The position numbers and the translations under genes were made by a program. The notes beneath the pieces are model-generated. The model did not search any database and was not told the origin of the DNA. It worked only from the letters and a program-made list of their open reading frames with translations. 64,000 bases of DNA from Escherichia phage Sa157lw: sequence record OK322699.1; one strand, written 5' to 3'. Every line of letters begins with the position of its first letter. Positions within the stretch are counted from its first letter, which is position 1. Below are positions 1 to 64,000 of the stretch, one piece after another.

Positions 1-47
1 TGGATTCTATCGCAGCCGATATGAATTCAAACAACAACGGCCAGTAA
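1..47 (+). CDS. 3' end of an upstream gene truncated by the window edge (position suggests portal gp20 or a prohead core protein)
   Basis: Open frame from window start to TAA at 45-47; followed by AAGGAG RBS for the next gene; too short to identify. Confidence 0.2.
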   Translation, partial: DSIAADMNSNNNGQ

Positions 48-55
48 GGAGATGC

Positions 56-373
56 ATGATGGAAATCACAGAGATCGCCACGTTCGCTGATTTCCTGGCC
101 TCTCGTATGGACGAGCAGCGAGTCATCGATAAAGTGAACGCTCGTGGTAAACGCCGCCGCCGCTTGAAATGTGCCCCTGGGTTCAAATTGTCGGCTGATG
201 GTTCACGTTGTGAAGTTATGGACGCCAGCGAACGTCGTGTTCGCAAGATCGGCAACCGCAAAGCCCTCCGCTCTAAAAAGCGTATGGGAATGGGCTATCA
301 ACGTAAAATCGAGCGCCGCAAGAAAAAGGCTATGAAGTTCCGCAAAATGATGGGACTGAGTAAGAACAAGTAA
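56..373 (+). CDS. small highly basic protein, prohead core protein-like (gp67/gp68 position)
   Basis: 105 aa, Arg/Lys-rich, immediately upstream of gp21 as in T4 order 20-67-68-21; AAGGAG RBS. Confidence 0.35.
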   Translation: MMEITEIATFADFLASRMDEQRVIDKVNARGKRRRRLKCAPGFKLSADGSRCEVMDASERRVRKIGNRKALRSKKRMGMGYQRKIERRKKKAMKFRKMMGLSKNK

Positions 374-380
374 GGAGTTT

Positions 381-1049
381 ATGATGAAACTGTTGCGTGA
401 GATCACAGCGATAGGGAAGGATCTTCAAATCGGTGAGGCCACAACCTCAACTGGTGGGAAGGCCATGTTCATCGAAGGTCCGTTTGTGATGTGTAACCAA
501 GTCAACCGTAACGGGCGTAACTATGATCTACAGAAAGTGGGTATTCCTGCTGTCGAAGCATACGACAAAGAGTATATCCAAGATCGTCGCGCAATCGGTG
601 AAGTCACACATCCTGACTATCCTTTCCCTAATTTAGTGGAAGCTGCGCTCAAAACCGAATCCCTTCGATGGGAAGGCACTAATGCCATCGGTCGGGCGAG
701 AATTTTAAACACACCAAAAGGCCAAATCATTCGTGCATTGGCCGAAGCAGACTTCAATCTGGCCGTATCTACTCGTGGCCTGGGTGAGACTAAGTCGGTA
801 AGCGGTTATGATGATGTTCAGCCTGGCTTTATGCTTACCGCCGTTGACGCAGTTGACCGTCCTTCTGGACAAGTTTGTTATGTTAAGGCTGTGAGTGAAT
901 CTGTTGAATGGCAGCTGGACGAGGCTTCGGGTATTTGGATGCCTCGTGATGTTAAAGGGAAAGTTGTAGACCAGTTGGTGAAAGCCAATATCCAGGTTGA
1001 AGACGATTTCCTGCGCCGCCTTGATGCAGCATTGAATCATCTGGGCTGA
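381..1049 (+). CDS. 21: prohead core scaffold protein and protease gp21
   Basis: 222 aa; alignable by eye to T4 gp21 (NRNxRxY, HPxxxxxxxxEA, GRARI, STRGLG motifs); position before gp22/gp23. Confidence 0.9.
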   Translation: MMKLLREITAIGKDLQIGEATTSTGGKAMFIEGPFVMCNQVNRNGRNYDLQKVGIPAVEAYDKEYIQDRRAIGEVTHPDYPFPNLVEAALKTESLRWEGTNAIGRARILNTPKGQIIRALAEADFNLAVSTRGLGETKSVSGYDDVQPGFMLTAVDAVDRPSGQVCYVKAVSESVEWQLDEASGIWMPRDVKGKVVDQLVKANIQVEDDFLRRLDAALNHLG

Positions 1050-1095
1050 ATTTCAGCTCACTAAATACTGAAAAATCGTTCAGAAGGAAACTATC

Positions 1096-1935
1096 ATGAA
1101 ACCTGAATTGCAAAATCTGTTTGAAGGCGTTAACGGCATCAGCCCAGATTTCCTGGATAAAGTATCCAATTTGCTGGAATCGAAAGTTGAAGCGGCTCGT
1201 CTGAAAGCTATCCAAGAAACCGAAGCAGCTGGCAACGTCGAGCGCCTGAATCTGGTAGAATCTCACCAGAAAGAAATCGCCGACCTGAAAGAAAATTTCA
1301 TTCTGCAATTGGCTGGGAAAGTTGACTCATTCCTCAACGCGGTGGTTGAAGAATGGGCTAACAAAAATGCCCCAGCTATTGACGCTCAGATCAAAACTGA
1401 AGCTGCTGAACGCTTCCTCACTGGTTTCTCCAACGTGCTGAAAGAAGCAGGTGTGAGTTTCGCTACTGACCCAGACGGTCAGATTGCCGCCCTCACCAGT
1501 CGCCTTGCTGAAGCAGAACAACGCGCCAACATGGCTAATACAGAGTTGAGCCAACTCAAAGAAAGCGAGACTAAACGCCAGCGCACCGACGTAATTGATC
1601 GCATTTGTGAAGGTATGGTTGACACCAAGAAAGACACTGTTGTCAACCTGCTGGAAGGTATTGAATTCCAGACCGAGTCTGAATTCGAATCGCGTGTTCG
1701 CACCTTCCGTAATCTGGTAGAAGGTAAAGATGACTTCTCTGACAAAGTCGGTAAAGACAATGAAAAGGGTAAGCCAGATGGCGACAAGGCTGAAAAAGAC
1801 ATCAAAGAAGGTAAGAAACAGAAAAAAGAAGGTGATGATGTTGACGACGATAAAGACGACGACGACAAAGACGAAGTTGGCAAAGAAGTCAACGAAGCCG
1901 TCCGTCGCCAGATCAGCGCCATTCTGAACGGCTAA
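1096..1935 (+). CDS. 22: prohead scaffolding protein gp22
   Basis: 279 aa, coiled-coil rich, acidic KDDDDKDE C-terminus; between gp21 and gp23. Confidence 0.7.
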   Translation: MKPELQNLFEGVNGISPDFLDKVSNLLESKVEAARLKAIQETEAAGNVERLNLVESHQKEIADLKENFILQLAGKVDSFLNAVVEEWANKNAPAIDAQIKTEAAERFLTGFSNVLKEAGVSFATDPDGQIAALTSRLAEAEQRANMANTELSQLKESETKRQRTDVIDRICEGMVDTKKDTVVNLLEGIEFQTESEFESRVRTFRNLVEGKDDFSDKVGKDNEKGKPDGDKAEKDIKEGKKQKKEGDDVDDDKDDDDKDEVGKEVNEAVRRQISAILNG

Positions 1936-1948
1936 TTTTAGCAGCCAC

Positions 1949-1975
1949 AGCCCTCGAAAGGGGGCTTGATTTTGA
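1949..1975 (+). terminator. stem-loop (AGCCC..GGGGCT) followed by T-rich tract after gp22
   Basis: inverted repeat read directly. Confidence 0.4.
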
Positions 1976-2026
1976 ACTACTAAGTAATTTCAACTTAACT
2001 GAATATCAATGTAAGGAACGAGCATC

Positions 2027-3349
2027 ATGACTAAGAAACTTGTAACCGAAGAAATGCGCAAACAGTGGCTGCCAGTTCTCCAAAAAGAATCTGAAGCCAT
2101 CCAACCTCTGTCTGCCGAAAACGTAACCATCCGTCTGATGCAAAACCAGGCCGAGTGGAACGCTAAAAACCTGGGCGAATCCGACGCTCCTGGTTCTGTA
2201 AACAGCACTGTCGGTAAATGGCAGCCAGTCCTGATCGACATGGCAAAACGTCTAGCGCCGATCAACATCGCAATGGACTTCTTCGGCGTTCAGCCGCTGT
2301 CTGGTCCTGATGGTCAGATCTTCGCACTGCGTGCTCGCCAAGGTGTTGGTGACGGTTCTACTACCGCTCAGGCGCGTAAAGAACTGTTCATGAACGAAGC
2401 CGATTCCGGCTACTCTGGTGATGGCACTGTACAGGCTGGTGACCCGTCAGGCTTCAGTCAGGCTGAGATCGAAGGTTCCGGCTCTGTCGTGACCACTATC
2501 GGTAAAGGTATGCCGTCAACCGACGCGGAACTGCTGGGTACTACCACCAATCCGTGGGCGCGTGTTGGTATTACCGTTCAGAAAGCGACCGTTACTGCCA
2601 AGTCTCGCGGCCTGTATGCTGATTACAGCCATGAACTGCGTCAGGATATGATGGCAATTCACGGCGAAGACGTGGACAATATCCTGTCTGACGTGATGGT
2701 AACTGAAATTCAGGCGGAAATGAACCGTGAATTCATCCGCACCATGAACTTCAGTGCTGTTCGTTTCAAAAAATTCGGCACCAACGGTGTTGTTGATATC
2801 GCACAGGACATCTCCGGTCGTTGGGCGCTGGAAAAATGGAAATTCCTGACTTTCATGCTGGAAGTCGAAGCGAATGGTATCGGCGTTGACACCCGTCGTG
2901 GTAAAGGCAACCGTGTTCTGTGTTCTCCGAACGTGGCGTCTGCTCTGGCGATGTCCGGCATGCTGGACTATGCTCCGGTTCTGCAGGAAAACACCAAACT
3001 GGCTGTTGACCCGACTGGTCAGACCTTCGCGGGTGTTCTGTCCAACGGCATGCGCGTCTATGTTGACCCATATGCTGTAGCAGAATATATCACCCTGGCG
3101 TATAAAGGCGCGACCGCGCTGGATGCTGGTATCTTCTTCGCACCGTATGTGCCGCTGGAAATGTACCGTACTCAGGGTGAAACCACCTTCGCTCCGCGTA
3201 TGGCGTTCAAAACCCGTTACGGCATCTGTGCTAACCCGTTCGTTCAGATTCCGGCTAACCAAGACCCGCAGGTTTACGTGACTGCTGACGGTATTGCTCA
3301 AGACAGCAACCCATACTTCCGTAAAGGTCTCATCAAATCTCTGTTCTAA
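2027..3349 (+). CDS. 23: major capsid protein gp23
   Basis: 440 aa; motifs FGVQPLSGPDGQIFALRA, YVDPYA, FKTRYGI, C-terminal YFRKG match T4 gp23 pattern. Confidence 0.9.
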   Translation: MTKKLVTEEMRKQWLPVLQKESEAIQPLSAENVTIRLMQNQAEWNAKNLGESDAPGSVNSTVGKWQPVLIDMAKRLAPINIAMDFFGVQPLSGPDGQIFALRARQGVGDGSTTAQARKELFMNEADSGYSGDGTVQAGDPSGFSQAEIEGSGSVVTTIGKGMPSTDAELLGTTTNPWARVGITVQKATVTAKSRGLYADYSHELRQDMMAIHGEDVDNILSDVMVTEIQAEMNREFIRTMNFSAVRFKKFGTNGVVDIAQDISGRWALEKWKFLTFMLEVEANGIGVDTRRGKGNRVLCSPNVASALAMSGMLDYAPVLQENTKLAVDPTGQTFAGVLSNGMRVYVDPYAVAEYITLAYKGATALDAGIFFAPYVPLEMYRTQGETTFAPRMAFKTRYGICANPFVQIPANQDPQVYVTADGIAQDSNPYFRKGLIKSLF

Positions 3350-3367
3350 TCAACAGGTTTTGATAAA

Positions 3368-3397
3368 CAAACCCCGCCATGTGCGGGGTTTTTCTTT
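3368..3397 (+). terminator. rho-independent terminator after gp23 (AAACCCCGC catgt GCGGGGTTT + TTTCTTT)
   Basis: perfect 9-bp GC-rich stem and T-run. Confidence 0.8.
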
Positions 3398-3443
3398 ATA
3401 GGGATTCACTATAAGACCGCTAATAGTTTTCAATAAGTGGGCA

Positions 3444-3680
3444 ATGAACGATCATTACCTAACTTTCACAACTGGAACGCTACTCATGGCTAAAGAAACT
3501 CTGACTAAAGAAAACTCTAACTTCGCAGAATGGCATGCAGAATTAGAGCGTGTCGCTCGTTCTCAACATGGCTCTGCCGCCGATGCTATGGCGTGGCATG
3601 AAGATTATGAGTCTGGCAAAACCCCGCGTCAGGCTTGGGAAGATGAATGGGGGTGGAATGATGCAGACTCTAATTCGTAA
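3444..3680 (+). CDS. hypothetical small protein
   Basis: 78 aa ORF; true start may be internal (MAKETL). Confidence 0.3.
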   Translation: MNDHYLTFTTGTLLMAKETLTKENSNFAEWHAELERVARSQHGSAADAMAWHEDYESGKTPRQAWEDEWGWNDADSNS

Positions 3681-3891
3681 GATATATCTGGATAAGAACT
3701 ATTTGGAATCCAAAATCGAAGTTTTCTCGGCTCAAAAAATAATTGAAGACGGTGAAACGAGATATTATCTGAAACCTGACCTTTATCTTCCAGGAAGTAG
3801 TTTGAATCGCGATATAATTCAGTCGGACGGTATTACTGTTCGTTGGGAAATGGCGTCACAGGAAGACAACTGTCATAGCATAACACTTTGA
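3658..3891 (+). CDS. hypothetical small protein
   Basis: ORF 3550..3891 trimmed to internal ATG overlapping stop of upstream ORF, GGGGGTGG RBS. Confidence 0.3.
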   Translation: MMQTLIRKIYLDKNYLESKIEVFSAQKIIEDGETRYYLKPDLYLPGSSLNRDIIQSDGITVRWEMASQEDNCHSITL

Positions 3892-3906
3892 AGAGAGATC
3901 TATATT

Positions 3907-4347
3907 ATGTCAAAAGAAAAATACATATTCATCAGCCCCGCTACGAAGGAGTTCTTCATCTCCGACGTGAAAGATCGTGTTGAGAAGTTCCGCTACATGC
4001 GCAGCTATGGTCTGGCATCCGGTGATATTGATTATCAGTCACTGGACAATGATCGCCAAGATCTGATCGACGACGGTTGGCGTTTAGTTCCGTCCCCTCA
4101 GTACATTCATATCACGTTGTACTATATGAAGGACAGCGGGAAGTTCTATTCCGAAGGTGAACTCGTACTCAATCGAGGAGAAGCAGAAGCCGAACCTGCC
4201 AAAACCTGGATGTTGGCGATGGATCAGATCCGTGAATTGCTGGACTCCGGTAATCTGCCTGGCCTGATCAGGGGTTCAAAATTCGACGTGTTCGTTACTG
4301 GCCAGGGTCATCCTGGTGGATACCCACATCTGTTCCGTATTAACTGA
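3907..4347 (+). CDS. hypothetical protein
   Basis: 146 aa ORF; start carries conserved GAGAGATCTATATTATG element. Confidence 0.4.
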   Translation: MSKEKYIFISPATKEFFISDVKDRVEKFRYMRSYGLASGDIDYQSLDNDRQDLIDDGWRLVPSPQYIHITLYYMKDSGKFYSEGELVLNRGEAEAEPAKTWMLAMDQIRELLDSGNLPGLIRGSKFDVFVTGQGHPGGYPHLFRIN

Positions 4348-4355
4348 GGTCAATT

Positions 4356-4730
4356 ATGAGCAATTTACCACTGCTTCAAGTCGGTGACGTATTCATTCTC
4401 ACGGCAGAAATGACCGTTGAAACTCAGGTGCCAAAGCATTTCTTGTATTCTAATTGCAAGGGTGATTGGCAAATGGACTCTGGTTATATCACCCCTGAGG
4501 GATTCTTCGGTTACATGCAAGGACATTACGTCGTTACCAAAACAGCCCTACAAGGCGGTAGCACTGGTCATGATCCATACCCTGACGGCCATCATGTTTG
4601 GGCACAGCATACTGAAAATGAACGCATCAGAATCTGTTTCTATCAGACAGGTAGTTTCAGGAATATGCACCGGAATGTTCCAGTAGTCGGAAAGGCTAAG
4701 GCGCAAACATGGACTTGGGAGAAATTATGA
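4356..4730 (+). CDS. hypothetical protein
   Basis: 124 aa ORF closely following upstream gene. Confidence 0.4.
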   Translation: MSNLPLLQVGDVFILTAEMTVETQVPKHFLYSNCKGDWQMDSGYITPEGFFGYMQGHYVVTKTALQGGSTGHDPYPDGHHVWAQHTENERIRICFYQTGSFRNMHRNVPVVGKAKAQTWTWEKL

Positions 4731-4963
4731 AAATCAAAAAGATAGGCGCAAGCCCATTGACGGGAACAATCTTCCAGGGTACTTTGAACACCAAGACCAG
4801 TATGTGGGTCGGTGAGAAGACTGATGTGACTAACGACTGTGTAGCGGCTACGGCTGAACACATGCGTCACATCAAGAAAGACTACTGCTTCCCTACTAAA
4901 GACGGCAAGTTCCTGGTGCTGAGCGCTGAGGTTCACGACACCCTTCCTGATCGCTTCAAATAA
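4727..4963 (+). CDS. hypothetical small protein
   Basis: ORF 4709..4963 trimmed to MKIKK start with GGGAG RBS; ATGA overlap with upstream stop. Confidence 0.35.
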   Translation: MKIKKIGASPLTGTIFQGTLNTKTSMWVGEKTDVTNDCVAATAEHMRHIKKDYCFPTKDGKFLVLSAEVHDTLPDRFK

Positions 4964-4989
4964 ATTTAAAATTTATTCAATAAACGGGG

Positions 4990-5017
4990 TTTACTTCTTC
5001 AATAAACCCCGTATACT
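4990..5017 (+). promoter_or_regulatory. early sigma70-type promoter (-35 TTTACT, 16-bp spacer containing TTCAATAA, -10 TATACT)
   Basis: sequence read directly; member of repeated promoter family. Confidence 0.55.
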
Positions 5018-5066
5018 TCATTCCATAAGCAGCACAACACTGACTCTGAAATGAAGGAACTACACC

Positions 5067-5504
5067 ATGACCACAGCAAAAGTTACCATCTACGCTTTCG
5101 ACGCTTTCTCTAAATTTGACGCATTCGTCTCCTCCGCATTTGGTATCAAAGAAGTTGAAGCAGAGAAAACTTTCTGTGGTGGACTCGGCAAGTTTGCCAA
5201 CCTGAGTTTATCCCTGACAGAGTTCATGAAATCTCTTGAAGGTCACTTTGACGCCGAAACCATTCGCACTTCCTTACTCAAGAAAGACGGCACCCCTCGC
5301 AAACTGTCTGGCAAGACTAGAATTTACGATGCTGACGGCTTTACTGTGTCTGTGCATTTTACTGAAGAACCTGTGTACGAACTTTTCAGCGGGTCTGAGG
5401 ACCTCACTCACTATGTGGTCAGGAAAGGCGATTCCCGCCCTGTGTTCGAATCTGGCGACATCCTCGCCGCTATCAAAGAACTTGCGCGTCTGAATAGCCT
5501 CTAA
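5067..5504 (+). CDS. hypothetical early protein
   Basis: 145 aa; downstream of promoter and conserved leader GAAGGAACTACACCATG. Confidence 0.45.
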   Translation: MTTAKVTIYAFDAFSKFDAFVSSAFGIKEVEAEKTFCGGLGKFANLSLSLTEFMKSLEGHFDAETIRTSLLKKDGTPRKLSGKTRIYDADGFTVSVHFTEEPVYELFSGSEDLTHYVVRKGDSRPVFESGDILAAIKELARLNSL

Positions 5505-5579
5505 CAGACGTTTGTTCTAAACCTTTGAACGGGGTATGGTTAATCCATACCCTATCCCATACAAATAGAGGACTTTATC

Positions 5580-5924
5580 ATGACTACAAGAATCCCACCG
5601 CAGTCGATTGAAATCTCGAAGGTCGTCAATATCGAACCTCGTCGAGGAACCCGTAAACCCCGCGCGGGGCGTCATCTGACCACCAAGCTGGATCTTCTGA
5701 AACAGAAGTTCGGCGACCACAGTGTGTTTACCCGTATCCGCAACGCATTAAAGGAAGGGCGAACCGAGTTGGAGCTATATCGTCCGAACGGTTCGACTCG
5801 AGCGTATCAGACCACCGACGGTTTGCTGGAACTGATCCGCCTATCAGGGATGAACATAGAACCCCGTTCATCAGGAACCCCGCTATGCAGCCTGTACGTC
5901 ATCAGCAATCTTGGGGCGCTGTGA
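5580..5924 (+). CDS. hypothetical protein
   Basis: 114 aa ORF. Confidence 0.4.
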   Translation: MTTRIPPQSIEISKVVNIEPRRGTRKPRAGRHLTTKLDLLKQKFGDHSVFTRIRNALKEGRTELELYRPNGSTRAYQTTDGLLELIRLSGMNIEPRSSGTPLCSLYVISNLGAL

Positions 5925-5929
5925 GTTCT

Positions 5930-6352
5930 ATGAAGAAGTATATCGTTCTTATAACGGGTTCCCGTTCTATAACTGAGCGGGACAAAATATTTGCCAAATT
6001 AGATGAACTCTTAATCCCTCACGAGATAGAGACGTTTATTGAAGGTGAAGCAGTGGGTGTGGATCTGATATCCCGTGATTGGTGTGAAATCAATTATGTG
6101 CATATCACACCAATGCCGATTCCTCAAAATTACCATACGTTATATGGGAAAGGTGCGGGCAATCAACGTAACAAAGATATGCTGGACAAGGCTCTAACAT
6201 TGGCGAAGCAAAAAGATCTTGAGGTCTTTGGAATTGCATTATGGGATGGTTCGTCTACTGGGACGCAAGACATGATCAAGCGCATGAAGAAAGCGGGAAT
6301 AAATGTCAATATCACTCTCATGGGCAAACCCAAAACCAAACGATTGTTATAA
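5930..6352 (+). CDS. Rossmann-like SLOG/DprA-LOG-like protein (DUF2493-like)
   Basis: ORF trimmed to MKKYIVLITGSRS; motifs ITGSRS..GEAVGVD..DGSSTGT resemble SLOG family. Confidence 0.35.
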   Translation: MKKYIVLITGSRSITERDKIFAKLDELLIPHEIETFIEGEAVGVDLISRDWCEINYVHITPMPIPQNYHTLYGKGAGNQRNKDMLDKALTLAKQKDLEVFGIALWDGSSTGTQDMIKRMKKAGINVNITLMGKPKTKRLL

Positions 6353-6382
6353 ATAAATTTGCCACCCATGAGGAGTTATACC

Positions 6383-6553
6383 ATGTTACAAATACTGTTG
6401 GTGCTTTGTGTCGCATTTACCATGTACTTCATGGCACGCATCGGTTTTATTACTTTAGATGACATGAAGGGTATCCCACGTGAACCCAAATTCATCTTTC
6501 TGAAGAAGTTTGCCAAAAAGTTCTCAGAAAACTTTATTTATCATCTACCATGA
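6383..6553 (+). CDS. small single-pass membrane protein
   Basis: 56 aa with hydrophobic N-terminal helix (ORF 6359..6553 trimmed to ATG). Confidence 0.3.
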   Translation: MLQILLVLCVAFTMYFMARIGFITLDDMKGIPREPKFIFLKKFAKKFSENFIYHLP

Positions 6554-6557
6554 TTAA

Positions 6558-6583
6558 ATACCCCCAAAATTGGGGGTATTTTT
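6558..6583 (+). terminator. stem-loop ATACCCCC aaaatt GGGGGTAT + TTTT directly abutting the next start codon
   Basis: inverted repeat; also sequesters the G-rich RBS of the 6584 gene. Confidence 0.5.
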
Positions 6584-7312
6584 ATGAACGCACAAATCTA
6601 TGATGTCCTTTCCTCTGGCAATGCATTTAGCAATCCGCTTCCATCCCTCTCCGGTCCTTCTCAGGATTTAATAACCAGTGGCATCACCAATATACCATTG
6701 ATAACTGCCAACGCTACTCCGGAGATGCAGGCGGCTATGGCAGCTGGTGGACTAACACCAGAAAAACTCACAGCAGCCAGCACCATGTATAGCACCGCCA
6801 ACACAGGGATAACAACTCTGAACACATATGGCGACCAAAGTATCAATGACGCGTATTCTCGCATCGGTACTTCCGTGTCATACAAATCAGGTCTGAAGGG
6901 TATATCACGAGAGCCAAACAATTGTGATTTGATCAACAAGGCTTTTGGTGTTGTTCAGGATTTAGGACGCCAATGGCTGAATGCTATGGAAGGCGCTCTA
7001 CAGACCGTAACAAACAAGATATCGGAATTGTATGAGATGATCATGGAAGGTGCCTCAGAAGGAATGGCAAAGCTGCAGGAATTGGCTGCAGAAGTAACGG
7101 GACACATCAATACTGCGATAACCGCAGTCAACGGGGTTATAAGTGATATTACAGATGGTATAGCCGCAGAACTTGCACACATTGAAAGCATGATCAAAGA
7201 GTGCTTGAATTTCTCTTTTGCTAACGTGCTCGGGGAATGGGCTAAAGATCTGTGCGCCGGAGGTGTTATTGACAAAATAGGGACTCCAGCATTAAAAGAA
7301 TCCCTGAAATAA
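6584..7312 (+). CDS. hypothetical protein (Ser/Thr/Ala-rich N-terminus)
   Basis: 242 aa ORF. Confidence 0.45.
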   Translation: MNAQIYDVLSSGNAFSNPLPSLSGPSQDLITSGITNIPLITANATPEMQAAMAAGGLTPEKLTAASTMYSTANTGITTLNTYGDQSINDAYSRIGTSVSYKSGLKGISREPNNCDLINKAFGVVQDLGRQWLNAMEGALQTVTNKISELYEMIMEGASEGMAKLQELAAEVTGHINTAITAVNGVISDITDGIAAELAHIESMIKECLNFSFANVLGEWAKDLCAGGVIDKIGTPALKESLK

Positions 7313-7313
7313 A

Positions 7314-7934
7314 TCAATGACGAGCAGGGAGGACTCCCACTGGTTCGATGCCTTCGATCATCAGGGAGTCCACTCCAACATCGCTCAGGCGAATCCAAAC
7401 CTTACCCCCTGGCCTTATCTCATAGATGTTCATCTCGTTTCCAACAGCAGACCCATTCACAAAAACGCCTTGAGTAGCAATCCGAATAGGCGTTTTGGTG
7501 TTGTTGATTATCTGAAAAGATATCGTGATATCCCTTGTCAATTCCACATTTCTTGCTTTTGTATATCTCCTCAATTTTTCAAAGAAAGATGGATTGAATG
7601 TGGCTATGATGCTGTTGTTTTGTGAGTAGTAAATACTGGCAGACAGATAAGGGATTTTTCCCTCATCACCTTTCCTCAATAGAGGGATCGTGGTTTTCCA
7701 GTACGGTCTCAACGCCTGGTTGTTATCATCAAAACAACCGACGGCTTGTATGGTTTGGAAATTCTGGAAGTCTGCCACAACTTGATCCAGTAACTTTTTA
7801 TTACATTTGTCGACATCAGCAGAAATATTGACTGGTATAGTTCTGATTTCAGGATCCCAAAGATCGGTGACAGAAATCACGGACGTGACAAAGATACGGC
7901 AGCTTGTAAGTACAAGCACCATTATCATCGTCAT
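7314..7934 (-). CDS. putative lipoprotein
   Basis: ORF 7314..8012 trimmed to MTMIMVLVLTSC; lipobox L-T-S-C after hydrophobic stretch. Confidence 0.4.
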   Translation of the reverse strand: MTMIMVLVLTSCRIFVTSVISVTDLWDPEIRTIPVNISADVDKCNKKLLDQVVADFQNFQTIQAVGCFDDNNQALRPYWKTTIPLLRKGDEGKIPYLSASIYYSQNNSIIATFNPSFFEKLRRYTKARNVELTRDITISFQIINNTKTPIRIATQGVFVNGSAVGNEMNIYEIRPGGKVWIRLSDVGVDSLMIEGIEPVGVLPARH

Positions 7935-7997
7935 GATCCATTTTCTGAATCCGCGTATCAGGAACACTAAAAAATTCTCCACAGCAAAGGTGCTAAC

Positions 7998-8495
7998 ATG
8001 ACAGGTGTACAATTCAAAAACGAAAATCCTAATTTCGCGGCTTCCGATAAATGGCGCTTAACCATCGGAGACCTGGTGCTGCTAACCCGTTCGATACACG
8101 ACTTCAGTATCCCTGGCGTGTATTCCGAAGGTATCGAAGGCCCATCCCCTGGCGATGTCCTAAACTCTATACCTTCAGAACGTCTCACGTATGACCCCAT
8201 CGTATTTACGTTCGTTATCGATGAGAGTTGGTACAACTGGGAACAGATTTACAATTGGATCGCTTCGAACGCGGGTTCAGATTTAGCCGTCAGTAGAGAT
8301 ATTACGATTGAACTTTTAGACAACATGAACCGTCCTGTTGGGCTTCAGTTGCTTCTAGAAGAAGGGCGACCAACAGCGCTAGACAACGTGTTGGTTGACG
8401 TGGATGCATCGGTTCCTCAGTTGGTCACAACGGTGACATTCAAATATCTGAAACTGACTCCGACCCGCGTAACCCGCGAAATTGATAAACAATAA
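7998..8495 (+). CDS. hypothetical protein
   Basis: 165 aa ORF. Confidence 0.45.
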   Translation: MTGVQFKNENPNFAASDKWRLTIGDLVLLTRSIHDFSIPGVYSEGIEGPSPGDVLNSIPSERLTYDPIVFTFVIDESWYNWEQIYNWIASNAGSDLAVSRDITIELLDNMNRPVGLQLLLEEGRPTALDNVLVDVDASVPQLVTTVTFKYLKLTPTRVTREIDKQ

Positions 8496-8533
8496 GTTAT
8501 AATACAGAGAGTTGAAACAGCAGGAAATAAATC

Positions 8534-8989
8534 ATGAGTGAAACAAAATTTGAAACAATGAAGACCGAAGATATAATCGCGGAATTAGATCCTCTTATTT
8601 CGGTGAATCCTGAAGACATGAATTTAGACCAAATATCATTGAAAATTGGTCGTTCATGGATGGCTGTCCAGCGCCATTACATTCGTGAAGGGCGTTATCT
8701 AGAATTTTTGACAGGAAAATTCCGTCAAATCGATCTTTATTTACGTCGGTATTATGCAGGGGAATTACCACCCAATATTTATGTCGAACGTCCCCTGAAA
8801 GTTCGCCCCCTGAAATCTGATATAGACGTTTGGGTAAAGGCTGATGACGATTACATTGAGTTATCGAGCATGTTGCAAGAACAAAAAGCCAAAGTAAAAT
8901 TAATCGAAAGTAGTTTAGAACGTTTGAATAAACTCGGCTATGAAGTGAAAAATGCGATTGATTGGCGAAAATACTTGGACGGCATGTGA
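8534..8989 (+). CDS. hypothetical protein
   Basis: 151 aa ORF with AGGAAATAAATCATG start context. Confidence 0.45.
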   Translation: MSETKFETMKTEDIIAELDPLISVNPEDMNLDQISLKIGRSWMAVQRHYIREGRYLEFLTGKFRQIDLYLRRYYAGELPPNIYVERPLKVRPLKSDIDVWVKADDDYIELSSMLQEQKAKVKLIESSLERLNKLGYEVKNAIDWRKYLDGM

Positions 8990-9735
8990 TGGTTTCCCTG
9001 CAGGCTTTGCGTAAACTCAATGATTTTGAGAACCGCCATTACACATTTCAGCAGTATGCCTTGCCCTTTAAGGAACTGACTTGTGTAACAACGGAAAACG
9101 GACGCCATTATGTGTCTCCAACAGGCGTCAAACTCACATCTGTAACAACGATGTTGGGGCGTACCGGAGATCATACATGGTTAGAAGCCTGGCGGGACAA
9201 GTTAGGACACGAAGCCGCCGATATCGAAACAGAGCGTTGCGCAGACCGTGGGGAAAAACTTCATTTGGCCTGTGAATTATATCTCAAAAACAGGCCGATG
9301 AAGGAAGTGTTAGAAGCCGCAGGGGAATACGTGTTTATGTTTAAACAGGTCTTCCCCTACCTGAACAAAATGAGCAAGATATACGCGCAGGAGATTCCGT
9401 TATATAGCGAAGTCCTTGGTCTTGCTGGTCGTGTTGATCTCATCAGCGTTTACGAGGGAATCCCTAGCATTATCGATTTCAAAACATCCAACACCCTGAA
9501 AACTCGGAGCATGATAGAAGATTACAGCATTCAACTATGCCTGTACTCAGTCATGTTTCAACAGATGTTTAATGTTAAGATCGAACGTTTGGTCAATATT
9601 ATATCTAACGAAAATTCTCTTGTCCCGACTATAATCGAATTTAATCGAAAAGACGTTATTTCTAAAATGTTTGATCGTGTTCGCCTGTATCATAAAATGG
9701 ATAAAGAACAGAACGGGATCTGGGCGGATCGCTAA
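8989..9735 (+). CDS. PD-(D/E)xK family nuclease (RecB/Cas4-like)
   Basis: motifs GRVDLI .. IIDFKTS .. QLCLY; start coupled to upstream stop (TGATG). Confidence 0.5.
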   Translation: MVSLQALRKLNDFENRHYTFQQYALPFKELTCVTTENGRHYVSPTGVKLTSVTTMLGRTGDHTWLEAWRDKLGHEAADIETERCADRGEKLHLACELYLKNRPMKEVLEAAGEYVFMFKQVFPYLNKMSKIYAQEIPLYSEVLGLAGRVDLISVYEGIPSIIDFKTSNTLKTRSMIEDYSIQLCLYSVMFQQMFNVKIERLVNIISNENSLVPTIIEFNRKDVISKMFDRVRLYHKMDKEQNGIWADR

Positions 9736-9763
9736 ATACTCCATAATATTGGGGGAATTAGTG

Positions 9764-11269
9764 ATGTCAGAAATTCAAATAATCAAAGTTAACGAAGTGC
9801 GCATGCGAATCTTGGCGGAAGACTATATCCGCGAAGAACTCAATGATTACTTCAAATTTGAAGATCCTAATTTCCAACCGAATCCCTTCAGTAAATGGGA
9901 TGGCGTGGTACGCTTGTTCACAAAGAGTTCTGGCCTTATAGACATCGGTCTGTTGTTTGAGGTGTTTAAGTTCTGTAAGATGAATGGTTACACCATCAAA
10001 TTAGATCCCGCCTTAAAATATATCCAAGATATACCAGACGAAGAGATACATACATTTATCAATTCCCTGAACGCTGTTTACCGTGATGAAAACAAGCAAT
10101 ACCAAATCGCAACAGTGCGCGACTATCAATTCGACTCAGTGGCCACAGCAATACGCCAATCCAGATGCGTGCTAGAAGCGGCTACGAGCGCGGGTAAATC
10201 GTTTATTTTGTACATCATGGCGCGTTACTACAGGCAACGCAGAGAGGCACTGGAAAGCAATCTCAAGACGTTGATCGTTGTACCTTCCATTCACTTGGTG
10301 ACTCAGTTGTATGACAACTTTGAGGAATACAGCCATGGCACAAATTGGAATACCATGATGAATGTCCAGATGATATGTGAAGGTGCAACAAAGGATATAT
10401 TCAAGCCCATAGTCATTTCCACTTGGCAGGGTATTCAGAATCAGCCCAAAGAATGGTTCCATCAATTTGGGGATATTGTTGTCGACGAAGTACACACATC
10501 TAAATCTGAAAAGCTATCTTATATCCTGAACAACTGCATTAATGCTGACCAAAGATTGGGAGTAACCGGAACCCTCGCGAATACAAAGGTTGCAGGGTTG
10601 CAGGTCGTTGCCCATTTTGGAGCATACCATAAAATTATTACAGCACGTGATTTAATAAATCTTGGTTATGCCGCAGATATCCATGTCAACATGATTGAAG
10701 TCATACATCCCATGGCGGATTGTATAGAAATGCATGGTGCTGAGTACCAAAAGGAAATAGAATTCCTCATAGCGAATGAACGTCGAAACGAGTTAATAGC
10801 CAGAATGGCATTGTCTTTGAAAGGTAACGTGGCCGTTATGTTCGAACGCATTGACGCCCATATGATGATTGTTTATGAAATGCTTTCAGCCGTTAAGAAA
10901 AACGTATTTGTCATTAACGGCGAAGTTAAGACAGAAGTTCGTAAACAAATTCAGGCAGCGATGGAAGAGGGCGAAGATATAACACTGCTGGCATCTTATG
11001 GGACCATGCAACAGGGAGTGTCGATCAAAAAACTTCATCATTTGATATTGGCACACCCGAGTAAATCCTATATTCGTGTCATACAGACTTTAGGGCGTCT
11101 CATGCGCCAGCACTCTTCAAAGGATGTTGCCAAGATCTGGGATTTAGTAGACAACTTGCGTTACAAAGGATTTTCGTACAACCATGCCCTCAGACATTCG
11201 CATGAGAGATATAAATTTTATCTTATGGAGCGACACCCTGTACAAATGAAGAAAGTGTCGCTCCAGTAA
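9764..11269 (+). CDS. uvsW: UvsW RNA-DNA/DNA-DNA helicase
   Basis: 501 aa; Walker A ATSAGKS, DEVH box, C-terminal LHHLILAHPSKS..QTLGRLMR..WDLVDN match T4 UvsW. Confidence 0.9.
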   Translation: MSEIQIIKVNEVRMRILAEDYIREELNDYFKFEDPNFQPNPFSKWDGVVRLFTKSSGLIDIGLLFEVFKFCKMNGYTIKLDPALKYIQDIPDEEIHTFINSLNAVYRDENKQYQIATVRDYQFDSVATAIRQSRCVLEAATSAGKSFILYIMARYYRQRREALESNLKTLIVVPSIHLVTQLYDNFEEYSHGTNWNTMMNVQMICEGATKDIFKPIVISTWQGIQNQPKEWFHQFGDIVVDEVHTSKSEKLSYILNNCINADQRLGVTGTLANTKVAGLQVVAHFGAYHKIITARDLINLGYAADIHVNMIEVIHPMADCIEMHGAEYQKEIEFLIANERRNELIARMALSLKGNVAVMFERIDAHMMIVYEMLSAVKKNVFVINGEVKTEVRKQIQAAMEEGEDITLLASYGTMQQGVSIKKLHHLILAHPSKSYIRVIQTLGRLMRQHSSKDVAKIWDLVDNLRYKGFSYNHALRHSHERYKFYLMERHPVQMKKVSLQ

Positions 11270-11270
11270 T

Positions 11271-11648
11271 TCATTTATCTTGATTCACATAGGCGGGGGT
11301 TGCCTCGCCGTCTTTGTTAGAACCGAACAAACAACCCATCGTGTTGATGCATTGTTGTAGAACTTCCGGCTCAAGAATCTGACTCATCAGTTCTTCATTA
11401 GATTCCATCAGCGGGATGACTTTCACTTCCCGCGCCTGTCCTTGTTGGATAATGCCGATATACAGACCTTTGGTGTCTGGCAGTAACGGGATCACCATCA
11501 TTGGTGTCACAACAAACTTAGAAGTGCGATAGAGGCTGTGTAAGTAAACACCTTTCAATGTCGGTTGTTCTTCTACCAACATTGAAGACATTGAAAGGTT
11601 GGATTCTTGAACTTCCCCCACTGCATATAAACCCACGAATTGTTTCAT
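11271..11648 (-). CDS. hypothetical protein
   Basis: 125 aa ORF convergent with uvsW. Confidence 0.4.
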   Translation of the reverse strand: MKQFVGLYAVGEVQESNLSMSSMLVEEQPTLKGVYLHSLYRTSKFVVTPMMVIPLLPDTKGLYIGIIQQGQAREVKVIPLMESNEELMSQILEPEVLQQCINTMGCLFGSNKDGEATPAYVNQDK

Positions 11649-11984
11649 ATATCACTCTCTTGTTAGTAAACATAACTACATAATAATCTCATGCTGTGTT
11701 TAGACCAAATAAATTATTTTGCTAGTTGAATAAAAATCGCTTTCTTGTTGAACAATCCGTGCGTAATATACGAGTTGTGAGCTTTGCGAGCAACGAGTAT
11801 TATCACGAGCGAAGCGAGTAGACTGATAAAGAAAGGTTTTATTAAAACAGAATATTATAAATGCCGTCAGGCATTTATTTATCGCGCGTAGGGCATTTTA
11901 ACACTTGTTCTATAACTGCAAACACGCGATACTAATTTGCGTCAAACATGACTTGAACCCCACTATATTTTGAGGATATAAACA

Positions 11985-12653
11985 ATGCAAGAGATCACTC
12001 TCTCTGAACGCACTTTACAACTGCTGGCCAACTTTGAAACCATTTGCCCTTCTATCGTTCTGGCACCTGGTAAAAAGCTGCGCACTGTTAACGACTCCAG
12101 CACCGTCATCGCTATCGCTGACATCGACGAAGACTTCCCGTTTGAATTCCCTATTTTGGACCTGACCAAACTTCTGGCCATTCAGCGTCTGCCTAGTTTC
12201 AAAGGCGGTAAAATCGAAATGTCGGAAGATCATATTTTACTGAAAGGTGAAAACTCGCAGCTGCAATTCTGGCGCTCAGCAAAAGAATTGACTGTCGTTC
12301 CTGCCGACAGCATTGATCTCCCGTCCGTTGAATTCGAAGCGACGGTCACTCCTGAAAAAATGAAAGAGCTGACCCGCGCCTGTTCTACTCTGGGACACAA
12401 AACTGTTCGTCTGGTTGCCAGCGGCGGTAAAACCCGTCTGGTCGGTACGACTACGACTATCGATAATTCCAACGATTACACCGTTGAATTGGGTGAAACT
12501 GCTCTGGCTGATTTCGCTATGCCTGTCGACGTTGTTAACCTGAAAATGATCGAGGGCAACTATGTGATCCGCGCCTGTGCTGAAATGCAGCTTGTTAACT
12601 TCCAGTCGGCAGATGGTACCATCAACTACTACGTTGGCATGCAGCTGGATTAA
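11985..12653 (+). CDS. 45: sliding clamp gp45
   Basis: 222 aa; N-terminal LLANFETICPSI pattern like T4 gp45; followed by gp44/gp62. Confidence 0.85.
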   Translation: MQEITLSERTLQLLANFETICPSIVLAPGKKLRTVNDSSTVIAIADIDEDFPFEFPILDLTKLLAIQRLPSFKGGKIEMSEDHILLKGENSQLQFWRSAKELTVVPADSIDLPSVEFEATVTPEKMKELTRACSTLGHKTVRLVASGGKTRLVGTTTTIDNSNDYTVELGETALADFAMPVDVVNLKMIEGNYVIRACAEMQLVNFQSADGTINYYVGMQLD

Positions 12654-12683
12654 TCAATATCGCTTCGGCGCTTTATTATCGGT

Positions 12684-12708
12684 GGCGGGGTTATTATCCC
12701 GCCCTTTG
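12684..12708 (+). terminator. stem-loop GGCGGG ttattat CCCGCC + CTTTG
   Basis: inverted repeat after gp45. Confidence 0.4.
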
Positions 12709-12733
12709 AAATGTTTTATCTAAAGAGGCTGCA

Positions 12734-13723
12734 ATGTCCAACATTACTATCGTTACAGACCAATACGCGTGGGAAAACAAATATCGTCCTGATAATTTAG
12801 ATGAGATCGTTCTCCCCTCAGACGTCCGTGCCAAGATCCATGGTTATGTTACCTCTGGCAACGGAAACATCCCCTCTATGCTGTTCTACTCCCCTCAGCC
12901 TGGTACGGGTAAAACTACTTCTGCTCTGGCCGTGTGCAATGAAATCGGTTGTGTGAAACCTCTGATGATCAACGCATCGCTTGACAACAGCATTGATGTG
13001 ATTCGCGATCGTGTCATTCAATATGCTACTGGCGTCAGCGTTTTCGGTGGTCGGAAAGTCGTCATCCTCGACGAAGTTGAGCGTCTTTCTATGGCGGCTC
13101 AGGAATCATTGAAAGGTATCGTGGAAAAGGTTTCCAAGAACTGCTCGTTTATCCTGACCACCAACGCCAAACAGCGTGTCAATGAGCCTCTGCGTTCTCG
13201 TTGCCGTGAAATTGATTTCATCTGGTCCGAAAAAGAAGCCGACGAAGTTAAACTTCAATTTATGCGTCGTTGTGCCACTATCCTGACAGAAGAAGGCATT
13301 CCATACGAAGCTGGTGTTATTGCGTCGATTGTCAAGTCGTATTTCCCCGACAACCGTAAGATTATGGGCACCCTTCAGGATAATGCCACCACGTTTGGTA
13401 AAATCGATGAACGTGCTTTGGCTCAGGTGAAAGCGGGTGAATTCCAGGCGTTGGTCGATTTCTTAAAGGCCAATGATTGGGCTGGTATGAAGCAATGGGT
13501 GACTGACAACCAAAACTACATCACAGAGGACTTCTACTCTCGTTTCTTCCATTTCTGTGTTCCGCAGAACAAAGAGAAGAATCCTTTGATCCAAAACGAA
13601 TCTATCCCAGATTTGGTCTGTGTTTGTGGTCAGTCACAGATTGAACATCGTTCAGTTGGAGACGTCTGGTTACACGGCGTTTACTTCCTGACCAACGTCA
13701 TGCTCAACATCAAGTGGAAGTGA
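12734..13723 (+). CDS. 44: clamp loader large subunit gp44 (AAA+)
   Basis: 329 aa; Walker A SPQPGTGKTT, DEVERL box, SRC motif. Confidence 0.9.
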   Translation: MSNITIVTDQYAWENKYRPDNLDEIVLPSDVRAKIHGYVTSGNGNIPSMLFYSPQPGTGKTTSALAVCNEIGCVKPLMINASLDNSIDVIRDRVIQYATGVSVFGGRKVVILDEVERLSMAAQESLKGIVEKVSKNCSFILTTNAKQRVNEPLRSRCREIDFIWSEKEADEVKLQFMRRCATILTEEGIPYEAGVIASIVKSYFPDNRKIMGTLQDNATTFGKIDERALAQVKAGEFQALVDFLKANDWAGMKQWVTDNQNYITEDFYSRFFHFCVPQNKEKNPLIQNESIPDLVCVCGQSQIEHRSVGDVWLHGVYFLTNVMLNIKWK

Positions 13724-13727
13724 TATT

Positions 13728-14150
13728 ATGGCCGCTCCGTCACTGTTCGATTACCTGGGTGCTCTGAACAGCACCAAAGAGAATCTGTTGTTGACCGAAG
13801 ACCCCGAAATCAGAAAGGCTTTTGATCCTTTCATGACTCGGCGCGGCCTTGCTCAGAGTAAAGACACGTTGGTGGTTGCAGAACGAATGAACCGCTTCCA
13901 TGCCATTACTCCTTGGATGCAATGGAACCTTGCGTTTCATAGTATTCCAGCAAAACGCCGTTATGACAAATGGTCTAAGAAAGGAGCCATGGACCCTGAT
14001 GTAAAATTGATTTCTGAGTATTACTACATCAGTCCTGAAAAGGCTTCTGAGTATGTTCGATTCCTGCCGAAAGAAGTCCTGGCTGAAATCAAGGCGAAGG
14101 TCGAACGTTCCAACAGCAACGAAAAAGCTAAACCGCGCAAGGCTAAGTAA
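13728..14150 (+). CDS. 62: clamp loader small subunit gp62
   Basis: 140 aa; AKRRYDKWSKK motif resembles T4 gp62 RGKRYGKWAK; position after gp44. Confidence 0.6.
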   Translation: MAAPSLFDYLGALNSTKENLLLTEDPEIRKAFDPFMTRRGLAQSKDTLVVAERMNRFHAITPWMQWNLAFHSIPAKRRYDKWSKKGAMDPDVKLISEYYYISPEKASEYVRFLPKEVLAEIKAKVERSNSNEKAKPRKAK

Positions 14151-14248
14151 TTCAAATTATTGTTAAAGGGGTACGAGTCATGGCGCGTAATACGCTGGAC
14201 ATCTTGAAACTTTCAGCTGTTAACGATGAGGCCAGCATCGTTGATTGT

Positions 14249-14644
14249 ATGGTTGAAGTTCAATTGAACCAAGATAAACCAGGAATTTTTCTGGGTATCA
14301 AGGAAACGCTGAGCCGCATCGGGGTGAACACTCGTCAAGAGCCGAATACCCTGTACCAAACATGTCATATTCTGCATAAATTTGGCAGATATCACATCGT
14401 GCACTTCAAGCATCTTTTCATGCTGGATGGGCATTACAACGGCTTTACGCGTGAAGATGTCCTGCGTATGAATCGGATTATTCGGCTTTTGGAGCAGTGG
14501 AATATGGTTAAAATACTGCATCCGGAACAGATTACCGAAGTTGCTGATATGTCTCGAATCAAAGTTGTAAAACATGACCAAGTTTCTGATTGGAAACTGG
14601 TTCCAAAATATACCATCCGCCCGACTCGGGCGAAAAGCGAATAA
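14249..14644 (+). CDS. regA: translational repressor RegA
   Basis: ORF 14180..14644 trimmed to internal ATG; IKETLSRIGV..LYQTCHILHKFGRYHIVHFKHLF..WKLVPKYTI matches T4 RegA. Confidence 0.85.
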   Translation: MVEVQLNQDKPGIFLGIKETLSRIGVNTRQEPNTLYQTCHILHKFGRYHIVHFKHLFMLDGHYNGFTREDVLRMNRIIRLLEQWNMVKILHPEQITEVADMSRIKVVKHDQVSDWKLVPKYTIRPTRAKSE

Positions 14645-14660
14645 CTGGAGTCGCTATATT

Positions 14661-15524
14661 ATGACAACTACATTTAATAAAAACGTGAGACTGAATCTGG
14701 CTTTTGGTAATGCTGCAGGGGACGTGACCGACCCCGACTTTAGCAAAATTCGCAATCAGGCAAAACTCGTGCTGGAAGAGACCCGCGAACTTCTGGAAGC
14801 GGCTTATTACGATCATCAAGTGGTTCTAACATTAGAATTGAATCCTCGAGAAAGCGAGACGCCGACCACTACCGAAGATCTGATGAAAGCCATCATGGAC
14901 GCGCAGGGTGATATCACTACTGTTAACGACGGTGTGGCCCATATCGCGGGTTTCAATGGTGATGAGTGCTTACAGCGCGTGTTTGCTTCCAACATGAGCA
15001 AGTTTATCCGCTCTGAAGATGAAGTCGGTCCGGCTCTGGACTATTACTATTCTCGCGGTTTCCCTGATGGACAATTGCGTGTGGAAGGCGAATTCCCTCA
15101 GGCATGTATTAAAGTTAATGAAACTGTCGTTTGGAATGGTAAAGAATATCCTAAAGGGAAATTCCTTAAAAACATGGCTGTTTTCCAAGAGCCTGATTTT
15201 TCTGACATGCTGACCAAAACTCCTTCCCGTCAGATCAACGATATCGTTGCCAGCATGGCGATTGAAGAAGGTCAGGTGTTTATCGATGATCTCAATGGCG
15301 TGGCGTTGGTATCCCCGAACACATTGGGTGTAATCCTTTCCATGGCTGTTGAAAAAACTTCTCAACCTGTAGAGATCGACGGGCAAATCGAAAGTTATGT
15401 GCCAGCGTTCATCGTGGATGACACCAATATGCCTAAGCTGTGTGGGGTGTGGGGTTCTAATGTTCGTGTTTATGCGAGCACTCCAGTGCAGAACACGGTA
15501 ACACACCTCTCCCGTATCGATTAA
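14661..15524 (+). CDS. hypothetical protein with N-terminal MazG-like EExxExxEA motif (possible NTP pyrophosphohydrolase domain)
   Basis: ORF trimmed to ATG with GGAG RBS; LEETRELLEAAYYD motif; occupies the slot where T4 has gp43. Confidence 0.4.
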   Translation: MTTTFNKNVRLNLAFGNAAGDVTDPDFSKIRNQAKLVLEETRELLEAAYYDHQVVLTLELNPRESETPTTTEDLMKAIMDAQGDITTVNDGVAHIAGFNGDECLQRVFASNMSKFIRSEDEVGPALDYYYSRGFPDGQLRVEGEFPQACIKVNETVVWNGKEYPKGKFLKNMAVFQEPDFSDMLTKTPSRQINDIVASMAIEEGQVFIDDLNGVALVSPNTLGVILSMAVEKTSQPVEIDGQIESYVPAFIVDDTNMPKLCGVWGSNVRVYASTPVQNTVTHLSRID

Positions 15525-15548
15525 TATAAACCGTTATTCATTAAACAA

Positions 15549-15575
15549 CAGAGGCTATAATGGCCTCTGTTTTTG
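15549..15575 (+). terminator. stem-loop CAGAGGC tataatg GCCTCTG + TTTTTG
   Basis: inverted repeat read directly. Confidence 0.6.
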
Positions 15576-15593
15576 TATTCTAGAGAGGATACC

Positions 15594-16817
15594 ATGAAAG
15601 ATAAACCGTGTGACATTCCTTATTGCGGTGTTCGGGAAACCAAAATTAAATCTGCACACCCCACGTTAAGTCCATTCCATAAACAACTCGCATACGAATG
15701 GATGAGCGAGCGCTATAAGATCCACGTGAGAAAGGACGTCCAACGTCTTCCTGCTCCTTGGACGGATAATCCCATACTACGGCAGGTCAAGTTCTGTAAC
15801 GTCCGGAGAGAGCACGACAGGCAGTCTCTTAACCTGATCAACAATATCGTCAAGAACGATGCTCTGGGCATTGCCGACAAGATGTTCAACTGTGTTCTGT
15901 TCCGCATGTTCAACCTCTGGGACCCGATCAAGGCTATCGGTGACGCTCGTACTATCAAAGAGTTCGCAAACATCGATCTTGATGCAACCCGCAAAAGTCT
16001 TCAGGAATTTGAGGCCAACGGTGGTAAGATCTTCACCAATGCCTTCAACACAGGCGGTCTAAAGCAGTGTCTGGCGTTCCCCGAACTCGTTGTCAACCAC
16101 AAGGAGCAGCGCTTTGGTGGTATGATGGTTAAGGTACACCGTGTTGGCCAGGGTATCGTTGATGAATTGGATTACAAGGTCGCCAAGAAGCTGGTTGAAG
16201 AAAATCCTGGGGAGTACACGATCGAGGGCTGGGAGCCGTACATGCCGATGCGTGTTATCCGTTCCCTGAAGGCATTTGTCAACAAGTATCCTGATTATTT
16301 CAATGATCTTTTACGTCTTGACTCTCCGCTGAAAGTTTACCAGCGCATGTATGACGACATTGAAGGGCTTGGGCCATTCCTGGCATATCAGATATGGGTG
16401 GACTTCACATACATCCCTGAGTATCCATTCAGTGAGAATCACTTCACCATCGCTGGCCCAGGTTGCCGTGCGGGTATTGACCTGATGTTCCTGGATAAGG
16501 ACGGTATGACTCATGAAGAGTGCATCTTCTGGGTTCGAGATCACCAGTATCAATTGTTTGCCCAGTATGGTTATGTCCAAGAGCAGTTCTGGTCAGCCGA
16601 AGCGCCGGAAGATCAGTGCATGAATGTCATGCAGCTGGAGAACATGTTCTGTGAATTGAGCAAGTACACCCGCTGTGTTGAGGCCATTGAGAGAGGGGAA
16701 AAGCCACGCGGCAAGGTCGGTTACGATGGAGGCGGAGAATACAAAAAGCGGTGCGATGAAGTTGTCCTCAAACGCGGTTCCGTCAATTTGTTAGATCGTT
16801 TGAAGAAACCTGAATAA
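15594..16817 (+). CDS. hypothetical protein (407 aa)
   Basis: ORF 15573..16817 trimmed to MKDKP with GAGAGG RBS; no confident domain match. Confidence 0.45.
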   Translation: MKDKPCDIPYCGVRETKIKSAHPTLSPFHKQLAYEWMSERYKIHVRKDVQRLPAPWTDNPILRQVKFCNVRREHDRQSLNLINNIVKNDALGIADKMFNCVLFRMFNLWDPIKAIGDARTIKEFANIDLDATRKSLQEFEANGGKIFTNAFNTGGLKQCLAFPELVVNHKEQRFGGMMVKVHRVGQGIVDELDYKVAKKLVEENPGEYTIEGWEPYMPMRVIRSLKAFVNKYPDYFNDLLRLDSPLKVYQRMYDDIEGLGPFLAYQIWVDFTYIPEYPFSENHFTIAGPGCRAGIDLMFLDKDGMTHEECIFWVRDHQYQLFAQYGYVQEQFWSAEAPEDQCMNVMQLENMFCELSKYTRCVEAIERGEKPRGKVGYDGGGEYKKRCDEVVLKRGSVNLLDRLKKPE

Positions 16818-16825
16818 AGAATCGC

Positions 16826-16864
16826 TTTACTTCATTCTTCAATAACCCCCTTTCAACGTATATT
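16826..16864 (+). promoter_or_regulatory. promoter-like element of the TTTACTTC-TTCAATAA family (spacing atypical)
   Basis: TTTACTTCattcTTCAATAA .. TATATT; conserved leader AGGAAGACTATACCATG downstream. Confidence 0.35.
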
Positions 16865-16929
16865 GACCTCACTTTAACGACGCGCCCATTTAGGGCGCTC
16901 AATTTGAACTGAAACAGGAAGACTATACC

Positions 16930-18951
16930 ATGGCAGAATTCAAACCTTTCGCAACGGCTGTTAATGATAACGTGCTGGCGATGTCCGCAACTGGTCTGTT
17001 TATGACCAACGTTGATAAAGATGCTCTGTGGGATTTGTATTTGGCATCCTTCCCAGCTGGTACCAACCCGATGTACCGCGAACGCACTGAACACGACTGC
17101 ACCTGCTGTAAACAATTCATCCGTAATATCGGCGGCGTCGTGACTATCGATGCTGACCTGAACGTTATCTCGATTTGGGACAACATTGAGCTGGGTAACG
17201 AATACGACGTGGTGGCTGCGGCGCTGTCGACCTTCGTTAAACAACACGCAATCGTCGACGTGTATTTCAACGATTCTGCTAAAGTCGGCCTGTCTCATAA
17301 CCACGAATCTGGTGAAGACGGCAAAATCCGCACGTATAACCATTTCCACACCGAACTGCTCGGCAGCTATGTCCTGCGTTCTGATGCTATTGCATCTAAA
17401 AAAGGTGAAATCCGACAGGCTATCGAATTATTTGAACGCGGTCTGCGTGAAATTACTCTGGAATCAGCAGAAATCGTTCTGGAATTGATTGATCAGAATT
17501 CTTTGTATCGCGGCGCTGAACATAAAGCTGCGGTGATGGGCTTCGTAGTAGCCAAGACGGCATATGAAGAAATCCCAGAATCTAACCGTTCTCTGTGGGC
17601 ATGGCGCACTGGTTATCGTTCAAACAATCATGTTCCACATGGCATTCGCAACACCGTTATCGGTACTCTGTTGACTGATATCAGTGAAGGCGTGGAACTG
17701 GAAAAGGCCGTTAAGTCGTTTGAAACCAAAGTTGCCCCAGCGAACTACAAACGCCCGACGGCTCTGGTCTCCAAGTCCATGATCGAAAACGCTCAGAAAG
17801 AAGTGATTGCTCTCGGTCTGGAAGATTCGCTGGCGCGTCGTTATGCAGTTTATGACGACCTGACGATCAATAACGTTCTGTTTGCAGACCTGGCTGCTCA
17901 AAAAGCGATGGATCCATTCGCTCAACTGGCCGCCGAAGTGAAAACGCCGACCAAGTCGCTGGATAAAGTTGAAGAGATTGGCATTGACGACTTCCTGAGC
18001 AATATCCTGCCGAAAGCGCATTCAATGGAAGTGCTGGTTGAAAACTCGCATACTGGCAACCTTATGTCTCTGGTCGCTCCGGCTATTGCAGGTGCTCCTA
18101 ACCTTTTCAAATGGGGCAACGGTTTCTCATGGTCATACAACGGCGAAGTGGCCGACTCCATCAAAGAGCGTGTGAAAGCGGCTGGCGGTAAAGTCGACGG
18201 GTTCCTCCGTGTATCCCTGGCTTGGCACAACAACGATGACCTCGATCTGCATATGTTCTTTAACAATATGGAACATGTGTACTTCCGCGATCGTCGTTCA
18301 ATGACTGGTGCTCATCTCGATATCGACATGAACGGTATGGACGGCATCGACCCGAACCGCTCTCCGGTAGAAAACATCATCTTCACTGATGAAAGAAAGC
18401 TGCGTGACGGTGAATATCGTTTTGAGATTCACAACTACAACCAACGTGAAAAGATCGACGAAGGGTTTGAAATTGAAGTTGAATACAAAGGCGCTACGCA
18501 ACGTTTTAGCCACAATGGGTTAAAAGACCAGGGGCGCATCACTGCCGTCGTTCTGACTGTTAAAGACAAACAAGTCGTTAGCATCAAGTCTGAGCTGGCG
18601 AATGTTGATAAATCCAAAGAAATTTGGGGCATTAAGACAGCGACCTTCCAGAAGGTACAGCTGGTCCTGAACTCACCAAACCATTGGGATGGTGAACAAA
18701 CTGGCAACAAGCACGTCTTCTTCATCTTGGAAGGTTGTGCGAATCCTGAAGGTACTCGTGGTTTCTACAATGAATATCTGAAGCCGGAACTGGATAAACA
18801 TCGTAAGGTTTTTGAAATGTTGGGTAGTAAAATGAAAGTACAACCCAACGAAAACCAACTGTCTGGTTTGGGGTTCTCGACAACGCAACGCAACCATGTG
18901 TTCGTCAAAGTGTCCGGCGCGTTTAACCGTACTGTAAAAGTCATTTTCTAA
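16930..18951 (+). CDS. hypothetical large early protein (673 aa)
   Basis: long ORF with conserved leader; no confident domain match. Confidence 0.5.
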   Translation: MAEFKPFATAVNDNVLAMSATGLFMTNVDKDALWDLYLASFPAGTNPMYRERTEHDCTCCKQFIRNIGGVVTIDADLNVISIWDNIELGNEYDVVAAALSTFVKQHAIVDVYFNDSAKVGLSHNHESGEDGKIRTYNHFHTELLGSYVLRSDAIASKKGEIRQAIELFERGLREITLESAEIVLELIDQNSLYRGAEHKAAVMGFVVAKTAYEEIPESNRSLWAWRTGYRSNNHVPHGIRNTVIGTLLTDISEGVELEKAVKSFETKVAPANYKRPTALVSKSMIENAQKEVIALGLEDSLARRYAVYDDLTINNVLFADLAAQKAMDPFAQLAAEVKTPTKSLDKVEEIGIDDFLSNILPKAHSMEVLVENSHTGNLMSLVAPAIAGAPNLFKWGNGFSWSYNGEVADSIKERVKAAGGKVDGFLRVSLAWHNNDDLDLHMFFNNMEHVYFRDRRSMTGAHLDIDMNGMDGIDPNRSPVENIIFTDERKLRDGEYRFEIHNYNQREKIDEGFEIEVEYKGATQRFSHNGLKDQGRITAVVLTVKDKQVVSIKSELANVDKSKEIWGIKTATFQKVQLVLNSPNHWDGEQTGNKHVFFILEGCANPEGTRGFYNEYLKPELDKHRKVFEMLGSKMKVQPNENQLSGLGFSTTQRNHVFVKVSGAFNRTVKVIF

Positions 18952-18988
18952 TTGATTTGACAACAACTTCGTAATAAGGAACAAAGAA

Positions 18989-19360
18989 ATGTTTGATCAA
19001 GCAACCCGTTTAAAACTGCGTTTTAACTCTAACAAAGGTCTGCTGTCTGTTGAGCAGGTTTGGGATCTGAATCTGAACGCACTGAACGAGCTGGCGAAAG
19101 ATCTGAGCCGTCAGGTGAAAGAAGCAGCCAGCGATGAAGAAGACTTCATCGGTGTGAAAAGCGCGGTCGATTCTCAGTTACAACTGCGGTTCGATATCGT
19201 GAAAGCGATCATCGGTGTTAAACTGAAAGAACGCGATGAAAGCGCGACCGCAGCAGAGCGTAAAGCGAACAACCAGGCGATCATGGAACTGATCCAGCGT
19301 AAGAAACAACAGGAACTGGAAGGTCTGTCTGTTGAAGAACTGGAAAAACTCCTGAAATAA
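18989..19360 (+). CDS. hypothetical coiled-coil protein
   Basis: 123 aa, heptad-rich, AAGGAACAAAGAAATG start. Confidence 0.45.
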   Translation: MFDQATRLKLRFNSNKGLLSVEQVWDLNLNALNELAKDLSRQVKEAASDEEDFIGVKSAVDSQLQLRFDIVKAIIGVKLKERDESATAAERKANNQAIMELIQRKKQQELEGLSVEELEKLLK

Positions 19361-19380
19361 TCTGACGGCTCCGGCCTGAG

Positions 19381-19408
19381 AAACCCCGCCGTGTGCGGGG
19401 TTTCTTTT
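19381..19408 (+). terminator. rho-independent terminator AAACCCCGC cgtgt GCGGGGTTT + CTTTT
   Basis: near-identical to terminator at 3368-3397. Confidence 0.75.
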
Positions 19409-19419
19409 GGACAAAAATC

Positions 19420-19830
19420 ATGAAATCTATTACGTGTGATTACTGCGGTCAACCTGCCCAATACGTCGGGTGTGATGTTGTATACCCCCACCGCCCCGAC
19501 CTCCGCAATCTGAAGTTCTGGGTATGCTCGCCATGCGACGCTCGTGTGGGTTGCCATACCCATGGGGATGGTAGACAACCTCTGGGAAGGATGGCGAATG
19601 CCGCTCTCCGTGCTGCTAAGCAGGAAGCTCATAGATCGTTTGACCCTATCTGGAAAGGTGGGCAGAGGAGCAGGAGTGATGCTTACAGCTGGCTGGCTCA
19701 TAATCTGGGGATCAAGAAGCGCGATTGCCATATCGGCTTGTTCGATATCGATATGTGCCGTAAAGTAGTCGCTGTGTGTAATCAACTAAAGGCACAAGAT
19801 AATGTCAAAGGAAATACAAGAAGCATTTGA
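19420..19830 (+). CDS. zinc-finger protein (CxxC..CxxC)
   Basis: ORF 19393..19830 trimmed to MKSITCDYCG; cysteine pairs CDYCG / CSPCD. Confidence 0.45.
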   Translation: MKSITCDYCGQPAQYVGCDVVYPHRPDLRNLKFWVCSPCDARVGCHTHGDGRQPLGRMANAALRAAKQEAHRSFDPIWKGGQRSRSDAYSWLAHNLGIKKRDCHIGLFDIDMCRKVVAVCNQLKAQDNVKGNTRSI

Positions 19831-20053
19831 AAAATTATCTCAGGTAATGACCGACTGCAACCGCCGGAATTATTGTGATGAAGCGTATACCAAATTGAAA
19901 ACTGCTGTTGAAACCGAGCTGGCAGGTCTTTCCGTTTTCAAAGATATTCAGACCGAAGTGCTATATCTGTCGGATGAAGATTTAAGGCGTTGCCCCCGCA
20001 AGATTTACCAATTACTGGATCGTTTGGTGAAAGTGGGGGTGAATAATGGGTAA
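19802..20053 (+). CDS. hypothetical small protein
   Basis: 83 aa ORF overlapping neighbours. Confidence 0.3.
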   Translation: MSKEIQEAFEKLSQVMTDCNRRNYCDEAYTKLKTAVETELAGLSVFKDIQTEVLYLSDEDLRRCPRKIYQLLDRLVKVGVNNG

Positions 20054-20771
20054 TCGTGAAGGGATTAAACTCACACCAGAACTTCTGAAGTCACATATTG
20101 CTGAAGTGATTTATGAAGACCGTGAAGTTGGTGGTCACCGCGTCATTACATGCCATTTCAAGATGGACAATGGGTTCGTTGTGTGGGGTAAGAATAGTTC
20201 CACATCGGTAGACCCTGCCAACTTCGATGAAGAAATAGGCAAGCAGCTGGCCTATGAAAAGACCTTTTCTCAACTGTGGGAACTGGAAGCATATCGCGCG
20301 ATGGTAGAAAAGCAGATCATCGATGTGTCTGCCGAAGATGCTAAGATCAACATTGATGAATATGTGTCAGAAAGGGAAGCGATACATGAGATGGGTGGTT
20401 CTGAATTTCTTAAGGGTAAAGGACAATCCATCGTGTTTCGTCATCCCAAAGATCCAAGTCGGGGATTTCGCGTTGAATTTGTTCGCACCGATAATGAACG
20501 TTATAACGAACGACGCAATGGTGAGGCACGATCTTTGGTGGAAGCGTATCTTCGCTCGTTCATGACTTCTGAAGAACTAAATTCTGAACTTGTCTTGCGT
20601 TTGGCGAAAACGTGTAATGCTGCTTCAGGGGATTATCCGTGGTGTGACCTGTCAGAAGACAAACGCCAAGCAGCCTGTGATCGTGTTAAGAAATTCTTGT
20701 TAGATCCGAAAGCCCAACCTGGTGATTCCGTAGGGGCACTGTATAGAGCCATTGTGGTGTCCTACTTGTAA
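20046..20771 (+). CDS. hypothetical protein
   Basis: 241 aa ORF, ATGA-coupled to upstream gene. Confidence 0.45.
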   Translation: MGNREGIKLTPELLKSHIAEVIYEDREVGGHRVITCHFKMDNGFVVWGKNSSTSVDPANFDEEIGKQLAYEKTFSQLWELEAYRAMVEKQIIDVSAEDAKINIDEYVSEREAIHEMGGSEFLKGKGQSIVFRHPKDPSRGFRVEFVRTDNERYNERRNGEARSLVEAYLRSFMTSEELNSELVLRLAKTCNAASGDYPWCDLSEDKRQAACDRVKKFLLDPKAQPGDSVGALYRAIVVSYL

Positions 20772-21038
20772 TTCTTCAAAAGTCTTTCAAAATCAATAAC
20801 GTCCGGCAAAATGCTGGGCGTTTCAATTAATAAGCCAAGGTATAATGGCCCAACTGAAAACGCGGGGGAATTTCTTTGTCCAAGCCATTCATTCGTTCCG
20901 GAGTTGATTCTCTAGACTCCCAATTTAAGCCGAGCGAAGTTTTAATCCAACAAATTGAAACCAATCGTGAATTCATAGAACACATGTTGGCAAAGCCGGA
21001 AGGCGAAGCCGCTCAAACCACCAAAGAAGGTAATAACG

Positions 21039-23255
21039 ATGATTGAATCATTAACATTTAAAAATGCGGTAGCAACCGTCGCGCCGTCTAACCATGTAAT
21101 CGTTGTGGATATCTCCGGTTCCATGTACCGTTCACTTCCTGAAGTTCGCAAGCATCTGAAGGAAAATCTCCCGTCTCTGGTTAAACCAGAAGATACCGTC
21201 AGCATTCTTTACTTTTCATCCCGTGGTGATTTCGGTACGGTATTCGCTGGCCGTCAGATCAATAGCGCGACCGATCTCAGTGAAATCAATAAACTGATTG
21301 ACCGCTTCCTGCAACCGTCCGGTTGTACGGGATTTGTAGAACCTCTGAAGTTGGCTGCTGAAACCGCGTTGAGCCTGAACAAACCTGGTTATGTCAATAA
21401 CCTGGCGTTCATGACCGACGGCTATGACAACTGCTGGCGCTCTAATGAAATTCTGGCAGCAGCTGAAGTACTGCCCAAGGCGTTCGATAATATTACATTC
21501 ATCGAATATGGCTGGTATTGTAACCGCGAACTTCTGGCTCTGATGTCCGAGCGTTCTGGCGCGACTCACGTGTTTGCCGAAGGTCAGACTGAATATCAGA
21601 CCGAACTGGAAAACGTACTGAAATCATCTACGCCGAAAGTGGTTGTTGATGTTCCCCTGGTTTACACTCATGCCATCTACGTTGAAAACGGCGTGGCAAC
21701 TGTGCTAGCCGTACAACCCGATGAAGAACACCCGATTGGCCACGTCAGCATCCCTGAAAGCGTTTCTCAGCTGTGGGTTGTAAACCCTAACATGATCGAC
21801 CAGCTGGATAATCTGGCAGACACCCAGGCGGCATACGTGCTGGCATTCTATGGCGTGTACACCATGGACGCCGATCTGGTCTGGGCCGCGCTGAAGAAGA
21901 CGGGTGACGTCCGCTTCATCAAACAATACAGCAACTGTTTCACCAAGCAGGACTATTCCAACATCAAAGTCGATCTGACCCAGGCTATCGTGGATGAAAC
22001 TCTACGCGGCGTAGATGGCATCGATTACAATATGGTTCCAGCTGAAGATGCAACGACCATTGTTGATGTCTTGACCTACCTGGCCGAAGCCGATGTCTCT
22101 GTTGTCACTAAGCATCCATTGTTCTCTTACAACAGCATCGGTCGCGGCACTGTGCAGAAAGTTGATGACACTGAAGACAAGCTGGCTGAACAAATCGCCG
22201 AAGCCAAAACCAAAGCAGAGCGTAAAGCGCTGGCTCTCAAACTGGCTGAGCACGAAGATTGGACACCGGAATTTACTCCGGTTGATGACAAAGGGATTGT
22301 CCCAATTAGCAATCTGGTCTACAATTCAGAGCGCCCTAACATCAGCATTCAGACCGTTCAGCATGGGACGGTTGTTGTGCCGGAGTTCGTACAGAAGAAA
22401 TATGAACTCCCTGAAGAACTGGGAACCTGGCGTTATCGTAATTACACCATCGTCAAAGATGGAATCATCAACCTGAAGACGATGCCGATTACTGCCGAAT
22501 CTCCGATTGTCCGAGCTAAGGTTGTCCAAGATTTGATCGCCATGGGCGTTAATGTATTTGGTGGACCGGAAATCTTCATCGTTAATTTAGAAAGCGTTCC
22601 GATGGTCAACCGCGCCATGACCAAGAACATCAGTGCTGCCGAATTCTTCGCTGACAACGTTCGTCGCGAAGCGCTGAAGGCAAAACAGAAAGTTCTGAAA
22701 TTCTATCGTGATGAACTGGTTGGCAAAGGCAATGCAACTGGTCTGGCTTCTAAATATGGTAAAGAAGCCGCCGATTTCTTGTCGGCAAATGGCATTCGCG
22801 ACTACGGGTTCTCGCCGAAAACTACTTCTGTGGAATCAACCGATGTCTACATGAGCCGTGAGCTGAATGTGAAAATCAAAGGTGCTTCGTCGCTGCCGAG
22901 CATTGCGTCAGTTATCAAAAAGCAAGCAGATGGTAAAAAACTGAATGTCGCTGATCAGTTGATTGCCAATGCTTTGGCCGAATACGACGCTTTTGTTAAA
23001 TCGCCAATGATCACCAGCGTACCTGAAGAGACTCAGAAAAAGCTGATTGAAAGCTGGATCGGAGACGCAGCAAAAGCGGCCATTAACGAAGTCCGCGCCC
23101 TGAACAAAACTCTGTCTAAAGTAGTTTACGGCATCGTCGCTGGTCATGGTTGGTTCACTGATTTGGATCTGGAAGAGTCTACGATGGATGTAGAAGTTGA
23201 TGGGGTGAAATACACCGTCACTGCCGAACTGGCCGAAAAAGAAATCAAAATCTAA
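21039..23255 (+). CDS. von Willebrand factor A (vWA) domain protein with MIDAS motif
   Basis: 738 aa; N-terminal VVDISGSM (DxSGS) and downstream FMTDGYDN consistent with vWA/MIDAS. Confidence 0.55.
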   Translation: MIESLTFKNAVATVAPSNHVIVVDISGSMYRSLPEVRKHLKENLPSLVKPEDTVSILYFSSRGDFGTVFAGRQINSATDLSEINKLIDRFLQPSGCTGFVEPLKLAAETALSLNKPGYVNNLAFMTDGYDNCWRSNEILAAAEVLPKAFDNITFIEYGWYCNRELLALMSERSGATHVFAEGQTEYQTELENVLKSSTPKVVVDVPLVYTHAIYVENGVATVLAVQPDEEHPIGHVSIPESVSQLWVVNPNMIDQLDNLADTQAAYVLAFYGVYTMDADLVWAALKKTGDVRFIKQYSNCFTKQDYSNIKVDLTQAIVDETLRGVDGIDYNMVPAEDATTIVDVLTYLAEADVSVVTKHPLFSYNSIGRGTVQKVDDTEDKLAEQIAEAKTKAERKALALKLAEHEDWTPEFTPVDDKGIVPISNLVYNSERPNISIQTVQHGTVVVPEFVQKKYELPEELGTWRYRNYTIVKDGIINLKTMPITAESPIVRAKVVQDLIAMGVNVFGGPEIFIVNLESVPMVNRAMTKNISAAEFFADNVRREALKAKQKVLKFYRDELVGKGNATGLASKYGKEAADFLSANGIRDYGFSPKTTSVESTDVYMSRELNVKIKGASSLPSIASVIKKQADGKKLNVADQLIANALAEYDAFVKSPMITSVPEETQKKLIESWIGDAAKAAINEVRALNKTLSKVVYGIVAGHGWFTDLDLEESTMDVEVDGVKYTVTAELAEKEIKI

Positions 23256-23293
23256 ATCTAATTGGCGGGGAAACCCGCCTTTACTTTCAGGAA

Positions 23294-23611
23294 ATGAATA
23301 TGAGCAACAAACCGACTTATGTTGATGTCATGCGCGATTTGGCCCAATACGCATGTGACAACCTGAACATGGAAACTTGGCGCGACGGCGATCATAAAGA
23401 AAAGTTCGATAATATCGACGACAACATCGATGCGTTGGCTCCTCTTCGGGCCAAGAGCGATCTCGGCGGTGATGATCTTGACATGATTGAACTCATCATG
23501 GAAGTTGAAGAACAATATGATGTTGAAATCAGTGATGACTGGGTAGGCAAACATGGTGATGATCCCACGCTCGGCGAATTAGCTGAATTGGTAGTTGCCC
23601 TCAGCAAGTAA
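23294..23611 (+). CDS. acyl carrier protein-like protein lacking the phosphopantetheine-acceptor Ser (DDLD instead of DSLD)
   Basis: C-terminal DLGGDDLDMIELIMEVEEQYDVEISDD mirrors ACP helix II [20 protein letters not shown]..IPDE. Confidence 0.45.
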   Translation: MNMSNKPTYVDVMRDLAQYACDNLNMETWRDGDHKEKFDNIDDNIDALAPLRAKSDLGGDDLDMIELIMEVEEQYDVEISDDWVGKHGDDPTLGELAELVVALSK

Positions 23612-23619
23612 ACCAAAAG

Positions 23620-23648
23620 AATCCCCAATATTTATTGGGGATTTTTAC
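23620..23648 (+). terminator. stem-loop AATCCCCAATA ttt TATTGGGGATT + TTTT
   Basis: 11-bp inverted repeat read directly. Confidence 0.6.
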
Positions 23649-23657
23649 TTTTAGGGG

Positions 23658-23686
23658 TTTACTTCTTCTAAAGAATATCCTATTAT
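23658..23686 (+). promoter_or_regulatory. early sigma70-type promoter (-35 TTTACT, 17-bp spacer, -10 TATTAT)
   Basis: promoter family member; TTCAATAA lies just downstream of -10. Confidence 0.5.
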
Positions 23687-23731
23687 TCAATAACTGGCTA
23701 ACGTGGGGTTGGCTAGAAAAGGAGATACAAA

Positions 23732-23971
23732 ATGAAACTACCAGGTCATATTGAAGTTTATATGCGGTTATACAAAGAAGGTAACGCCGCTGCTAAAGAA
23801 CTACACGAACTGATTTTGTCATACGGCGTTAAGTCTGTTACAGAAGTAAAGAACAACAAAATAGACGGCGAATATGTGTCAATCAATGGGCGTGGTCTGA
23901 AAACCAACCCAACATATTTTGTGGGTGTCCATTTAGACACAGGGAAAGAAGTCGTGGAGATCGTGGCATAA
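23732..23971 (+). CDS. hypothetical small protein
   Basis: 79 aa, AAAGGAG RBS. Confidence 0.4.
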   Translation: MKLPGHIEVYMRLYKEGNAAAKELHELILSYGVKSVTEVKNNKIDGEYVSINGRGLKTNPTYFVGVHLDTGKEVVEIVA

Positions 23972-24210
23972 TGTCTAATAAGAAAGTTGAAACGACGGTA
24001 GAAATTGATCGTAATTGGGGATTACTCCGCGCTAAAGGTTTTCGTCGTGTTTATATGACCAAGGAAGTTTATGTTCAGCGTCGCGACGTTATTATCAGCA
24101 AGAAAGGTAAAGAGTGGGTTGCTGAAGAAGTTGACATTGAAACAGGTGTCGTGGGCAAAGTAAAAGCGAAGGCGGCTATTTTGTTTTCTCTTCTGAAGCA
24201 TATCAATTAA
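23971..24210 (+). CDS. hypothetical small protein
   Basis: 79 aa, start overlaps upstream stop. Confidence 0.35.
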   Translation: MSNKKVETTVEIDRNWGLLRAKGFRRVYMTKEVYVQRRDVIISKKGKEWVAEEVDIETGVVGKVKAKAAILFSLLKHIN

Positions 24211-24223
24211 TTCTATAAACTCC

Positions 24224-24250
24224 GGCGGGGTATGATTACCCCGCCTATTT
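24224..24250 (+). terminator. stem-loop GGCGGGG tatgatta CCCCGCC + TATTT
   Basis: inverted repeat. Confidence 0.5.
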
Positions 24251-24294
24251 GAAATTGCAGGAACTTATATCATGATCTCTGTCGAGGGTATAAT

Positions 24295-24582
24295 ATGACA
24301 AAGGAACAAGAACTCGCTTTGTTCTCTATGGTTCGCAGTAATGTTAAATTGAGTTTTAGACAAGTGGACTCCATTATTGATCTTATGAAAATTAAGAATT
24401 CCATAGATAACGATCATTTGCGCACCGCTCTTTTGGGATTGTTGGAATTCGTTTTGCGCGGATCTGATCTTGGACCAGTGAATGATATTGACGACCTGAC
24501 CAAATTGTTAAACACTGGCGGTGATGGTTTCGATACCGCTCGTATTCTGATTAACTGTGGTCCTAACAAAGAAGAGGTATGA
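24295..24582 (+). CDS. hypothetical small protein
   Basis: 95 aa ORF. Confidence 0.35.
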   Translation: MTKEQELALFSMVRSNVKLSFRQVDSIIDLMKIKNSIDNDHLRTALLGLLEFVLRGSDLGPVNDIDDLTKLLNTGGDGFDTARILINCGPNKEEV

Positions 24583-24583
24583 T

Positions 24584-24742
24584 GTGGACAAAGATTTGGT
24601 TTGGGAAATCGTGAAAGGTATCCTGGTAATAATTGCTGTGGTCTTTATCCTAGGAGGAAACTTCTTCTATTGGTTATTGCGGTATGAAGAGAAGCGTCGA
24701 GAGCGGAAAGAACAGAAGAGAAAAGATCGATGGATGAACTAA
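24584..24742 (+). CDS. small membrane protein (possible GTG start)
   Basis: ORF 24557..24742; hydrophobic helix ILVIIAVVFILGG then basic tail; start ambiguous. Confidence 0.25.
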   Translation: MDKDLVWEIVKGILVIIAVVFILGGNFFYWLLRYEEKRRERKEQKRKDRWMN

Positions 24743-24774
24743 CTAAGGGATAACCCTATATCCCGAGGTGTGTC

Positions 24775-25224
24775 ATGTTCCTTACATCCTTTATTGACTG
24801 GATGAATATCATAAATGGCCTGAGGATCCCTGTTGGGAACCTCGGGCTTTCTCGTTCTTCTATGCCGCAAATCGATGCCGACAAACAAGAAGATTTTCAC
24901 AAATATCTTGAAGACAACGGCGTGTCTATAGATGCTGCGCAAGTGCCCATCAAAATGCTTCGTCTTACCCAGAACGAAATCAACAAGATGAAGGTCTGGA
25001 AGATTATGAAGCAAATCCGAAATAAGAAACCTATGGGTCGAGTTTGGGTGTCTTCTGACAATTACGTTGTTGACGGATCTCACCGATTTGTCGCTGCGTT
25101 GAACATGGACGGCAAACAGCGCATGAAGGTCTACAAAGTTGATTTGCCAGCGATGGAATTTGTTAAACTCGCTAAACAGTTTCAAGGGGTGCGATACAGA
25201 ACGGTCAGCGATACCCGTTTCTGA
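24775..25224 (+). CDS. ParB/Srx-like nuclease domain protein
   Basis: 149 aa; VVDGSHRFVAA resembles the DGxHR core of ParB N-terminal/sulfiredoxin fold. Confidence 0.45.
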   Translation: MFLTSFIDWMNIINGLRIPVGNLGLSRSSMPQIDADKQEDFHKYLEDNGVSIDAAQVPIKMLRLTQNEINKMKVWKIMKQIRNKKPMGRVWVSSDNYVVDGSHRFVAALNMDGKQRMKVYKVDLPAMEFVKLAKQFQGVRYRTVSDTRF

Positions 25225-25303
25225 ATACGATAGTTTATTGAAACCCTTTACTCAACATGGTGACAGCCCTATCATTTTATCCAATGAAATAAGGAGAATC
25301 ACC

Positions 25304-25993
25304 ATGAAACGTTTAATCCTCGGGGTTGTGCTGGCAGGTCTGGCATTACCCGCCGCCGCCAAGCTGAACTCCACAGGTGACAAACTGTGGTCTGATCTTT
25401 CCTACTGTGCTGGGTTCTCCCAGGCCGTGGCTATAGACAAGTCCGGTTCCATAGAGAATTTCGCTGAACTTTGGAACACGGGTAACGTCTCCACTGCTGT
25501 TGTTAATGCTGGGATTGAGTTCAACCGTTACAAACAGGGAGCCTACAACTTGAAAGGCTACCTGAATGACGATGAATTTAACCGAGGAGGCATGGAGGCT
25601 GGCGATCTCATCATGACTGGCCGTATGGGCACACAAGGCCGTATGACTGTAAGGCAATGCCGTTCTCTCCCCTCTCCGGCATTACAGAAGGGTGTGCAAA
25701 TCGGGCGTCGACATTTGGATCTGATCAATGATGGCAACCAATGCATCAAGGTGTTTGAATATAGTGCCGACCAAGAATCAGATCGACGTTTGAAAAAGGA
25801 ATGGCGGACACGTGCCCTTGGATTGAGAGCATGGCTCGTAGAAAACGATTATTACTACGAGGATCGTGTTCAGAACGGATTGAAAGATCTTTCCACTAAT
25901 TTGTCTGTCAATCTAGACGACCCAAGGCTTTCGCGTGAACTCAAGCAAACACGGATTGACTGCGACAATATGATGAAGGAGAACGAAAGATGA
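25304..25993 (+). CDS. secreted (signal peptide) protein
   Basis: ORF 25139..25993 trimmed to MKRLILGVVLAGLALPAAA with AAGGAG RBS. Confidence 0.5.
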   Translation: MKRLILGVVLAGLALPAAAKLNSTGDKLWSDLSYCAGFSQAVAIDKSGSIENFAELWNTGNVSTAVVNAGIEFNRYKQGAYNLKGYLNDDEFNRGGMEAGDLIMTGRMGTQGRMTVRQCRSLPSPALQKGVQIGRRHLDLINDGNQCIKVFEYSADQESDRRLKKEWRTRALGLRAWLVENDYYYEDRVQNGLKDLSTNLSVNLDDPRLSRELKQTRIDCDNMMKENER

Positions 25994-26310
25994 GAAACAT
26001 AATATTCTTGTTATTCTTTTCTATGTTGGCATCATTCCAAGTTATGGCGACTCCGGCCAGCAAATTGAATATTTGCGCGGCCTGGTTGTCTACTTATCAA
26101 CAATTTCACCCTGATGATAAAGATACATCTATCCTTTTATCGGATTATGAAGGTGAGTTGAAACGCCTTGATCTCTACAGCGTGGATCAAATAGAGAATG
26201 CTTTAGATTTGCCAATGATGGAGTCCGCTGCCGACAATAGCAAACAGACGATCAAAGATCTGACTATGTGTCGGGAAATAGCCACTAATTTCGTTGGAAA
26301 TCAAAGATAA
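25990..26310 (+). CDS. secreted (signal peptide) protein
   Basis: MRNIIFLLFFSMLASFQVMA signal-like N-terminus; ATGA-coupled to upstream gene. Confidence 0.45.
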   Translation: MRNIIFLLFFSMLASFQVMATPASKLNICAAWLSTYQQFHPDDKDTSILLSDYEGELKRLDLYSVDQIENALDLPMMESAADNSKQTIKDLTMCREIATNFVGNQR

Positions 26311-26360
26311 TTTTCAGGTTAAAATTTAACTTCCATTGAACTGAAAGGAAATACTTCGTG

Positions 26361-27167
26361 ATGATTATTACTAAAAAGATCGCCGAATCGATCGTTGAAA
26401 AGAATAAGATGTTCGCGCCCAACAAAGCAAAGGTCATTCTGATTCACGAAGACGGGCGCGTCATCTTCGCTGAGAAGTTTGAGCAGGGTTGTGCTTTCTG
26501 GTTCGCAGATACTATGCGCGAAAGCAAGCTGCAGGGCATCATCTATAAATTGACCCTGGTTGCCAAGCGCAATGATCAGGGTGATTGGGTTACGGTCTGC
26601 GATTTCAGCTCTAAGGTTGAAACGAAAGCCAAAACCCGCCAAGAAAGAATTTTAGAGGCTCAGGAAAAACTTCGGGTCGCTCGCACATCATCCGCGGAGA
26701 AGCCGGAAATAAAACCAGCCGTTATGCCTGTCACCAATAATCCGCTCCCACCTGTGGGTCAAAAGGCTTTCGAACAATATGTTGAAAAGAGAAAAGAAGA
26801 ATCTATGAAGACTCCGGTAGAAAATAATGATGAGTCTGAATTCATTTCAATACGACAGTTGTGCCCGCAAGAACAACGTTATTCTTCTCCAAATGATTTA
26901 TTTGTGTCATTCAGATGCAACGGGAAGATCATCCTGTGTAAAACTCTGCGTGAACAACTACCATGGCCTAACATCAATATGATGGTGAGTCGCAATTTTA
27001 AACGATTTGCTATTAGTGAAGGGAACGATTATCCCGTAAACAAGAGCGGAACGTATGCCAACAAACATATGTGTGGTAAGTTGTCTTTCCCTAACGATTC
27101 CGGAACCATCCGCGTTCGTTTAGAATGGGATGAAACCCTGAACATGTATGTTGGTGATATAAAATAA
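26361..27167 (+). CDS. hypothetical protein
   Basis: ORF 26358..27167 (GTG) trimmed to adjacent ATG. Confidence 0.45.
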   Translation: MIITKKIAESIVEKNKMFAPNKAKVILIHEDGRVIFAEKFEQGCAFWFADTMRESKLQGIIYKLTLVAKRNDQGDWVTVCDFSSKVETKAKTRQERILEAQEKLRVARTSSAEKPEIKPAVMPVTNNPLPPVGQKAFEQYVEKRKEESMKTPVENNDESEFISIRQLCPQEQRYSSPNDLFVSFRCNGKIILCKTLREQLPWPNINMMVSRNFKRFAISEGNDYPVNKSGTYANKHMCGKLSFPNDSGTIRVRLEWDETLNMYVGDIK

Positions 27168-27180
27168 TTCAATAACATTA

Positions 27181-27210
27181 GGGCGGTTATTATTAAACCG
27201 CCTTTTATTT
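27181..27210 (+). terminator. stem-loop GGGCGGTT attatta AACCGCC + TTTTATTT
   Basis: inverted repeat. Confidence 0.55.
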
Positions 27211-27224
27211 GAGAGATCTATATT

Positions 27225-27893
27225 ATGAATAAGAAGAGTCGTATCATCATCGGCGCGGATCAGGGAAATCTGTATTTTGATACAACTGGTGCTATTGCCC
27301 ACGCCATCCTTCCAACAGGTATTTCTGTTTATTGTGTCGAACACCCAGATCCAGCGATCAAACGACTTTGTTACATCCATCGTGAAAAGGGATTGATTGT
27401 ATTACCGGAAGGCGCAATTATGCGCGCTCGTTCTTGGCCGATCGATTTTAATTCCATGACCGCCAGAGAGATTGACGCCCGTTTCTTCGCATACAATATG
27501 AATCGAACTTTAAGGAACGAAACTCAAAGAGTTGCCCATTTCGATAATGAAACATATACCGTGACATTAGAATTTCGCGTTCTTGGTGAAGCTCTTCAGG
27601 TAAAGAAAACGAGTTGGGCAACCGAAGGGACGTTTACCAATGATTATGCTCTTATCGATAGATTGTGTAATCGGTTCCGAATTAGCCTGACTGCGAATGA
27701 AGATTTGGGAGAATATGTATCATGGACAGCTCGTTCTCCACATATGAATGGGATCATGATGGAGAGCGGGACTCGTAATCGTGCTGTTCTTCAGCTGCTG
27801 TTGTTAGATGCGTATTCTCGCAATCCTCTGGAATATTTGTCTCGAGAGCAAATCGACAACGCTCTTTCCCATTGCAATCATCTGGAGGTGTGA
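27225..27893 (+). CDS. hypothetical protein
   Basis: 222 aa; start carries GAGAGATCTATATTATG element. Confidence 0.45.
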   Translation: MNKKSRIIIGADQGNLYFDTTGAIAHAILPTGISVYCVEHPDPAIKRLCYIHREKGLIVLPEGAIMRARSWPIDFNSMTAREIDARFFAYNMNRTLRNETQRVAHFDNETYTVTLEFRVLGEALQVKKTSWATEGTFTNDYALIDRLCNRFRISLTANEDLGEYVSWTARSPHMNGIMMESGTRNRAVLQLLLLDAYSRNPLEYLSREQIDNALSHCNHLEV

Positions 27894-27894
27894 T

Positions 27895-28182
27895 ATGTCC
27901 GGCGTATGGTGTGATGTATTATTAGTGAGATTTTCAAACGGGATGGATAACCAGATTATTTCATTCTTTTATCCTGTTCCCTTTTCTTCTATGGGTCTGA
28001 CTGTCAAGCGCGTTCTTGACATAGAAGAAAAACTCAACGCTATGCCGTATATGGCGCGACCACACGTGCTGGGTTGTGAACTGTTAAACGAAATGATGAT
28101 CGATGAGAATCTTGTTGAAACAATTATCACGCGTGAACAGATGAAAACTATACTGGCTCAGGGAGAACCCCATGTCGAATAA
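27895..28182 (+). CDS. hypothetical small protein
   Basis: ORF 27808..28182 trimmed to MSGVW behind GGAGG RBS. Confidence 0.35.
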   Translation: MSGVWCDVLLVRFSNGMDNQIISFFYPVPFSSMGLTVKRVLDIEEKLNAMPYMARPHVLGCELLNEMMIDENLVETIITREQMKTILAQGEPHVE

Positions 28183-28492
28183 ACCGTTTGAACTTAAATT
28201 TCGCGTTTGGCATATTCCCCAGGTTCCTGGGATCGCTTTTCATGTTGAGGTTCCAACATTTGAAGAAGCGCAGCGCCTGAAGAATGCTCTGGGTGATTAT
28301 GATTTGTTCCAGTTCAACAACAATATCAAGCCGGATTATTGCAATGCTTCGGGCATTCAGATTTATCAACATGATCTGACCGATGATGATCTTAATGATA
28401 TGGGTCTGGATGATCGTTGGGTTGATATGGAAGATGTTGACGAACTCAACGATTATTTCGAGCATCTGCGCAGTACAGGGTGGGAAATATGA
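28172..28492 (+). CDS. hypothetical acidic protein
   Basis: 106 aa, overlaps neighbours (operon-like). Confidence 0.4.
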   Translation: MSNKPFELKFRVWHIPQVPGIAFHVEVPTFEEAQRLKNALGDYDLFQFNNNIKPDYCNASGIQIYQHDLTDDDLNDMGLDDRWVDMEDVDELNDYFEHLRSTGWEI

Positions 28493-28797
28493 TTTCAAAA
28501 TATATTGTAAAGCCTGGGGATACTCTGTCCAGCATCGCTCTAAAATTATATGGTGATGCCCAACAGTATATCAAATTAGCCAGATTCAACAATATCCAAA
28601 ACCCAGGCCATATCACGGTTGGTCAGGTTATTTGTTTACCCACACCTGTCGAAGACAAAGAACACATTATGATTCCGGTTCAACCGACTCAGAAGTGTTT
28701 GGATGCGATAGCTGGTTTATTTCGGCCAGGTTTTTGTGATGGAACTATTGAACGTCACATTTATCAAGCGATTGTGGAAAACGCAGGTGTAAAATGA
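28489..28797 (+). CDS. LysM domain protein
   Basis: YIVKPGDTLSSIALKLYGD..QYIKLARFNNI..ITVGQVICLP is a canonical LysM. Confidence 0.55.
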   Translation: MISKYIVKPGDTLSSIALKLYGDAQQYIKLARFNNIQNPGHITVGQVICLPTPVEDKEHIMIPVQPTQKCLDAIAGLFRPGFCDGTIERHIYQAIVENAGVK

Positions 28798-29003
28798 TCG
28801 GATTAATTCGTTACCTGTTCATATTCGTAATTTCAACATTCATTTTATTTTTCTTTTTCAAATACTTGAAAGAGACTAAAATCTACCGAAGTAAACGTTG
28901 GCGCAAACGGGTGAGGGTAACTTTCCTGCTGCTGATTTCTTCGGTTACAATAACCGCACTCACATTGGGTGCATATATCTACATTTTTGAAGGGGTACAT
29001 TGA
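28794..29003 (+). CDS. small two-TM membrane protein (holin-like topology)
   Basis: 69 aa; two hydrophobic helices separated by basic loop; ATGA-coupled. Confidence 0.4.
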   Translation: MIGLIRYLFIFVISTFILFFFFKYLKETKIYRSKRWRKRVRVTFLLLISSVTITALTLGAYIYIFEGVH

Positions 29004-29794
29004 TGTTCAAGAAATTGGTGTTCGGTGCAATTATGGTTCTGGCTGCAAGTCTACTTTCTGGTTGTGGTGGCGTTATCGATGAAGGTAATGTCGGCGTTCG
29101 CACCCAATGGGGTGAAGTAGACATGAACCCTGTAACAGCGGGGATCTACACCAGCTTTGTTTCAAGCGTGGATGTTTACACGACCAAAGAAGCCGTTGTG
29201 AGTCTGACTAAAATGACGCCAAAGGCCAAAGACAACCTGACTCTGGAAGACTTGGATGTGGATGTTTATTACACACCCAATGTCGCAAAGGTTCCGTGGT
29301 TCCATACCAAATTTGCTGGCCAGAGCGCTGAACTCGATGATGGCACGATAGCGGTGGGTTTCAATCTAGTTAAAACTGCTGCAGCATCTTCTTCGATGGA
29401 CGCCGTTTCTTCTCTTGATTCTATGACAATTCACACCCAACGTGCTGAATTAGAGAAGATGATTAAAGACCGCACTCAGCAACAATTAGAGACTGCTGCG
29501 CCTGGCATGTTCACAATCACACGCGTGTTGGTCAAAAAGGCGCTGACGGATCCTTCTATTGAGCAGTCTATCCGTGATAATGTTATGGCGGACAAACGAT
29601 TGGATACGGCAAGAAAGAACGTTGAAATTCGCGAGCAAGAAGCCCAAGCGAACCAGAAACTGACCACTTCGCTGACGCCTGAATATCTTCAACATGAATA
29701 TAACATGGTATTACAATCATGTGCCAATAGTGGAAAATGTACTCTGATCGTTGACGGATCCGGCTCAGGTAAAATGCTGAACGTCGGCAAATAA
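29000..29794 (+). CDS. SPFH/band-7 (prohibitin-like) domain lipoprotein
   Basis: signal + lipobox LLSGC; GNVGVRTQWGEV start typical of SPFH. Confidence 0.5.
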   Translation: MMFKKLVFGAIMVLAASLLSGCGGVIDEGNVGVRTQWGEVDMNPVTAGIYTSFVSSVDVYTTKEAVVSLTKMTPKAKDNLTLEDLDVDVYYTPNVAKVPWFHTKFAGQSAELDDGTIAVGFNLVKTAAASSSMDAVSSLDSMTIHTQRAELEKMIKDRTQQQLETAAPGMFTITRVLVKKALTDPSIEQSIRDNVMADKRLDTARKNVEIREQEAQANQKLTTSLTPEYLQHEYNMVLQSCANSGKCTLIVDGSGSGKMLNVGK

Positions 29795-29877
29795 ACGCTT
29801 TATTCAATAATATTTGTTAGGTAAGCTGTAGTCCTCTTGTAGTGAAACATTGTAAACAACTAACTGGAGTAATCCGA

Positions 29878-30156
29878 ATGAACCGTACTGATTTTATCGC
29901 TCACATCGCCCAGACTCAGGGTATGACCAAAGGCGAAGCAGAGAAGATCGTGGCATCCTTTATCAATGGCGTAAAAACTGCAGTCGCAGCTGGCCAATCT
30001 GTCCAATTCGTCGGCTTCGGCGCGTTTGAAGTTAAACATCAGGAAGCGCGCACTGGTCGCAACCCGCTGAACGGGCAAGCGATTCAGATCGAAGCGAAAA
30101 ATGTTGTTAAATTCAAAGTCGGCGAAGGTCTGAAAGCTGCTGCCAACGGCCAGTAA
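29878..30156 (+). CDS. HU/IHF-family DNA-binding protein
   Basis: ORF 29842..30156 trimmed to MNRTDF (GGAG RBS); FxGFGxFEV..R.GRNP..G..I arm motifs of HU. Confidence 0.8.
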   Translation: MNRTDFIAHIAQTQGMTKGEAEKIVASFINGVKTAVAAGQSVQFVGFGAFEVKHQEARTGRNPLNGQAIQIEAKNVVKFKVGEGLKAAANGQ

Positions 30157-30204
30157 TCACATCCAGAGCGGTCGTGCCTAGCACAGCGTGTTAGGCTAAA
30201 AGAG

Positions 30205-30234
30205 AAAGCCGAGGTTAATGCCTCGGCTTTTTCG
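30205..30234 (+). terminator. rho-independent terminator AAAGCCGAGG ttaatg CCTCGGCTTT + TT
   Basis: 10-bp stem and T-run. Confidence 0.75.
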
Positions 30235-30281
30235 TTGTTGGAATTCGGGTAAACTATAACAGAACCCAAAGGAGGAACAAC

Positions 30282-32003
30282 GTGACAGCATTTAATCAAT
30301 ACCGAAAGGCGATTGACGCCATAGGCCGTAAGGTTCCTATAGAAGAAATACAAAGCCTTGCCAAAAACGAATTTCCATATGACAAGGCGAACCAAGGCCA
30401 GATGGAATGTATCGTCGAAGCCGTTGATGCCTTGGTCAACAAAAAGGTCAAACACGTGATCATTGAAGCCCCAACTGGCGTGGGGAAATCTTTGATTGGG
30501 ACAACAATTCATAAAGTGATTCGCCATTTGGTTTTACAGGCCGATCCTTATGGGCAATTCCGCACGTCTATCAGTACGCCCACCAAAGGTCTACAAGATC
30601 AGTATGCTGCTGAAAAGGCGGTGGCGATAGACATCCTGAAAGGCAAGAAGAACTATCGTTGCCACGTACACCCAGATGTGTATTACAACGCCGTGCAATG
30701 CCGTATAGCATGCCGCGACGGGCATTGTAGCAAACGCCGTTGTCCTTATGTACAGGCGCGCAATTTATGGACTGATATTTCGTCATTGCGTTGCACTAAT
30801 GCAGCTATGATGATTGAGATGTGCACCACCATCTGTATGAAGCCTGAAAACCGTTCCGATATGCTGATCTTAGACGAGTGCCATAAGATGCCCTCTACGC
30901 TCCTAGAGCACACGATAATGGAATACAATACAAAGGCTGTGGATGGGCTGCGAACTATCCCCGAAGGGAAGGAGATAGTCTCTATCATTGCCGATATCGT
31001 AGAACGCACCAAGGACTATGTCTTGGGCAAGTTGTATTCCTTGTCCGGTGAAATGCATTCGATGTTTGAAGACCTCCATCTTAAAGTGGAGTCTTTGTTG
31101 GAAGTTCTTGAAGAATTGGTTGAAGATGACCGCCTGAGTGAAAGCCAGGTGATGAAACTCGCCGACATTATCGATGTACTACACAATCTGAGTGATTATT
31201 GTGGTATTATGTCTCAGACAAAGGCCAGCACCTTTATCGTACAGGAAAAGGGAGATGACTTTATTCGGTTTAAACCCGTCATGCCTTCTGATGTAAGTGA
31301 ATTTGGATTGTTCAGGAAAGCCGATTACCATGTTCATATGTCGGCAACAATCTGCGGAATCGATTCATATGCCCGTTCCTTGGGTATCCGCCAGGGGGAT
31401 TATCATTCAATACAGATTGGAAATCCAATCCCAATTGAAAATCGGAAAGTCAACTATATGCCCATCGTTAAGATGACCAACAACATGGGCGATTATGAAA
31501 TGAAAAGGCTGACGGAATACATTGATGAAATAATCGCATTCCATCCAGGGCAATCTGGCATCATACATACGGTGAGCTATGATCGCGCATTAGCAATACA
31601 AAAATTCAGCAAATACCAGAACTTTATCCATGTGCCACGCACTCGAAAGGCGTTGATGGATATTATGGAAAATGCCTTCAGGACAAAAACACCTTGTGTT
31701 ATTGCCAGTCCGGCCATGGAAGAAGGATATGACTTCAAAGGTGATTACAGCCGATTCCAAATACTGATCAAAGTTCCTTACGATTATTTGGGTGATCCAT
31801 TGATCGCACATATTAATTCAGTGGATCCGTCTGCGTACTTCCGCAACGCAGTATTGCGCATTGTTCAGATGTGCGGACGTTCGGTCAGGGGTGTGGATGA
31901 CTGGGCTGCAACATACATAATCGATTCTTCCTTTGAATCTCTTATGATGCGCAACCCAGAGTTCTTCCCAACCTGGTTCACCGATGCAGTATTTGAAGTT
32001 TAA
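30282..32003 (+). CDS. DinG/XPD-like SF2 helicase with Fe-S cysteine cluster
   Basis: 573 aa; Walker A EAPTGVGKS, DECH box LILDECHK, Cys cluster CHVH..C..C..C..C. Confidence 0.55.
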   Translation: MTAFNQYRKAIDAIGRKVPIEEIQSLAKNEFPYDKANQGQMECIVEAVDALVNKKVKHVIIEAPTGVGKSLIGTTIHKVIRHLVLQADPYGQFRTSISTPTKGLQDQYAAEKAVAIDILKGKKNYRCHVHPDVYYNAVQCRIACRDGHCSKRRCPYVQARNLWTDISSLRCTNAAMMIEMCTTICMKPENRSDMLILDECHKMPSTLLEHTIMEYNTKAVDGLRTIPEGKEIVSIIADIVERTKDYVLGKLYSLSGEMHSMFEDLHLKVESLLEVLEELVEDDRLSESQVMKLADIIDVLHNLSDYCGIMSQTKASTFIVQEKGDDFIRFKPVMPSDVSEFGLFRKADYHVHMSATICGIDSYARSLGIRQGDYHSIQIGNPIPIENRKVNYMPIVKMTNNMGDYEMKRLTEYIDEIIAFHPGQSGIIHTVSYDRALAIQKFSKYQNFIHVPRTRKALMDIMENAFRTKTPCVIASPAMEEGYDFKGDYSRFQILIKVPYDYLGDPLIAHINSVDPSAYFRNAVLRIVQMCGRSVRGVDDWAATYIIDSSFESLMMRNPEFFPTWFTDAVFEV

Positions 32004-32767
32004 TAACCTGCAATAAACGATAAATGGCACTTGATATTTGGTTCAAGTGTCGTTATCGTGATGATCATATTATCCACATCTTGACTAAAAGATATATTTG
32101 CTATTGGTTTAGTCTGAACGTGGTTGTACAGGCTGTATATCAAATCTTCACCACGGTATCCGACTTTACCATCAGTATCCTGCCAATGGCCTAACGTGGA
32201 TTCATGAGCATGTACTCGGAATTCTATCATATGGAACAATGCTTTTGGGATTGTTTTCAGTATGCTGGTTCCGACAACAGGGATATCAATAGCAGAGTCG
32301 TTGGAATTGCCCTCATATACTGAAGCCCAACCAAATGTTGGATCTCCTCCCGCCACGGGAGTTCTCTTCCAGTATTGGAATTCTGGATTACCCGAAGCGT
32401 TCTTTTGCAGAAGGATTACTTCACCGCCTTCAAAATTAGAAGTGTCTATATCATCACGTGCTAATAAATCAGCTGGAGAACCAATAAATTTCCAGGTTTC
32501 GCGATCTAAAATAGACTTATAATAATCGGTGAATACGTTGCTGTCGTTAGCTGCATTGATTGCGTCTTTAAGACCTTCACCTGTGACCATCTCATTGAGT
32601 TTTAGCCACATGTTTTTGACAGCTGACGCAGCTGCGACTTGACCTTCAGTCCCACCCGCCGTGTAGTCATAAACGATGTCCAGCTTTTGTATGGAATCAT
32701 TTATAGACAAGAGCAAACGCTCAATTTCTGGGGCGGTCAGACTGAAACGATATGCGCGTTCTGACAT
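32000..32767 (-). CDS. hypothetical protein (isolated minus-strand gene)
   Basis: 255 aa ORF convergent with helicase. Confidence 0.45.
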   Translation of the reverse strand: MSERAYRFSLTAPEIERLLLSINDSIQKLDIVYDYTAGGTEGQVAAASAVKNMWLKLNEMVTGEGLKDAINAANDSNVFTDYYKSILDRETWKFIGSPADLLARDDIDTSNFEGGEVILLQKNASGNPEFQYWKRTPVAGGDPTFGWASVYEGNSNDSAIDIPVVGTSILKTIPKALFHMIEFRVHAHESTLGHWQDTDGKVGYRGEDLIYSLYNHVQTKPIANISFSQDVDNMIITITTLEPNIKCHLSFIAGY

Positions 32768-32809
32768 GATTCGTTCCTCATCGATAAAACCAGTTTGGGA
32801 TACTTATAC

Positions 32810-33337
32810 ATGATTGAAATATACACTGACGGGGCATCTTCCCCGCAGAAGACACAAGCCGCAGGTTGGGCATTTGCTATCGGTCCAATCACTGGAGAGC
32901 AATGGAAAGTGTTTTATGGGTATTTACCCCCACCGTCAACGAATAATATCGCTGAGTTGCTTGGGGTTATAAACGCCTTGAAGATTCTATGGAAATTCTC
33001 TAATTGTGGGGAACGCTGTATTCCCTCAGCCAGTATTATATCCGACAGCCAATATGTTATCAATAGTGTTTTGGAGTGGCGTAGAAAATGGGAATATGAA
33101 GGAATGCCGCCTAAGAACACAGAACTTCTGCTCGAGTTGTTCGATTATTATGACAAAGTTTGTTCAATTTGTGAACTTGAATTAAAATGGGTGAAAGGTC
33201 ATGCGGGGAATATCGGCAACGAAATCGCAGATCAGTGGAGCGTCAGAGCCAAAGAAAATAGCTCGATGGTTCTTGAAAATAATCGTTTCCTGGTCAGAAA
33301 GGTTGTTGGTTCTTTCAATGAATTCATTGGTATTTGA
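32810..33337 (+). CDS. ribonuclease HI-like protein
   Basis: ORF 32795..33337 trimmed; YTDGAS .. NNIAEL .. SDSQYV .. WVKGHAGNxGNExAD motifs. Confidence 0.7.
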   Translation: MIEIYTDGASSPQKTQAAGWAFAIGPITGEQWKVFYGYLPPPSTNNIAELLGVINALKILWKFSNCGERCIPSASIISDSQYVINSVLEWRRKWEYEGMPPKNTELLLELFDYYDKVCSICELELKWVKGHAGNIGNEIADQWSVRAKENSSMVLENNRFLVRKVVGSFNEFIGI

Positions 33338-33348
33338 GGATTATCACG

Positions 33349-34119
33349 ATGGGTATGAATTTTGTAGACAGGGGTGATAACGTCACCAAATATTTCACTG
33401 ACGAAGATAACGATCGAGTTGTGGGGATATTGCGTGATTGGATCCCTGCTCGTAAAAAGGCATTAGCCGAAGGAACACCCCTACCAAGAATCCCCAATTA
33501 TGTGGCCATGAATGTTCAGATGATAATCAAGAATATGAGTATGCGTTACAACTACCGTGATTATCCATATCGTGAAGACATGGTGAGTGAAGCGGTTGTG
33601 AACATCCTTCGTTACCTTCACACCTTTGATGTTAGCCATATCGGCAAGAAAGGAAAGATCAACTTCTTCTCTTGGGTGACTATGTGTGCCGATCGCTCAT
33701 TCGCCAAGAAACTCACGAGTGAAGAAGAACACAACTACATTAAATTGCGTTCCTTTGAAGAAGCAGGTGGGTTCGCAGCTTTATCGGATGACCCAGACTT
33801 CCAACAACAAACCTTCGTTGATAGCACTGGGATAACGATGGACTTTCGTGAACGCATCGGTAATTTCGAAAATAAGAAAGAAGCCCAGCGTGAAAAGGAA
33901 CGCCAAAAGCAAACGGCTATCAAAGAAGAGGAAAAGAATAAGAAAATCCCTCGCGGTATACTTCGATGTCTTACGAAGAGTGTAAATACCATTACCGCTG
34001 ACGCCGAAGACAATTCAGATAATGACTTCGGCTCTACTCAATTTAGTCTTGAAGATATAATGGACAGCCCCACATTGTTAGCCGAATCAGTTGGAGAAAA
34101 GAATAATGGCGATTGCTAA
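33349..34119 (+). CDS. 55: late promoter sigma factor gp55-like
   Basis: ORF 33334..34119 (TTG) trimmed to ATG; central region aligns to T4 gp55; located before gp47/gp46; Lys/Glu-rich C-terminal extension. Confidence 0.55.
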   Translation: MGMNFVDRGDNVTKYFTDEDNDRVVGILRDWIPARKKALAEGTPLPRIPNYVAMNVQMIIKNMSMRYNYRDYPYREDMVSEAVVNILRYLHTFDVSHIGKKGKINFFSWVTMCADRSFAKKLTSEEEHNYIKLRSFEEAGGFAALSDDPDFQQQTFVDSTGITMDFRERIGNFENKKEAQREKERQKQTAIKEEEKNKKIPRGILRCLTKSVNTITADAEDNSDNDFGSTQFSLEDIMDSPTLLAESVGEKNNGDC

Positions 34120-35221
34120 AATTGGCGATTTACACATCGGGAGCCGCAATGGTTCCCGTTACGTTCGTGAATTCATAAAGAATTATCTCATCAACTATTT
34201 TATTCCCGAATTGGTAGATGCAGACATTAAAGAAGTTTGGCAATTCGGCGACACATTTGATGTTCGTAAATTTATGTACGGGCGCGACAAAGATTGGTTG
34301 AAAGATGAACTGACTCCAGCCCTGAGAAAGGCGGGTATCAAATGGAATGGCATCGTTGGAAACCATGATATCACCTTAGAAGAATCTAACCGTATCAACT
34401 GGCCATCCTATCTGAATGAATTAGCGCCAGACGTCTATCATTATTACAGTGAACCCACTGAAGTTTCGATTGAAGGCGAAAAGGTATTGCTTCTCCCATG
34501 GATCAATAAAGAGAATTATGATGCATCTGTTAAAGCGATACAAGATACAGACGCCAAGTACTGTTTTGCGCATCTGGAGTTGGCAGGGTTCAAAATGTAC
34601 CAGTCCTCTGTATGTGATAAAGGTCAGATCGACGTGGCGCTCCTTTCCAAGTTCGAACGCGTGGATACCGGACATTTCCATACCCGTTCGATGGAAGGTA
34701 ACATTCAGTATATTGGGACTCCTTATCACCTTACCTGGGAAGACCATAAAGACGGAACGAACCGAGGATTCTATGTAGACGACATGAAAGGCGGGGAATT
34801 GTTTATTCCCAACAACGAGCAACAAACGTTGTTCCGATTCATCGAATACGACTACACCCAAATGTCTTCCGACACCGAAGGAAACTGGATTGACCCAGAT
34901 TGGCTAAACAATGGTTTGGGTATTGAAGGGCAAATCGTTAAAGTGATTGTACAGAACCGCGATAATGCCAAGCATTATGAAAAGTTCTGCGACGCGCTGA
35001 AGCGCTGTAAATGCATCGATTACAACTTTATAGATCGGACTATCACAGTCTCGTCTGAGAAGGTAGAAGTCACTGAAGAGATGGTGGCGACTGATGCTGT
35101 GGAAGTCCTAAAGAAAGATATCCGCGCCGCCAATAATATCCAGCGCCCTGAAAATGTTTGCAAATTAGCAGAACAATTCTATAATGCTGCCCAACAACGC
35201 CTGAACACATTGGATGCATAA
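34106..35221 (+). CDS. 47: recombination endonuclease subunit gp47 (Mre11/SbcD-like)
   Basis: ORF 34091..35221 trimmed; GDLHIG, QFGDTFDVRK, VGNHD, GHFH phosphoesterase motifs. Confidence 0.85.
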   Translation: MAIAKIGDLHIGSRNGSRYVREFIKNYLINYFIPELVDADIKEVWQFGDTFDVRKFMYGRDKDWLKDELTPALRKAGIKWNGIVGNHDITLEESNRINWPSYLNELAPDVYHYYSEPTEVSIEGEKVLLLPWINKENYDASVKAIQDTDAKYCFAHLELAGFKMYQSSVCDKGQIDVALLSKFERVDTGHFHTRSMEGNIQYIGTPYHLTWEDHKDGTNRGFYVDDMKGGELFIPNNEQQTLFRFIEYDYTQMSSDTEGNWIDPDWLNNGLGIEGQIVKVIVQNRDNAKHYEKFCDALKRCKCIDYNFIDRTITVSSEKVEVTEEMVATDAVEVLKKDIRAANNIQRPENVCKLAEQFYNAAQQRLNTLDA

Positions 35222-35223
35222 TA

Positions 35224-37557
35224 ATGAGCAACGTAGATCTATTATCAAAATTTGGTTCGCTGTTGAAAGAAGCGGACGCTCCTGTTATTGTTGAAGCACC
35301 ATTTGAAATCCGTGGGGAAATTACTCACAAACTGACTTTCCATCGTGGTCGCGCTAAGAACTTTCGTTCTATCGGTAATGAATTCATGGAAATTGATTAC
35401 CAACGCAATTCGGCAACCTTGGTTACATCCGATGACAATGGCGCTGGTAAATCCACCATGCTTGTCTGGCTGCTGTTCTTCGTTCTGTACAACGACACGT
35501 ACAGCAAGAAAGAGAAGAAAGCCGGATTGGTTAACTCTCAAAACAAAAAGGAATGCGTGGGTGAAGTTGAGTTCTCAACTCGCGGTAGTGAATGGAAAGT
35601 CCGTCGGGGTATCAAACCAGATTTTGTAGAAGTTTATCAGATGGTGGAAGGAGAGTGGAAGCAAGTCGTGAACGATGCGGCCAAAGCTGATATGAACAAG
35701 TACATCGTGAATCTCATCGGCGTGGACCAGAAGATGTTCGAGAACTCTTTGGTTCTGGGCAAGGAGAAGTTTATTCCTTTCACAGAGATGTATACCGCTG
35801 ACCGCCGCGCCATGGTTGAAACAATTTGGGACTTGGGTTTCTTCAGCCTGATGAATGAGGATGTTAAAGCATCTATCAAGGCGGTAACGAACGAACTCAC
35901 GACGGTCACCAATGATTACGCCTTTCATGATGTGAATCTAAAAGGCCAGCAAGCGCAGTTGGAACAGATCAATAATTCCAATGCGATGGTTCAGCAACAA
36001 TCTGCGGATATCCTTGTCCAAGAGAAGGAACGTCTGAATAGCCTGAATTCAGATATCGGCGCAGTGCAGGAACAACTGACCGAGTCCCGTGCTCAAGACT
36101 CTAAATTGGAATCAGAATTATCAGAAGTCCGTAATCGCCTGAACGCTGAAATGAAGGTGGATATCGATGCCATCAATGACGAGTATTTTGCCAAAATTCA
36201 AGCGGTACAGGATGAGGCTGATACCAAGGCTGAAGACTATGAACGTATCGAGGTGTCTGATGGCGAACGTTCATTACAAGAAATTCGTGAGAGAATGGCG
36301 GTAGTCGCGGAACGTAAAAATGATCTGGTCAGCCAACGGAATGCTAACCTGGATGAACTGAACAAAGCATTAGCGCGGCGTCAGCAGGGTGAGAACTTCC
36401 GTATCAAATTCGTAACAGAAATGGAAGGACATGAATCTGCCATCAAACGTTTTCACGATATGGGCACTTGCCCTACGTGTACGCAATTAGTGTCGGACGA
36501 TACCAAATCACGCATTGAAAGTCAATATTATCCACAAATCATTGAACTGACTGACAAGATTCTTCAGGTTGACACAGCCCTAGAAGAAGTTAATTCCCTG
36601 ATTGAGAATTACAACGTCAAAGATTCAGAATTATCTTCTCAGATTTCGGTTGTTGACAAAGAACTGGATGCTTTGCGCAATGAAATCCGAGAAGCGGAAT
36701 CAGCGATCGCTGCATTAAAACGCGACATCCAAGGATTCTATGATGTGGCAGCTGTTGAGAAAACATCTTTACAGCGGGAACAACAGTCCAAAATTAACGA
36801 TATCCTCAAGGCCGTAGACACCCGTTACGAAGATATCACGACGTCAATCCGTCAAGCGCGCGAGCAGCTCTCTAAGAGTATCAACGACACGGCTGATAAA
36901 CTCACCAGCCTGAAATCACGCCGTGCCCCTCTGGAGGCATCCATTGCCGATTTAGAGCGTAAATTGGCGGTTAAGCCGACACCAACTGACACCCTGGAAG
37001 AAGAGATCGCTCGCATCACGGCGTTAATGGAAGATCTGAATGCGCGGCGCGTAGAGTTGGATGAGAAATTGCAAGACCTGAACCATCTTCTGTTCTTCCT
37101 AAAAGATGATCAGACCAAGGCTCGAATTATCAGCCTGTATTTGCCTTTCCTCAATAGTAAAATAAACGAGTATCTTGAAGCACTCAATATGTTCTTGGAT
37201 ATTGCTGTTGATGATACATTTGAAATCACCATGAGCGCTGCAGGTCGTAAAGGGCAAAGTATCTTCTCGTTATCTACTGGTCAGCGTAGTCGCCTGAACC
37301 TGGCTGTGACATTAGCTTTACGCGATGTTGCAAACCTCAAGGCGTCGGTGCAATGTAACCTGTTTGTGTTAGATGAAATCCTTGAGAACATGAGCGAGCG
37401 CGGCGTACAAGAATCGGTTGAGATGCTGAAGCATAAATTTGGCGGGAACAATCTGTTCGTTATCAGTCAACGCGAGCAGGAATTCCAAGAGTATTTCCAA
37501 CACAACATCCGTTATGGTCTGCGTAATGGCATGACTGAAGTGATTAAGAAGGATTGA
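35224..37557 (+). CDS. 46: recombination endonuclease subunit gp46 (Rad50/SbcC-like)
   Basis: 777 aa; Walker A NGAGKST, long coiled coil, CPTC zinc hook, signature LSTGQRSR, Walker B LFVLDE. Confidence 0.85.
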   Translation: MSNVDLLSKFGSLLKEADAPVIVEAPFEIRGEITHKLTFHRGRAKNFRSIGNEFMEIDYQRNSATLVTSDDNGAGKSTMLVWLLFFVLYNDTYSKKEKKAGLVNSQNKKECVGEVEFSTRGSEWKVRRGIKPDFVEVYQMVEGEWKQVVNDAAKADMNKYIVNLIGVDQKMFENSLVLGKEKFIPFTEMYTADRRAMVETIWDLGFFSLMNEDVKASIKAVTNELTTVTNDYAFHDVNLKGQQAQLEQINNSNAMVQQQSADILVQEKERLNSLNSDIGAVQEQLTESRAQDSKLESELSEVRNRLNAEMKVDIDAINDEYFAKIQAVQDEADTKAEDYERIEVSDGERSLQEIRERMAVVAERKNDLVSQRNANLDELNKALARRQQGENFRIKFVTEMEGHESAIKRFHDMGTCPTCTQLVSDDTKSRIESQYYPQIIELTDKILQVDTALEEVNSLIENYNVKDSELSSQISVVDKELDALRNEIREAESAIAALKRDIQGFYDVAAVEKTSLQREQQSKINDILKAVDTRYEDITTSIRQAREQLSKSINDTADKLTSLKSRRAPLEASIADLERKLAVKPTPTDTLEEEIARITALMEDLNARRVELDEKLQDLNHLLFFLKDDQTKARIISLYLPFLNSKINEYLEALNMFLDIAVDDTFEITMSAAGRKGQSIFSLSTGQRSRLNLAVTLALRDVANLKASVQCNLFVLDEILENMSERGVQESVEMLKHKFGGNNLFVISQREQEFQEYFQHNIRYGLRNGMTEVIKKD

Positions 37558-37868
37558 TCATGGGAAGTCTGATTCGTGTTTCTAAGATATCCAAGGGCGC
37601 TGAAAAGCGCCTGTACAAAGCCGTTCGCCTGATGATCCTCTACAAGTACACTGCTGAGAATCGGTGCTGGCGAAAGAAAACACGTGCCCGATATCAGTTA
37701 GCTCAGTACAATATGAGGCGTCATGTCGTCCGGTTGGCGTTGAAGATCGCGGGGAATTACAAGTATTGGACTTGTGAGGCTGTTGGTAGCCGCAAGGCTA
37801 TTGACCTCATAAATGACCGGAATCTATCTTTCCTGATCAATCTATCGGATTATGAGGACATGTCGTGA
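37554..37868 (+). CDS. hypothetical basic protein
   Basis: 104 aa, ATGA-coupled to gp46. Confidence 0.35.
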   Translation: MIMGSLIRVSKISKGAEKRLYKAVRLMILYKYTAENRCWRKKTRARYQLAQYNMRRHVVRLALKIAGNYKYWTCEAVGSRKAIDLINDRNLSFLINLSDYEDMS

Positions 37869-38194
37869 AAGTCGTCCACTTCAAGAAGGAGCCATATGAC
37901 GTCTACATTGGGCGGCCTGGCAAATGGGGTAATGACTTCGAAGTCAAAGACCATGGGCGCGGCGTTTGTATCGAGTTATTCGAAGACGATTTGTATGTGC
38001 GTCTGATTGAAGGGGAAATCACTGAGGATGAACTCCTTGAACTGGACGGAAAGATTCTAGGGTGCTGGTGTAAACCACGCCCCTGCCACGGGGATGTTTA
38101 CGTCAAAGTGATCGGTCGTATTAAACTATTCCGTAAGTTGGGTAAATCTTTTACTGAATATTTGAGACAAACATATGTCAGAAGAGAAAGATGA
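37865..38194 (+). CDS. DUF4326-like protein
   Basis: GTG start; YIGRPGKWGN and CWCKPRPCHGD motifs. Confidence 0.45.
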   Translation: MKVVHFKKEPYDVYIGRPGKWGNDFEVKDHGRGVCIELFEDDLYVRLIEGEITEDELLELDGKILGCWCKPRPCHGDVYVKVIGRIKLFRKLGKSFTEYLRQTYVRRER

Positions 38195-38459
38195 AATACA
38201 GATTGCTTGTGATATCGCTGTGGAATTATGGAATCAGCGAAATAGACATCATCAGGTAGCATTGACACCAAAACGTTACCTAGAGCAAGGTGGGTTGATC
38301 GTTGTTGACGCCGTCTTGGGTTTCAACAAGTACACAGATATGCAAATCCTCCAAGGGGATTTCATAGTGGCATCAAAATCAGCATGGGACGATCCTATGG
38401 AGTTTGTCTACGGCTGGTTAGAGTGTATTGAGGAATCATACCATCTGATCTACGAATAA
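38175..38459 (+). CDS. hypothetical small protein
   Basis: 94 aa ORF. Confidence 0.35.
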   Translation: MSEEKDEIQIACDIAVELWNQRNRHHQVALTPKRYLEQGGLIVVDAVLGFNKYTDMQILQGDFIVASKSAWDDPMEFVYGWLECIEESYHLIYE

Positions 38460-38464
38460 GGTGA

Positions 38465-38498
38465 AGGGCACTAAATATCAAGTGCCCTTTATCTTTTA
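38465..38498 (+). terminator. stem-loop GGGCACT aaatatcaa GTGCCC + TTTATCTTTT
   Basis: inverted repeat. Confidence 0.55.
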
Positions 38499-38555
38499 AC
38501 CCTGTCAGGAGGCTCAATCGAGCTGCAAGTCGACAAACACATAAGGAACGCCATC

Positions 38556-39173
38556 ATGACGATGACAACGTTGAAGGCCATGGCCTTGTCCGTGACCTTT
38601 ACCATTGCCAGCGGGAGTGTGCACGCTTCCCAAAGTACCACCCAATGTGATTACGAATTTTCTGATCAGCAACTTTCAACTATGGCCACTGCCTATCACA
38701 TAGGCAAACAGCAAGACCTTGGTTTCACCCTAGCCGCGATATCATGGAGGGAAAGCCGCGCCGGAGAAGATGTGGTATCCATGCGGAATAACCTGAAATC
38801 GGCTAATATGGGGGCATTCCAAAATCGCGTCCAAACCGTTGGGAAACGGGAGGGATGCAAAACACAGAAGTGTTACGCCAACGTGGCGATTAAATTGCTG
38901 GTCAATCAAGAGTACGCAGCCAATGCAGCCCTTGATGAAATGAATTTCTGGCTTGGATATCATAACCAAAACATCCGCAAATCGCTCTCCTCTTACAATG
39001 CCGGTTTCAGTCGTAACCAAAAATCCAATTCATACGCTGCTGATGTCGTGAAGAAGGCTAAATATCTTCAACGATGTGTGTCTTTCAAAGGCATGGCAAT
39101 AAACCCGAAGGTCGACCCAGGAGTGATCGCCATGAATAAGCGCACGATTGAGAAACTCAAGAGGACCCGATAA
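38556..39173 (+). CDS. secreted protein with lytic transglycosylase (SLT)-like motif
   Basis: signal peptide with VHA-SQ cleavage-like site; AISWRESRAGEDVVS..ANMGAFQN resembles the ES..GLMQ motif of SLT domains. Confidence 0.4.
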   Translation: MTMTTLKAMALSVTFTIASGSVHASQSTTQCDYEFSDQQLSTMATAYHIGKQQDLGFTLAAISWRESRAGEDVVSMRNNLKSANMGAFQNRVQTVGKREGCKTQKCYANVAIKLLVNQEYAANAALDEMNFWLGYHNQNIRKSLSSYNAGFSRNQKSNSYAADVVKKAKYLQRCVSFKGMAINPKVDPGVIAMNKRTIEKLKRTR

Positions 39174-39811
39174 TGAATATCACTCCATCCCAGACCGGAT
39201 ACGAGCACTTAATGGTGTTTATTGCGATTCAGGGGGCAAAAGAAGGCATCATCAGTTCTGAATATTCTGGAACGATGCGCCTGGCTGATTATGTTGCTCC
39301 CGAAGCGTTTATCAAGAAATGTATCGACGCATGGTGCCTTTATGCTCTCGGCACGTATCCTACTCCTCCGGCAGGTGAGCTACTGTTTACCGTTCCGACC
39401 CCAGCCGCTGGCGACACAGACGCGATCTTTGCTGATATGTTGGCCAAAGGTTATTTGGCGTATGACAGTGCTCATGATGTCTACGATTTCTCGGCGTTGA
39501 ATCGTATCTTCGGATACACCATAACATCCGAAGCCAATATTCCCGACTATGGAATTCTGGCATGGGGTATTGACGGTCTCGGCGCAACATATGCGTCTTC
39601 TGATGTTGGTCCTGTATTGATTGACACAGGTGTGACAATGGAGCAATACATGTCACAATTCCCTCAGCATAATGTTACCGGAAGCGATATCATTATCGTC
39701 TATCCTGGTTCCAATGCGTTGTCCCGCCTGGTGGACGGCTGGAAACCTCAGCTGAAGGACATCGTTGCTGGAATCAGATTTCACATCCCTGTCGTCAATC
39801 CCACACCTTAA
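39173..39811 (+). CDS. hypothetical protein
   Basis: 212 aa, TAATG-coupled to upstream gene. Confidence 0.4.
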   Translation: MNITPSQTGYEHLMVFIAIQGAKEGIISSEYSGTMRLADYVAPEAFIKKCIDAWCLYALGTYPTPPAGELLFTVPTPAAGDTDAIFADMLAKGYLAYDSAHDVYDFSALNRIFGYTITSEANIPDYGILAWGIDGLGATYASSDVGPVLIDTGVTMEQYMSQFPQHNVTGSDIIIVYPGSNALSRLVDGWKPQLKDIVAGIRFHIPVVNPTP

Positions 39812-39840
39812 AATAATTCAATAAAAGGGGCAAACGCCCC

Positions 39841-39868
39841 TTTACTTCTTCAATAACTACCGTATAAT
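39841..39868 (+). promoter_or_regulatory. early sigma70-type promoter (-35 TTTACT, 16-bp spacer with TTCAATAA, -10 TATAAT)
   Basis: best match to consensus in the family; preceded by hairpin AGGGGC aaac GCCCCT. Confidence 0.6.
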
Positions 39869-39916
39869 TCTAAACATAAGCAGTACGACACCAACTTGAA
39901 AAGCAGGAACTATATC

Positions 39917-40285
39917 ATGACCAAAACTGAATTGAACAACATTCTGAACGTTGCTGGGTACAAGAATATTCGTCGTGGGAATAACAAAATCGCGCGTGAC
40001 CGTAGCAACAAAATCATCAAGGGGTTTCCCCTGTGTAAAACTGGTCCTCTCGATATCAGCAACCCGTCCAAGCGCTTGTTTAAAGACTTATTGCGTGAAC
40101 TCGGCACTAAAGGCCTGGTGCTAGATAAAAAGGATGACCTGGTTGACTTTGGCATCGCGGTTATGAAGATTGCCAAATTCAAAATAACTCTGTGCGTACA
40201 GACCATTCAGACATATGACTACTCTGAAGGCCGTGACCCGAATTACGAAACAAAATATGTCAACGTAAGGATTGAAGGGTTATAA
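39917..40285 (+). CDS. hypothetical early protein
   Basis: ORF 39896..40285 trimmed to ATG after conserved leader CAGGAACTATATCATG. Confidence 0.45.
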   Translation: MTKTELNNILNVAGYKNIRRGNNKIARDRSNKIIKGFPLCKTGPLDISNPSKRLFKDLLRELGTKGLVLDKKDDLVDFGIAVMKIAKFKITLCVQTIQTYDYSEGRDPNYETKYVNVRIEGL

Positions 40286-40366
40286 TACGAATATGCGGGG
40301 GCTTGATGCCCCTTTCTTTTCGCTAATTAAGGAAAACCGCACCGATTTATTATCAGGAGAATTACA

Positions 40367-42754
40367 ATGGCCATCCAATCTTTCTTAAATTTCCTTGACG
40401 AGTCCAAACAATTGGACGAAGCGTTTAACTCCGCTCCATACGAATTGACTTTCGGCAAGAAAAATGCTGGTGACATTTTCTTCACGTTCGTAGACGAAGA
40501 TGAAAAAGAATTCCGCATCCAATTTTATACCCCGCAGGGGCTGGGCAAGAACGTTCGTCAGGTCTTCATAGGCCAGAAACGTGGTTCAACCTATCCAGAC
40601 GCAATCGGTCGTTTCAAAAACCCAATGCGTGTCATCGCATCCATGATCGAAGCGACTAAACAATTCATGGCGACACCGCTGGGTAAAACCATTGATGGGT
40701 TTGCGATTAACTTCTCCAAGAAAGCTCTAGAACGCGGAACGACGTTACTCCCAAAAATTATTCGTCAATCTGGTCTGAAGCAGAAACTCAACGTCATGGA
40801 TCTGACTTATACCCCAATCCCTGACCGTGCCTTCGTATGGGTTGTGCGTAAAGGCAAGGATCCTGCTCAGGTATTTGATGGTCCGAAAATGAAAGGCGTG
40901 ACTTGGGACGATCCAGACAAAGTCGGTGACGTTCCTGACCAGGCTGCTCGTGACGCCGCACTACAAGGTGACATGGATGATTTGAGCCAATCCATAAATG
41001 CCGATTCTCGCTGGATTCTGACCAAAGCTGATCATACTCAGCCTATGCTGGTCTGGTCTGGTAAAGAACGTGGGCGGACTATTACCGCCAATATCGCACC
41101 TCACGCGAATGAACCTGGTGTGTATGCTGGTAGTATCATGAACGAGAAACGGATCCGCGCTCAATCCCCAGACGCTATTGTACGCCAACTGGGATTACCG
41201 CAGATCCCTGTGAATATTCTGAATGATTTCACCAAGCAGTCGTCCATCTTCTGGAAAGAGATGACGGGGGATTCTGGAAAAATAGACATGCAGACTTTGC
41301 CAAAAACAGGATCTGTGGATGACTTACGAAATCAGGGTTATATTGCTCGCCTTCTGGGGATTGTAGACACATATGCTCCACAACAGGTCGGTATGTATGC
41401 AGGTGAGAAACTAACACGAATCGGCGCGGGCAAATATCGTACTTCGGGTGGTCTGGACATTCAGGTTTATTTCTGGGGAATTGTCAACGGAAAACTTTCT
41501 GTAGAAGTGGTTTCTGATTTATCTGGCAATGAACAGCTGATGCTGGAAGGCGACGTGAAAAACGCTGCTTTTGAAATCGTCAGTGCGATATCCCGTGCTG
41601 CTGATTCTCAGTTCAACGGTGAAGTGGAATGTCGTGTTGTTCCGATCAACGGTGCCCCATACCCGATTCAAAAGGTTTCCCGTTCTCAGGGTTATTCTTA
41701 TGTCGATTGTATTTCGTTTACTTTGAAGATCGCCGATGCATTGTTAAATCGATTTACTCTGGGTAAGGCAGTCAAACTCGATCTGATAAAAGAGTTCCCT
41801 CGAACGACGTTTATTGTTCGTTATGACTGGCGCAGCAAAGATACTCTGATGGTCCAGTCTTCTGATGGGAAGACTATCTTCGGCGAAATCAACACAAATT
41901 CCAGTGATAACGCTGTCATCACTGCGAACCTGAAAGCCCCAAGCAATGCGAAGATATTTGGTGAAACCGTTCATGGGTTCTCTGTGGCTTGGGACTTCCA
42001 GTTCCCTGCGGGTAGCCAGCTGCAAGCCGCAAGATTCGTTACCAACGTGACTTACGACTTCGATCGTAATAAGGCCAACATCACGACCATGCTGACAGAA
42101 AATGGCCGAAATGTAGTCAATAGCAGCGGATATGACATTCAGTTATCTGTCAAGTCTGTGCAAGATGCATTGAATGAGACTTCACAACGCCTGAAAGACG
42201 CTGCGGCTCAATTGAGCCATCTTGGTTCATCAAACTATAACCCGAACAAGCTGTTCCTGAATGATATCACCGTCAGTAAGTTTGGTGCAATTATGTTCCA
42301 AGACAAAGATCTGGCACAGTCCAAAAACCGCACGGCAGTCATTGATGCTTTGGCTCGGGCGAAAGATCAGGTCGCTGGTGGTAAGAATGCAGGCGATCTG
42401 GCCACCTATGCCGGATCCATTCGTGATAGCGCTCCTAATGGACGAGATCTGGATTGGCAGGTATACACAGCCAGTAATGGTACAGTTCTGAATGTTGCCT
42501 GGGATATCACTTTCCGTCGCAATACGACCGAAGGAGCATATCGTGAATTCAAGGATCAGATCAACCGTGCCAACCAATACCTGCAAACGGTATACAACGA
42601 CGCGAAATCTAAAGGCTATAATCCTACCGAGCCAAATCTCATGACTCTTGAACGCGCTCGCCAATCCGACGAATGGGCTATGAGTAATGGTGATAGTGCA
42701 TACAGTGAATATGAACAATCGCTGGGTGGTAATCTTCAGATTAGTCTGAAATAA
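40367..42754 (+). CDS. hypothetical large protein (795 aa)
   Basis: long ORF, AGGAGAATTACAATG start; shares a ~40-aa module with the next gene. Confidence 0.5.
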   Translation: MAIQSFLNFLDESKQLDEAFNSAPYELTFGKKNAGDIFFTFVDEDEKEFRIQFYTPQGLGKNVRQVFIGQKRGSTYPDAIGRFKNPMRVIASMIEATKQFMATPLGKTIDGFAINFSKKALERGTTLLPKIIRQSGLKQKLNVMDLTYTPIPDRAFVWVVRKGKDPAQVFDGPKMKGVTWDDPDKVGDVPDQAARDAALQGDMDDLSQSINADSRWILTKADHTQPMLVWSGKERGRTITANIAPHANEPGVYAGSIMNEKRIRAQSPDAIVRQLGLPQIPVNILNDFTKQSSIFWKEMTGDSGKIDMQTLPKTGSVDDLRNQGYIARLLGIVDTYAPQQVGMYAGEKLTRIGAGKYRTSGGLDIQVYFWGIVNGKLSVEVVSDLSGNEQLMLEGDVKNAAFEIVSAISRAADSQFNGEVECRVVPINGAPYPIQKVSRSQGYSYVDCISFTLKIADALLNRFTLGKAVKLDLIKEFPRTTFIVRYDWRSKDTLMVQSSDGKTIFGEINTNSSDNAVITANLKAPSNAKIFGETVHGFSVAWDFQFPAGSQLQAARFVTNVTYDFDRNKANITTMLTENGRNVVNSSGYDIQLSVKSVQDALNETSQRLKDAAAQLSHLGSSNYNPNKLFLNDITVSKFGAIMFQDKDLAQSKNRTAVIDALARAKDQVAGGKNAGDLATYAGSIRDSAPNGRDLDWQVYTASNGTVLNVAWDITFRRNTTEGAYREFKDQINRANQYLQTVYNDAKSKGYNPTEPNLMTLERARQSDEWAMSNGDSAYSEYEQSLGGNLQISLK

Positions 42755-42805
42755 GTCATAGCCCCTTCGGGGGCTAAATACATCAAAATCCTTAGGAGAT
42801 CCACG

Positions 42806-43351
42806 ATGAAACCGTTTATCGAATATTTTAAAGAACAAGCTCAACAACCGCAAACTCATGGCGGCATACAAGGCAAAAGTGTAACCATCACCAAACAGGC
42901 CGACGGAACCCAATGGTGTACTGGTGCCACCGTGACCCAGATCACTCCAGATAATCAGGCCGACATCTATAATCTGGAATTGACTAATGGCAACACCATC
43001 AAAGTGAAGCTAACTCCAGACCAGACCCACGGCATTACCCAAGGCCAAGAAGTTGTTGCCGTCCATGATGGTTTTGAATTTTTCTTCGGCAAGTCAGCTG
43101 ACAAAGGTCAGGTTACTGAAGCGGAAGGCTGGCGTTTCGTCGGTGACCGTGGCGCTCATATTCTGATGTATGACGCAAAAGTTGGCGGTGCCTCCACTAT
43201 CCTTCGCAGTCCAACAGATCGAACCAAATTTGTTGGTGGTCTCATCAACGGTAGAAAAATTTTGGGTAATTCCCCAGAAGAACTGGCGGCAAAATTAGGT
43301 CTTCCAAAAATTCCTGATAATTTATTAAAATCGTTTTTTGGTAAAAAGTGA
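42806..43351 (+). CDS. hypothetical protein sharing LGLPxIPxNxL module
   Basis: 181 aa; C-terminal SPEELAAKLGLPKIPDNLLKSF parallels aa 267-290 of the 795-aa protein. Confidence 0.45.
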   Translation: MKPFIEYFKEQAQQPQTHGGIQGKSVTITKQADGTQWCTGATVTQITPDNQADIYNLELTNGNTIKVKLTPDQTHGITQGQEVVAVHDGFEFFFGKSADKGQVTEAEGWRFVGDRGAHILMYDAKVGGASTILRSPTDRTKFVGGLINGRKILGNSPEELAAKLGLPKIPDNLLKSFFGKK

Positions 43352-43362
43352 TTATAAAATAC

Positions 43363-43395
43363 AATCCCCCTAAATACAGGGGGATTTTCTTTTTA
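43363..43395 (+). terminator. stem-loop AATCCCCC taaataca GGGGGATT + TTCTTTTT
   Basis: inverted repeat. Confidence 0.6.
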
Positions 43396-43407
43396 GGGGT
43401 AAATATC

Positions 43408-43761
43408 ATGGTCAATGCGAGTATATTCATCAACCGTGGACTGCTTGCTATAGCCCACTCCCATGCCCTCCACTTCGTTACAACGTCCTATGCCAAGCAC
43501 AAGGCACTCGGGGAGTTCTACGGGGAACTGGAGGACTTGCTGGATACCTTCACAGAGGCATATATCGGCGCGGGTGGTGTATATGTCCCAGGGTTTGAGA
43601 ATATTAAACTGTACAACCCAGATCCTATATCGTATGTCAACAGTGTTGTTATCGACGTAAACGGAATTTATGGTCAATGCGACAGCCATCTTCAAAATAC
43701 GCTTGATGAAATCAAAACTTTGTGCTATCAAACGATTTACAAACTGAAGAAATTGTCCTAA
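43408..43761 (+). CDS. hypothetical protein
   Basis: ORF 43348..43761 trimmed to MVNAS. Confidence 0.35.
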   Translation: MVNASIFINRGLLAIAHSHALHFVTTSYAKHKALGEFYGELEDLLDTFTEAYIGAGGVYVPGFENIKLYNPDPISYVNSVVIDVNGIYGQCDSHLQNTLDEIKTLCYQTIYKLKKLS

Positions 43762-43824
43762 CTCAATAGGATCATCGTCAGGTTATAATTTTGCCCATTC
43801 GTCATCAATAGGATACAGATAACA

Positions 43825-44442
43825 ATGGGCAAAATCTTTATACCTTCTCACTCAGAAGGTTGTCAAATCGCTGCAAAATTTCTACACAAACAAATGAATT
43901 GTGGTGCTGTGTTCGTAGAACCAAATTCATTCGATAATCGTGAATCCCCTGACGCCATCGGGTTCAGACCTGGGGGTTGTTCTATATTAATGGAAGTTAA
44001 AGTCTCCCGCGCCGACTTCCTGACAGACAAAAAGAAACCTCATCGCATGAATCCTTCCATAGGCATGGGAGCATATCGTTTCTATGTTTGCCCAGCAGAT
44101 GTTATTAAAATTGAAGACCTCCCTCCCAAATGGGGTTTGTTGTACTTCACCCCTAGAAAATCTTTGAAGCCCGTTCACGTTCCGAATATGCAATATTCCT
44201 CTTTGTCTTCACCGGAACATTATGCATCATATTTGTCTAAATCTTTGGGCAAAAGAAGTCCTACAGATATCCCTCCTTATCTATTAGGGTACAAACAGAT
44301 GCTGGAAGAATTTGCCCACTTTGATCGCAATCAGGTTGCGGAACAAAATATTCTGTATGGGGCTTGGCGACAGCTTTGCATAGCTCAAAGTCGCGGGGTG
44401 GATTATAATGTGACAGAAGTGTTCCAGAGGCCAAATATCTAA
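43825..44442 (+). CDS. putative PD-(D/E)xK-like nuclease
   Basis: PDAIGF .. ILMEVKVSRADF pattern (D..ExK); coupled to primase start. Confidence 0.3.
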   Translation: MGKIFIPSHSEGCQIAAKFLHKQMNCGAVFVEPNSFDNRESPDAIGFRPGGCSILMEVKVSRADFLTDKKKPHRMNPSIGMGAYRFYVCPADVIKIEDLPPKWGLLYFTPRKSLKPVHVPNMQYSSLSSPEHYASYLSKSLGKRSPTDIPPYLLGYKQMLEEFAHFDRNQVAEQNILYGAWRQLCIAQSRGVDYNVTEVFQRPNI

Positions 44443-45506
44443 TGAAATTCTTGGACGAACAATACATCAATTTTCTCGCCCCCCGACTTGATAAATTCAG
44501 TTGGGAACGTGTTGGCGCTGTCGCCAAATTTCGTTGCCCATTATGTGGGGATTCTAAGAAGAGTGCCAACAAGCGTCGTGGTCACTTCTTTTATGATCGT
44601 GATGACGATGTGTTTCGTTTCAAGTGCCACAACTGTAATGAAATGAGCGGTTGGGCGTTTGAATTCTGGTTGAAGAAGTTTGACGAGCGTCTGTATAATG
44701 AATACAACCTTGAAAAATTCAGAATCATGGGGGATACCAGTTCCCGCCCGTTACAAAAACTCAAACCACTACAGCGCCTGACCCAGACAGCACGTATCGG
44801 TTCTCAGGTCGCCAAACGGGATGAAGAGCACCTTGGGAATATGATACGCCTTGATCTTCTTGACCGTGATCATATCGCCCGTCGTTATGTTGAAGGCAGG
44901 GGAATGCCGGAGAGTGCGTTATCTCTTTTGTATTACAGCAAAAACTTCCGCGAAGATCTTTTGAATTTTGAAACAGACGTTGAAAAACAGAAGAAGATCC
45001 CTGAAGATGAACGGTTGGTTATCCCATTCTGGACTCAAGACGGTCGCATGAAGATCGTTCAGGGGCGCGCATTCGGTGATAACCTTCCTGATAATGTGTT
45101 GCGGTACGCCACTGTCAAGCCCAAAAACGAGGATACTAAAATCTATGGGGAAGAGCGCATCATATGGAATAAGACCAAATTGGTCGTTGAAGGTCCAATT
45201 GATAGCCTGTTCCTCCCGAATTGTTTAGCAACTGCGGATGCTGACCTTCTGAGCGCCAAGGGGGATATCTATATCCCTGACAACCAATATCGAAACAAAC
45301 AAGTTTGTGACGGTATACAGAAGATGATAGACAGCGGAGTCAAAGTCGTTCTGTTTCCACCGGAAATACCGTGGAAGGATATCAATGATATGGTTCGCCC
45401 CGACAAGGGAAATATCCCGATACGTGATCTGCTTCAGATCATAGCCAAGAACGTATATCAGGGGATGTCGGCGTCCTTACGATTTTCTGACTTGAGGAAG
45501 ATATGA
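44442..45506 (+). CDS. 61: DNA primase gp61
   Basis: zinc ribbon FRCPLCGDSK..KCHNCN and EGPIDSLF motif align to T4 gp61. Confidence 0.85.
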   Translation: MKFLDEQYINFLAPRLDKFSWERVGAVAKFRCPLCGDSKKSANKRRGHFFYDRDDDVFRFKCHNCNEMSGWAFEFWLKKFDERLYNEYNLEKFRIMGDTSSRPLQKLKPLQRLTQTARIGSQVAKRDEEHLGNMIRLDLLDRDHIARRYVEGRGMPESALSLLYYSKNFREDLLNFETDVEKQKKIPEDERLVIPFWTQDGRMKIVQGRAFGDNLPDNVLRYATVKPKNEDTKIYGEERIIWNKTKLVVEGPIDSLFLPNCLATADADLLSAKGDIYIPDNQYRNKQVCDGIQKMIDSGVKVVLFPPEIPWKDINDMVRPDKGNIPIRDLLQIIAKNVYQGMSASLRFSDLRKI

Positions 45507-45712
45507 TGGATTTGAAAGAACTGAATAGTATGGACGATGAAGAGATTCTTCGTGGGTATCTGCAAGCCCGTGAAGGATATGTCCTGTCTGGCTTAGAATC
45601 TAAGAGTTTCATCCATGGTTGGAGGAACGGAATGGTGGACTTCGGCGGTTGTCCTATCACTGAAGAACAAATGAATTTGGCTCGCCAGTATTTGAAAAAG
45701 AAGCCGACCTAA
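45503..45712 (+). CDS. hypothetical small protein
   Basis: 69 aa, ATGA-coupled to primase. Confidence 0.35.
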   Translation: MMDLKELNSMDDEEILRGYLQAREGYVLSGLESKSFIHGWRNGMVDFGGCPITEEQMNLARQYLKKKPT

Positions 45713-45740
45713 AACTTTTTAACTCAAAAACCTTCTCTCT

Positions 45741-45765
45741 AGGCCTCATTCTACGAGGCCTTTTA
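45741..45765 (+). terminator. stem-loop AGGCCTC attctac GAGGCCT + TTTT
   Basis: inverted repeat. Confidence 0.6.
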
Positions 45766-45805
45766 AAATACTTCAAAAATAATTTAAAAATTTATTGAAA
45801 AAGAC

Positions 45806-45834
45806 TTTACTCTTCAATAATCATGCACTATTAT
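45806..45834 (+). promoter_or_regulatory. early sigma70-type promoter (-35 TTTACT, TTCAATAA spacer, -10 TATTAT)
   Basis: promoter family member. Confidence 0.55.
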
Positions 45835-45911
45835 AGTTCACATAGGGCGGTACACAACACCCCGCCGAATGAAAAGTGAAACGACCCAACTACATTATGA
45901 GGAATTACGTC

Positions 45912-46400
45912 ATGGCTACTACCAAAACTCTGATCACCAACGGCACCATCTCTTTTGAACTGAACACCGAAGTTGCAAAAGTTGAAATGTTCCGCATCGC
46001 TCAGGCAGCTGGCTTCACTGGTGGCAAAACTTCCTTCATGAATCTGCTGAACGGCAAAGTGAAAGCAACCAACGGTTTCACCCTGGTAGAGCAGGTTGTC
46101 GTAGACAAAGCCGTGGTTGCCAAAACTGCTGACAAGGTTGGCATGCTGAAAGACCTGGGCCATGACATCCACGTTGTCGAAGCGAATACCGAAACTTACG
46201 GCACCATCGTAGTCGGTAAAGGTCGCATTCAGCTGAACCCGCTGAACAACGGAACCTTCTCCGTGATGGTATTCCCGAAAAAGGGTTATGACAACAGTGA
46301 TATCGTGAAAGCCGCTGGCGGTGAAGCGAAATCCCAGTATGTCAAAATGGGTAAACTGAGCGCCGACGCAGTAGAAACTCTGGTGAACAAACTGGCTTAA
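45912..46400 (+). CDS. hypothetical early protein
   Basis: ORF 45876..46400 trimmed to MATTKTL behind GAGGA RBS. Confidence 0.5.
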   Translation: MATTKTLITNGTISFELNTEVAKVEMFRIAQAAGFTGGKTSFMNLLNGKVKATNGFTLVEQVVVDKAVVAKTADKVGMLKDLGHDIHVVEANTETYGTIVVGKGRIQLNPLNNGTFSVMVFPKKGYDNSDIVKAAGGEAKSQYVKMGKLSADAVETLVNKLA

Positions 46401-46404
46401 CCGC

Positions 46405-46430
46405 AAGGGGGAAACCTCCCCCTTTCAAAG
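46405..46430 (+). terminator. stem-loop AGGGGG aaacc TCCCCCT + TTCAAAGTTTT
   Basis: inverted repeat. Confidence 0.45.
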
Positions 46431-46450
46431 TTTTGGTAGGAGAATGAGAC

Positions 46451-46639
46451 ATGAGTAGAGCAATTATCCAAGCCTCTCCTGGCGCTCTATGGGTTGCCGA
46501 CCGAATTCCCAACGCGCACTTTCCTCAGTTCCAAGAGGAACTGGAACAAGCAATGTTGAAAATATTTGAAAAATATGGGTATGATTCCGAAGTTAGGACT
46601 TCCTTCAAAGAAATCATGCCTGTCGTCGTGGTCAGATAA
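46451..46639 (+). CDS. hypothetical small protein
   Basis: 62 aa, GGTAGGAGAATGAGACATG context. Confidence 0.3.
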   Translation: MSRAIIQASPGALWVADRIPNAHFPQFQEELEQAMLKIFEKYGYDSEVRTSFKEIMPVVVVR

Positions 46640-46708
46640 TCAACACTAAATCCTCAAGTTCGACTTTCACTTTAAATACCTTCGCATACATTGCGGAGGT
46701 ATTTTCTT

Positions 46709-47503
46709 ATGGCCATTCTAAAACTTGGCAACCGAGGTTCTGAAGTCAAAGCGCTTCAACAAAGCCTCAACAAAATCGGTTTCTCCCTTACAGCCGATGG
46801 CATATTTGGTAAGGCAACAGAGAATGCTGTCAAATCCGTTCAGGCAGGTGCTGGATTGGTGATTGATGGTATTGCAGGTCCAAAAACCTTCTATGCTATC
46901 CGTAATGCCGGAGACGCTCATCAGGAACATCTTACCGAAGCCGACTTAGTTGACGCAGCGCGTGAACTTGGTGTCGAACTGGCCAGCATGAAAGCTGTTA
47001 ACCAGGTCGAATCTCGGGGAACGGGTTTCACCAAAACAGGTAAGATCAAAACTCTGTTCGAGCGCCACATCATGTATAAGAAAGTGGCGGCTAAATTCGG
47101 ACAAGCAAGAGCCAATGCTCTGTACCAACTCTACCCAACATTGGTTAACCCCAATTCTGGTGGCTATATCGGCGGAGACGCGGAGTTGGAACGCCTTCAG
47201 GGTGCAATCGCCCTTGATGAGGACTGCGCGTACGAGAGTGCGTCCTACGGCTTATTCCAGATCATGGGGTTCAATTGCCAGATATGTGGTTATCCGAACG
47301 CCAAAGAAATGTTCACAGATTTTCTGACTGGTGAACGTGCACATCTTCTGGCATTTGTGAAATTCATCAAAGCTGACGCCAATATGTGGAAAGCATTGAA
47401 GAACAAAAATTGGGCTGAATTCGCCCGTCGGTACAATGGTCCAGCATATGCCAAGAACCAGTATGACACCAAACTAGCGGCGGCATACAAGAGTTTCTGT
47501 TAA
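46709..47503 (+). CDS. endolysin: N-terminal peptidoglycan-binding domain + N-acetylmuramidase-like domain
   Basis: ORF 46691..47503 (TTG) trimmed to ATG behind GGAGG; PG_binding_1-like LKLGNRGSEVKALQ..DGIFG; C-terminal FQIMGFN and WAEFARRYNGPAY. Confidence 0.7.
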   Translation: MAILKLGNRGSEVKALQQSLNKIGFSLTADGIFGKATENAVKSVQAGAGLVIDGIAGPKTFYAIRNAGDAHQEHLTEADLVDAARELGVELASMKAVNQVESRGTGFTKTGKIKTLFERHIMYKKVAAKFGQARANALYQLYPTLVNPNSGGYIGGDAELERLQGAIALDEDCAYESASYGLFQIMGFNCQICGYPNAKEMFTDFLTGERAHLLAFVKFIKADANMWKALKNKNWAEFARRYNGPAYAKNQYDTKLAAAYKSFC

Positions 47504-47505
47504 CA

Positions 47506-47529
47506 AAAGGCCGGAAACGGCCTTTTTCT
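47506..47529 (+). terminator. stem-loop AAGGCCG gaaa CGGCCTT + TTTCTTT
   Basis: inverted repeat. Confidence 0.65.
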
Positions 47530-47608
47530 TTATCTAACATACAGGTATGCTGGGCGCGTCGCTTAATTAAAGGTGTCGACAACCCCTGTAGATATAGGAA
47601 GGTTCAAC

Positions 47609-48448
47609 ATGCAATCTGCGTCTAAAGTTGTATCCATGAAGCCAGCGAAGACAAAATCTGCTCGTAAGAAAGACACCATCCAGAAGGAAGAAGACTGGAT
47701 GAAGTTTTCCAAAGGCGATTTCAAAATTGCTCCGTTCAATGGCCTCTCAGAAAATCAGAACCTCGCATATCAATCCGCACTCAATGAACATCTCACTATC
47801 GCTATCGGTCCGGCAGGTACAGGCAAATCCTATTGTGGTGCGTCCGCTGCTGCCAAGCATCTGATTGACAAAACCATCAACAAGATTATCATCACGCGTT
47901 CTCCTTTACCGACTGGAACCACAGCGGGGTTCCGGCCTGGTGACACATATGAAAAGCTGATGCCTTATTTGATGCCGCTCATACAGACATTCAAAAAGGT
48001 TCTCAAAACAGATACGGGTTCCGACGGTTTCTTCAACTATCTGTGGGAGAAACGCATCATAGAAATTCAAGACCTTGAAACTGTAAAGGGAATGACCTTC
48101 GATGATTGTTTCCTGATTATCGAAGAGGCGCAGGAATGCGATATGGAGCAACTGAAAAACTTATTGACTCGTGCTTCAGATTCTTCGTACATCTTCGTGA
48201 ATGGAGATATCAAACAGTCTAACAAGCGACTGCGTGATAGTGCGTTACAGACGTATGTAGATTCCTTTAAAGACTTCAACAACAAGCTGGAAACAGGTTC
48301 TTTGCAAATTGACGGTGTAGAAATCGGAGATGAATATCCTGAGTGGGTTCAGCCATTCAGCATCATCGAATTCGATAAGTCTGATCGTAATGGTCGCGGT
48401 AACTTCACCCGCCTGATGTTAGAAATTAACGACCTGTACAACATTTAA
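47609..48448 (+). CDS. phoH: PhoH-like ATPase
   Basis: ORF 47573..48448 (GTG) trimmed to ATG; Walker A GPAGTGKSY and PhoH-like architecture. Confidence 0.7.
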   Translation: MQSASKVVSMKPAKTKSARKKDTIQKEEDWMKFSKGDFKIAPFNGLSENQNLAYQSALNEHLTIAIGPAGTGKSYCGASAAAKHLIDKTINKIIITRSPLPTGTTAGFRPGDTYEKLMPYLMPLIQTFKKVLKTDTGSDGFFNYLWEKRIIEIQDLETVKGMTFDDCFLIIEEAQECDMEQLKNLLTRASDSSYIFVNGDIKQSNKRLRDSALQTYVDSFKDFNNKLETGSLQIDGVEIGDEYPEWVQPFSIIEFDKSDRNGRGNFTRLMLEINDLYNI

Positions 48449-48532
48449 ATACCACACGAACTTCCCCGTCGCCTTCAATCCATGGAGGCGACGTATAATA
48501 ACAGCCTGCATTAACACAAACCGAGGATCGCT

Positions 48533-50815
48533 ATGATTAACATCATAAAGCGGGACGGATCTTCTGTCCCCTTTGACATTGAAAAACTCCACACTGTTCT
48601 TGAACGTGCCTGTGAAGGATTAGAAGGAGTTTCGGTGTCTGAGGTGGAAGCAGCATCGAAGATTCAGTTCACAGACAATATGAAAACCGAACGCATTCAG
48701 GATATTATCATCCAAGCGGCGGCTACATTGATTTCTGTAGAAAAACCCAACTACCAATATGTTGCTGCCCGTCTGAAATCGTATGACCTGCGCAAAGTCG
48801 TCTATGGGCGATACAAGCCACCTCATTTGCTTGATATATTCGCTAAAAACATCAAGCAGGGCGTTTATGATCGTGAATTCCTCGAACTCTATACGAAAGA
48901 AGAATTTGAAGAACTGAACACGGTCATCAATCACAAACGCGACAAGAATTTTACTTGGGCGGCTATGGGCCAGCTCACGCAAAAATATCTTTTGCGCGAT
49001 CGCTCAGCAGACAGCAAAGTATATTACGAAACGCCTCAAGTCATGTATATGGCGATCGCGATGGCTCTGTTCTCTGCATGGGATAAAGAAACCCGCCTGA
49101 CGATGGTGAAGAAATTTTATGAATACGCCAGTACAGGTAAATTCAGTCTTCCAACACCCATCATGTCCGGCGTTCGTACCCCAACCCGCCAATTCAGTTC
49201 TTGTGTTCTTATCAAAACTGGTGACACTTTGGACTCAATCAATGCTACAGCCAAAAGTATTGTTGATTATGTATCCAAACGCGCTGGGATCGGATTTGAT
49301 GTCGGAGCAATTCGCGGCATCGGTAGCCCTATCCGAAAAGGCGAAATGGTGCACACAGGCCTGGTTCCTTTCATCAAATATCTGACTGGGGCATTAAAGT
49401 CTTGCTCTCAAGGCGGTATTCGTGGCGGATCAGCAACTTGCTATATCCCTATCTGGCATTATCAATTTGATGATGTTGTGGTCCTGAAGAATAACCGTGG
49501 TCTTGAAGAGAACCGTGAACGCCGTATCGACTACGGTATTCAGATCAACCGTGTCATGTTCGAACGTCTGGTGAACAAACAACCCCTGTATTTGTTCGAT
49601 CCGAAAGACAACCGCGATATGTACGAAGCGTTTTTCGCAGATGTCGATAAGTTCCGTACCCTGTACGACAACATGGTCAAAGCTGCTGATGCTGGTTTGG
49701 TTCGTGCCAAGAAGATGAATGCGGAAGAAGTATTCCAGATGTTGTTGGATCAGCGTTCAGATACAGGCCGCATCTACATCGCGTTTGTCGACCACATGAA
49801 CCAGTACAGTCCATTCAATCTAGACACAATCTATAGTTCTAATCTGTGTCTGGAGATTGCGCTTCCTACTCGTGAATTCCAACAGTACGACGATGAAGAA
49901 GGTCGGATCGCTCTGTGTACTTTGGCCTCTTTTAACCTGACGGCGTTTGAAGACCCGACAGAAATGGAAGATGTTGCTTTCGTTCTGGTTTCAGCTTTGG
50001 ATATGTTGTTGGAATATCAGGACTACCCAGCTCGCCAAGCCCGTTTGGCTGTAGAAGAATATCGTCCTCTGGGTATCGGTATCGTCAACGTCGCGCATTT
50101 CTTCGCCAAGAACTTCACGGGGTATGGATCTCCTGTTGGGTTAGAACTCCTGGACAAGTGGATGGCGCACCTGCATTTCTATCTGGTAAAGGCTTCGAAT
50201 CGTCTGGCCATGAAGTTTGGGGCATGTAAGAAGGAAACCATTCATCGTTCTGGTAAGATAACAGCCGACCTTCAACCGTTGCCGCTGGATATCCTCCCCA
50301 ATGGTAAAAAGCCGGAAGGTATGGCATACGGCCTTGACTGGGACGGTTTGAAAGACTCTCTGCGTTGCCATGGTATCCGCAATGCTACTCTCTTGGCGAT
50401 AGCACCAACTGAAAGCTCCTCTCAGGTGCTGAACGCCACGAATGGTATAGAGCCACCCAAAGGCCTCATCAGTATCAAAGGCAGCAAGGATGGCGTTTAC
50501 AAGCAGATCGTTCCGGACGTTGAAACCCTTGGTCCTCTATATGACCTGAAATGGAATCTGTCTTGTATCGACTATTTGAAAACAGCGGCGGTCGCCCAGC
50601 GTTGGGTAGACCAATCCATCAGCGTTAATACACATTATGATCCAGAGAAATTCCCAGACGGGAAGATCCCGCGCTCTCTCATGATGCAGGATATTCTGTC
50701 TTTCTACATGTGGGGTGGTAAAACTCTGTATTACAACACCAACAAAGACTCTAAGGAAGATGAAGAGTTGAAACAAATTGAAGATCCGAATCACTGTGAC
50801 ACCTGTGTTGTCTGA
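48533..50815 (+). CDS. nrdA: ribonucleotide reductase class Ia large subunit NrdA
   Basis: 760 aa; ATP-cone start MINIIKRDGSSVPFD, C-terminal redox cysteine pair. Confidence 0.9.
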   Translation: MINIIKRDGSSVPFDIEKLHTVLERACEGLEGVSVSEVEAASKIQFTDNMKTERIQDIIIQAAATLISVEKPNYQYVAARLKSYDLRKVVYGRYKPPHLLDIFAKNIKQGVYDREFLELYTKEEFEELNTVINHKRDKNFTWAAMGQLTQKYLLRDRSADSKVYYETPQVMYMAIAMALFSAWDKETRLTMVKKFYEYASTGKFSLPTPIMSGVRTPTRQFSSCVLIKTGDTLDSINATAKSIVDYVSKRAGIGFDVGAIRGIGSPIRKGEMVHTGLVPFIKYLTGALKSCSQGGIRGGSATCYIPIWHYQFDDVVVLKNNRGLEENRERRIDYGIQINRVMFERLVNKQPLYLFDPKDNRDMYEAFFADVDKFRTLYDNMVKAADAGLVRAKKMNAEEVFQMLLDQRSDTGRIYIAFVDHMNQYSPFNLDTIYSSNLCLEIALPTREFQQYDDEEGRIALCTLASFNLTAFEDPTEMEDVAFVLVSALDMLLEYQDYPARQARLAVEEYRPLGIGIVNVAHFFAKNFTGYGSPVGLELLDKWMAHLHFYLVKASNRLAMKFGACKKETIHRSGKITADLQPLPLDILPNGKKPEGMAYGLDWDGLKDSLRCHGIRNATLLAIAPTESSSQVLNATNGIEPPKGLISIKGSKDGVYKQIVPDVETLGPLYDLKWNLSCIDYLKTAAVAQRWVDQSISVNTHYDPEKFPDGKIPRSLMMQDILSFYMWGGKTLYYNTNKDSKEDEELKQIEDPNHCDTCVV

Positions 50816-50847
50816 TTAGGTCTATACCACACAATCGTTTAATATCA

Positions 50848-50870
50848 GGGGTGATTCGTCACCCCTTATT
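50848..50870 (+). terminator. stem-loop GGGGTGA ttcg TCACCCC
   Basis: inverted repeat; weak T-run. Confidence 0.35.
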
Positions 50871-50885
50871 CATCAGGAAAGAAAC

Positions 50886-51989
50886 ATGAACGAACAAAAG
50901 CAATTCTCAGTATTCGATCCATCTTCAAATAATACAGGACTGCCATTCTTTGGCGACCCTGTAAGTATCCAGCGTTATGACAAAGTGGCTTGGCCTTTTG
51001 TTCAAAAATGGTATGAAAAAGGCCTCAGCCAATTCTGGCGTCCGGAAGAAGTGGATGTCACCAAAGACAAAGCGGACTTTGCCACTCTATCCGCTGCGGA
51101 ACAACACATCTACTTCAGCAACCTGAAACGCCAAACCATGCTGGACTCTATTCAGGGCGCTGCTCCGTTCGAAGCGTTTGGCCCGTGGGCATCAACACCA
51201 GAAGCGCAATTTGCTATTCTGGAATGGACGCGCCAAGAAGCCATCCACTCACTATCTTACACGCATATCCTTCGTAACACAGTGAATGATCCTGGTATCG
51301 TTTTTGACCATGTTCTGGACGTTCAGGAGATCGTAGATTGCGCCGGACAGATCAGCGTATACTACGACGACATGGTGCGTTACAGCGGAATGCGTATGGC
51401 TGGACGCGCGTTCACCCGTGAAGACATCATGAACGCCAAGCGTGCATTCTGGCGTGCTCTGTTTGCTGCTAACTCCCTCGAAGGCGTCCGTTTCTATGTT
51501 TCATTCGCATGCTCTTGGGCATTCATGCAATTCCTCAACAAAATGGAAGGCAATGCCAAGATTATTCGCCAGATCGCTCGTGACGAGCAAGATCACCTCA
51601 TTCTGACACAGACTTTCCTGAATCGTCTTCCGTTGTTGGACCCTGATTTTGGTATCATCCGTGAAGAACTGCGTGGCGAAATGACCCAGATGTATGTGGA
51701 TGTGGTCAACCAAGAGAAAGAGTGGGCGAACTATCTGTTCAAAGACGGATCCATGCTGGGTCTGAACGCAAATATCTTACACCAAATGGTTGATTGGCTA
51801 GCAACACATCGTATGGGCGCGATTGGCCACCCGTACCCTGGGCAAGCCCGTAAAGACAATCCGGTTCCATGGATAAATGAGTGGCTAGATAATAAAACAA
51901 TGCAATACGCATTACAGGAAGCGGAAGCCCCTGATTATCTGACTGGTGTCCTTACTGGATCAGTCTCCGACGGTCTGAAATTTGTTTAA
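50886..51989 (+). CDS. nrdB: ribonucleotide reductase small subunit NrdB
   Basis: 367 aa; ferritin-like di-iron E/H motifs; follows nrdA. Confidence 0.9.
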   Translation: MNEQKQFSVFDPSSNNTGLPFFGDPVSIQRYDKVAWPFVQKWYEKGLSQFWRPEEVDVTKDKADFATLSAAEQHIYFSNLKRQTMLDSIQGAAPFEAFGPWASTPEAQFAILEWTRQEAIHSLSYTHILRNTVNDPGIVFDHVLDVQEIVDCAGQISVYYDDMVRYSGMRMAGRAFTREDIMNAKRAFWRALFAANSLEGVRFYVSFACSWAFMQFLNKMEGNAKIIRQIARDEQDHLILTQTFLNRLPLLDPDFGIIREELRGEMTQMYVDVVNQEKEWANYLFKDGSMLGLNANILHQMVDWLATHRMGAIGHPYPGQARKDNPVPWINEWLDNKTMQYALQEAEAPDYLTGVLTGSVSDGLKFV

Positions 51990-51998
51990 AGGTGAGAA

Positions 51999-52223
51999 AT
52001 GATTACGATCTATTCCAAACAAGGTTGTGCGCAGTGTTTACAAGCCGAAAACATCTGCCGCATTCGCGGTATTGAACACAAGATTCTGAAACTTGATAAA
52101 GATTACAAGCTGGAAGAATTACAGAAAATCACTGGTAAACAGCGCATGTCTATGCCCGTGATTGTCCTGGCCGATCAAACCGTGACCGATGTTACTGGAC
52201 TCGCCGCAAGTTTAAAACGTTGA
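51999..52223 (+). CDS. nrdC: glutaredoxin/thioredoxin NrdC-like
   Basis: 74 aa with CAQC active-site motif, follows nrdB. Confidence 0.65.
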   Translation: MITIYSKQGCAQCLQAENICRIRGIEHKILKLDKDYKLEELQKITGKQRMSMPVIVLADQTVTDVTGLAASLKR

Positions 52224-52249
52224 TATTTCAAAGCCCCTGATCCAGGGGC

Positions 52250-52278
52250 TTTACTTTTGAAACCTTCCCGCCTATACT
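52250..52278 (+). promoter_or_regulatory. early sigma70-type promoter (-35 TTTACT, 17-bp spacer, -10 TATACT) overlapping terminator hairpin AGCCCCTG atc CAGGGGCT
   Basis: promoter family member. Confidence 0.5.
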
Positions 52279-52329
52279 TCCCAATAATTCATTGGCAAAC
52301 GCCACAAATTGAACAGCAGGAACTATATC

Positions 52330-52563
52330 ATGACCAATTCTGAAATATATCATGCTTCTATGCATTATCATGACCTACGCGCCCGTCCAGGACACGCCAA
52401 ACAAAAAGCATTCTGGGTGGCAGAACTCAGATTACGCCGTGCCGTCGTTAACCACCAAATAATCATGAATCGGAAAAACGACAAATCACCGTTGTTGGCA
52501 GATTCTTATCTTGAACTCCGCACAGCCTATGAACAAGCCAAACAGCACGTAATAGGAGCATAA
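52330..52563 (+). CDS. hypothetical early protein
   Basis: ORF 52309..52563 trimmed to ATG after conserved leader CAGGAACTATATCATG. Confidence 0.4.
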   Translation: MTNSEIYHASMHYHDLRARPGHAKQKAFWVAELRLRRAVVNHQIIMNRKNDKSPLLADSYLELRTAYEQAKQHVIGA

Positions 52564-52564
52564 T

Positions 52565-53026
52565 ATGTCCAACAAATTACTCACCAACCCCCGCCACAAC
52601 TTTGGTTATATCCAATTACCAGAAGTGATAGACACGTTGTTTGCTGAAGACAAGGAAGAAGTTTGTTGGGCACCAGCGACTCTTATTGAACGCGAAATTT
52701 TCAAATCTGAAGTAGACGTGATGTTCCGCATCGGTTCATCCGGAGACCTTCATTATTTGGGGAAAGTGACCGAGTTAAAGACCTGCCATGCTCAAAGATT
52801 TTTGCGCATTGACACCACTCAATGTGACGACTTTTCATTCAGCATTCTGCGTGAATATGTTCAGGTCAACCGTCCTGTGTATCAACACCGCCCTTATTTG
52901 ACGTCGATGCATATAGACAATTATATTTCCGACATTCATTTACGTGCATCAACTATCCATGAAGAAGATTCTGGTATCGCGGTTGATACAGTACTCAATA
53001 TGATCGTCATTACTTTGGTGCCGTGA
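52565..53026 (+). CDS. hypothetical protein
   Basis: 153 aa ORF. Confidence 0.4.
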   Translation: MSNKLLTNPRHNFGYIQLPEVIDTLFAEDKEEVCWAPATLIEREIFKSEVDVMFRIGSSGDLHYLGKVTELKTCHAQRFLRIDTTQCDDFSFSILREYVQVNRPVYQHRPYLTSMHIDNYISDIHLRASTIHEEDSGIAVDTVLNMIVITLVP

Positions 53027-53027
53027 T

Positions 53028-53366
53028 ATGTACAAATTCCCGATATTAGAAACAGTGTACTCAGTTCACAAAAAGGAAGGTCCATTATTTGAAAATTTGG
53101 ATATTCTGTTAAAGGAAAATGTCCGTATCCCTCTGGTTCTAAAGGGAAAGCAAATAGGATATAGCCATGACTGCCAAATAATGCGTTCTGAAGGCATCGA
53201 CGTCTTACGCATCCGTCTAACATTTGTGTTGACAGGTAATCTGGACGGTATGGTGGTTAATCTGAAACCAACCACCATAGTCCACAGAACGGGTGGGAAA
53301 ATATTATATCGTTTATTAACTCATTTTGAGTTGGTGACAAAATGCTCTGCCACGGACGTTCTTTAA
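53028..53366 (+). CDS. hypothetical protein
   Basis: 112 aa ORF. Confidence 0.4.
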   Translation: MYKFPILETVYSVHKKEGPLFENLDILLKENVRIPLVLKGKQIGYSHDCQIMRSEGIDVLRIRLTFVLTGNLDGMVVNLKPTTIVHRTGGKILYRLLTHFELVTKCSATDVL

Positions 53367-53747
53367 TCAATTTGTCCGTTTCAACCATATGGTGTCTGTT
53401 ATCGGCTCTGGGTTGTTGACCACATAAAACGTTATGGTTACACCCAGAGAATGATAATCTTCAGACAATGACACATCAACTGATTGTATCTCCGCTCTCG
53501 GTTCAAATAAAGCAATCGCGTCTTCAACTTTGTTTTTAACATCAACCTGAATTGTGGGATTCGTATTTTCCCCCAGCATGGTATACAGCCCAGCCCCGAT
53601 ACTTGGGTATGTCGGCCAATCCCCAACTGTTGTCATCACGATATTTCGTACGGATTGCAACACGGCATAGACACCTGTTTTCTTTGTGACATCTTTGGTG
53701 ACCGGATGCATGCCAAACTTCAGGTCAATGTCCTTGTACTCTTTCAT
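53367..53747 (-). CDS. 25: baseplate wedge protein gp25 (GPW/lysozyme-like fold)
   Basis: ORF 53367..53780 trimmed to MKEYKDIDLKF behind AAGGGG RBS; pattern resembles T4 gp25. Confidence 0.65.
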   Translation of the reverse strand: MKEYKDIDLKFGMHPVTKDVTKKTGVYAVLQSVRNIVMTTVGDWPTYPSIGAGLYTMLGENTNPTIQVDVKNKVEDAIALFEPRAEIQSVDVSLSEDYHSLGVTITFYVVNNPEPITDTIWLKRTN

Positions 53748-53811
53748 GTTAAACCCCTTTGGATATTGCCTCTCCGGCACGAGAGGGCATTATCTACCCT
53801 CGCCAGTGTAA

Positions 53812-55437
53812 TCATGCGTCTTTACCACCAAAGTTGCCGCCATTATCCTCCAGTTCCGGTTTTATATCAATTGGACCAGGACCAGAAGTAGATACTGGAG
53901 TTGCCCCAGCGCGTGATGCAGCACGACCAGCACCTTCAGCATATTTGATGTTGCCTTCAATAGTCTGCGCCACCGACAACTTATCACAAACTATTTCACT
54001 AGCCAGTATTTTAGGCACTTTTAAAGTATTGGAAACTTCCAACATCTCGCAGATGATACGCATCACGTTTTGCGCCTGAATTTCGGCCAGCTGTGAAAAT
54101 TTCATCAACGCCGTGCCAGCAACCACATTGGAGTAGTTCGATGAATGTAGATGATAGACCTCACCTGTCTTGCGCTGAACTTCAGTCCCACCAATGGTCA
54201 GGTTGTGATCACGACCAACATAGTAACGTTTGTCAAACATCGTCAGATCATAATGATCTTTGACTGATTTATTGACCACGTCCCCGTCAGGAAGCATCTG
54301 CTTATAAGACCCCGAGGAGTGCATCCAATGGAGACGTTCCCCGCCTGGTGTGTCATCAACCTCCATAATATGCCCCGACCGAGATGCCATGACATTGTTG
54401 TAAGGATAACGAGACCCGCCAGCAGAAGGAACCGACACCTCTCCTGTGTTATCAATATCTTGAACACGCCCAGAAGGAGGCGGAGTTTCCTGAACTTTTG
54501 GTGTACGATCGGGGATTGGCTCAGACCATTTACCATTTTGTTGCGCAGGAGCCGCCGATGCTGTCGTAGCAGGACCAGGCCAACGATAACCCAACACAGA
54601 TGAGCGGCTGAAGCGACTCACCTTCACAGAATCTGATTGGTTGCCTCCAATACACCAAACATAATTGGCATCGAATTTCTGTACAAACGCAACGTGTCCA
54701 AATGTTGGGTTGTTGCCACGACGGAATACAACAACTGCGCCGTAACGGGGTTCTGACAAAGGGGAACCCCATTGCAAATATGAACGAGCCAAAGCCGAGC
54801 GCGTTGAAGTGTATCCTGCTTGGATCAACACCCATCCCACAAATGAAGCGCACCAGCTGACTTCATCTTCCGAAGCGCCCAAAGATGTTGTCTTGTGATA
54901 TTCCAAAATCCTTGGGTTATTATTGAATTTGCCAGAATATTCTTTGACACCTAATTCACCACGAGCCACTGTCATCCATTTCTCAGGATCATAACCGTCC
55001 ACAGGCGGTTGAGGTTCTGGTTGTGGGTCGTCTTCAATCTTGACAGGAACATTTTCAACGGCGTTATATTTCTGTCTTTCTATAGATTGAACAACCTGGC
55101 CCAGCGCCAACGGGTTTGTGTCTGAACCATCCGTTGGTGTCGCCGCTGGCCAAACCCAGGCGATACGAATATTTTGGTATGCTTCATCCAAAGCAAATCC
55201 CATAACATCCGACCCGACTGTAATACCCGTTGGAGACCAGCCTAAACCTGCCGAGGAGGCGTTAGATGCTGGCATGAGCATTTTACCCCAAGGCAATAAT
55301 TCGGTAGGTAAGAGAGTGGTATCTTCCGTGTGTACACCATAGATGCGCACAGCGACGCGCCCGTTCTGGTCGGGATCATTCACGTCTTCAACGCGCCCGT
55401 AAAACCAACGCAAGTTGTCTAACATATTGAAACCCAT
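53812..55437 (-). CDS. 5: gp5-like baseplate central spike with CHAP/TIGR02594-like peptidoglycan hydrolase domain
   Basis: N-terminal OB-like GRVEDVNDPDQNGRVAVRIYGVHT, middle KEYSG..WCASFV..GHVAFV domain, Gly/Ser-rich C-terminus. Confidence 0.7.
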   Translation of the reverse strand: MGFNMLDNLRWFYGRVEDVNDPDQNGRVAVRIYGVHTEDTTLLPTELLPWGKMLMPASNASSAGLGWSPTGITVGSDVMGFALDEAYQNIRIAWVWPAATPTDGSDTNPLALGQVVQSIERQKYNAVENVPVKIEDDPQPEPQPPVDGYDPEKWMTVARGELGVKEYSGKFNNNPRILEYHKTTSLGASEDEVSWCASFVGWVLIQAGYTSTRSALARSYLQWGSPLSEPRYGAVVVFRRGNNPTFGHVAFVQKFDANYVWCIGGNQSDSVKVSRFSRSSVLGYRWPGPATTASAAPAQQNGKWSEPIPDRTPKVQETPPPSGRVQDIDNTGEVSVPSAGGSRYPYNNVMASRSGHIMEVDDTPGGERLHWMHSSGSYKQMLPDGDVVNKSVKDHYDLTMFDKRYYVGRDHNLTIGGTEVQRKTGEVYHLHSSNYSNVVAGTALMKFSQLAEIQAQNVMRIICEMLEVSNTLKVPKILASEIVCDKLSVAQTIEGNIKYAEGAGRAASRAGATPVSTSGPGPIDIKPELEDNGGNFGGKDA

Positions 55438-55774
55438 TAGTCAATTAGAATCATGGGTTATTTATGGCGGGGATTTGAAATCTGTCGAATAGTAATATTA
55501 TAGGAAGCTCTGCTTCCGTTCAACTTTATTCTTTTCGTTTCTACTCGCTGAAGCTCGTAACACCGCCTTGACAGGCAGTCCCATTCCAATGCCATGGAGG
55601 CATAAAGGCGAGGAAAATACTGTACACCTCAGAACATGCGTAGAAAAGGATTATTTTTGCTTCAAAACAAATTCAAACCCCAATTTACACAACACTTACT
55701 TCAGCAACAACGGTGTTATAGCAATTTAAGGTTAAACGTTCCTGTCTTAACCTATAAAACAGGTAAGCAAAGAA

Positions 55775-55800
55775 AACCCCACATTACGTGGGGTTGGAAG
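55775..55800 (-). terminator. minus-strand terminator AACCCCAC gtaatg TGGGGTT + TTCTTTGC
   Basis: inverted repeat read on reverse complement. Confidence 0.55.
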
Positions 55801-55944
55801 ATTTCTTGGACAAACGTATCTTTAGTGTCTCTGTTAGCAAATCAAGATGCCAAGGCATCGACTCGCTTATTTCAAATATGCTATAGCCATGTGCCTTTAA
55901 TTCGTCACACATCACAAAGTAGGAGAGTAAATCAATTTCAAAAA

Positions 55945-56748
55945 TTAAATGAAAATTTCAGTGACACTGTTAAATTTGACTTCATGTTCTTTCCCACACG
56001 AAGGACATTTAATTTTCGTCGCGTAACGGATACGAGGAATCTTTTTAAAGAAATCGTCGGATATATCTTGAACAATCTCAGATTCAATATTTTCCCCCAC
56101 CCATTTAACAAATTCATCTTTGACGCGTTGACGTTCTTTAGCAACATCAGGTGCTATGCCAGGCTCTGCCGGATTCTCTACTTTCCAAACCTGACCATCA
56201 TCGTCATACAAACAATCAATAAATGTCGCGATCATTTGCTCCACAGATGATGCTTCGTTGAGCACTGAGGCGTCCGAGAAGGACGGTTGACGCATCTTGA
56301 TGTGATAGCCACCAGGGAGGTCAAATGTTTCCCTGAAGCCTTCTGGGGACACGCATTTCACTTGGTTGAGGGGGATCGGTAAAACAAGTTCTTGACCACA
56401 TTCTTTAAGGCCAGAAACTGGTTCTTCACCTTCATTTGTGTCGGATGGAACTTTGTTGTTACATTTGTATCGTATCTTCATGACCTCGCCGATAGATATA
56501 CAGCGCATCTTTAAAAATACTTCTTCAGTAACACCGATTGGCAGTTTACTAAAGGGAACCCCAGCGTCAACACAACTATCAAACAGTTGCTCCAGCGTCG
56601 CCACACGTTCACTCATAGGAGTGTTCGGATCAGCAACCTGAAGTAACATGGTCTGTTGCCCTGCTGTGAAAGCGCGGTATTTAATCACCGTCGGCCAGAA
56701 ATCACTTTTGTGTGTTCTCTCAGTTTTGGGCAATGATGGTAAATTCAT
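55945..56748 (-). CDS. putative baseplate-associated protein with C-terminal zinc ribbon
   Basis: ORF 55945..56841 trimmed to MNLPSL behind GGAG RBS; co-oriented upstream of gp5; KCPSCGKEHE motif. Confidence 0.4.
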   Translation of the reverse strand: MNLPSLPKTERTHKSDFWPTVIKYRAFTAGQQTMLLQVADPNTPMSERVATLEQLFDSCVDAGVPFSKLPIGVTEEVFLKMRCISIGEVMKIRYKCNNKVPSDTNEGEEPVSGLKECGQELVLPIPLNQVKCVSPEGFRETFDLPGGYHIKMRQPSFSDASVLNEASSVEQMIATFIDCLYDDDGQVWKVENPAEPGIAPDVAKERQRVKDEFVKWVGENIESEIVQDISDDFFKKIPRIRYATKIKCPSCGKEHEVKFNSVTEIFI

Positions 56749-56797
56749 AATGTATCTCCACGGTATATTGTAACCATATTTATAATGAGGACCGAAA

Positions 56798-57322
56798 ATG
56801 CACGCGTTCTGTTTCAGTAAAGTTGGAGAACAACTTACCATTAATTATCCGGATACAAATACGGATTTCTTTGTATTGCTAACGGATTTCGCAAATAAAT
56901 TGGGGATCAAGAATATCGCCATGACTGTGGACGATATGAAATTTGGTCGTCTGGGTGTAAAAGATTTATTGAATTACGGATTCAACGTAATCATCGTCGA
57001 TCAGACATACAGCCCAATTGACGAGGAAGATGTTATTCCAGTTTGGGTTCAACGAGACATAAACACTCTGGATAAGCATTATCCCGATTGTGTCATCATT
57101 GGCGAATTAATACCATATTTTCATAAACGTCGTCGGCTTGAATCAATTAAAAGTTATTTTCAAGATAGCGATGACGGATATAAAATGGATGTCCTTACGA
57201 GCGGTTGGGTTGTGAAGAATACCACAGGCAATGCCGACCGAATTACTTCCCGTCTTTATGAATATGTTAAAGAACGGGATTATGAACTGGAGAACAATAA
57301 TGCCAAACGTAGAACGCGCTGA
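56798..57322 (+). CDS. hypothetical protein
   Basis: 174 aa, divergent from the baseplate cluster, GAGGA RBS. Confidence 0.4.
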   Translation: MHAFCFSKVGEQLTINYPDTNTDFFVLLTDFANKLGIKNIAMTVDDMKFGRLGVKDLLNYGFNVIIVDQTYSPIDEEDVIPVWVQRDINTLDKHYPDCVIIGELIPYFHKRRRLESIKSYFQDSDDGYKMDVLTSGWVVKNTTGNADRITSRLYEYVKERDYELENNNAKRRTR

Positions 57323-57785
57323 TATTCAGCAGGTACAAGACGTCATCCTTCAACGCCTCCGCGCTGTGATCACAAATGAAAAGGGAGAAATTGCGCCAGG
57401 GTTTGAAGGCGCATTCGACGGTTTCGTTGCCGATGATCAGGGGAACCCCGTTGTACAAACGATCGCTGGCATGATTATGCTGAATAGCGAATTTATGGCT
57501 GATGGTAAAATCCATTATTCTCCCAATCTCAGTGTTGACGGAGAATCTTTGGCTTCCGAAGTGGTTGATTTAACGGTTGCCGTTGGTGAGTTGGGTTATG
57601 TTTTGATGGTTTGCACCGCGCATTATGTGGACGCCAACGGCCATGTGTCATATGGTGATGAAGCGCGGGGAATCAAACGTCATGTGGATACTGCGGCAGT
57701 TCTGCAACAGATCCGCCAGATGCAAGACAATATGGATTCCAAACCCCGCCTGATTTTGCCAGATAGTAAAATCGTGACAAGATAA
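57300..57785 (+). CDS. hypothetical protein
   Basis: ORF 57231..57785 trimmed to MPNVERAD. Confidence 0.4.
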   Translation: MPNVERADIQQVQDVILQRLRAVITNEKGEIAPGFEGAFDGFVADDQGNPVVQTIAGMIMLNSEFMADGKIHYSPNLSVDGESLASEVVDLTVAVGELGYVLMVCTAHYVDANGHVSYGDEARGIKRHVDTAAVLQQIRQMQDNMDSKPRLILPDSKIVTR

Positions 57786-57834
57786 TCCGGTCTAAATACC
57801 CATAACACAATGAAACTTCGTTATGGGTATTTTT

Positions 57835-58434
57835 ATGAAATTTTGCGGAATCGACTATTCTTATGGCTGTCCTGCCATGTGCTTCTGGGATGATAAAGAT
57901 CCTTTGGATTTTGACCATCTTCATTTCTATGCGCATCATACTGTAGAAAAACATTGTCGTCAGGTACGGCATAACATCCTCATTTTACGCCAGCCGAAAT
58001 ATGAATCCCCAGAAGAACGCTTCTACAATATCTCCAAATGGGCCGAAGCTGTTCTTCTAACCGAGAAGCCTGATTTCATCACCCTTGAGGGGTACGCAAT
58101 GGGCAACTCGAAGAATTCCAATAACATATGCCAGACTGCTGAAAATACATCTTTATTGAAGCAAGCAATGCGCCGGAATAATATGGAATTCCAGATCGTT
58201 ACTCCTTCTTTCGTTAAAAAGCATTTCTGTGGTAAAGGAAACGCCGATAAATTGGTAATGATCGATCATTTCGAGAAGCTGTTCAACGTTAAGATGCGTG
58301 GTATAATGGACATGTTGGACGTGAAGGATCCAAAGCCTATCGATGATCTTGTAGACTCATTCGCAAACATGGTGTCTGGACCTTACTTCATAGAAAATTA
58401 TCCCGATTTCAATAGAGGTGTAAGAAATGATTAA
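57835..58434 (+). CDS. putative RuvC-like Holliday junction resolvase
   Basis: MKFCGIDYS start, LEGYA, C-terminal DDLVDSFA compatible with RuvC catalytic layout; weak. Confidence 0.35.
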   Translation: MKFCGIDYSYGCPAMCFWDDKDPLDFDHLHFYAHHTVEKHCRQVRHNILILRQPKYESPEERFYNISKWAEAVLLTEKPDFITLEGYAMGNSKNSNNICQTAENTSLLKQAMRRNNMEFQIVTPSFVKKHFCGKGNADKLVMIDHFEKLFNVKMRGIMDMLDVKDPKPIDDLVDSFANMVSGPYFIENYPDFNRGVRND

Positions 58435-58723
58435 TTACTGGCTGTTGGCAGATATACTGCTTTTCGCCTTGCTGTTGATAACGGCATTTATTTGGGTTAA
58501 GGGATTTCTGACATTCCTGCACTCGTTGAGCGCCATGATATCTTTCTATGCTGTGTCCCCCCATAGTGACGTCAATGTACGAGCGGCAAATCAATCTGAC
58601 ATGTTGGCTGAATACGTCATGATGCGTGATAAAGCAACCAGGATCGTCCTGTTTTCTACACTGGCGGGGGCGGTTATTATATTCATACAACACGTCTTGG
58701 AGGCAACTCATGCCGTTTTATGA
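58427..58723 (+). CDS. small membrane protein
   Basis: 98 aa with two hydrophobic helices. Confidence 0.3.
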   Translation: MINYWLLADILLFALLLITAFIWVKGFLTFLHSLSAMISFYAVSPHSDVNVRAANQSDMLAEYVMMRDKATRIVLFSTLAGAVIIFIQHVLEATHAVL

Positions 58724-58955
58724 TTATGCCTGTACAGGTTGTGGTAATTCTTTCAGTACCAGAAGGTCTTGTGCTGAACGCCATACGCCTGAATTAGATC
58801 CATGCGCTGAATGTGGCGGTGAAATCAAAATGGTCATTGGAGCACCAAAGATCGTATCTGGTGTCCGTGGCCCACAATCCGCACCTGATGGCTTCAAAGA
58901 CGTATTGCGTCATATTAAGAAGCAGTCTGGGAAGGGGAATACAATCGATGTCTGA
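58710..58955 (+). CDS. FmdB-family zinc ribbon protein
   Basis: ORF 58626..58955 trimmed; MPFYDYACTGCGNSF .. CAECGG signature. Confidence 0.5.
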   Translation: MPFYDYACTGCGNSFSTRRSCAERHTPELDPCAECGGEIKMVIGAPKIVSGVRGPQSAPDGFKDVLRHIKKQSGKGNTIDV

Positions 58956-59190
58956 CCAACAAATAGCACAAGTCCTTACACCTGATTCATTCTCAGAATT
59001 GGTGTTGATGCGAGCGAGCCAACGCAAGGAGTCTATTCTTGAAACGATGGCCAGTGTTTGTGAAGAGTACGACATCGAAGAGGCGAAAGTTAAGAAACTG
59101 ATTACACCACCTCTCCTGTCAAGGCTAACAGCTGAATGTTCTGATGCTCGGTTGTTGAAGGGTGAATTGAAATCTAAAAAACTCATTTAA
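58948..59190 (+). CDS. hypothetical small protein
   Basis: ORF 58813..59190 trimmed to MSDQQIAQ. Confidence 0.3.
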   Translation: MSDQQIAQVLTPDSFSELVLMRASQRKESILETMASVCEEYDIEEAKVKKLITPPLLSRLTAECSDARLLKGELKSKKLI

Positions 59191-59199
59191 GGTTGTAAC

Positions 59200-59439
59200 A
59201 TGAGCAAAGAGCAAATTTATAAATTGTTGAAGGCGCAAGAGTATCTGCCAGGTTCTATTCGCTGGCGTCATGGTAGCCTCAACGAACATGCTGATGATAT
59301 GGATCGCGTTCGTTTCACAACGCCGGAAGGTAAATCCTATGTCATCGAGTACCATACATTCTTGGAAGGTCATAAAACCTTCTCGGATGTGTACGATATT
59401 ATTGAGATAGACCCAGCAAAACAAATGATTGCGGGTTAA
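59200..59439 (+). CDS. hypothetical small protein
   Basis: 79 aa ORF. Confidence 0.35.
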   Translation: MSKEQIYKLLKAQEYLPGSIRWRHGSLNEHADDMDRVRFTTPEGKSYVIEYHTFLEGHKTFSDVYDIIEIDPAKQMIAG

Positions 59440-59534
59440 CTCAATAGCAAAAGGCAGTATAATTACATCGTCGGAATAATAGACAAATACATTTATAGAA
59501 TAGCCCGAAGGGGCGGATTATAGAGGAATATAAA

Positions 59535-60572
59535 ATGGGTAACTTATTTGATCGTCTTAAACAATCTCGTGGCCAACAAGCCGAAGCCATGCAACAGCGT
59601 CTCGCTCAGCAAGGTCAGCGTGTTGGTGGCGGTCGTGACCCGCGCATCTGGAAGTGGACTTGGAATGAAAAAGGCACTTCCGAAAACATTATTCGTTTCC
59701 TGCCTATCCCTTTAGTGGACATGAAGGCTCAAGAAGAAGGCACCATCCCTGAAGATGCTGTGTTAACTCCATGCGCCATGATCATGAAACACGCTTTCCA
59801 GGGTGCTGGCGGCTGGTATATCGAAAACTCACCTCAGACTTTCGGTAACGATGATCCGGTTCGTGACCATGATCGTCCTCTGTGGGCACAACAGAAAGAA
59901 ACGAACGATGAAAAACTGAAGACGGTCCTGAAAAAACGTCTGCCGGACACCAAATACTACGCCAACATTCTAGTGATCAAAGATGGCAATAATCCGGAAA
60001 ATAACGGCAAGGTCTTCTTGCTGGAATTCGGTAATGCCGTCAAGAAAATCCTGGATTCGGCTCAGAATCCTAAGTTCTCAACCGACCCGAAATTCGACCC
60101 GTTCGATATGTGGGAAGGTGCGAATCTGATTCTTAACCTGTTCGGCGAAGAGAAAGAGTTCGGAAACTGGAAAGGCCTGGTTGCCAACTTCACCAACGTG
60201 AAGTGGGATAGTCCGGCACCGCTGGGAACCGACGAATACATTGAAGAGATCTGGGAAAAAGAGCACAGCTTGTTTGAGTTCTTTAATCCGGCCAACTTCA
60301 AATCGTACGAAGATCTGGAAAAACGTTTGCGCAAAGTTCTGGCCATCCCTGATAATCAGCCTCTGGTTGAAGGTGGTGCTTCTACTATGGCACATGCGCC
60401 TACCCAGTCTCAGGAACCCCAGCGCCCGACAGCGCAGGAAAGCCTGAACCAACAACAATCTCAGCCTTCTAATGCACAGCAATCTGTTCCAGCCAATAAT
60501 GGTGGTGCGGGTGCCGATGCGAAACAGACGGCTTCCATTGATGAGTTCGAGCAGTTCCTGAAGCAAGACTAA
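59535..60572 (+). CDS. 32: single-stranded DNA-binding protein gp32
   Basis: YYANILVIKDGNNPENNGKVFLLEFG aligns with T4 gp32 core; acidic C-terminus. Confidence 0.85.
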   Translation: MGNLFDRLKQSRGQQAEAMQQRLAQQGQRVGGGRDPRIWKWTWNEKGTSENIIRFLPIPLVDMKAQEEGTIPEDAVLTPCAMIMKHAFQGAGGWYIENSPQTFGNDDPVRDHDRPLWAQQKETNDEKLKTVLKKRLPDTKYYANILVIKDGNNPENNGKVFLLEFGNAVKKILDSAQNPKFSTDPKFDPFDMWEGANLILNLFGEEKEFGNWKGLVANFTNVKWDSPAPLGTDEYIEEIWEKEHSLFEFFNPANFKSYEDLEKRLRKVLAIPDNQPLVEGGASTMAHAPTQSQEPQRPTAQESLNQQQSQPSNAQQSVPANNGGAGADAKQTASIDEFEQFLKQD

Positions 60573-60580
60573 TTTCACTA

Positions 60581-60608
60581 AAGCCCCTTCGGGGGCTTTT
60601 TAGTTTTT
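60581..60608. terminator. bidirectional terminator AAGCCCC ttcg GGGGCTT flanked by T-run (+) and A-run (-)
   Basis: sits between convergent gp32 and the minus-strand gene ending at 60600. Confidence 0.7.
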
Positions 60609-61739
60609 AACGACGTCTTGTAACAAACCGAGTAAACTACTCTTCTCAGACGCCGTCAGGTTATCATTGCCTAATATATCCCTCTGGATGCCGATAGAGA
60701 TCCTTTCGAAGTCTGCCAGGCTGATACCCGCCAAATTATTTACAAGCTGATCGAGTTGCTTGTAGGCCAGTAGGGCTTCACCTGTAAAGTTCCCTTCCTT
60801 AATCTTTTTATACAGCTGTCCGGCTTTTGACGCTGCGGTTTCCCAATCTCCGGAAGCAAGAGCATCAGCAATGCCCAAAGGAAGAAAGTCGCTGGCGAGG
60901 CTGCGCGTTTCATATTCAGTCTCCGATAATACTTTATTGTAAGAGAACGATATATTGTACTGGTTAAATTGGTCGGCGGCACTTTTGTCGAGGTCGATGG
61001 AACTGAAGTTAATAGGATGAGCCTCCGTCACATAAACACGGTGCACCACCTGGTCTTCTGTATCCATTTGCTCTATACAAATATCAGTCACGAAATCTTC
61101 GTAATAACCCATCTTGGTCGTATATGGGTCGAATATCAAATTCTTCCATTTATCCATGACCGACTTTTCATAATAGTCGTTGGCAAGGAGAAATGATAAC
61201 TCCAGATCAACGTTTGTTTTGTTGTTCGGCATCTTAATATGGTTGCCGTTATTTGTCATTGGCGTTGTATCAATCCCAGTACCAGGCAAAGAAGCAACCA
61301 TACACATCATTTGTAAGGAACGAGACGTCTGGTTTGTCCCTCCAAAGAAAGCGTTTACAATACGGGCGCTTTGTTTGAACAGATCCCCAAATGATGAAGA
61401 TGAAGGATATGCGTTGCCGTCATTGGATAGAGTCGCATTAGAATCGAAAATACCAGGCGGCAACGGGATTGTAACACGAAATCTGTTCTTGCGGGAAATC
61501 CCCCGCTGAAGCAGTTGCGTTAGAAAATTGCGATAGTCTTCCACGATGAGGACTCCATTTAAATAATATATCTGCTGATATTTATAAGGAGTTGACAAAT
61601 GGCCAAGAACGCTATGGGTGAAGAAGACCCGTTGTTGCTTCCTGCCGAGATGGACGCCCCAGAATTGGTCAAGCGTTACATCCGCAAATATCGTCAACAT
61701 TTTGGACCAGAAGCGAAACGTAATATCCGTCGGTCTCAC
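60600..61739 (-). CDS. hypothetical protein (start uncertain)
   Basis: 379 aa maximal ORF; N-terminal ~140 nt overlaps the + gene at 61599, so true start is probably internal (candidates near 61310 or 61259). Confidence 0.4.
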   Translation of the reverse strand: MRPTDITFRFWSKMLTIFADVTLDQFWGVHLGRKQQRVFFTHSVLGHLSTPYKYQQIYYLNGVLIVEDYRNFLTQLLQRGISRKNRFRVTIPLPPGIFDSNATLSNDGNAYPSSSSFGDLFKQSARIVNAFFGGTNQTSRSLQMMCMVASLPGTGIDTTPMTNNGNHIKMPNNKTNVDLELSFLLANDYYEKSVMDKWKNLIFDPYTTKMGYYEDFVTDICIEQMDTEDQVVHRVYVTEAHPINFSSIDLDKSAADQFNQYNISFSYNKVLSETEYETRSLASDFLPLGIADALASGDWETAASKAGQLYKKIKEGNFTGEALLAYKQLDQLVNNLAGISLADFERISIGIQRDILGNDNLTASEKSSLLGLLQDVVKN

Positions 61740-62303
61740 GTGTGGTTTATGGAACGCGTATCGAAAGATGCCAATTTATCCCCCAACCACATGATGAAGG
61801 CGTTTGCTGAAAATAAACGTCCTGTTCAGGGTGTGCGCTATATTGTTGGTCGCATGTACTATTTCAAATATGATGCGCTGACCAAAGATGAACTCCCGTA
61901 TTGGGATATGTATCCTCTTGTATTCTTCTTCAATTTTGTGAAGGGTGACGGGGTAAAATTTGGGGAACGTGGTGTGACCTATCTTTATGGTCTCAACCTT
62001 CATTATTTGCCACCAAAGCTCAGATTATTAGTGTTTGAAGATCTTATCAAGTTGAGGAACGAAAGAGCGTATCGTTCTAAAACTCGTTTGAGACTTACTT
62101 GGGATGCCCTGAAACGGTTCGCCAATCACCCTCTGTACAACCATTGTGTGAAACTGTACCGCGCTGATCAATTTCGTTCACAGCTTTATGAGATTGAGCC
62201 TCAATACTGGGAAGTTGTTTTGTTTATGCGCACTGCTCGATTCCAGAAACAGAGCCAGATGTCTGTTTGGAAAGACGCTCGTCGTAAACACAAAAATGGT
62301 TAG
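61599..62303 (+). CDS. hypothetical protein
   Basis: 234 aa, TAAGGAG RBS. Confidence 0.45.
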   Translation: MAKNAMGEEDPLLLPAEMDAPELVKRYIRKYRQHFGPEAKRNIRRSHVWFMERVSKDANLSPNHMMKAFAENKRPVQGVRYIVGRMYYFKYDALTKDELPYWDMYPLVFFFNFVKGDGVKFGERGVTYLYGLNLHYLPPKLRLLVFEDLIKLRNERAYRSKTRLRLTWDALKRFANHPLYNHCVKLYRADQFRSQLYEIEPQYWEVVLFMRTARFQKQSQMSVWKDARRKHKNG

Positions 62304-62365
62304 TTCTAAAAGCCGTTCTATGGGATAATTCGCGAACGGCTTTCTATAAACATGAGGTTCCATAT

Positions 62366-63097
62366 ATGTCATATCTACACAGAATTTTTGGTATTGAATT
62401 CAGTTCCAACAGCGTTCGTTATGACCGCACTCACAAAGACTCCGGCGGCAAGACTGGTTACGAACTTGGATCTCGTTTGGGGTATACTGAAGAGCGCCGC
62501 CTGAGTGAACAAACTCTTTTCACAGCTATGGGTATTGAATTTGAATCCGAGGCTGCTTTAGATCTGGGGGATGAGGTTCGTTTTGGTAAGCCTGAAGTCT
62601 TAGAATTTGTTGAAGACTTCGTGACAGGTTATACCCATGCCGCTAACAATCGTCGCGCCGCCAATGATGCTGTTGGTAAATTTCATTTTGCTGTGAAATA
62701 CCTTGCCGACAAGCGTATTCAAATGGAAGCCGAATTCAGTGAAGAAAACTTGAAAGCAGTTTTCGGAGAGACTGGCGATTTCCTATTGACAGAAGAATCC
62801 GGTACTTCTTCCGCTCGTCATTTCTTTAGTCAACCGTTTATCGTGAAGGGATGTAAAATTCTGATTGATGAAGAACATGTTTTTGGTATTCATCCGGATG
62901 TTGTATACGATGAAGAGACGTGTCTGATCATTTCCAGATTGTTTAACAGCCTGGCGTACACTTCATATTCATTGATCGAACGCTGTATGGAAGAAGAGCA
63001 TCGCCAAGTTGTTGTCAACAAAATTCGCTTACATGTTGAGCAGAATTTTAATGGATTCCATTGCGCGTCTGGTGAGATTCCAAACTTCTACATGTAA
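62366..63097 (+). CDS. hypothetical protein
   Basis: 243 aa ORF. Confidence 0.45.
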   Translation: MSYLHRIFGIEFSSNSVRYDRTHKDSGGKTGYELGSRLGYTEERRLSEQTLFTAMGIEFESEAALDLGDEVRFGKPEVLEFVEDFVTGYTHAANNRRAANDAVGKFHFAVKYLADKRIQMEAEFSEENLKAVFGETGDFLLTEESGTSSARHFFSQPFIVKGCKILIDEEHVFGIHPDVVYDEETCLIISRLFNSLAYTSYSLIERCMEEEHRQVVVNKIRLHVEQNFNGFHCASGEIPNFYM

Positions 63098-63115
63098 AGA
63101 TATCAGGGGGGCTGT

Positions 63116-63403
63116 ATGAAGAAATATGTTCGTCTGAACACTGTACTTGAATCAGTTATAGAATATTTCATAATGCAGCACCTCAGAGCAGAAAATGAAC
63201 ACGTGAGCGACGCTCTGACTTATGATCACCGGATAGTGGTTCATTCCGTCGAAATAGTGGATGACGAATTGTTGATTGCCAATGTTGAGCATGCTCTCTG
63301 GGATGAAGTGTTAGATCAGTACGTTCAACCGAAGTTCACACAGATCGAGTTATCTGCCATGTGGCCACCTGAAACAGTTTTCAATATTGATATACAAAGT
63401 TAA
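63116..63403 (+). CDS. hypothetical small protein
   Basis: 95 aa, GGGGGG RBS-like context. Confidence 0.35.
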   Translation: MKKYVRLNTVLESVIEYFIMQHLRAENEHVSDALTYDHRIVVHSVEIVDDELLIANVEHALWDEVLDQYVQPKFTQIELSAMWPPETVFNIDIQS

Positions 63404-63482
63404 TATTCACGTCAGTCCGCGCTATACCAGCGTTCCGTTGTCTAACACAGAAGTGTTAACCAACTTTTCAATAAAAAGTGGT

Positions 63483-63509
63483 TTACATCTTCTAAAAAGG
63501 CAGTATATT
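63483..63509 (+). promoter_or_regulatory. early sigma70-type promoter (-35 TTTACA, -10 TATATT) preceded by TTCAATAA
   Basis: promoter family member. Confidence 0.45.
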
Positions 63510-63576
63510 AATGTTCCAGACGCACAGTTGAACATTAAACTGCCAAAGAAGGTTACTACACAAAAGGGTTTTTATT

Positions 63577-64000
63577 ATGTCCTATATTCTTCATATCGAG
63601 TCCGGCCTGAAATTTGAAATTGATGGTAAAACCGCTGCTGATCTTCAAGCAGAAATCAAAGGTGCAGACCTTATCATCGGCAACGTCACGTTACGCCGTA
63701 TGATGGAAGGCGTCCTCCAGTCAGCCAACGGCTTTGAACTCATTGAAGGTCTGAGCCAGGAAGAGAAAGAAGAGACTCTCGAAGCTCTTGACCGCGCTGA
63801 AGCCGAAAAAGTTAAACCGACCGAAGATGCGGGGGTTAAACAGGGCGACGGTGAATCAAATCCGGTGATTGACGCCGAAGAAACGGTTGGGCAACCTGTC
63901 GGTGATCAAAATTCCCAGACCGTCGAAGACGGTTCTCTTGAAGTCAACAAAGACGGCTCCATTTCCCTGGTAGTTGAAGGCGAAGAAGTTCTTGACGAAG
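63577..64000 (+). CDS. hypothetical protein, 3' end beyond window
   Basis: open frame from ATG 63577 to window end; acidic, repetitive C-terminal region; not in ORF track because no stop. Confidence 0.4.
   Translation, partial: MSYILHIESGLKFEIDGKTAADLQAEIKGADLIIGNVTLRRMMEGVLQSANGFELIEGLSQEEKEETLEALDRAEAEKVKPTEDAGVKQGDGESNPVIDAEETVGQPVGDQNSQTVEDGSLEVNKDGSISLVVEGEEVLDE

What the first reader, a model, noticed from the sequence alone, without database searches (positions are those of the whole stretch)
53812..55437. gp5-like central spike carries a CHAP/TIGR02594-type hydrolase instead of a T4 lysozyme domain
The N-terminal OB domain and Gly/Ser-rich C-terminus fit a gp5-type spike, but the middle domain (KEYSG..WCASFVGW..GHVAFV) looks like an NlpC/P60-CHAP-like peptidase with a conserved Cys-His pair, implying peptide cross-link cleavage rather than muramidase activity during penetration.
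Basis: partly seen in the sequence, partly recalled or inferred. Interest (0 to 1): 0.45.

Follow-up and report, generated by a model that had tools for sequence, protein, structure and literature searches.

The report
Tail spike carrying a cysteine peptidase
This is the needle-tip protein of a well-known Salmonella phage (Vi01 type) whose built-in cell-wall-cutting module is a cysteine peptidase, not the lysozyme its database name implies. The reading is correct, but it is already visible in public domain databases and has never been tested at the bench.

The parts
53812..55437 (-). Central spike gene (gp5-like), 541 aa. It is 100% identical to Vi01_076. The true start may be Met5, at 55425.
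55141..55428 (-). Residues 4-99: N-terminal OB-fold domain. In T4 gp5 this domain is the adaptor to the gp27 hub.
   Evidence: Pfam Gp5_OB, E 5e-10. Aligns to T4 gp5 residues 6-91. AF2 gives a confident beta-barrel. E17, D21, R31, L48, W50, D84 and Q88 are invariant across gp5-type spikes.
54991..55140 (-). Residues 100-149: linker 1, Pro/Glu-rich, predicted with low confidence.
   Evidence: pLDDT 35-52. No profile match.
54568..54990 (-). Residues 150-290: TIGR02594 / CHAP / NlpC-P60-fold cysteine peptidase domain (the TIGR02594 match covers 154-286). It occupies the slot that holds the lysozyme in T4 gp5.
   Evidence: It is the most conserved segment in the family.
54850..54852 (-). Codon of Cys196, the predicted catalytic nucleophile (motif SWCASF).
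   Evidence: Cys in 55/56 homologues. Aligns to the catalytic Cys of CwlO, RipC and Acd33800. Coordinates checked.
54694..54696 (-). Codon of His248, the predicted catalytic base (motif GHVAF).
   Evidence: 56/56. Aligns to the catalytic His of NlpC/P60 structures. Coordinates checked.
54637..54642 (-). Codons of Asn266-Gln267 (motif GGNQ), the candidate third polar residue of the triad.
   Evidence: N in 56/56 and Q in 55/56. That either residue orients the His is inferred; it was not measured on coordinates.
54418..54567 (-). Residues 291-340: linker 2, Ala/Pro-rich. It is positionally equivalent to the T4 gp5 linker that carries the Ser351/Ala352 maturation cleavage site.
   Evidence: Low pLDDT. 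BLASTP places it opposite the T4 linker. E306-P307 are nearly invariant. Cleavage here is not shown.
53983..54417 (-). Residues 341-485: beta-helix-type spike shaft. The first ~100 residues are homologous to T4 gp5 384-477. The distal part lacks T4's octapeptide repeats.
   Evidence: motif YPYN..SGH..E.DDTPG.ER invariant. pLDDT about 80-89 as an extended chain. No Gp5_C hit. Periodicity is 15 residues rather than 8.
53815..53982 (-). Residues 486-541: C-terminal tail, Gly/Ala/Pro-rich, with family-invariant motifs YA..AG.A and L.D.GGNF. Its role is unknown (tip?).
53367..53780 (-). Downstream neighbour: gp25-like baseplate wedge / sheath initiator. The annotated start in Vi01 corresponds to 53747.
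   Evidence: Pfam GPW_gp25, E 2.9e-9. phrog_261..
55945..56748 (-). Upstream neighbour: gp26-like baseplate hub subunit. The longest ORF runs to 56841, but the annotated start at 56748 sits ~29 nt after a TATAAATA late-promoter motif.
   Evidence: Pfam T4_baseplate, E 1.9e-51..
46691..47503 (+). The phage's separate endolysin: PG_binding_1 + N-acetylmuramidase (PF11860). It shows that lysis from within has its own enzyme, with a different chemistry.

Best explanation
The gene encodes the central cell-puncturing spike of a Vi01-like (Ackermannviridae) contractile-tailed phage. It is built on the T4 gp5 framework. An N-terminal OB domain docks onto the hub, a C-terminal trimeric beta-structure forms the needle, and an enzyme domain hangs between two long linkers.

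In this phage family the enzyme cassette is a TIGR02594 (NlpC/P60-CHAP superfamily) cysteine peptidase with a Cys196-His248-Asn266/Gln267 active site, not a GH24 lysozyme.

The likely sequence of events is as follows. On sheath contraction the spike is driven through the outer membrane. The three peptidase domains then reach the periplasm and locally cut amide bonds of the peptidoglycan peptide stems. The most likely bond is gamma-D-Glu-mDAP, as for the closest structural neighbours. The alternatives are mDAP-D-Ala cross-links or MurNAc-L-Ala. This opens a hole for the tail tube.

Shown here: homology of the framework to gp5, the identity and fold of the middle domain, conservation of the catalytic residues, and the presence of a separate muramidase endolysin.

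Taken from papers: virion association in a near-identical phage, and lytic activity of a 39%-identical homologous domain on a Gram-negative host.

Inferred by analogy with T4 gp5: trimeric state, timing and site of action, masking or activation of the enzyme, any maturation cleavage, and the bond cleaved.
For: - Identity. The protein is 100% identical to Vi01 'Gp5 tail associated lysozyme', and the locus is 99.7-99.9% identical to Vi01-like phages.
- Framework. The OB domain and beta-helix start match T4 gp5 structures 1k28, 1wth and 5iv5 at E about 4e-29, in two stretches only. Residues in both stretches are invariant across 29 diverse gp5-type spikes. The gene lies between gp26 and gp25 homologues.
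- Wall-directed function of the module. Its relatives are fused to PG_binding_1, SH3, LysM, SLT and lysozyme domains. The R16F endolysin is a TIGR02594 member, 39% identical to the spike domain and 95.76% identical to Lysqdvp001 (PMC10152775). The CHAP-only construct of Lysqdvp001 lyses V. parahaemolyticus (PMC9180635).
- Delivery by contractile spikes. The same module is fused to a bona fide T6SS VgrG and to a PAAR protein. NlpC/P60 or CHAP hub hydrolases are seen in the diffocin and phage 812 baseplate structures.
- Entry rather than lysis. A separate PG_binding_1 + muramidase endolysin is encoded at 46691-47503. The 'tail associated lysozyme' was detected in CsCl-purified Sajous1 virions with 20 spectra (PMC10892097).
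- T4 precedent for the mechanism: PMC3004832.
Against: - No biochemical or genetic data exist for this protein or for any Ackermannviridae orthologue in the papers I could search.
- Bond specificity cannot be read from the fold. Structural neighbours include D,L-endopeptidases, a D,D-endopeptidase/L,D-carboxypeptidase (MepS), amidases (CHAP) and non-wall enzymes such as glutathionylspermidine amidase.
- Similarity to solved NlpC/P60 structures is only 9-22% identity, with weak sequence-profile E-values of 0.01-0.14.
- The full-length monomer model is poor (pTM 0.32). The position of the enzyme relative to the shaft, any masking, and trimerisation are therefore not shown.
- The distal shaft lacks T4's Gp5_C octapeptide repeats, so the needle may differ from T4's.
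- No gp27 or PAAR partner lies in the window, and tblastn with T4 gp5.4 found none in the parts of the genome I held.
- A catalytic thiol has to stay reduced outside the cell and in the periplasm. How it does so is unknown.
Confidence: 0.8

Rival explanations
1. The domain is a cross-link-cleaving endopeptidase (mDAP-D-Ala D,D-endopeptidase, like MepS or Tae3), not a stem-cutting gamma-D-Glu-mDAP endopeptidase or a MurNAc-L-Ala amidase. It is a sub-case of the best explanation and differs only in the bond cut.
Confidence: 0.2
2. The middle domain is a catalytically inert remnant. It would be kept as a structural spacer or a peptidoglycan-binding module, and penetration would be purely mechanical.
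For: Some contractile phages lack enzymatic domains for penetration (title and abstract of PMC11948020). There is no activity data for this protein.
Against: Cys, His and Asn/Gln are invariant or nearly so across 56 diverse homologues and all 23 spike-family representatives. The domain is the most conserved part of the spike. A homologous isolated domain is lytic (PMC9180635).
Confidence: 0.05
3. The enzyme acts mainly at the end of infection, as a second endolysin or to help assembly and release, not at entry.
For: The same module serves as the endolysin catalytic domain in Vibrio phages: ICP1 gp207 and R16F ORF233, both PG_binding_1 + TIGR02594. One paper lists the 'tail lysozyme' under 'cell lysis function' (PMC9686305), but only by name.
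Against: The domain is embedded in a gp5-type spike between baseplate genes. The protein is found in purified virions (PMC10892097). The phage has a dedicated PG_binding_1 + muramidase endolysin. [quoted passage not shown]
Confidence: 0.05
4. The domain targets something other than peptidoglycan peptides. Candidates are the Lpp-peptidoglycan link, a membrane lipid (some NlpC/P60-fold proteins are acyltransferases or phospholipases), or a small-molecule amide.
For: The papain-like NlpC/P60-CHAP fold also houses glutathionylspermidine amidase and trypanothione synthetase-amidase. That some members of the fold are acyltransferases or phospholipases is from my own knowledge.
Against: The closest sequence relatives are repeatedly fused to peptidoglycan-binding or other muralytic domains. 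All top structural matches are cell-wall hydrolases.
Confidence: 0.04

Closest known systems
Bacteriophage T4 gp5 (tail-associated lysozyme, central spike; PDB 1K28, 1WTH, 5IV5)
   Same: Both have an N-terminal OB domain (window residues 7-87 align with T4 6-91). Both have the conserved beta-helix start (window 341-436 aligns with T4 384-477). The overall order is the same: OB, linker, enzyme, linker, shaft. The length after the YPY motif is similar (198 against ~189 aa). Both lie among baseplate genes.
   Different: The enzyme cassette is a TIGR02594 cysteine peptidase, not a GH24 lysozyme, so it predicts peptide or amide-bond cleavage rather than glycan cleavage. The window protein has no Gp5_C or Gp5_trimer_C Pfam match and no 8-residue periodicity in the distal shaft. 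It also has an extra Gly/Ala/Pro-rich tail with an invariant GGNF motif. Maturation cleavage and a PAAR cap are not shown here.
TIGR02594-type phage endolysins of Gram-negative hosts: Lysqdvp001 / Plychap001 (Vibrio phage qdvp001), R16F ORF233, ICP1 gp207
   Same: They carry the same catalytic module. R16F ORF233 scores 101 bits on TIGR02594, is 39% identical to the spike domain, and keeps the C, H and NQ motifs. Lytic activity on a Gram-negative bacterium has been demonstrated for the isolated CHAP domain (PMC9180635).
   Different: They are soluble PG_binding_1 + CHAP proteins of ~236-238 aa, encoded next to phoH and nrd genes. They have no OB domain or shaft and act from within at lysis. 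[quoted passage not shown]
T6SS spike-borne or spike-associated TIGR02594 effectors (evolved VgrG, evolved PAAR, VgrG4-linked effector of Stenotrophomonas maltophilia) and the Tae/Tse1 amidase effectors
   Different: In T6SS the module is a C-terminal toxin domain or a separate cargo, paired with an immunity protein, and is used to kill rivals. Here it is an internal domain of a phage spike, presumably making a local hole. No immunity gene is evident beside it.
Hub or tip hydrolases of Gram-positive-targeting tails: diffocin CD1368 hub-hydrolase (8V3W), phage 812 hub Peptidase C51/CHAP (9EUF, 9EUM), Andhra gp10 tail tip lysin (8EJ5)
   Different: The carrier proteins differ and are not the gp5 OB + beta-helix framework. 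The targets are thick Gram-positive walls. Only fold-level similarity was found (11-19% identity).
Bacterial NlpC/P60 D,L-endopeptidases (Acd24020, LytE, CwlO) and MepS
   Same: These are the best structural matches. They share the papain-like alpha+beta fold, with Cys at the N-terminus of a helix and His on the following beta-strand.
   Different: Identity is 16-22%. The spike protein gets no NLPC_P60 Pfam hit, only CHAP and TIGR02594. The third catalytic position here is Asn/Gln, 18-19 residues after the His. From memory, canonical NlpC/P60 enzymes have a His there.

Membership tests
gp5-type central spike (T4 gp5 family) | N-terminal OB-fold domain matching Gp5_OB / T4 gp5 N-domain | tested here: met
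   PF06714 scores E 5e-10, 40.2 bits against a cut-off of 25. phmmer to 1K28, 1WTH and 5IV5 covers residues 7-87. AF2 gives a beta-barrel at residues 4-99.
gp5-type central spike (T4 gp5 family) | Conserved start of the C-terminal triple-stranded beta-helix (YPY..SGH..E.DDTPG.ER) | tested here: met
   Residues 341-436 align to T4 gp5 384-477. Y344, P345, N347, G355, H356, E359, D361, P364 and R368 are invariant in 29 spikes.
gp5-type central spike (T4 gp5 family) | VXGXXXXX octapeptide repeats / Gp5_C and Gp5_trimer_C domains in the distal shaft | tested here: not met
   No PF06715 or PF22178 hit at E<=1, whereas T4 gp5 scores both. Lag-8 hydrophobic periodicity has z about 0 here against z 3.0 in T4; lag 15 dominates instead. 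The shaft is homologous at its start but diverges distally.
gp5-type central spike (T4 gp5 family) | GH24 (T4-type) lysozyme domain between the OB domain and the shaft | tested here: not met
gp5-type central spike (T4 gp5 family) | Encoded among baseplate genes and present in the virion | tested here: met
   The gene is flanked by gp26 (PF12322, E 1.9e-51) and gp25 (PF04965) homologues. Virion presence comes from the literature: Sajous1 gp13, 20 spectra (PMC10892097).
gp5-type central spike (T4 gp5 family) | Homotrimer on the tail axis bound to a gp27-like hub, capped by a PAAR protein, with maturation cleavage in linker 2 | not testable with these tools
   The monomer AF2 model has pTM 0.32. 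No gp27 or PAAR is annotated in the window, and tblastn with T4 gp5.4 was negative. Cleavage would need protein chemistry.
TIGR02594 family (NlpC/P60-CHAP superfamily, papain-like cysteine peptidases) | Score above the curated cut-off over the full-length model | tested here: met
   133 bits against 70.55, model positions 2-132 of 132. NCBI itself names a 99%-identical protein 'TIGR02594 family protein' (P0002).
TIGR02594 family (NlpC/P60-CHAP superfamily, papain-like cysteine peptidases) | Papain-like alpha+beta fold | tested here: met
TIGR02594 family (NlpC/P60-CHAP superfamily, papain-like cysteine peptidases) | Catalytic Cys and His, plus a third polar residue, conserved and aligned to known catalytic residues | tested here: met
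   C196 55/56, H248 56/56, N266 56/56, Q267 55/56. The Cys and His columns align to the catalytic Cys and His of CwlO, RipC and Acd33800.
TIGR02594 family (NlpC/P60-CHAP superfamily, papain-like cysteine peptidases) | Peptidoglycan amidase/endopeptidase activity and a defined scissile bond | not testable with these tools
   There is only indirect support: lytic activity of the homologous Plychap001 (PMC9180635), and fusion partners that bind or cut peptidoglycan.

The most novel reading that the evidence does not exclude
The very same TIGR02594 module is used as a T6SS toxin on VgrG or PAAR spikes, and those toxins come with periplasmic immunity proteins. Bacteria carrying such immunity genes could therefore also neutralise the spike enzyme of incoming Ackermannviridae phages. 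T6SS immunity would then double as a phage-entry block, analogous to T4 Spackle inhibiting the gp5 lysozyme. Conversely, these phages might encode an unrecognised inhibitor of their own spike peptidase for superinfection exclusion. Nothing in my evidence tests this. It rests only on the shared module (PMC13055248).
Probability: 0.05. Interest if true: 0.7.

Novelty: already known. Interest (0 to 1): 0.25.

Why it matters
The value is mostly in annotation and experimental design.

- **Annotation.** About 280 Ackermannviridae genome records carry this protein over at least 80% of its length at 60% identity or more. [quoted passage not shown] At least one paper treats it as a lysozyme or lysis protein (PMC9686305). 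The label has apparently leaked onto unrelated endolysins such as ICP1 gp207.
- **Experiments.** The predicted chemistry is thiol-dependent cleavage of peptide or amide bonds. This matters for anyone engineering these phages or tailocins, or mining the spike as an enzybiotic. Assays need reducing conditions and peptide-bond read-outs, not muramidase read-outs.
- **Biology.** A 2017 review noted that virion-associated lysins of Gram-negative phages are overwhelmingly glycosidases, and that endopeptidase activity had been shown for only one, phi6 P5 (PMC5380687). Showing activity for this spike would add a whole family of widely used biocontrol phages to that short list.
- **Modularity.** The finding also illustrates that the gp5 framework is a slot accepting many different wall-degrading cassettes.

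None of this overturns a concept.

Tried and rejected
- **T4-lysozyme fold for the middle domain.** Rejected on three grounds: no PF00959 hit, no alignment to T4 gp5 over residues 88-337, and an NlpC/P60 fold.
- **Published recognition of the CHAP domain in Ackermannviridae gp5.** I ran six full-text searches that returned results and read five papers. None of them mentions it. The genus-defining paper PMC4174289 is not held, so absence is not proven.
- **PAAR tip or gp27 partner near the gene.** Neither is annotated in the window or in the Vi01 stretches I fetched. tblastn with T4 gp5.4 gave only noise, with E>=0.5. This is inconclusive, because about 30 kb of the reference genome was not inspected.
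- **A hidden gene or RNA in the 507-nt gap between gp26 and the spike gene.** No credible ORF was found. The only Rfam match was isrJ at 19 bits, E 0.48. Only a terminator-like hairpin was found.
- **Full-length monomer model.** It was useful for domain limits only (pTM 0.32) and could not show whether the shaft masks the active site.
- **ICP1 'gp5' as a second example of a CHAP spike.** Rejected. It is a 238-aa PG_binding_1 + TIGR02594 protein without an OB domain, and is most likely the endolysin.
- **T4-style octapeptide repeats in the distal shaft.** Not found.
Full report
**What is at the coordinates.** Window 53812..55437 is one ATG-to-stop ORF on the minus strand, encoding 541 aa. The surrounding 3.7 kb is 99.7-99.9% identical to Salmonella phages AR2819, SilasIsHot and Vi01. 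The protein is 100% identical to Vi01_076, "Gp5 tail associated lysozyme". The window is therefore a Vi01-like Kuttervirus of the family Ackermannviridae. On the same strand the gene is preceded by a gp26-type hub subunit (PF12322, E 1.9e-51) and followed by a gp25-type wedge/sheath-initiator protein (PF04965, E 2.9e-9).

**Domain content.** The profile matches are:

| Library | Model | Result | Residues |
|---|---|---|---|
| Pfam | Gp5_OB | E 5e-10 | 39-98 |
| Pfam | CHAP | E 3.5e-10 | 191-266 |
| Pfam | Phage_lysozyme | no hit at E<=1 | none |
| NCBIfam | TIGR02594 | E 8.1e-39, 133 bits (cut-off 70.55), whole model | 154-286 |

Against PDB sequences, T4 gp5 (1K28, 1WTH, 5IV5) and another central spike (9F4A) match in exactly two stretches. 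[quoted passage not shown] Nothing matches in between. T4 gp5 itself scores Gp5_OB + Phage_lysozyme + Gp5_C + Gp5_trimer_C. The framework is therefore gp5-like and the cassette in the middle is different.

I modelled residues 140-300 with an alignment of 56 homologues, obtaining pLDDT 93.3 and pTM 0.88.
- Foldseek against the PDB returned NlpC/P60 autolysins (Acd33800, Acd24020), MepS, and the CHAP domains of LysGH15 and LysK.
- No lysozyme-fold protein appears in either list.

The middle domain is a papain-like cysteine peptidase, so the refutation criterion was not met.

**Is it likely to be active?**
- In the 56-sequence alignment W195 is invariant. C196 is present in 55/56, H248 in 56/56, G265-N266 in 56/56 and Q267 in 55/56.
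- A profile of that alignment places its Cys and His columns on the catalytic Cys and His of CwlO, RipC, Acd33800 and CD630_03720. The E-values are weak (0.01-0.14) but consistent with the fold result.
- All 23 cluster representatives of the spike family, down to 60% identity, keep WC...HV...GGNQ.
- The CHAP segment is the most conserved part of the protein within the family. Its mean identity is 0.85, against 0.71 for the OB domain and 0.77 for the shaft start.

This pattern is what purifying selection on an enzyme would give. It is not what a decaying spacer would give.

**What the module does elsewhere.** The domain family is large: 8,368 cluster representatives at E<=1e-3 and 4,679 at E<=1e-10.
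- Most relatives are small stand-alone proteins, or fusions to PG_binding_1, PG_binding_3, SH3, LysM, SLT or phage-lysozyme domains. All of these are wall-directed contexts.
- The endolysin of Vibrio phage R16F is PG_binding_1 + TIGR02594 (101 bits) and is 39% identical to the spike domain, with the C, H and NQ motifs conserved. It is 95.76% identical to Lysqdvp001 (PMC10152775). The CHAP-only fragment of Lysqdvp001, called Plychap001, lyses V. parahaemolyticus (PMC9180635). This is the nearest experimental anchor. The cleaved bond was not determined in that work.
- The same module is fused to a bona fide T6SS VgrG (P0283: TIGR03361 at 606 bits + TIGR02594 at 127 bits) and to a PAAR protein (P0246). 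It is also the effector linked to VgrG4 in Stenotrophomonas maltophilia (PMC13055248).
- Other phage gp5-OB spikes carry it too. P0188 and P0026 are OB + SLT + TIGR02594/CHAP, P0309 also has it, and Rhizobium phage RL38J1 has a short 288-aa OB + CHAP protein, a split gp5.

**The gp5 framework as a slot.** Across 29 gp5-type spikes the OB residues and the motif YPYN-V--S-SGH--E-DDTPG-ER are invariant. The segment between them ranges from 55 to 557 aa. Depending on the protein, the slot carries one of the following:
- a T4-type lysozyme;
- SLT + CHAP;
- Peptidase_M15_4;
- Peptidase_M15_3 + Phage_lysozyme2;
- nothing recognisable.

The Ackermannviridae spike is one variant of this modular design.

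**Entry, not lysis.** The window also encodes a classical endolysin at 46691..47503, with PG_binding_1 + N-acetylmuramidase PF11860 (E 4.4e-58). Mass spectrometry of CsCl-purified virions of the near-identical phage Sajous1 recovered the "tail associated lysozyme" with 20 spectra (PMC10892097). [quoted passage not shown] Its enzyme sits beside the beta-helix, is about 90% inhibited in the assembled trimer, and is released in the periplasm after the helix dissociates (PMC3004832). By analogy, and only by analogy, the Vi01-type spike should deliver three cysteine-peptidase domains to the periplasm to open the murein locally.

**Architecture from the full-length model.** The monomer model is poor overall (pLDDT 65, pTM 0.32) but is informative per segment.

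| Residues | Segment | Model confidence |
|---|---|---|
| 4-99 | OB domain | confident |
| 100-147 | linker 1 | low |
| 150-290 | peptidase domain | confident |
| 294-345 | linker 2 | low |
| 346-485 | shaft | extended chain, pLDDT about 80-89 |
| 486-541 | C-terminal tail | low |

BLASTP places linker 2 opposite the T4 linker that holds the Ser351/Ala352 maturation site (PMC3004832). Whether it is cleaved here is unknown.

The distal shaft is not T4-like in detail. There is no Gp5_C hit. Lag-8 hydrophobic periodicity is absent (z about 0, against 3.0 in T4). A 15-residue periodicity stands out instead (z 3.8, P about 0.003 over lags) and recurs in several family members. The last ~46 residues are Gly/Ala/Pro-rich but contain invariant YA..AG.A and L.D.GGNF motifs. 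Serratia- and Erwinia-phage-type members add a further ~70-aa C-terminal domain. The homology that counts lies further upstream.

**What remains unproven.**
- The scissile bond. The best structural neighbours are gamma-D-Glu-mDAP endopeptidases. However, MepS and Tae3 (mDAP-D-Ala) and CHAP amidases share the fold.
- The trimeric state, the axial position, masking of the active site, any maturation cleavage and the presence of a PAAR cap. No gp27 or PAAR gene lies in the window, and a tblastn with T4 gp5.4 was negative in the parts of the genome I held.
- How a catalytic thiol is kept reduced.

**Novelty and score.** The sequence has been public since the Vi01 genome. Pfam's precomputed calls for it are CHAP + Gp5_OB, and NCBI names a 99%-identical copy "TIGR02594 family protein". 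The domain identity is therefore already known at the database level.

I found no paper that comments on it. Several papers keep the name "tail lysozyme", and the name appears to have spread to a Vibrio phage endolysin. A 2017 review states that virion-associated lysins of Gram-negative phages are almost all glycosidases, and that endopeptidase activity had been shown for only one, phi6 P5 (PMC5380687). A bench demonstration would therefore be a modest but real addition.

A specialist would not be surprised, and no open question becomes newly testable. Interest is 0.25.

Noticed in passing
window 55438-55944 (minus strand): There is a 507-nt gap between the gp26 stop codon and the spike ATG, which is unusual for this compact genome. 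It holds a terminator-like hairpin at 55795..55775 (AACCCCACGTAATGTGGGGTT followed by TTCTTTGC). About 330 nt follow with no credible ORF. A one-mismatch late-promoter-like CATAAATA sits ~25 nt before the spike ATG. Rfam gave only isrJ at 19 bits, E 0.48.
   Followed up: partly
window 56777-56784 (-) and 61579-61586 (-): Exact T4-type late-promoter motifs (TATAAATA) are present at both sites. The first is ~29 nt upstream of ATG 56748, the start annotated for gp26 in Vi01. The 298-aa ORF starting at 56841 is therefore probably too long, and the likely length is 267 aa. The second precedes the baseplate tail-tube gene. Three matches in 64 kb is not more than chance gives (31 of 100 shuffles reach it), so only the positions are suggestive.
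   Followed up: partly
window 55423-55437 (-): Close homologues of the spike (P0002 at 537 aa, P0003 and others) begin at the residue corresponding to Met5 (MLDNLRW). The real start codon may be 55425, not 55437.
   Followed up: no
window 53983-54240 (-), spike residues ~400-485 (the test covered residues 400-500): The distal shaft shows a 15-residue hydrophobic periodicity (autocorrelation 0.33, z 3.8, P about 0.003 over lags 1-20). T4 gp5C has an 8-residue repeat instead. The 15-residue signal recurs in P0008, P0013 and P0023 and is weaker in P0016 and P0021. The underlying fold is unexplained.
   Followed up: partly
window 53815-53982 (-), spike residues 486-541: The C-terminal tail is predicted with low confidence, yet it carries family-invariant motifs (YA..AG.A and L.D.GGNF). 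The Serratia and Erwinia phage representatives (P0014, P0016) and related metagenomic ones (605-617 aa) add a ~70-aa extra C-terminal domain ending ...SNG..WE. The function is unknown; it may be a tip or a PAAR-docking element.
   Followed up: no
L004:3752-4468 (Vibrio phage ICP1 gp207): [quoted passage not shown] It is in fact a 238-aa PG_binding_1 + TIGR02594 protein without an OB domain, lying between nrdB and phoH. It is most likely the ICP1 endolysin, and the name was probably propagated from Vi01-type spikes.
   Followed up: yes
window 28172-29794 (+): This is a small cluster of four genes. The first is a superinfection-exclusion-like protein (phrog_1510, 28172..28492). The second is a 105-aa protein whose N-terminal sequence resembles a LysM motif (not profile-tested); its PHROG hits are to endolysin families, and RefSeq calls it 'endolysin' (28480..28797). 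The third is a 69-aa hydrophobic protein of unknown function (28794..29003). The fourth is a lipoprotein (phrog_200, 29000..29794). It could be a wall- or envelope-related cassette. No catalytic domain was seen in the 'endolysin'.
   Followed up: partly
window 46691-47503 (+): The true endolysin is PG_binding_1 + PF11860 N-acetylmuramidase. The listed ORF starts at a TTG, but the Vi01 annotation corresponds to the ATG at 46709 (MAILKLG...). It sits in the order endolysin, phoH, nrdA, nrdB. The TIGR02594 endolysins of ICP1 and R16F occupy the same neighbourhood next to phoH and the nrd genes.
   Followed up: partly
L005:3971-4837 (Rhizobium phage RL38J1_064): This is a 288-aa OB + TIGR02594 protein without a shaft. 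It is a split gp5, as described for phiM9 and P10VF in PMC4621102. The enzyme-bearing half and the needle half can therefore be separate polypeptides.
   Followed up: partly

Follow-up and report, generated by a model that had tools for sequence, protein, structure and literature searches.

The analysed window, a stretch of 64,000 nucleotides of Escherichia phage Sa157lw (sequence record OK322699.1), carries three adjacent genes at the locus considered here. The first, encoding a gp32-like single-stranded DNA-binding protein (59535..60572, plus strand), matches the gp32 family of Pfam (PF08804, E 2.3e-66) and phrog_224 (E 2.9e-102). It is convergent with the tail-tube coding sequence, which occupies 60600..61544 on the minus strand, ends in a TAA stop codon at 60602-60600, and would encode a T4 gp54-like baseplate protein of 314 aa and 35.07 kDa. 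The third gene, divergent from the tail-tube gene, encodes a gp2-like DNA end protector of 234 aa (61599..62303, plus strand; phrog_429, E 1.1e-69); its homologues carry PF26869 (Phage_T4_gp2) in precomputed annotations, and gp2 is annotated as such in Salmonella phage Maynard and in phage Vi01. The Shine-Dalgarno sequence of gp2, AGGAG, is seen in the sequence at 61587..61591 (plus strand), is annotated as a ribosome-binding site in Maynard, and abuts a TATAAATA box on the minus strand. Between the convergent gp32 and tail-tube genes, a terminator scan found an intrinsic terminator at 60580..60599 (plus strand), a GC-rich hairpin followed by a T-run, which is also an annotated terminator in Maynard. 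The terminator hairpin stops one base short of the tail-tube stop codon, and the T-run is present on the plus strand only.

Over a 2-kb region around the ORF, the window is 99.9% identical to Maynard and 99.6% identical to Vi01, and in the tail-tube region phage Sajous1 is 99.3% identical to the window. Judged by nucleotide sequence, the source phage is a Vi01-like Kuttervirus of the Ackermannviridae. The region is matched by 270 phage records, from phages of Salmonella, Klebsiella, Escherichia, Dickeya, Serratia, and Shigella. One matching record, OR844944.1, is a 38.5-kb unannotated sequence named 'Enterococcus phage Efm 3-10' with 91% identity to this Kuttervirus region, and one 'Pseudomonas' phage record matches the region too; both are probably mislabelled or contaminant sequences.

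The minus-strand frame of the tail-tube gene remains open upstream of 61544, and the ORF listing gives a GTG-initiated maximal ORF of 379 aa at 60600..61739. An earlier note on this DNA had drawn attention to the overlap of this maximal ORF with the gene that starts at 61599; the overlap is indeed present, with 61599-61739 common to both ORFs, and amounts to 141 nt where the note gave 140. The note had also labelled the minus-strand gene convergent, which holds only for its 3' end, where it meets gp32; with the gene at 61599 it is divergent, the 5' ends adjoining. Relative to the tail-tube coding sequence, the maximal ORF carries a 5' extension of 65 codons (61545..61739, minus strand), made up of the intergenic stretch 61545-61598 and of the antisense shadow of gp2 at 61599-61739. 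Across the start, a product of the extension frame would read ...YLNGVLIVEDYR, with valine rather than methionine at the GTG codon.

A probable GTG start at 61544 and the open frame upstream

The GTG codon is codon 66 of the maximal ORF (61542..61544, minus strand), lying 195 bases inside it, and is preceded at a spacing of 8 nt by the Shine-Dalgarno sequence GGAG (61553..61556, minus strand). This GGAG is an annotated ribosome-binding site in Maynard, with a homologous site in Klebsiella phage Magnus. In a survey of every in-frame ATG, GTG, and TTG in the first 230 codons of the maximal ORF, the GTG at 61544 was the only start codon with a GGAG at good spacing. The in-frame ATG codons are found at 61700, next at 61310, and then at 61307, 61301, and beyond. 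The earlier note had remarked that none of the internal ATG codons has a convincing Shine-Dalgarno sequence, and we agree, the best match being the 3-nt GGT; the note had weighed ATG codons only, and non-ATG starts were left out of its survey.

The same codon marks the N-terminus of the protein family. The product of the maximal ORF matches phrog_3629 ('tail tube protein') with an E-value of 9.3e-180, and positions 2-313 of the 313 in the profile correspond to residues 67-379 of the ORF. Because profile position 2 aligns to residue 67, the first residue of the family falls on the GTG codon. When the full 379-aa ORF was used as the query against a large protein database, 27 homologue clusters were recovered; in 25 of these the length is 312-323 aa and the coverage of the query ~81-83%. 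The two exceptions in length are P0001, an identical 379-aa call, and P0021, a truncation of 236 aa. The extension 61545-61739 is covered neither by the phrog_3629 profile nor by the homologues, P0001 being the 379-aa call itself. The N-terminus M-[EQDS]-D is common to 13 aligned full-length homologues, down to 55% identity.

At the nucleotide level, the start region was aligned for nine genomes from five genera (Kuttervirus, Taipeivirus, Limestonevirus, Agtrevirus, and Miltonvirus). The GTG start is kept in all nine of these Ackermannviridae, and the GGAG in eight, with GGGTGG found in Serratia phage 3M. Four distant metagenomic relatives (L012-L015) share the same gene order of gp2, tail-tube gene, and gp32, and at the homologous start position have an ATG (L012 and L014) or a GTG (L013 and L015). 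Dickeya phage JA15, Shigella phage Gloob, and P46FS4 each carry an in-frame TAA 11 codons before the GTG, and no start codon intervenes. An in-frame stop likewise precedes the start by 4 codons in Serratia phage 3M; for L012, L013, and L014 the distance is 14, 7, and 4 codons, respectively, and in L012 and L014 no other start separates this stop from the start codon. In Taipeivirus, a 1-nt indel shifts the sequence upstream of the start into another frame. By contrast with these stops, 77 codons remain open before the GTG in the two Kuttervirus sequences, the window and CBA120. All told, the extension is frame-shifted or stopped in seven of the nine genomes, and in L012-L014.

Downstream of the GTG, the picture is that of a conserved coding sequence. 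Over the first 47 codons, comparison of the window with eight relatives gives amino-acid identities of 34-46 out of 47, with a bias of substitutions towards third positions in the minus-strand frame. The layout in the window, a GGAG, an 8-nt spacer, and a start codon conserved at the N-terminus of the family, is that of standard Shine-Dalgarno-led initiation. An N-terminal sequence for the tail-tube protein was not found in the literature on these phages. Translation would initiate at GTG 61544, using the GGAG 8 nt upstream, to yield a structural protein of 314 aa. It is thus very probable, on comparative grounds, that the tail-tube gene comprises 60600-61544 on the minus strand, with a conserved GTG start, a normal Shine-Dalgarno sequence, and no overlap with gp2.

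In the overlap stretch itself, substitutions follow the reading frame of gp2. For the seven relatives outside Kuttervirus, 20-26 of the 25-42 substitutions in 61599-61739 are on third codon positions of gp2, and across all eight relatives 37-47 of the 47 gp2 residues encoded there are identical. In the antisense frame, the seven non-Kuttervirus sequences share 21-28 of the 47 residues with the window and CBA120 shares 40, and the antisense frame of the overlap is interrupted by stop codons in Dickeya phage JA15 and Serratia phage 3M. The relatives do not show two frames that are both open and both under purifying selection. A genuine antisense overlap was rejected, since the frame is not kept open, the antisense identity is low, and the changes fall on gp2 third positions.

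The length of the open antisense frame can be accounted for by codon usage. Codons 1-47 of the extension are the in-register antisense of the first 47 codons of gp2, and a stop in such a frame needs a sense TTA, CTA, or TCA codon, none of which occurs in this part of gp2; the first in the gene is codon number 60. These three codons make up 2.3% of the codons in the long ORFs of the window, so that an in-register antisense frame is expected to run for 47 codons without a stop with a probability of ~0.33, and no special explanation is needed. In the window, 123 of 422 in-register antisense runs are at least 47 codons long. The 65 codons upstream of the GTG would thus be open by chance. The comparative data indicate that the extension 61545-61739 is not translated, and that the tail-tube gene and gp2 are divergent genes that do not overlap and are separated by a control region of 54 nt.

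Of the three alternatives raised by the earlier note, two are in essence correct, namely an N-terminal part that is not translated and a non-ATG start, in the form of a GTG with an ordinary Shine-Dalgarno sequence; the third, a genuine overlap of genes on opposite strands, goes against the comparative data. The view that only experiment could define the start was too pessimistic. Frame conservation in relatives, a check that the note had itself proposed, settles the start with high confidence, as the gp2 frame is kept, the antisense extension is not, and the tail-tube frame is kept from the GTG onwards; in addition, GenBank records already annotate the GTG.

Putative late-promoter boxes in the divergent control region

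The candidate late promoter of the tail-tube gene is TATAAATA at 61586-61579 (minus strand), which matches the T4 late-promoter consensus exactly and lies 34 nt upstream of the GTG. Of the 13 relatives compared, 12 have an exact TATAAATA on the minus strand, and Dickeya phage JA15 has TATAAGTA in its place. In the window as a whole, three exact copies of TATAAATA were found where 1.7 are expected; with no enrichment, the argument for a promoter rests on positional conservation and not on frequency. From this conservation we infer that TATAAATA at 61586-61579 is the late promoter of the tail-tube gene. A scan of 60400-61900 for sigma-70 promoters found none in the intergenic region.

T4 late transcripts begin ~6 nt past the box. 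By the same rule, the tail-tube mRNA would most likely start ~6 nt downstream of TATAAATA, near 61573, and would have a leader of ~29 nt carrying the Shine-Dalgarno sequence. The box sits downstream of every upstream start candidate (61739, 61700, 61697, and 61598), and with an mRNA start near 61573 all four of these would be off the late transcript.

A possible late promoter of gp2 is provided on the plus strand by TTTAAATA (61558..61565), which is one mismatch from the T4 late-promoter consensus and 33 nt upstream of the gp2 ATG. The position of this plus-strand box is conserved, and is occupied by CATAAATA in both L012 and L013 and by the exact TATAAATA in the case of L014. The 54-nt region 61545-61598 is nearly symmetrical, in that each box abuts the Shine-Dalgarno sequence of the opposite gene and the box-to-start distances are 34 and 33 nt. 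If both boxes are late promoters, the predicted transcription starts would nearly coincide (~61571-61573), and the polymerase binding sites would overlap.

A second such layout occurs elsewhere in the window, where TATAAATA at 56784-56777 (minus strand), a GGAG, and an ATG at 56748 precede the baseplate gene Maynard_131 (55945-56748, minus strand), whose start at ATG 56748 is that of the Maynard annotation. The same artefact is seen there again, with a maximal ORF at 55945-56841 (minus strand) overlapping the divergent gene 56798-57322 (plus strand) by 44 nt. The third exact TATAAATA in the window (6348-6355, plus strand) coincides with the end of the ORF 5885-6352, which is one of a run of small co-directional genes, and is not obviously before a structural gene.

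Vi01-like phages encode homologues of gp55, gp33, and gp45 (PMC3184105, PMC3121705); in the Vi01 record, the gp33 homologue is an annotated gene immediately upstream. In 2011, the CBA120 paper described the late-promoter sequence of ViI-like phages as still unidentified (PMC3184105). The compact divergent control region may represent a minor lead on late transcription in Vi01-like phages.

Rival starts and the annotation record

The start codons that compete with GTG 61544 each have a counterpart in public annotations, and each is set against the evidence above. Translation from GTG 61739 or ATG 61700 would give a protein of 366-379 aa whose first 34-47 codons truly overlap gp2. The frame is open in Kuttervirus (the window and CBA120), and the 379-aa version is annotated in GenBank for SeF3a and AR2819 and is present as P0001. 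However, neither codon has a Shine-Dalgarno sequence, both are upstream of the conserved late-promoter box, and the extension that they would add is outside the family profile and is frame-shifted or stopped in other genera. Its antisense conservation is at the level of a by-product of gp2 third-position changes, in a frame that could readily be open by chance, and such a start is given next to no credence. No better placed is TTG 61598, which adjoins the gp2 ATG and would give 332 aa. This codon is in frame in the window, and the Klebsiella phage 0507-KN2-1 record in GenBank has a comparable call of 336 aa, with an annotated TTG start in the neighbourhood. Here too there is no Shine-Dalgarno sequence, and the codon is upstream of the TATAAATA box; moreover, its 18 extra residues are not conserved, because of 1-nt indels between genera and stops in Dickeya, Agtrevirus, Miltonvirus, L012, and L014. 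We regard initiation at this TTG as extremely improbable. At the other extreme, initiation at an internal ATG (61310, 61307, or 61301) would yield a truncated protein of ~235 aa, as in the 236-aa GenBank annotation of Dickeya phage JA15, which recurs in 9 other database sequences (P0021). These are the first in-frame ATG codons downstream of 61700, but they have no Shine-Dalgarno sequence, and their use would discard 78 strongly conserved residues that are covered by the family profile. The discarded stretch includes the 47 codons with 34-46 identities and third-position changes, and many of its columns are invariant down to 55% identity, which leaves a truncated product with a negligible probability.

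The remaining rival differs in that it would add to the 314-aa protein rather than replace it. Two isoforms could be made in Kuttervirus, a main product of 314 aa from the late transcript and a minor, N-terminally extended product from read-through or antisense transcripts over the 5' region of gp2. In favour of such an arrangement, both the window and CBA120 have the 77 open codons upstream, and T4 makes several products via internal starts in genes 17, 21, and 26, according to the T4 annotation. Set against this, no upstream start has a Shine-Dalgarno sequence, the extension is unconserved, the open frame is expected by chance, and no transcript running antisense through gp2 is known. Two isoforms are considered very unlikely, if slightly less so than the single rival starts. 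An equally low probability is attached to a joint reading, in which a rare, Kuttervirus-only isoform of ~43 kDa, its first residues antisense to gp2, would be made from a non-late transcript, and in which, separately, the two boxes would be back-to-back late promoters with mutually exclusive polymerase binding. If back-to-back late promoters did exist, gp2 and the tail-tube protein would show coupled expression.

The single GTG start at 61544 thus remains the preferred reading, and it is the one annotated in Maynard, Vi01, CBA120, Gloob, P46FS4, Serratia phage 3M, and Magnus, with Maynard adding the GGAG ribosome-binding site. Across Ackermannviridae records (L004, L005, L006, L018, and L019), five different start calls are found, giving products of 379, 336, 314/315, 292, and 236 aa, the 292-aa version being the GenBank annotation of IME250. 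Two of these versions have passed into protein databases, that of 379 aa as cluster P0001 and that of 236 aa as cluster P0021. The spread of annotated starts results from the preference of gene callers and annotators for an ATG codon or for the longest ORF. The question raised by the maximal ORF belongs to the known pitfalls of gene calling and has no unusual biology behind it, and the start is already known from existing records. The comparative evidence supports the GTG start, with a product of 314-315 aa, for the Ackermannviridae compared, in five genera. Correcting the starts would remove a spurious antisense overlap of 141 nt and several truncated baseplate proteins from the databases, an outcome that would carry little weight for biology and somewhat more for annotation practice.

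The tail-tube protein and comparison with known systems

The protein belongs to phrog_3629/PF23849, a family of tail-tube-like baseplate proteins of the Ackermannviridae and relatives. All 27 homologue clusters, the identical P0001 among them, carry PF23849 (Phage_TTP_2) in precomputed annotations. Local scans with Pfam and NCBIfam gave no significant family for either the tail-tube protein or gp2, PF23849 and PF26869 being present in the precomputed annotations only. A sub-threshold Pfam match to Phage_T4_gp19 (E 0.0078, with 16.5 bits where the cut-off is 28.2) covers the same region as the match to gp54. In searches of the PDB with phmmer and hmmsearch, only T4-type gp54 chains matched, with E-values of 8e-4 to 5e-3 over residues ~94-216. 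Alignment with hhalign against T4 gp54 gave a probability of 83% and an E-value of 9e-6 over 89 columns, and comparison with T4 gp48 (3.6%) and gp19 (0.3%) gave no match. The protein is closer to T4 gp54 than to gp48 or gp19, by a match that is modest and confined to the central domain. An AlphaFold2 model built from a 14-sequence alignment had a mean pLDDT of 44.6 and was unusable, and neither the PDB sequence searches nor the literature yielded a solved baseplate from the Ackermannviridae.

Orthologues of the protein have been detected in phage particles. In Sajous1, the 'baseplate tail tube' protein gp25, encoded next to the single-stranded DNA-binding protein gp24, was represented by 24 spectra in LC-MS/MS of CsCl-purified virions (PMC10892097). 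In LIMEstone1, the gp54-like ORF50 product, listed at 35.06 kDa, was detected with 7 unique peptides and 24.5% coverage (PMC3296691). The computed mass of the GTG-start product is 35.07 kDa for the window and 35.09 kDa for the Limestonevirus relative, against 42.8 kDa for the product of the maximal ORF. The LIMEstone1 value of 35.06 kDa is a mass calculated from the authors' annotation, and reflects their choice of start. By the sequence matches above, the tail-tube protein is a T4 gp54-like baseplate protein, and it is found in virions of related phages.

Among Kuttervirus phages, the orthologues are Maynard_140 (YP_008770967.1), Vi01_066 ('Gp54-baseplate tail tube', CBW37934.1), and CBA120 orf081. 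The window shares 99.6-99.9% DNA identity with Maynard and Vi01 and ~91.5% with CBA120, and in all three phages the CDS has the same 945 nt, the homologous GTG, and the same neighbours (gp32, tail-tube gene, and gp2). There is no difference of substance between these orthologues and the gene in the window, and only the product names vary (tail tube protein, gp19, gp54, or baseplate hub).

The best match in T4 is gp54 (PDB 5IV5 chain W and 9UFN chain C), the initiator, or junction, protein of the baseplate tail tube, with a size of 320 aa as compared to 314 aa here. The hexameric ring formed by gp54 in T4 is placed between gp48 and the first ring of gp19, and is needed to start polymerisation of the tube. 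By analogy, the tail-tube protein would most likely form the ring by which the first tail-tube ring is joined to the hub and tube cap. The two proteins are alike in being virion components (here for the orthologues described in the literature) and in having a TATAAATA late-promoter-type box upstream of both genes. They differ in that only the central ~90-120 residues align, with ~21% identity, and the N- and C-terminal thirds are without detectable similarity. The genetic context differs as well, as in the hub operon of T4 gene 54 comes directly behind gene 48, whereas the tail-tube gene stands alone here between gp32 and gp2.

The extension of the maximal ORF, for its part, resembles the shadow ORFs of other genes, in that its first 47 codons are in-register antisense to gp2 and are without independent selective constraint. 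It differs from them in that the shadow shares its frame with a real same-strand gene on the far side of the 54-nt intergenic region, and for this reason appears as a 5' extension of that gene and not as a separate spurious ORF.
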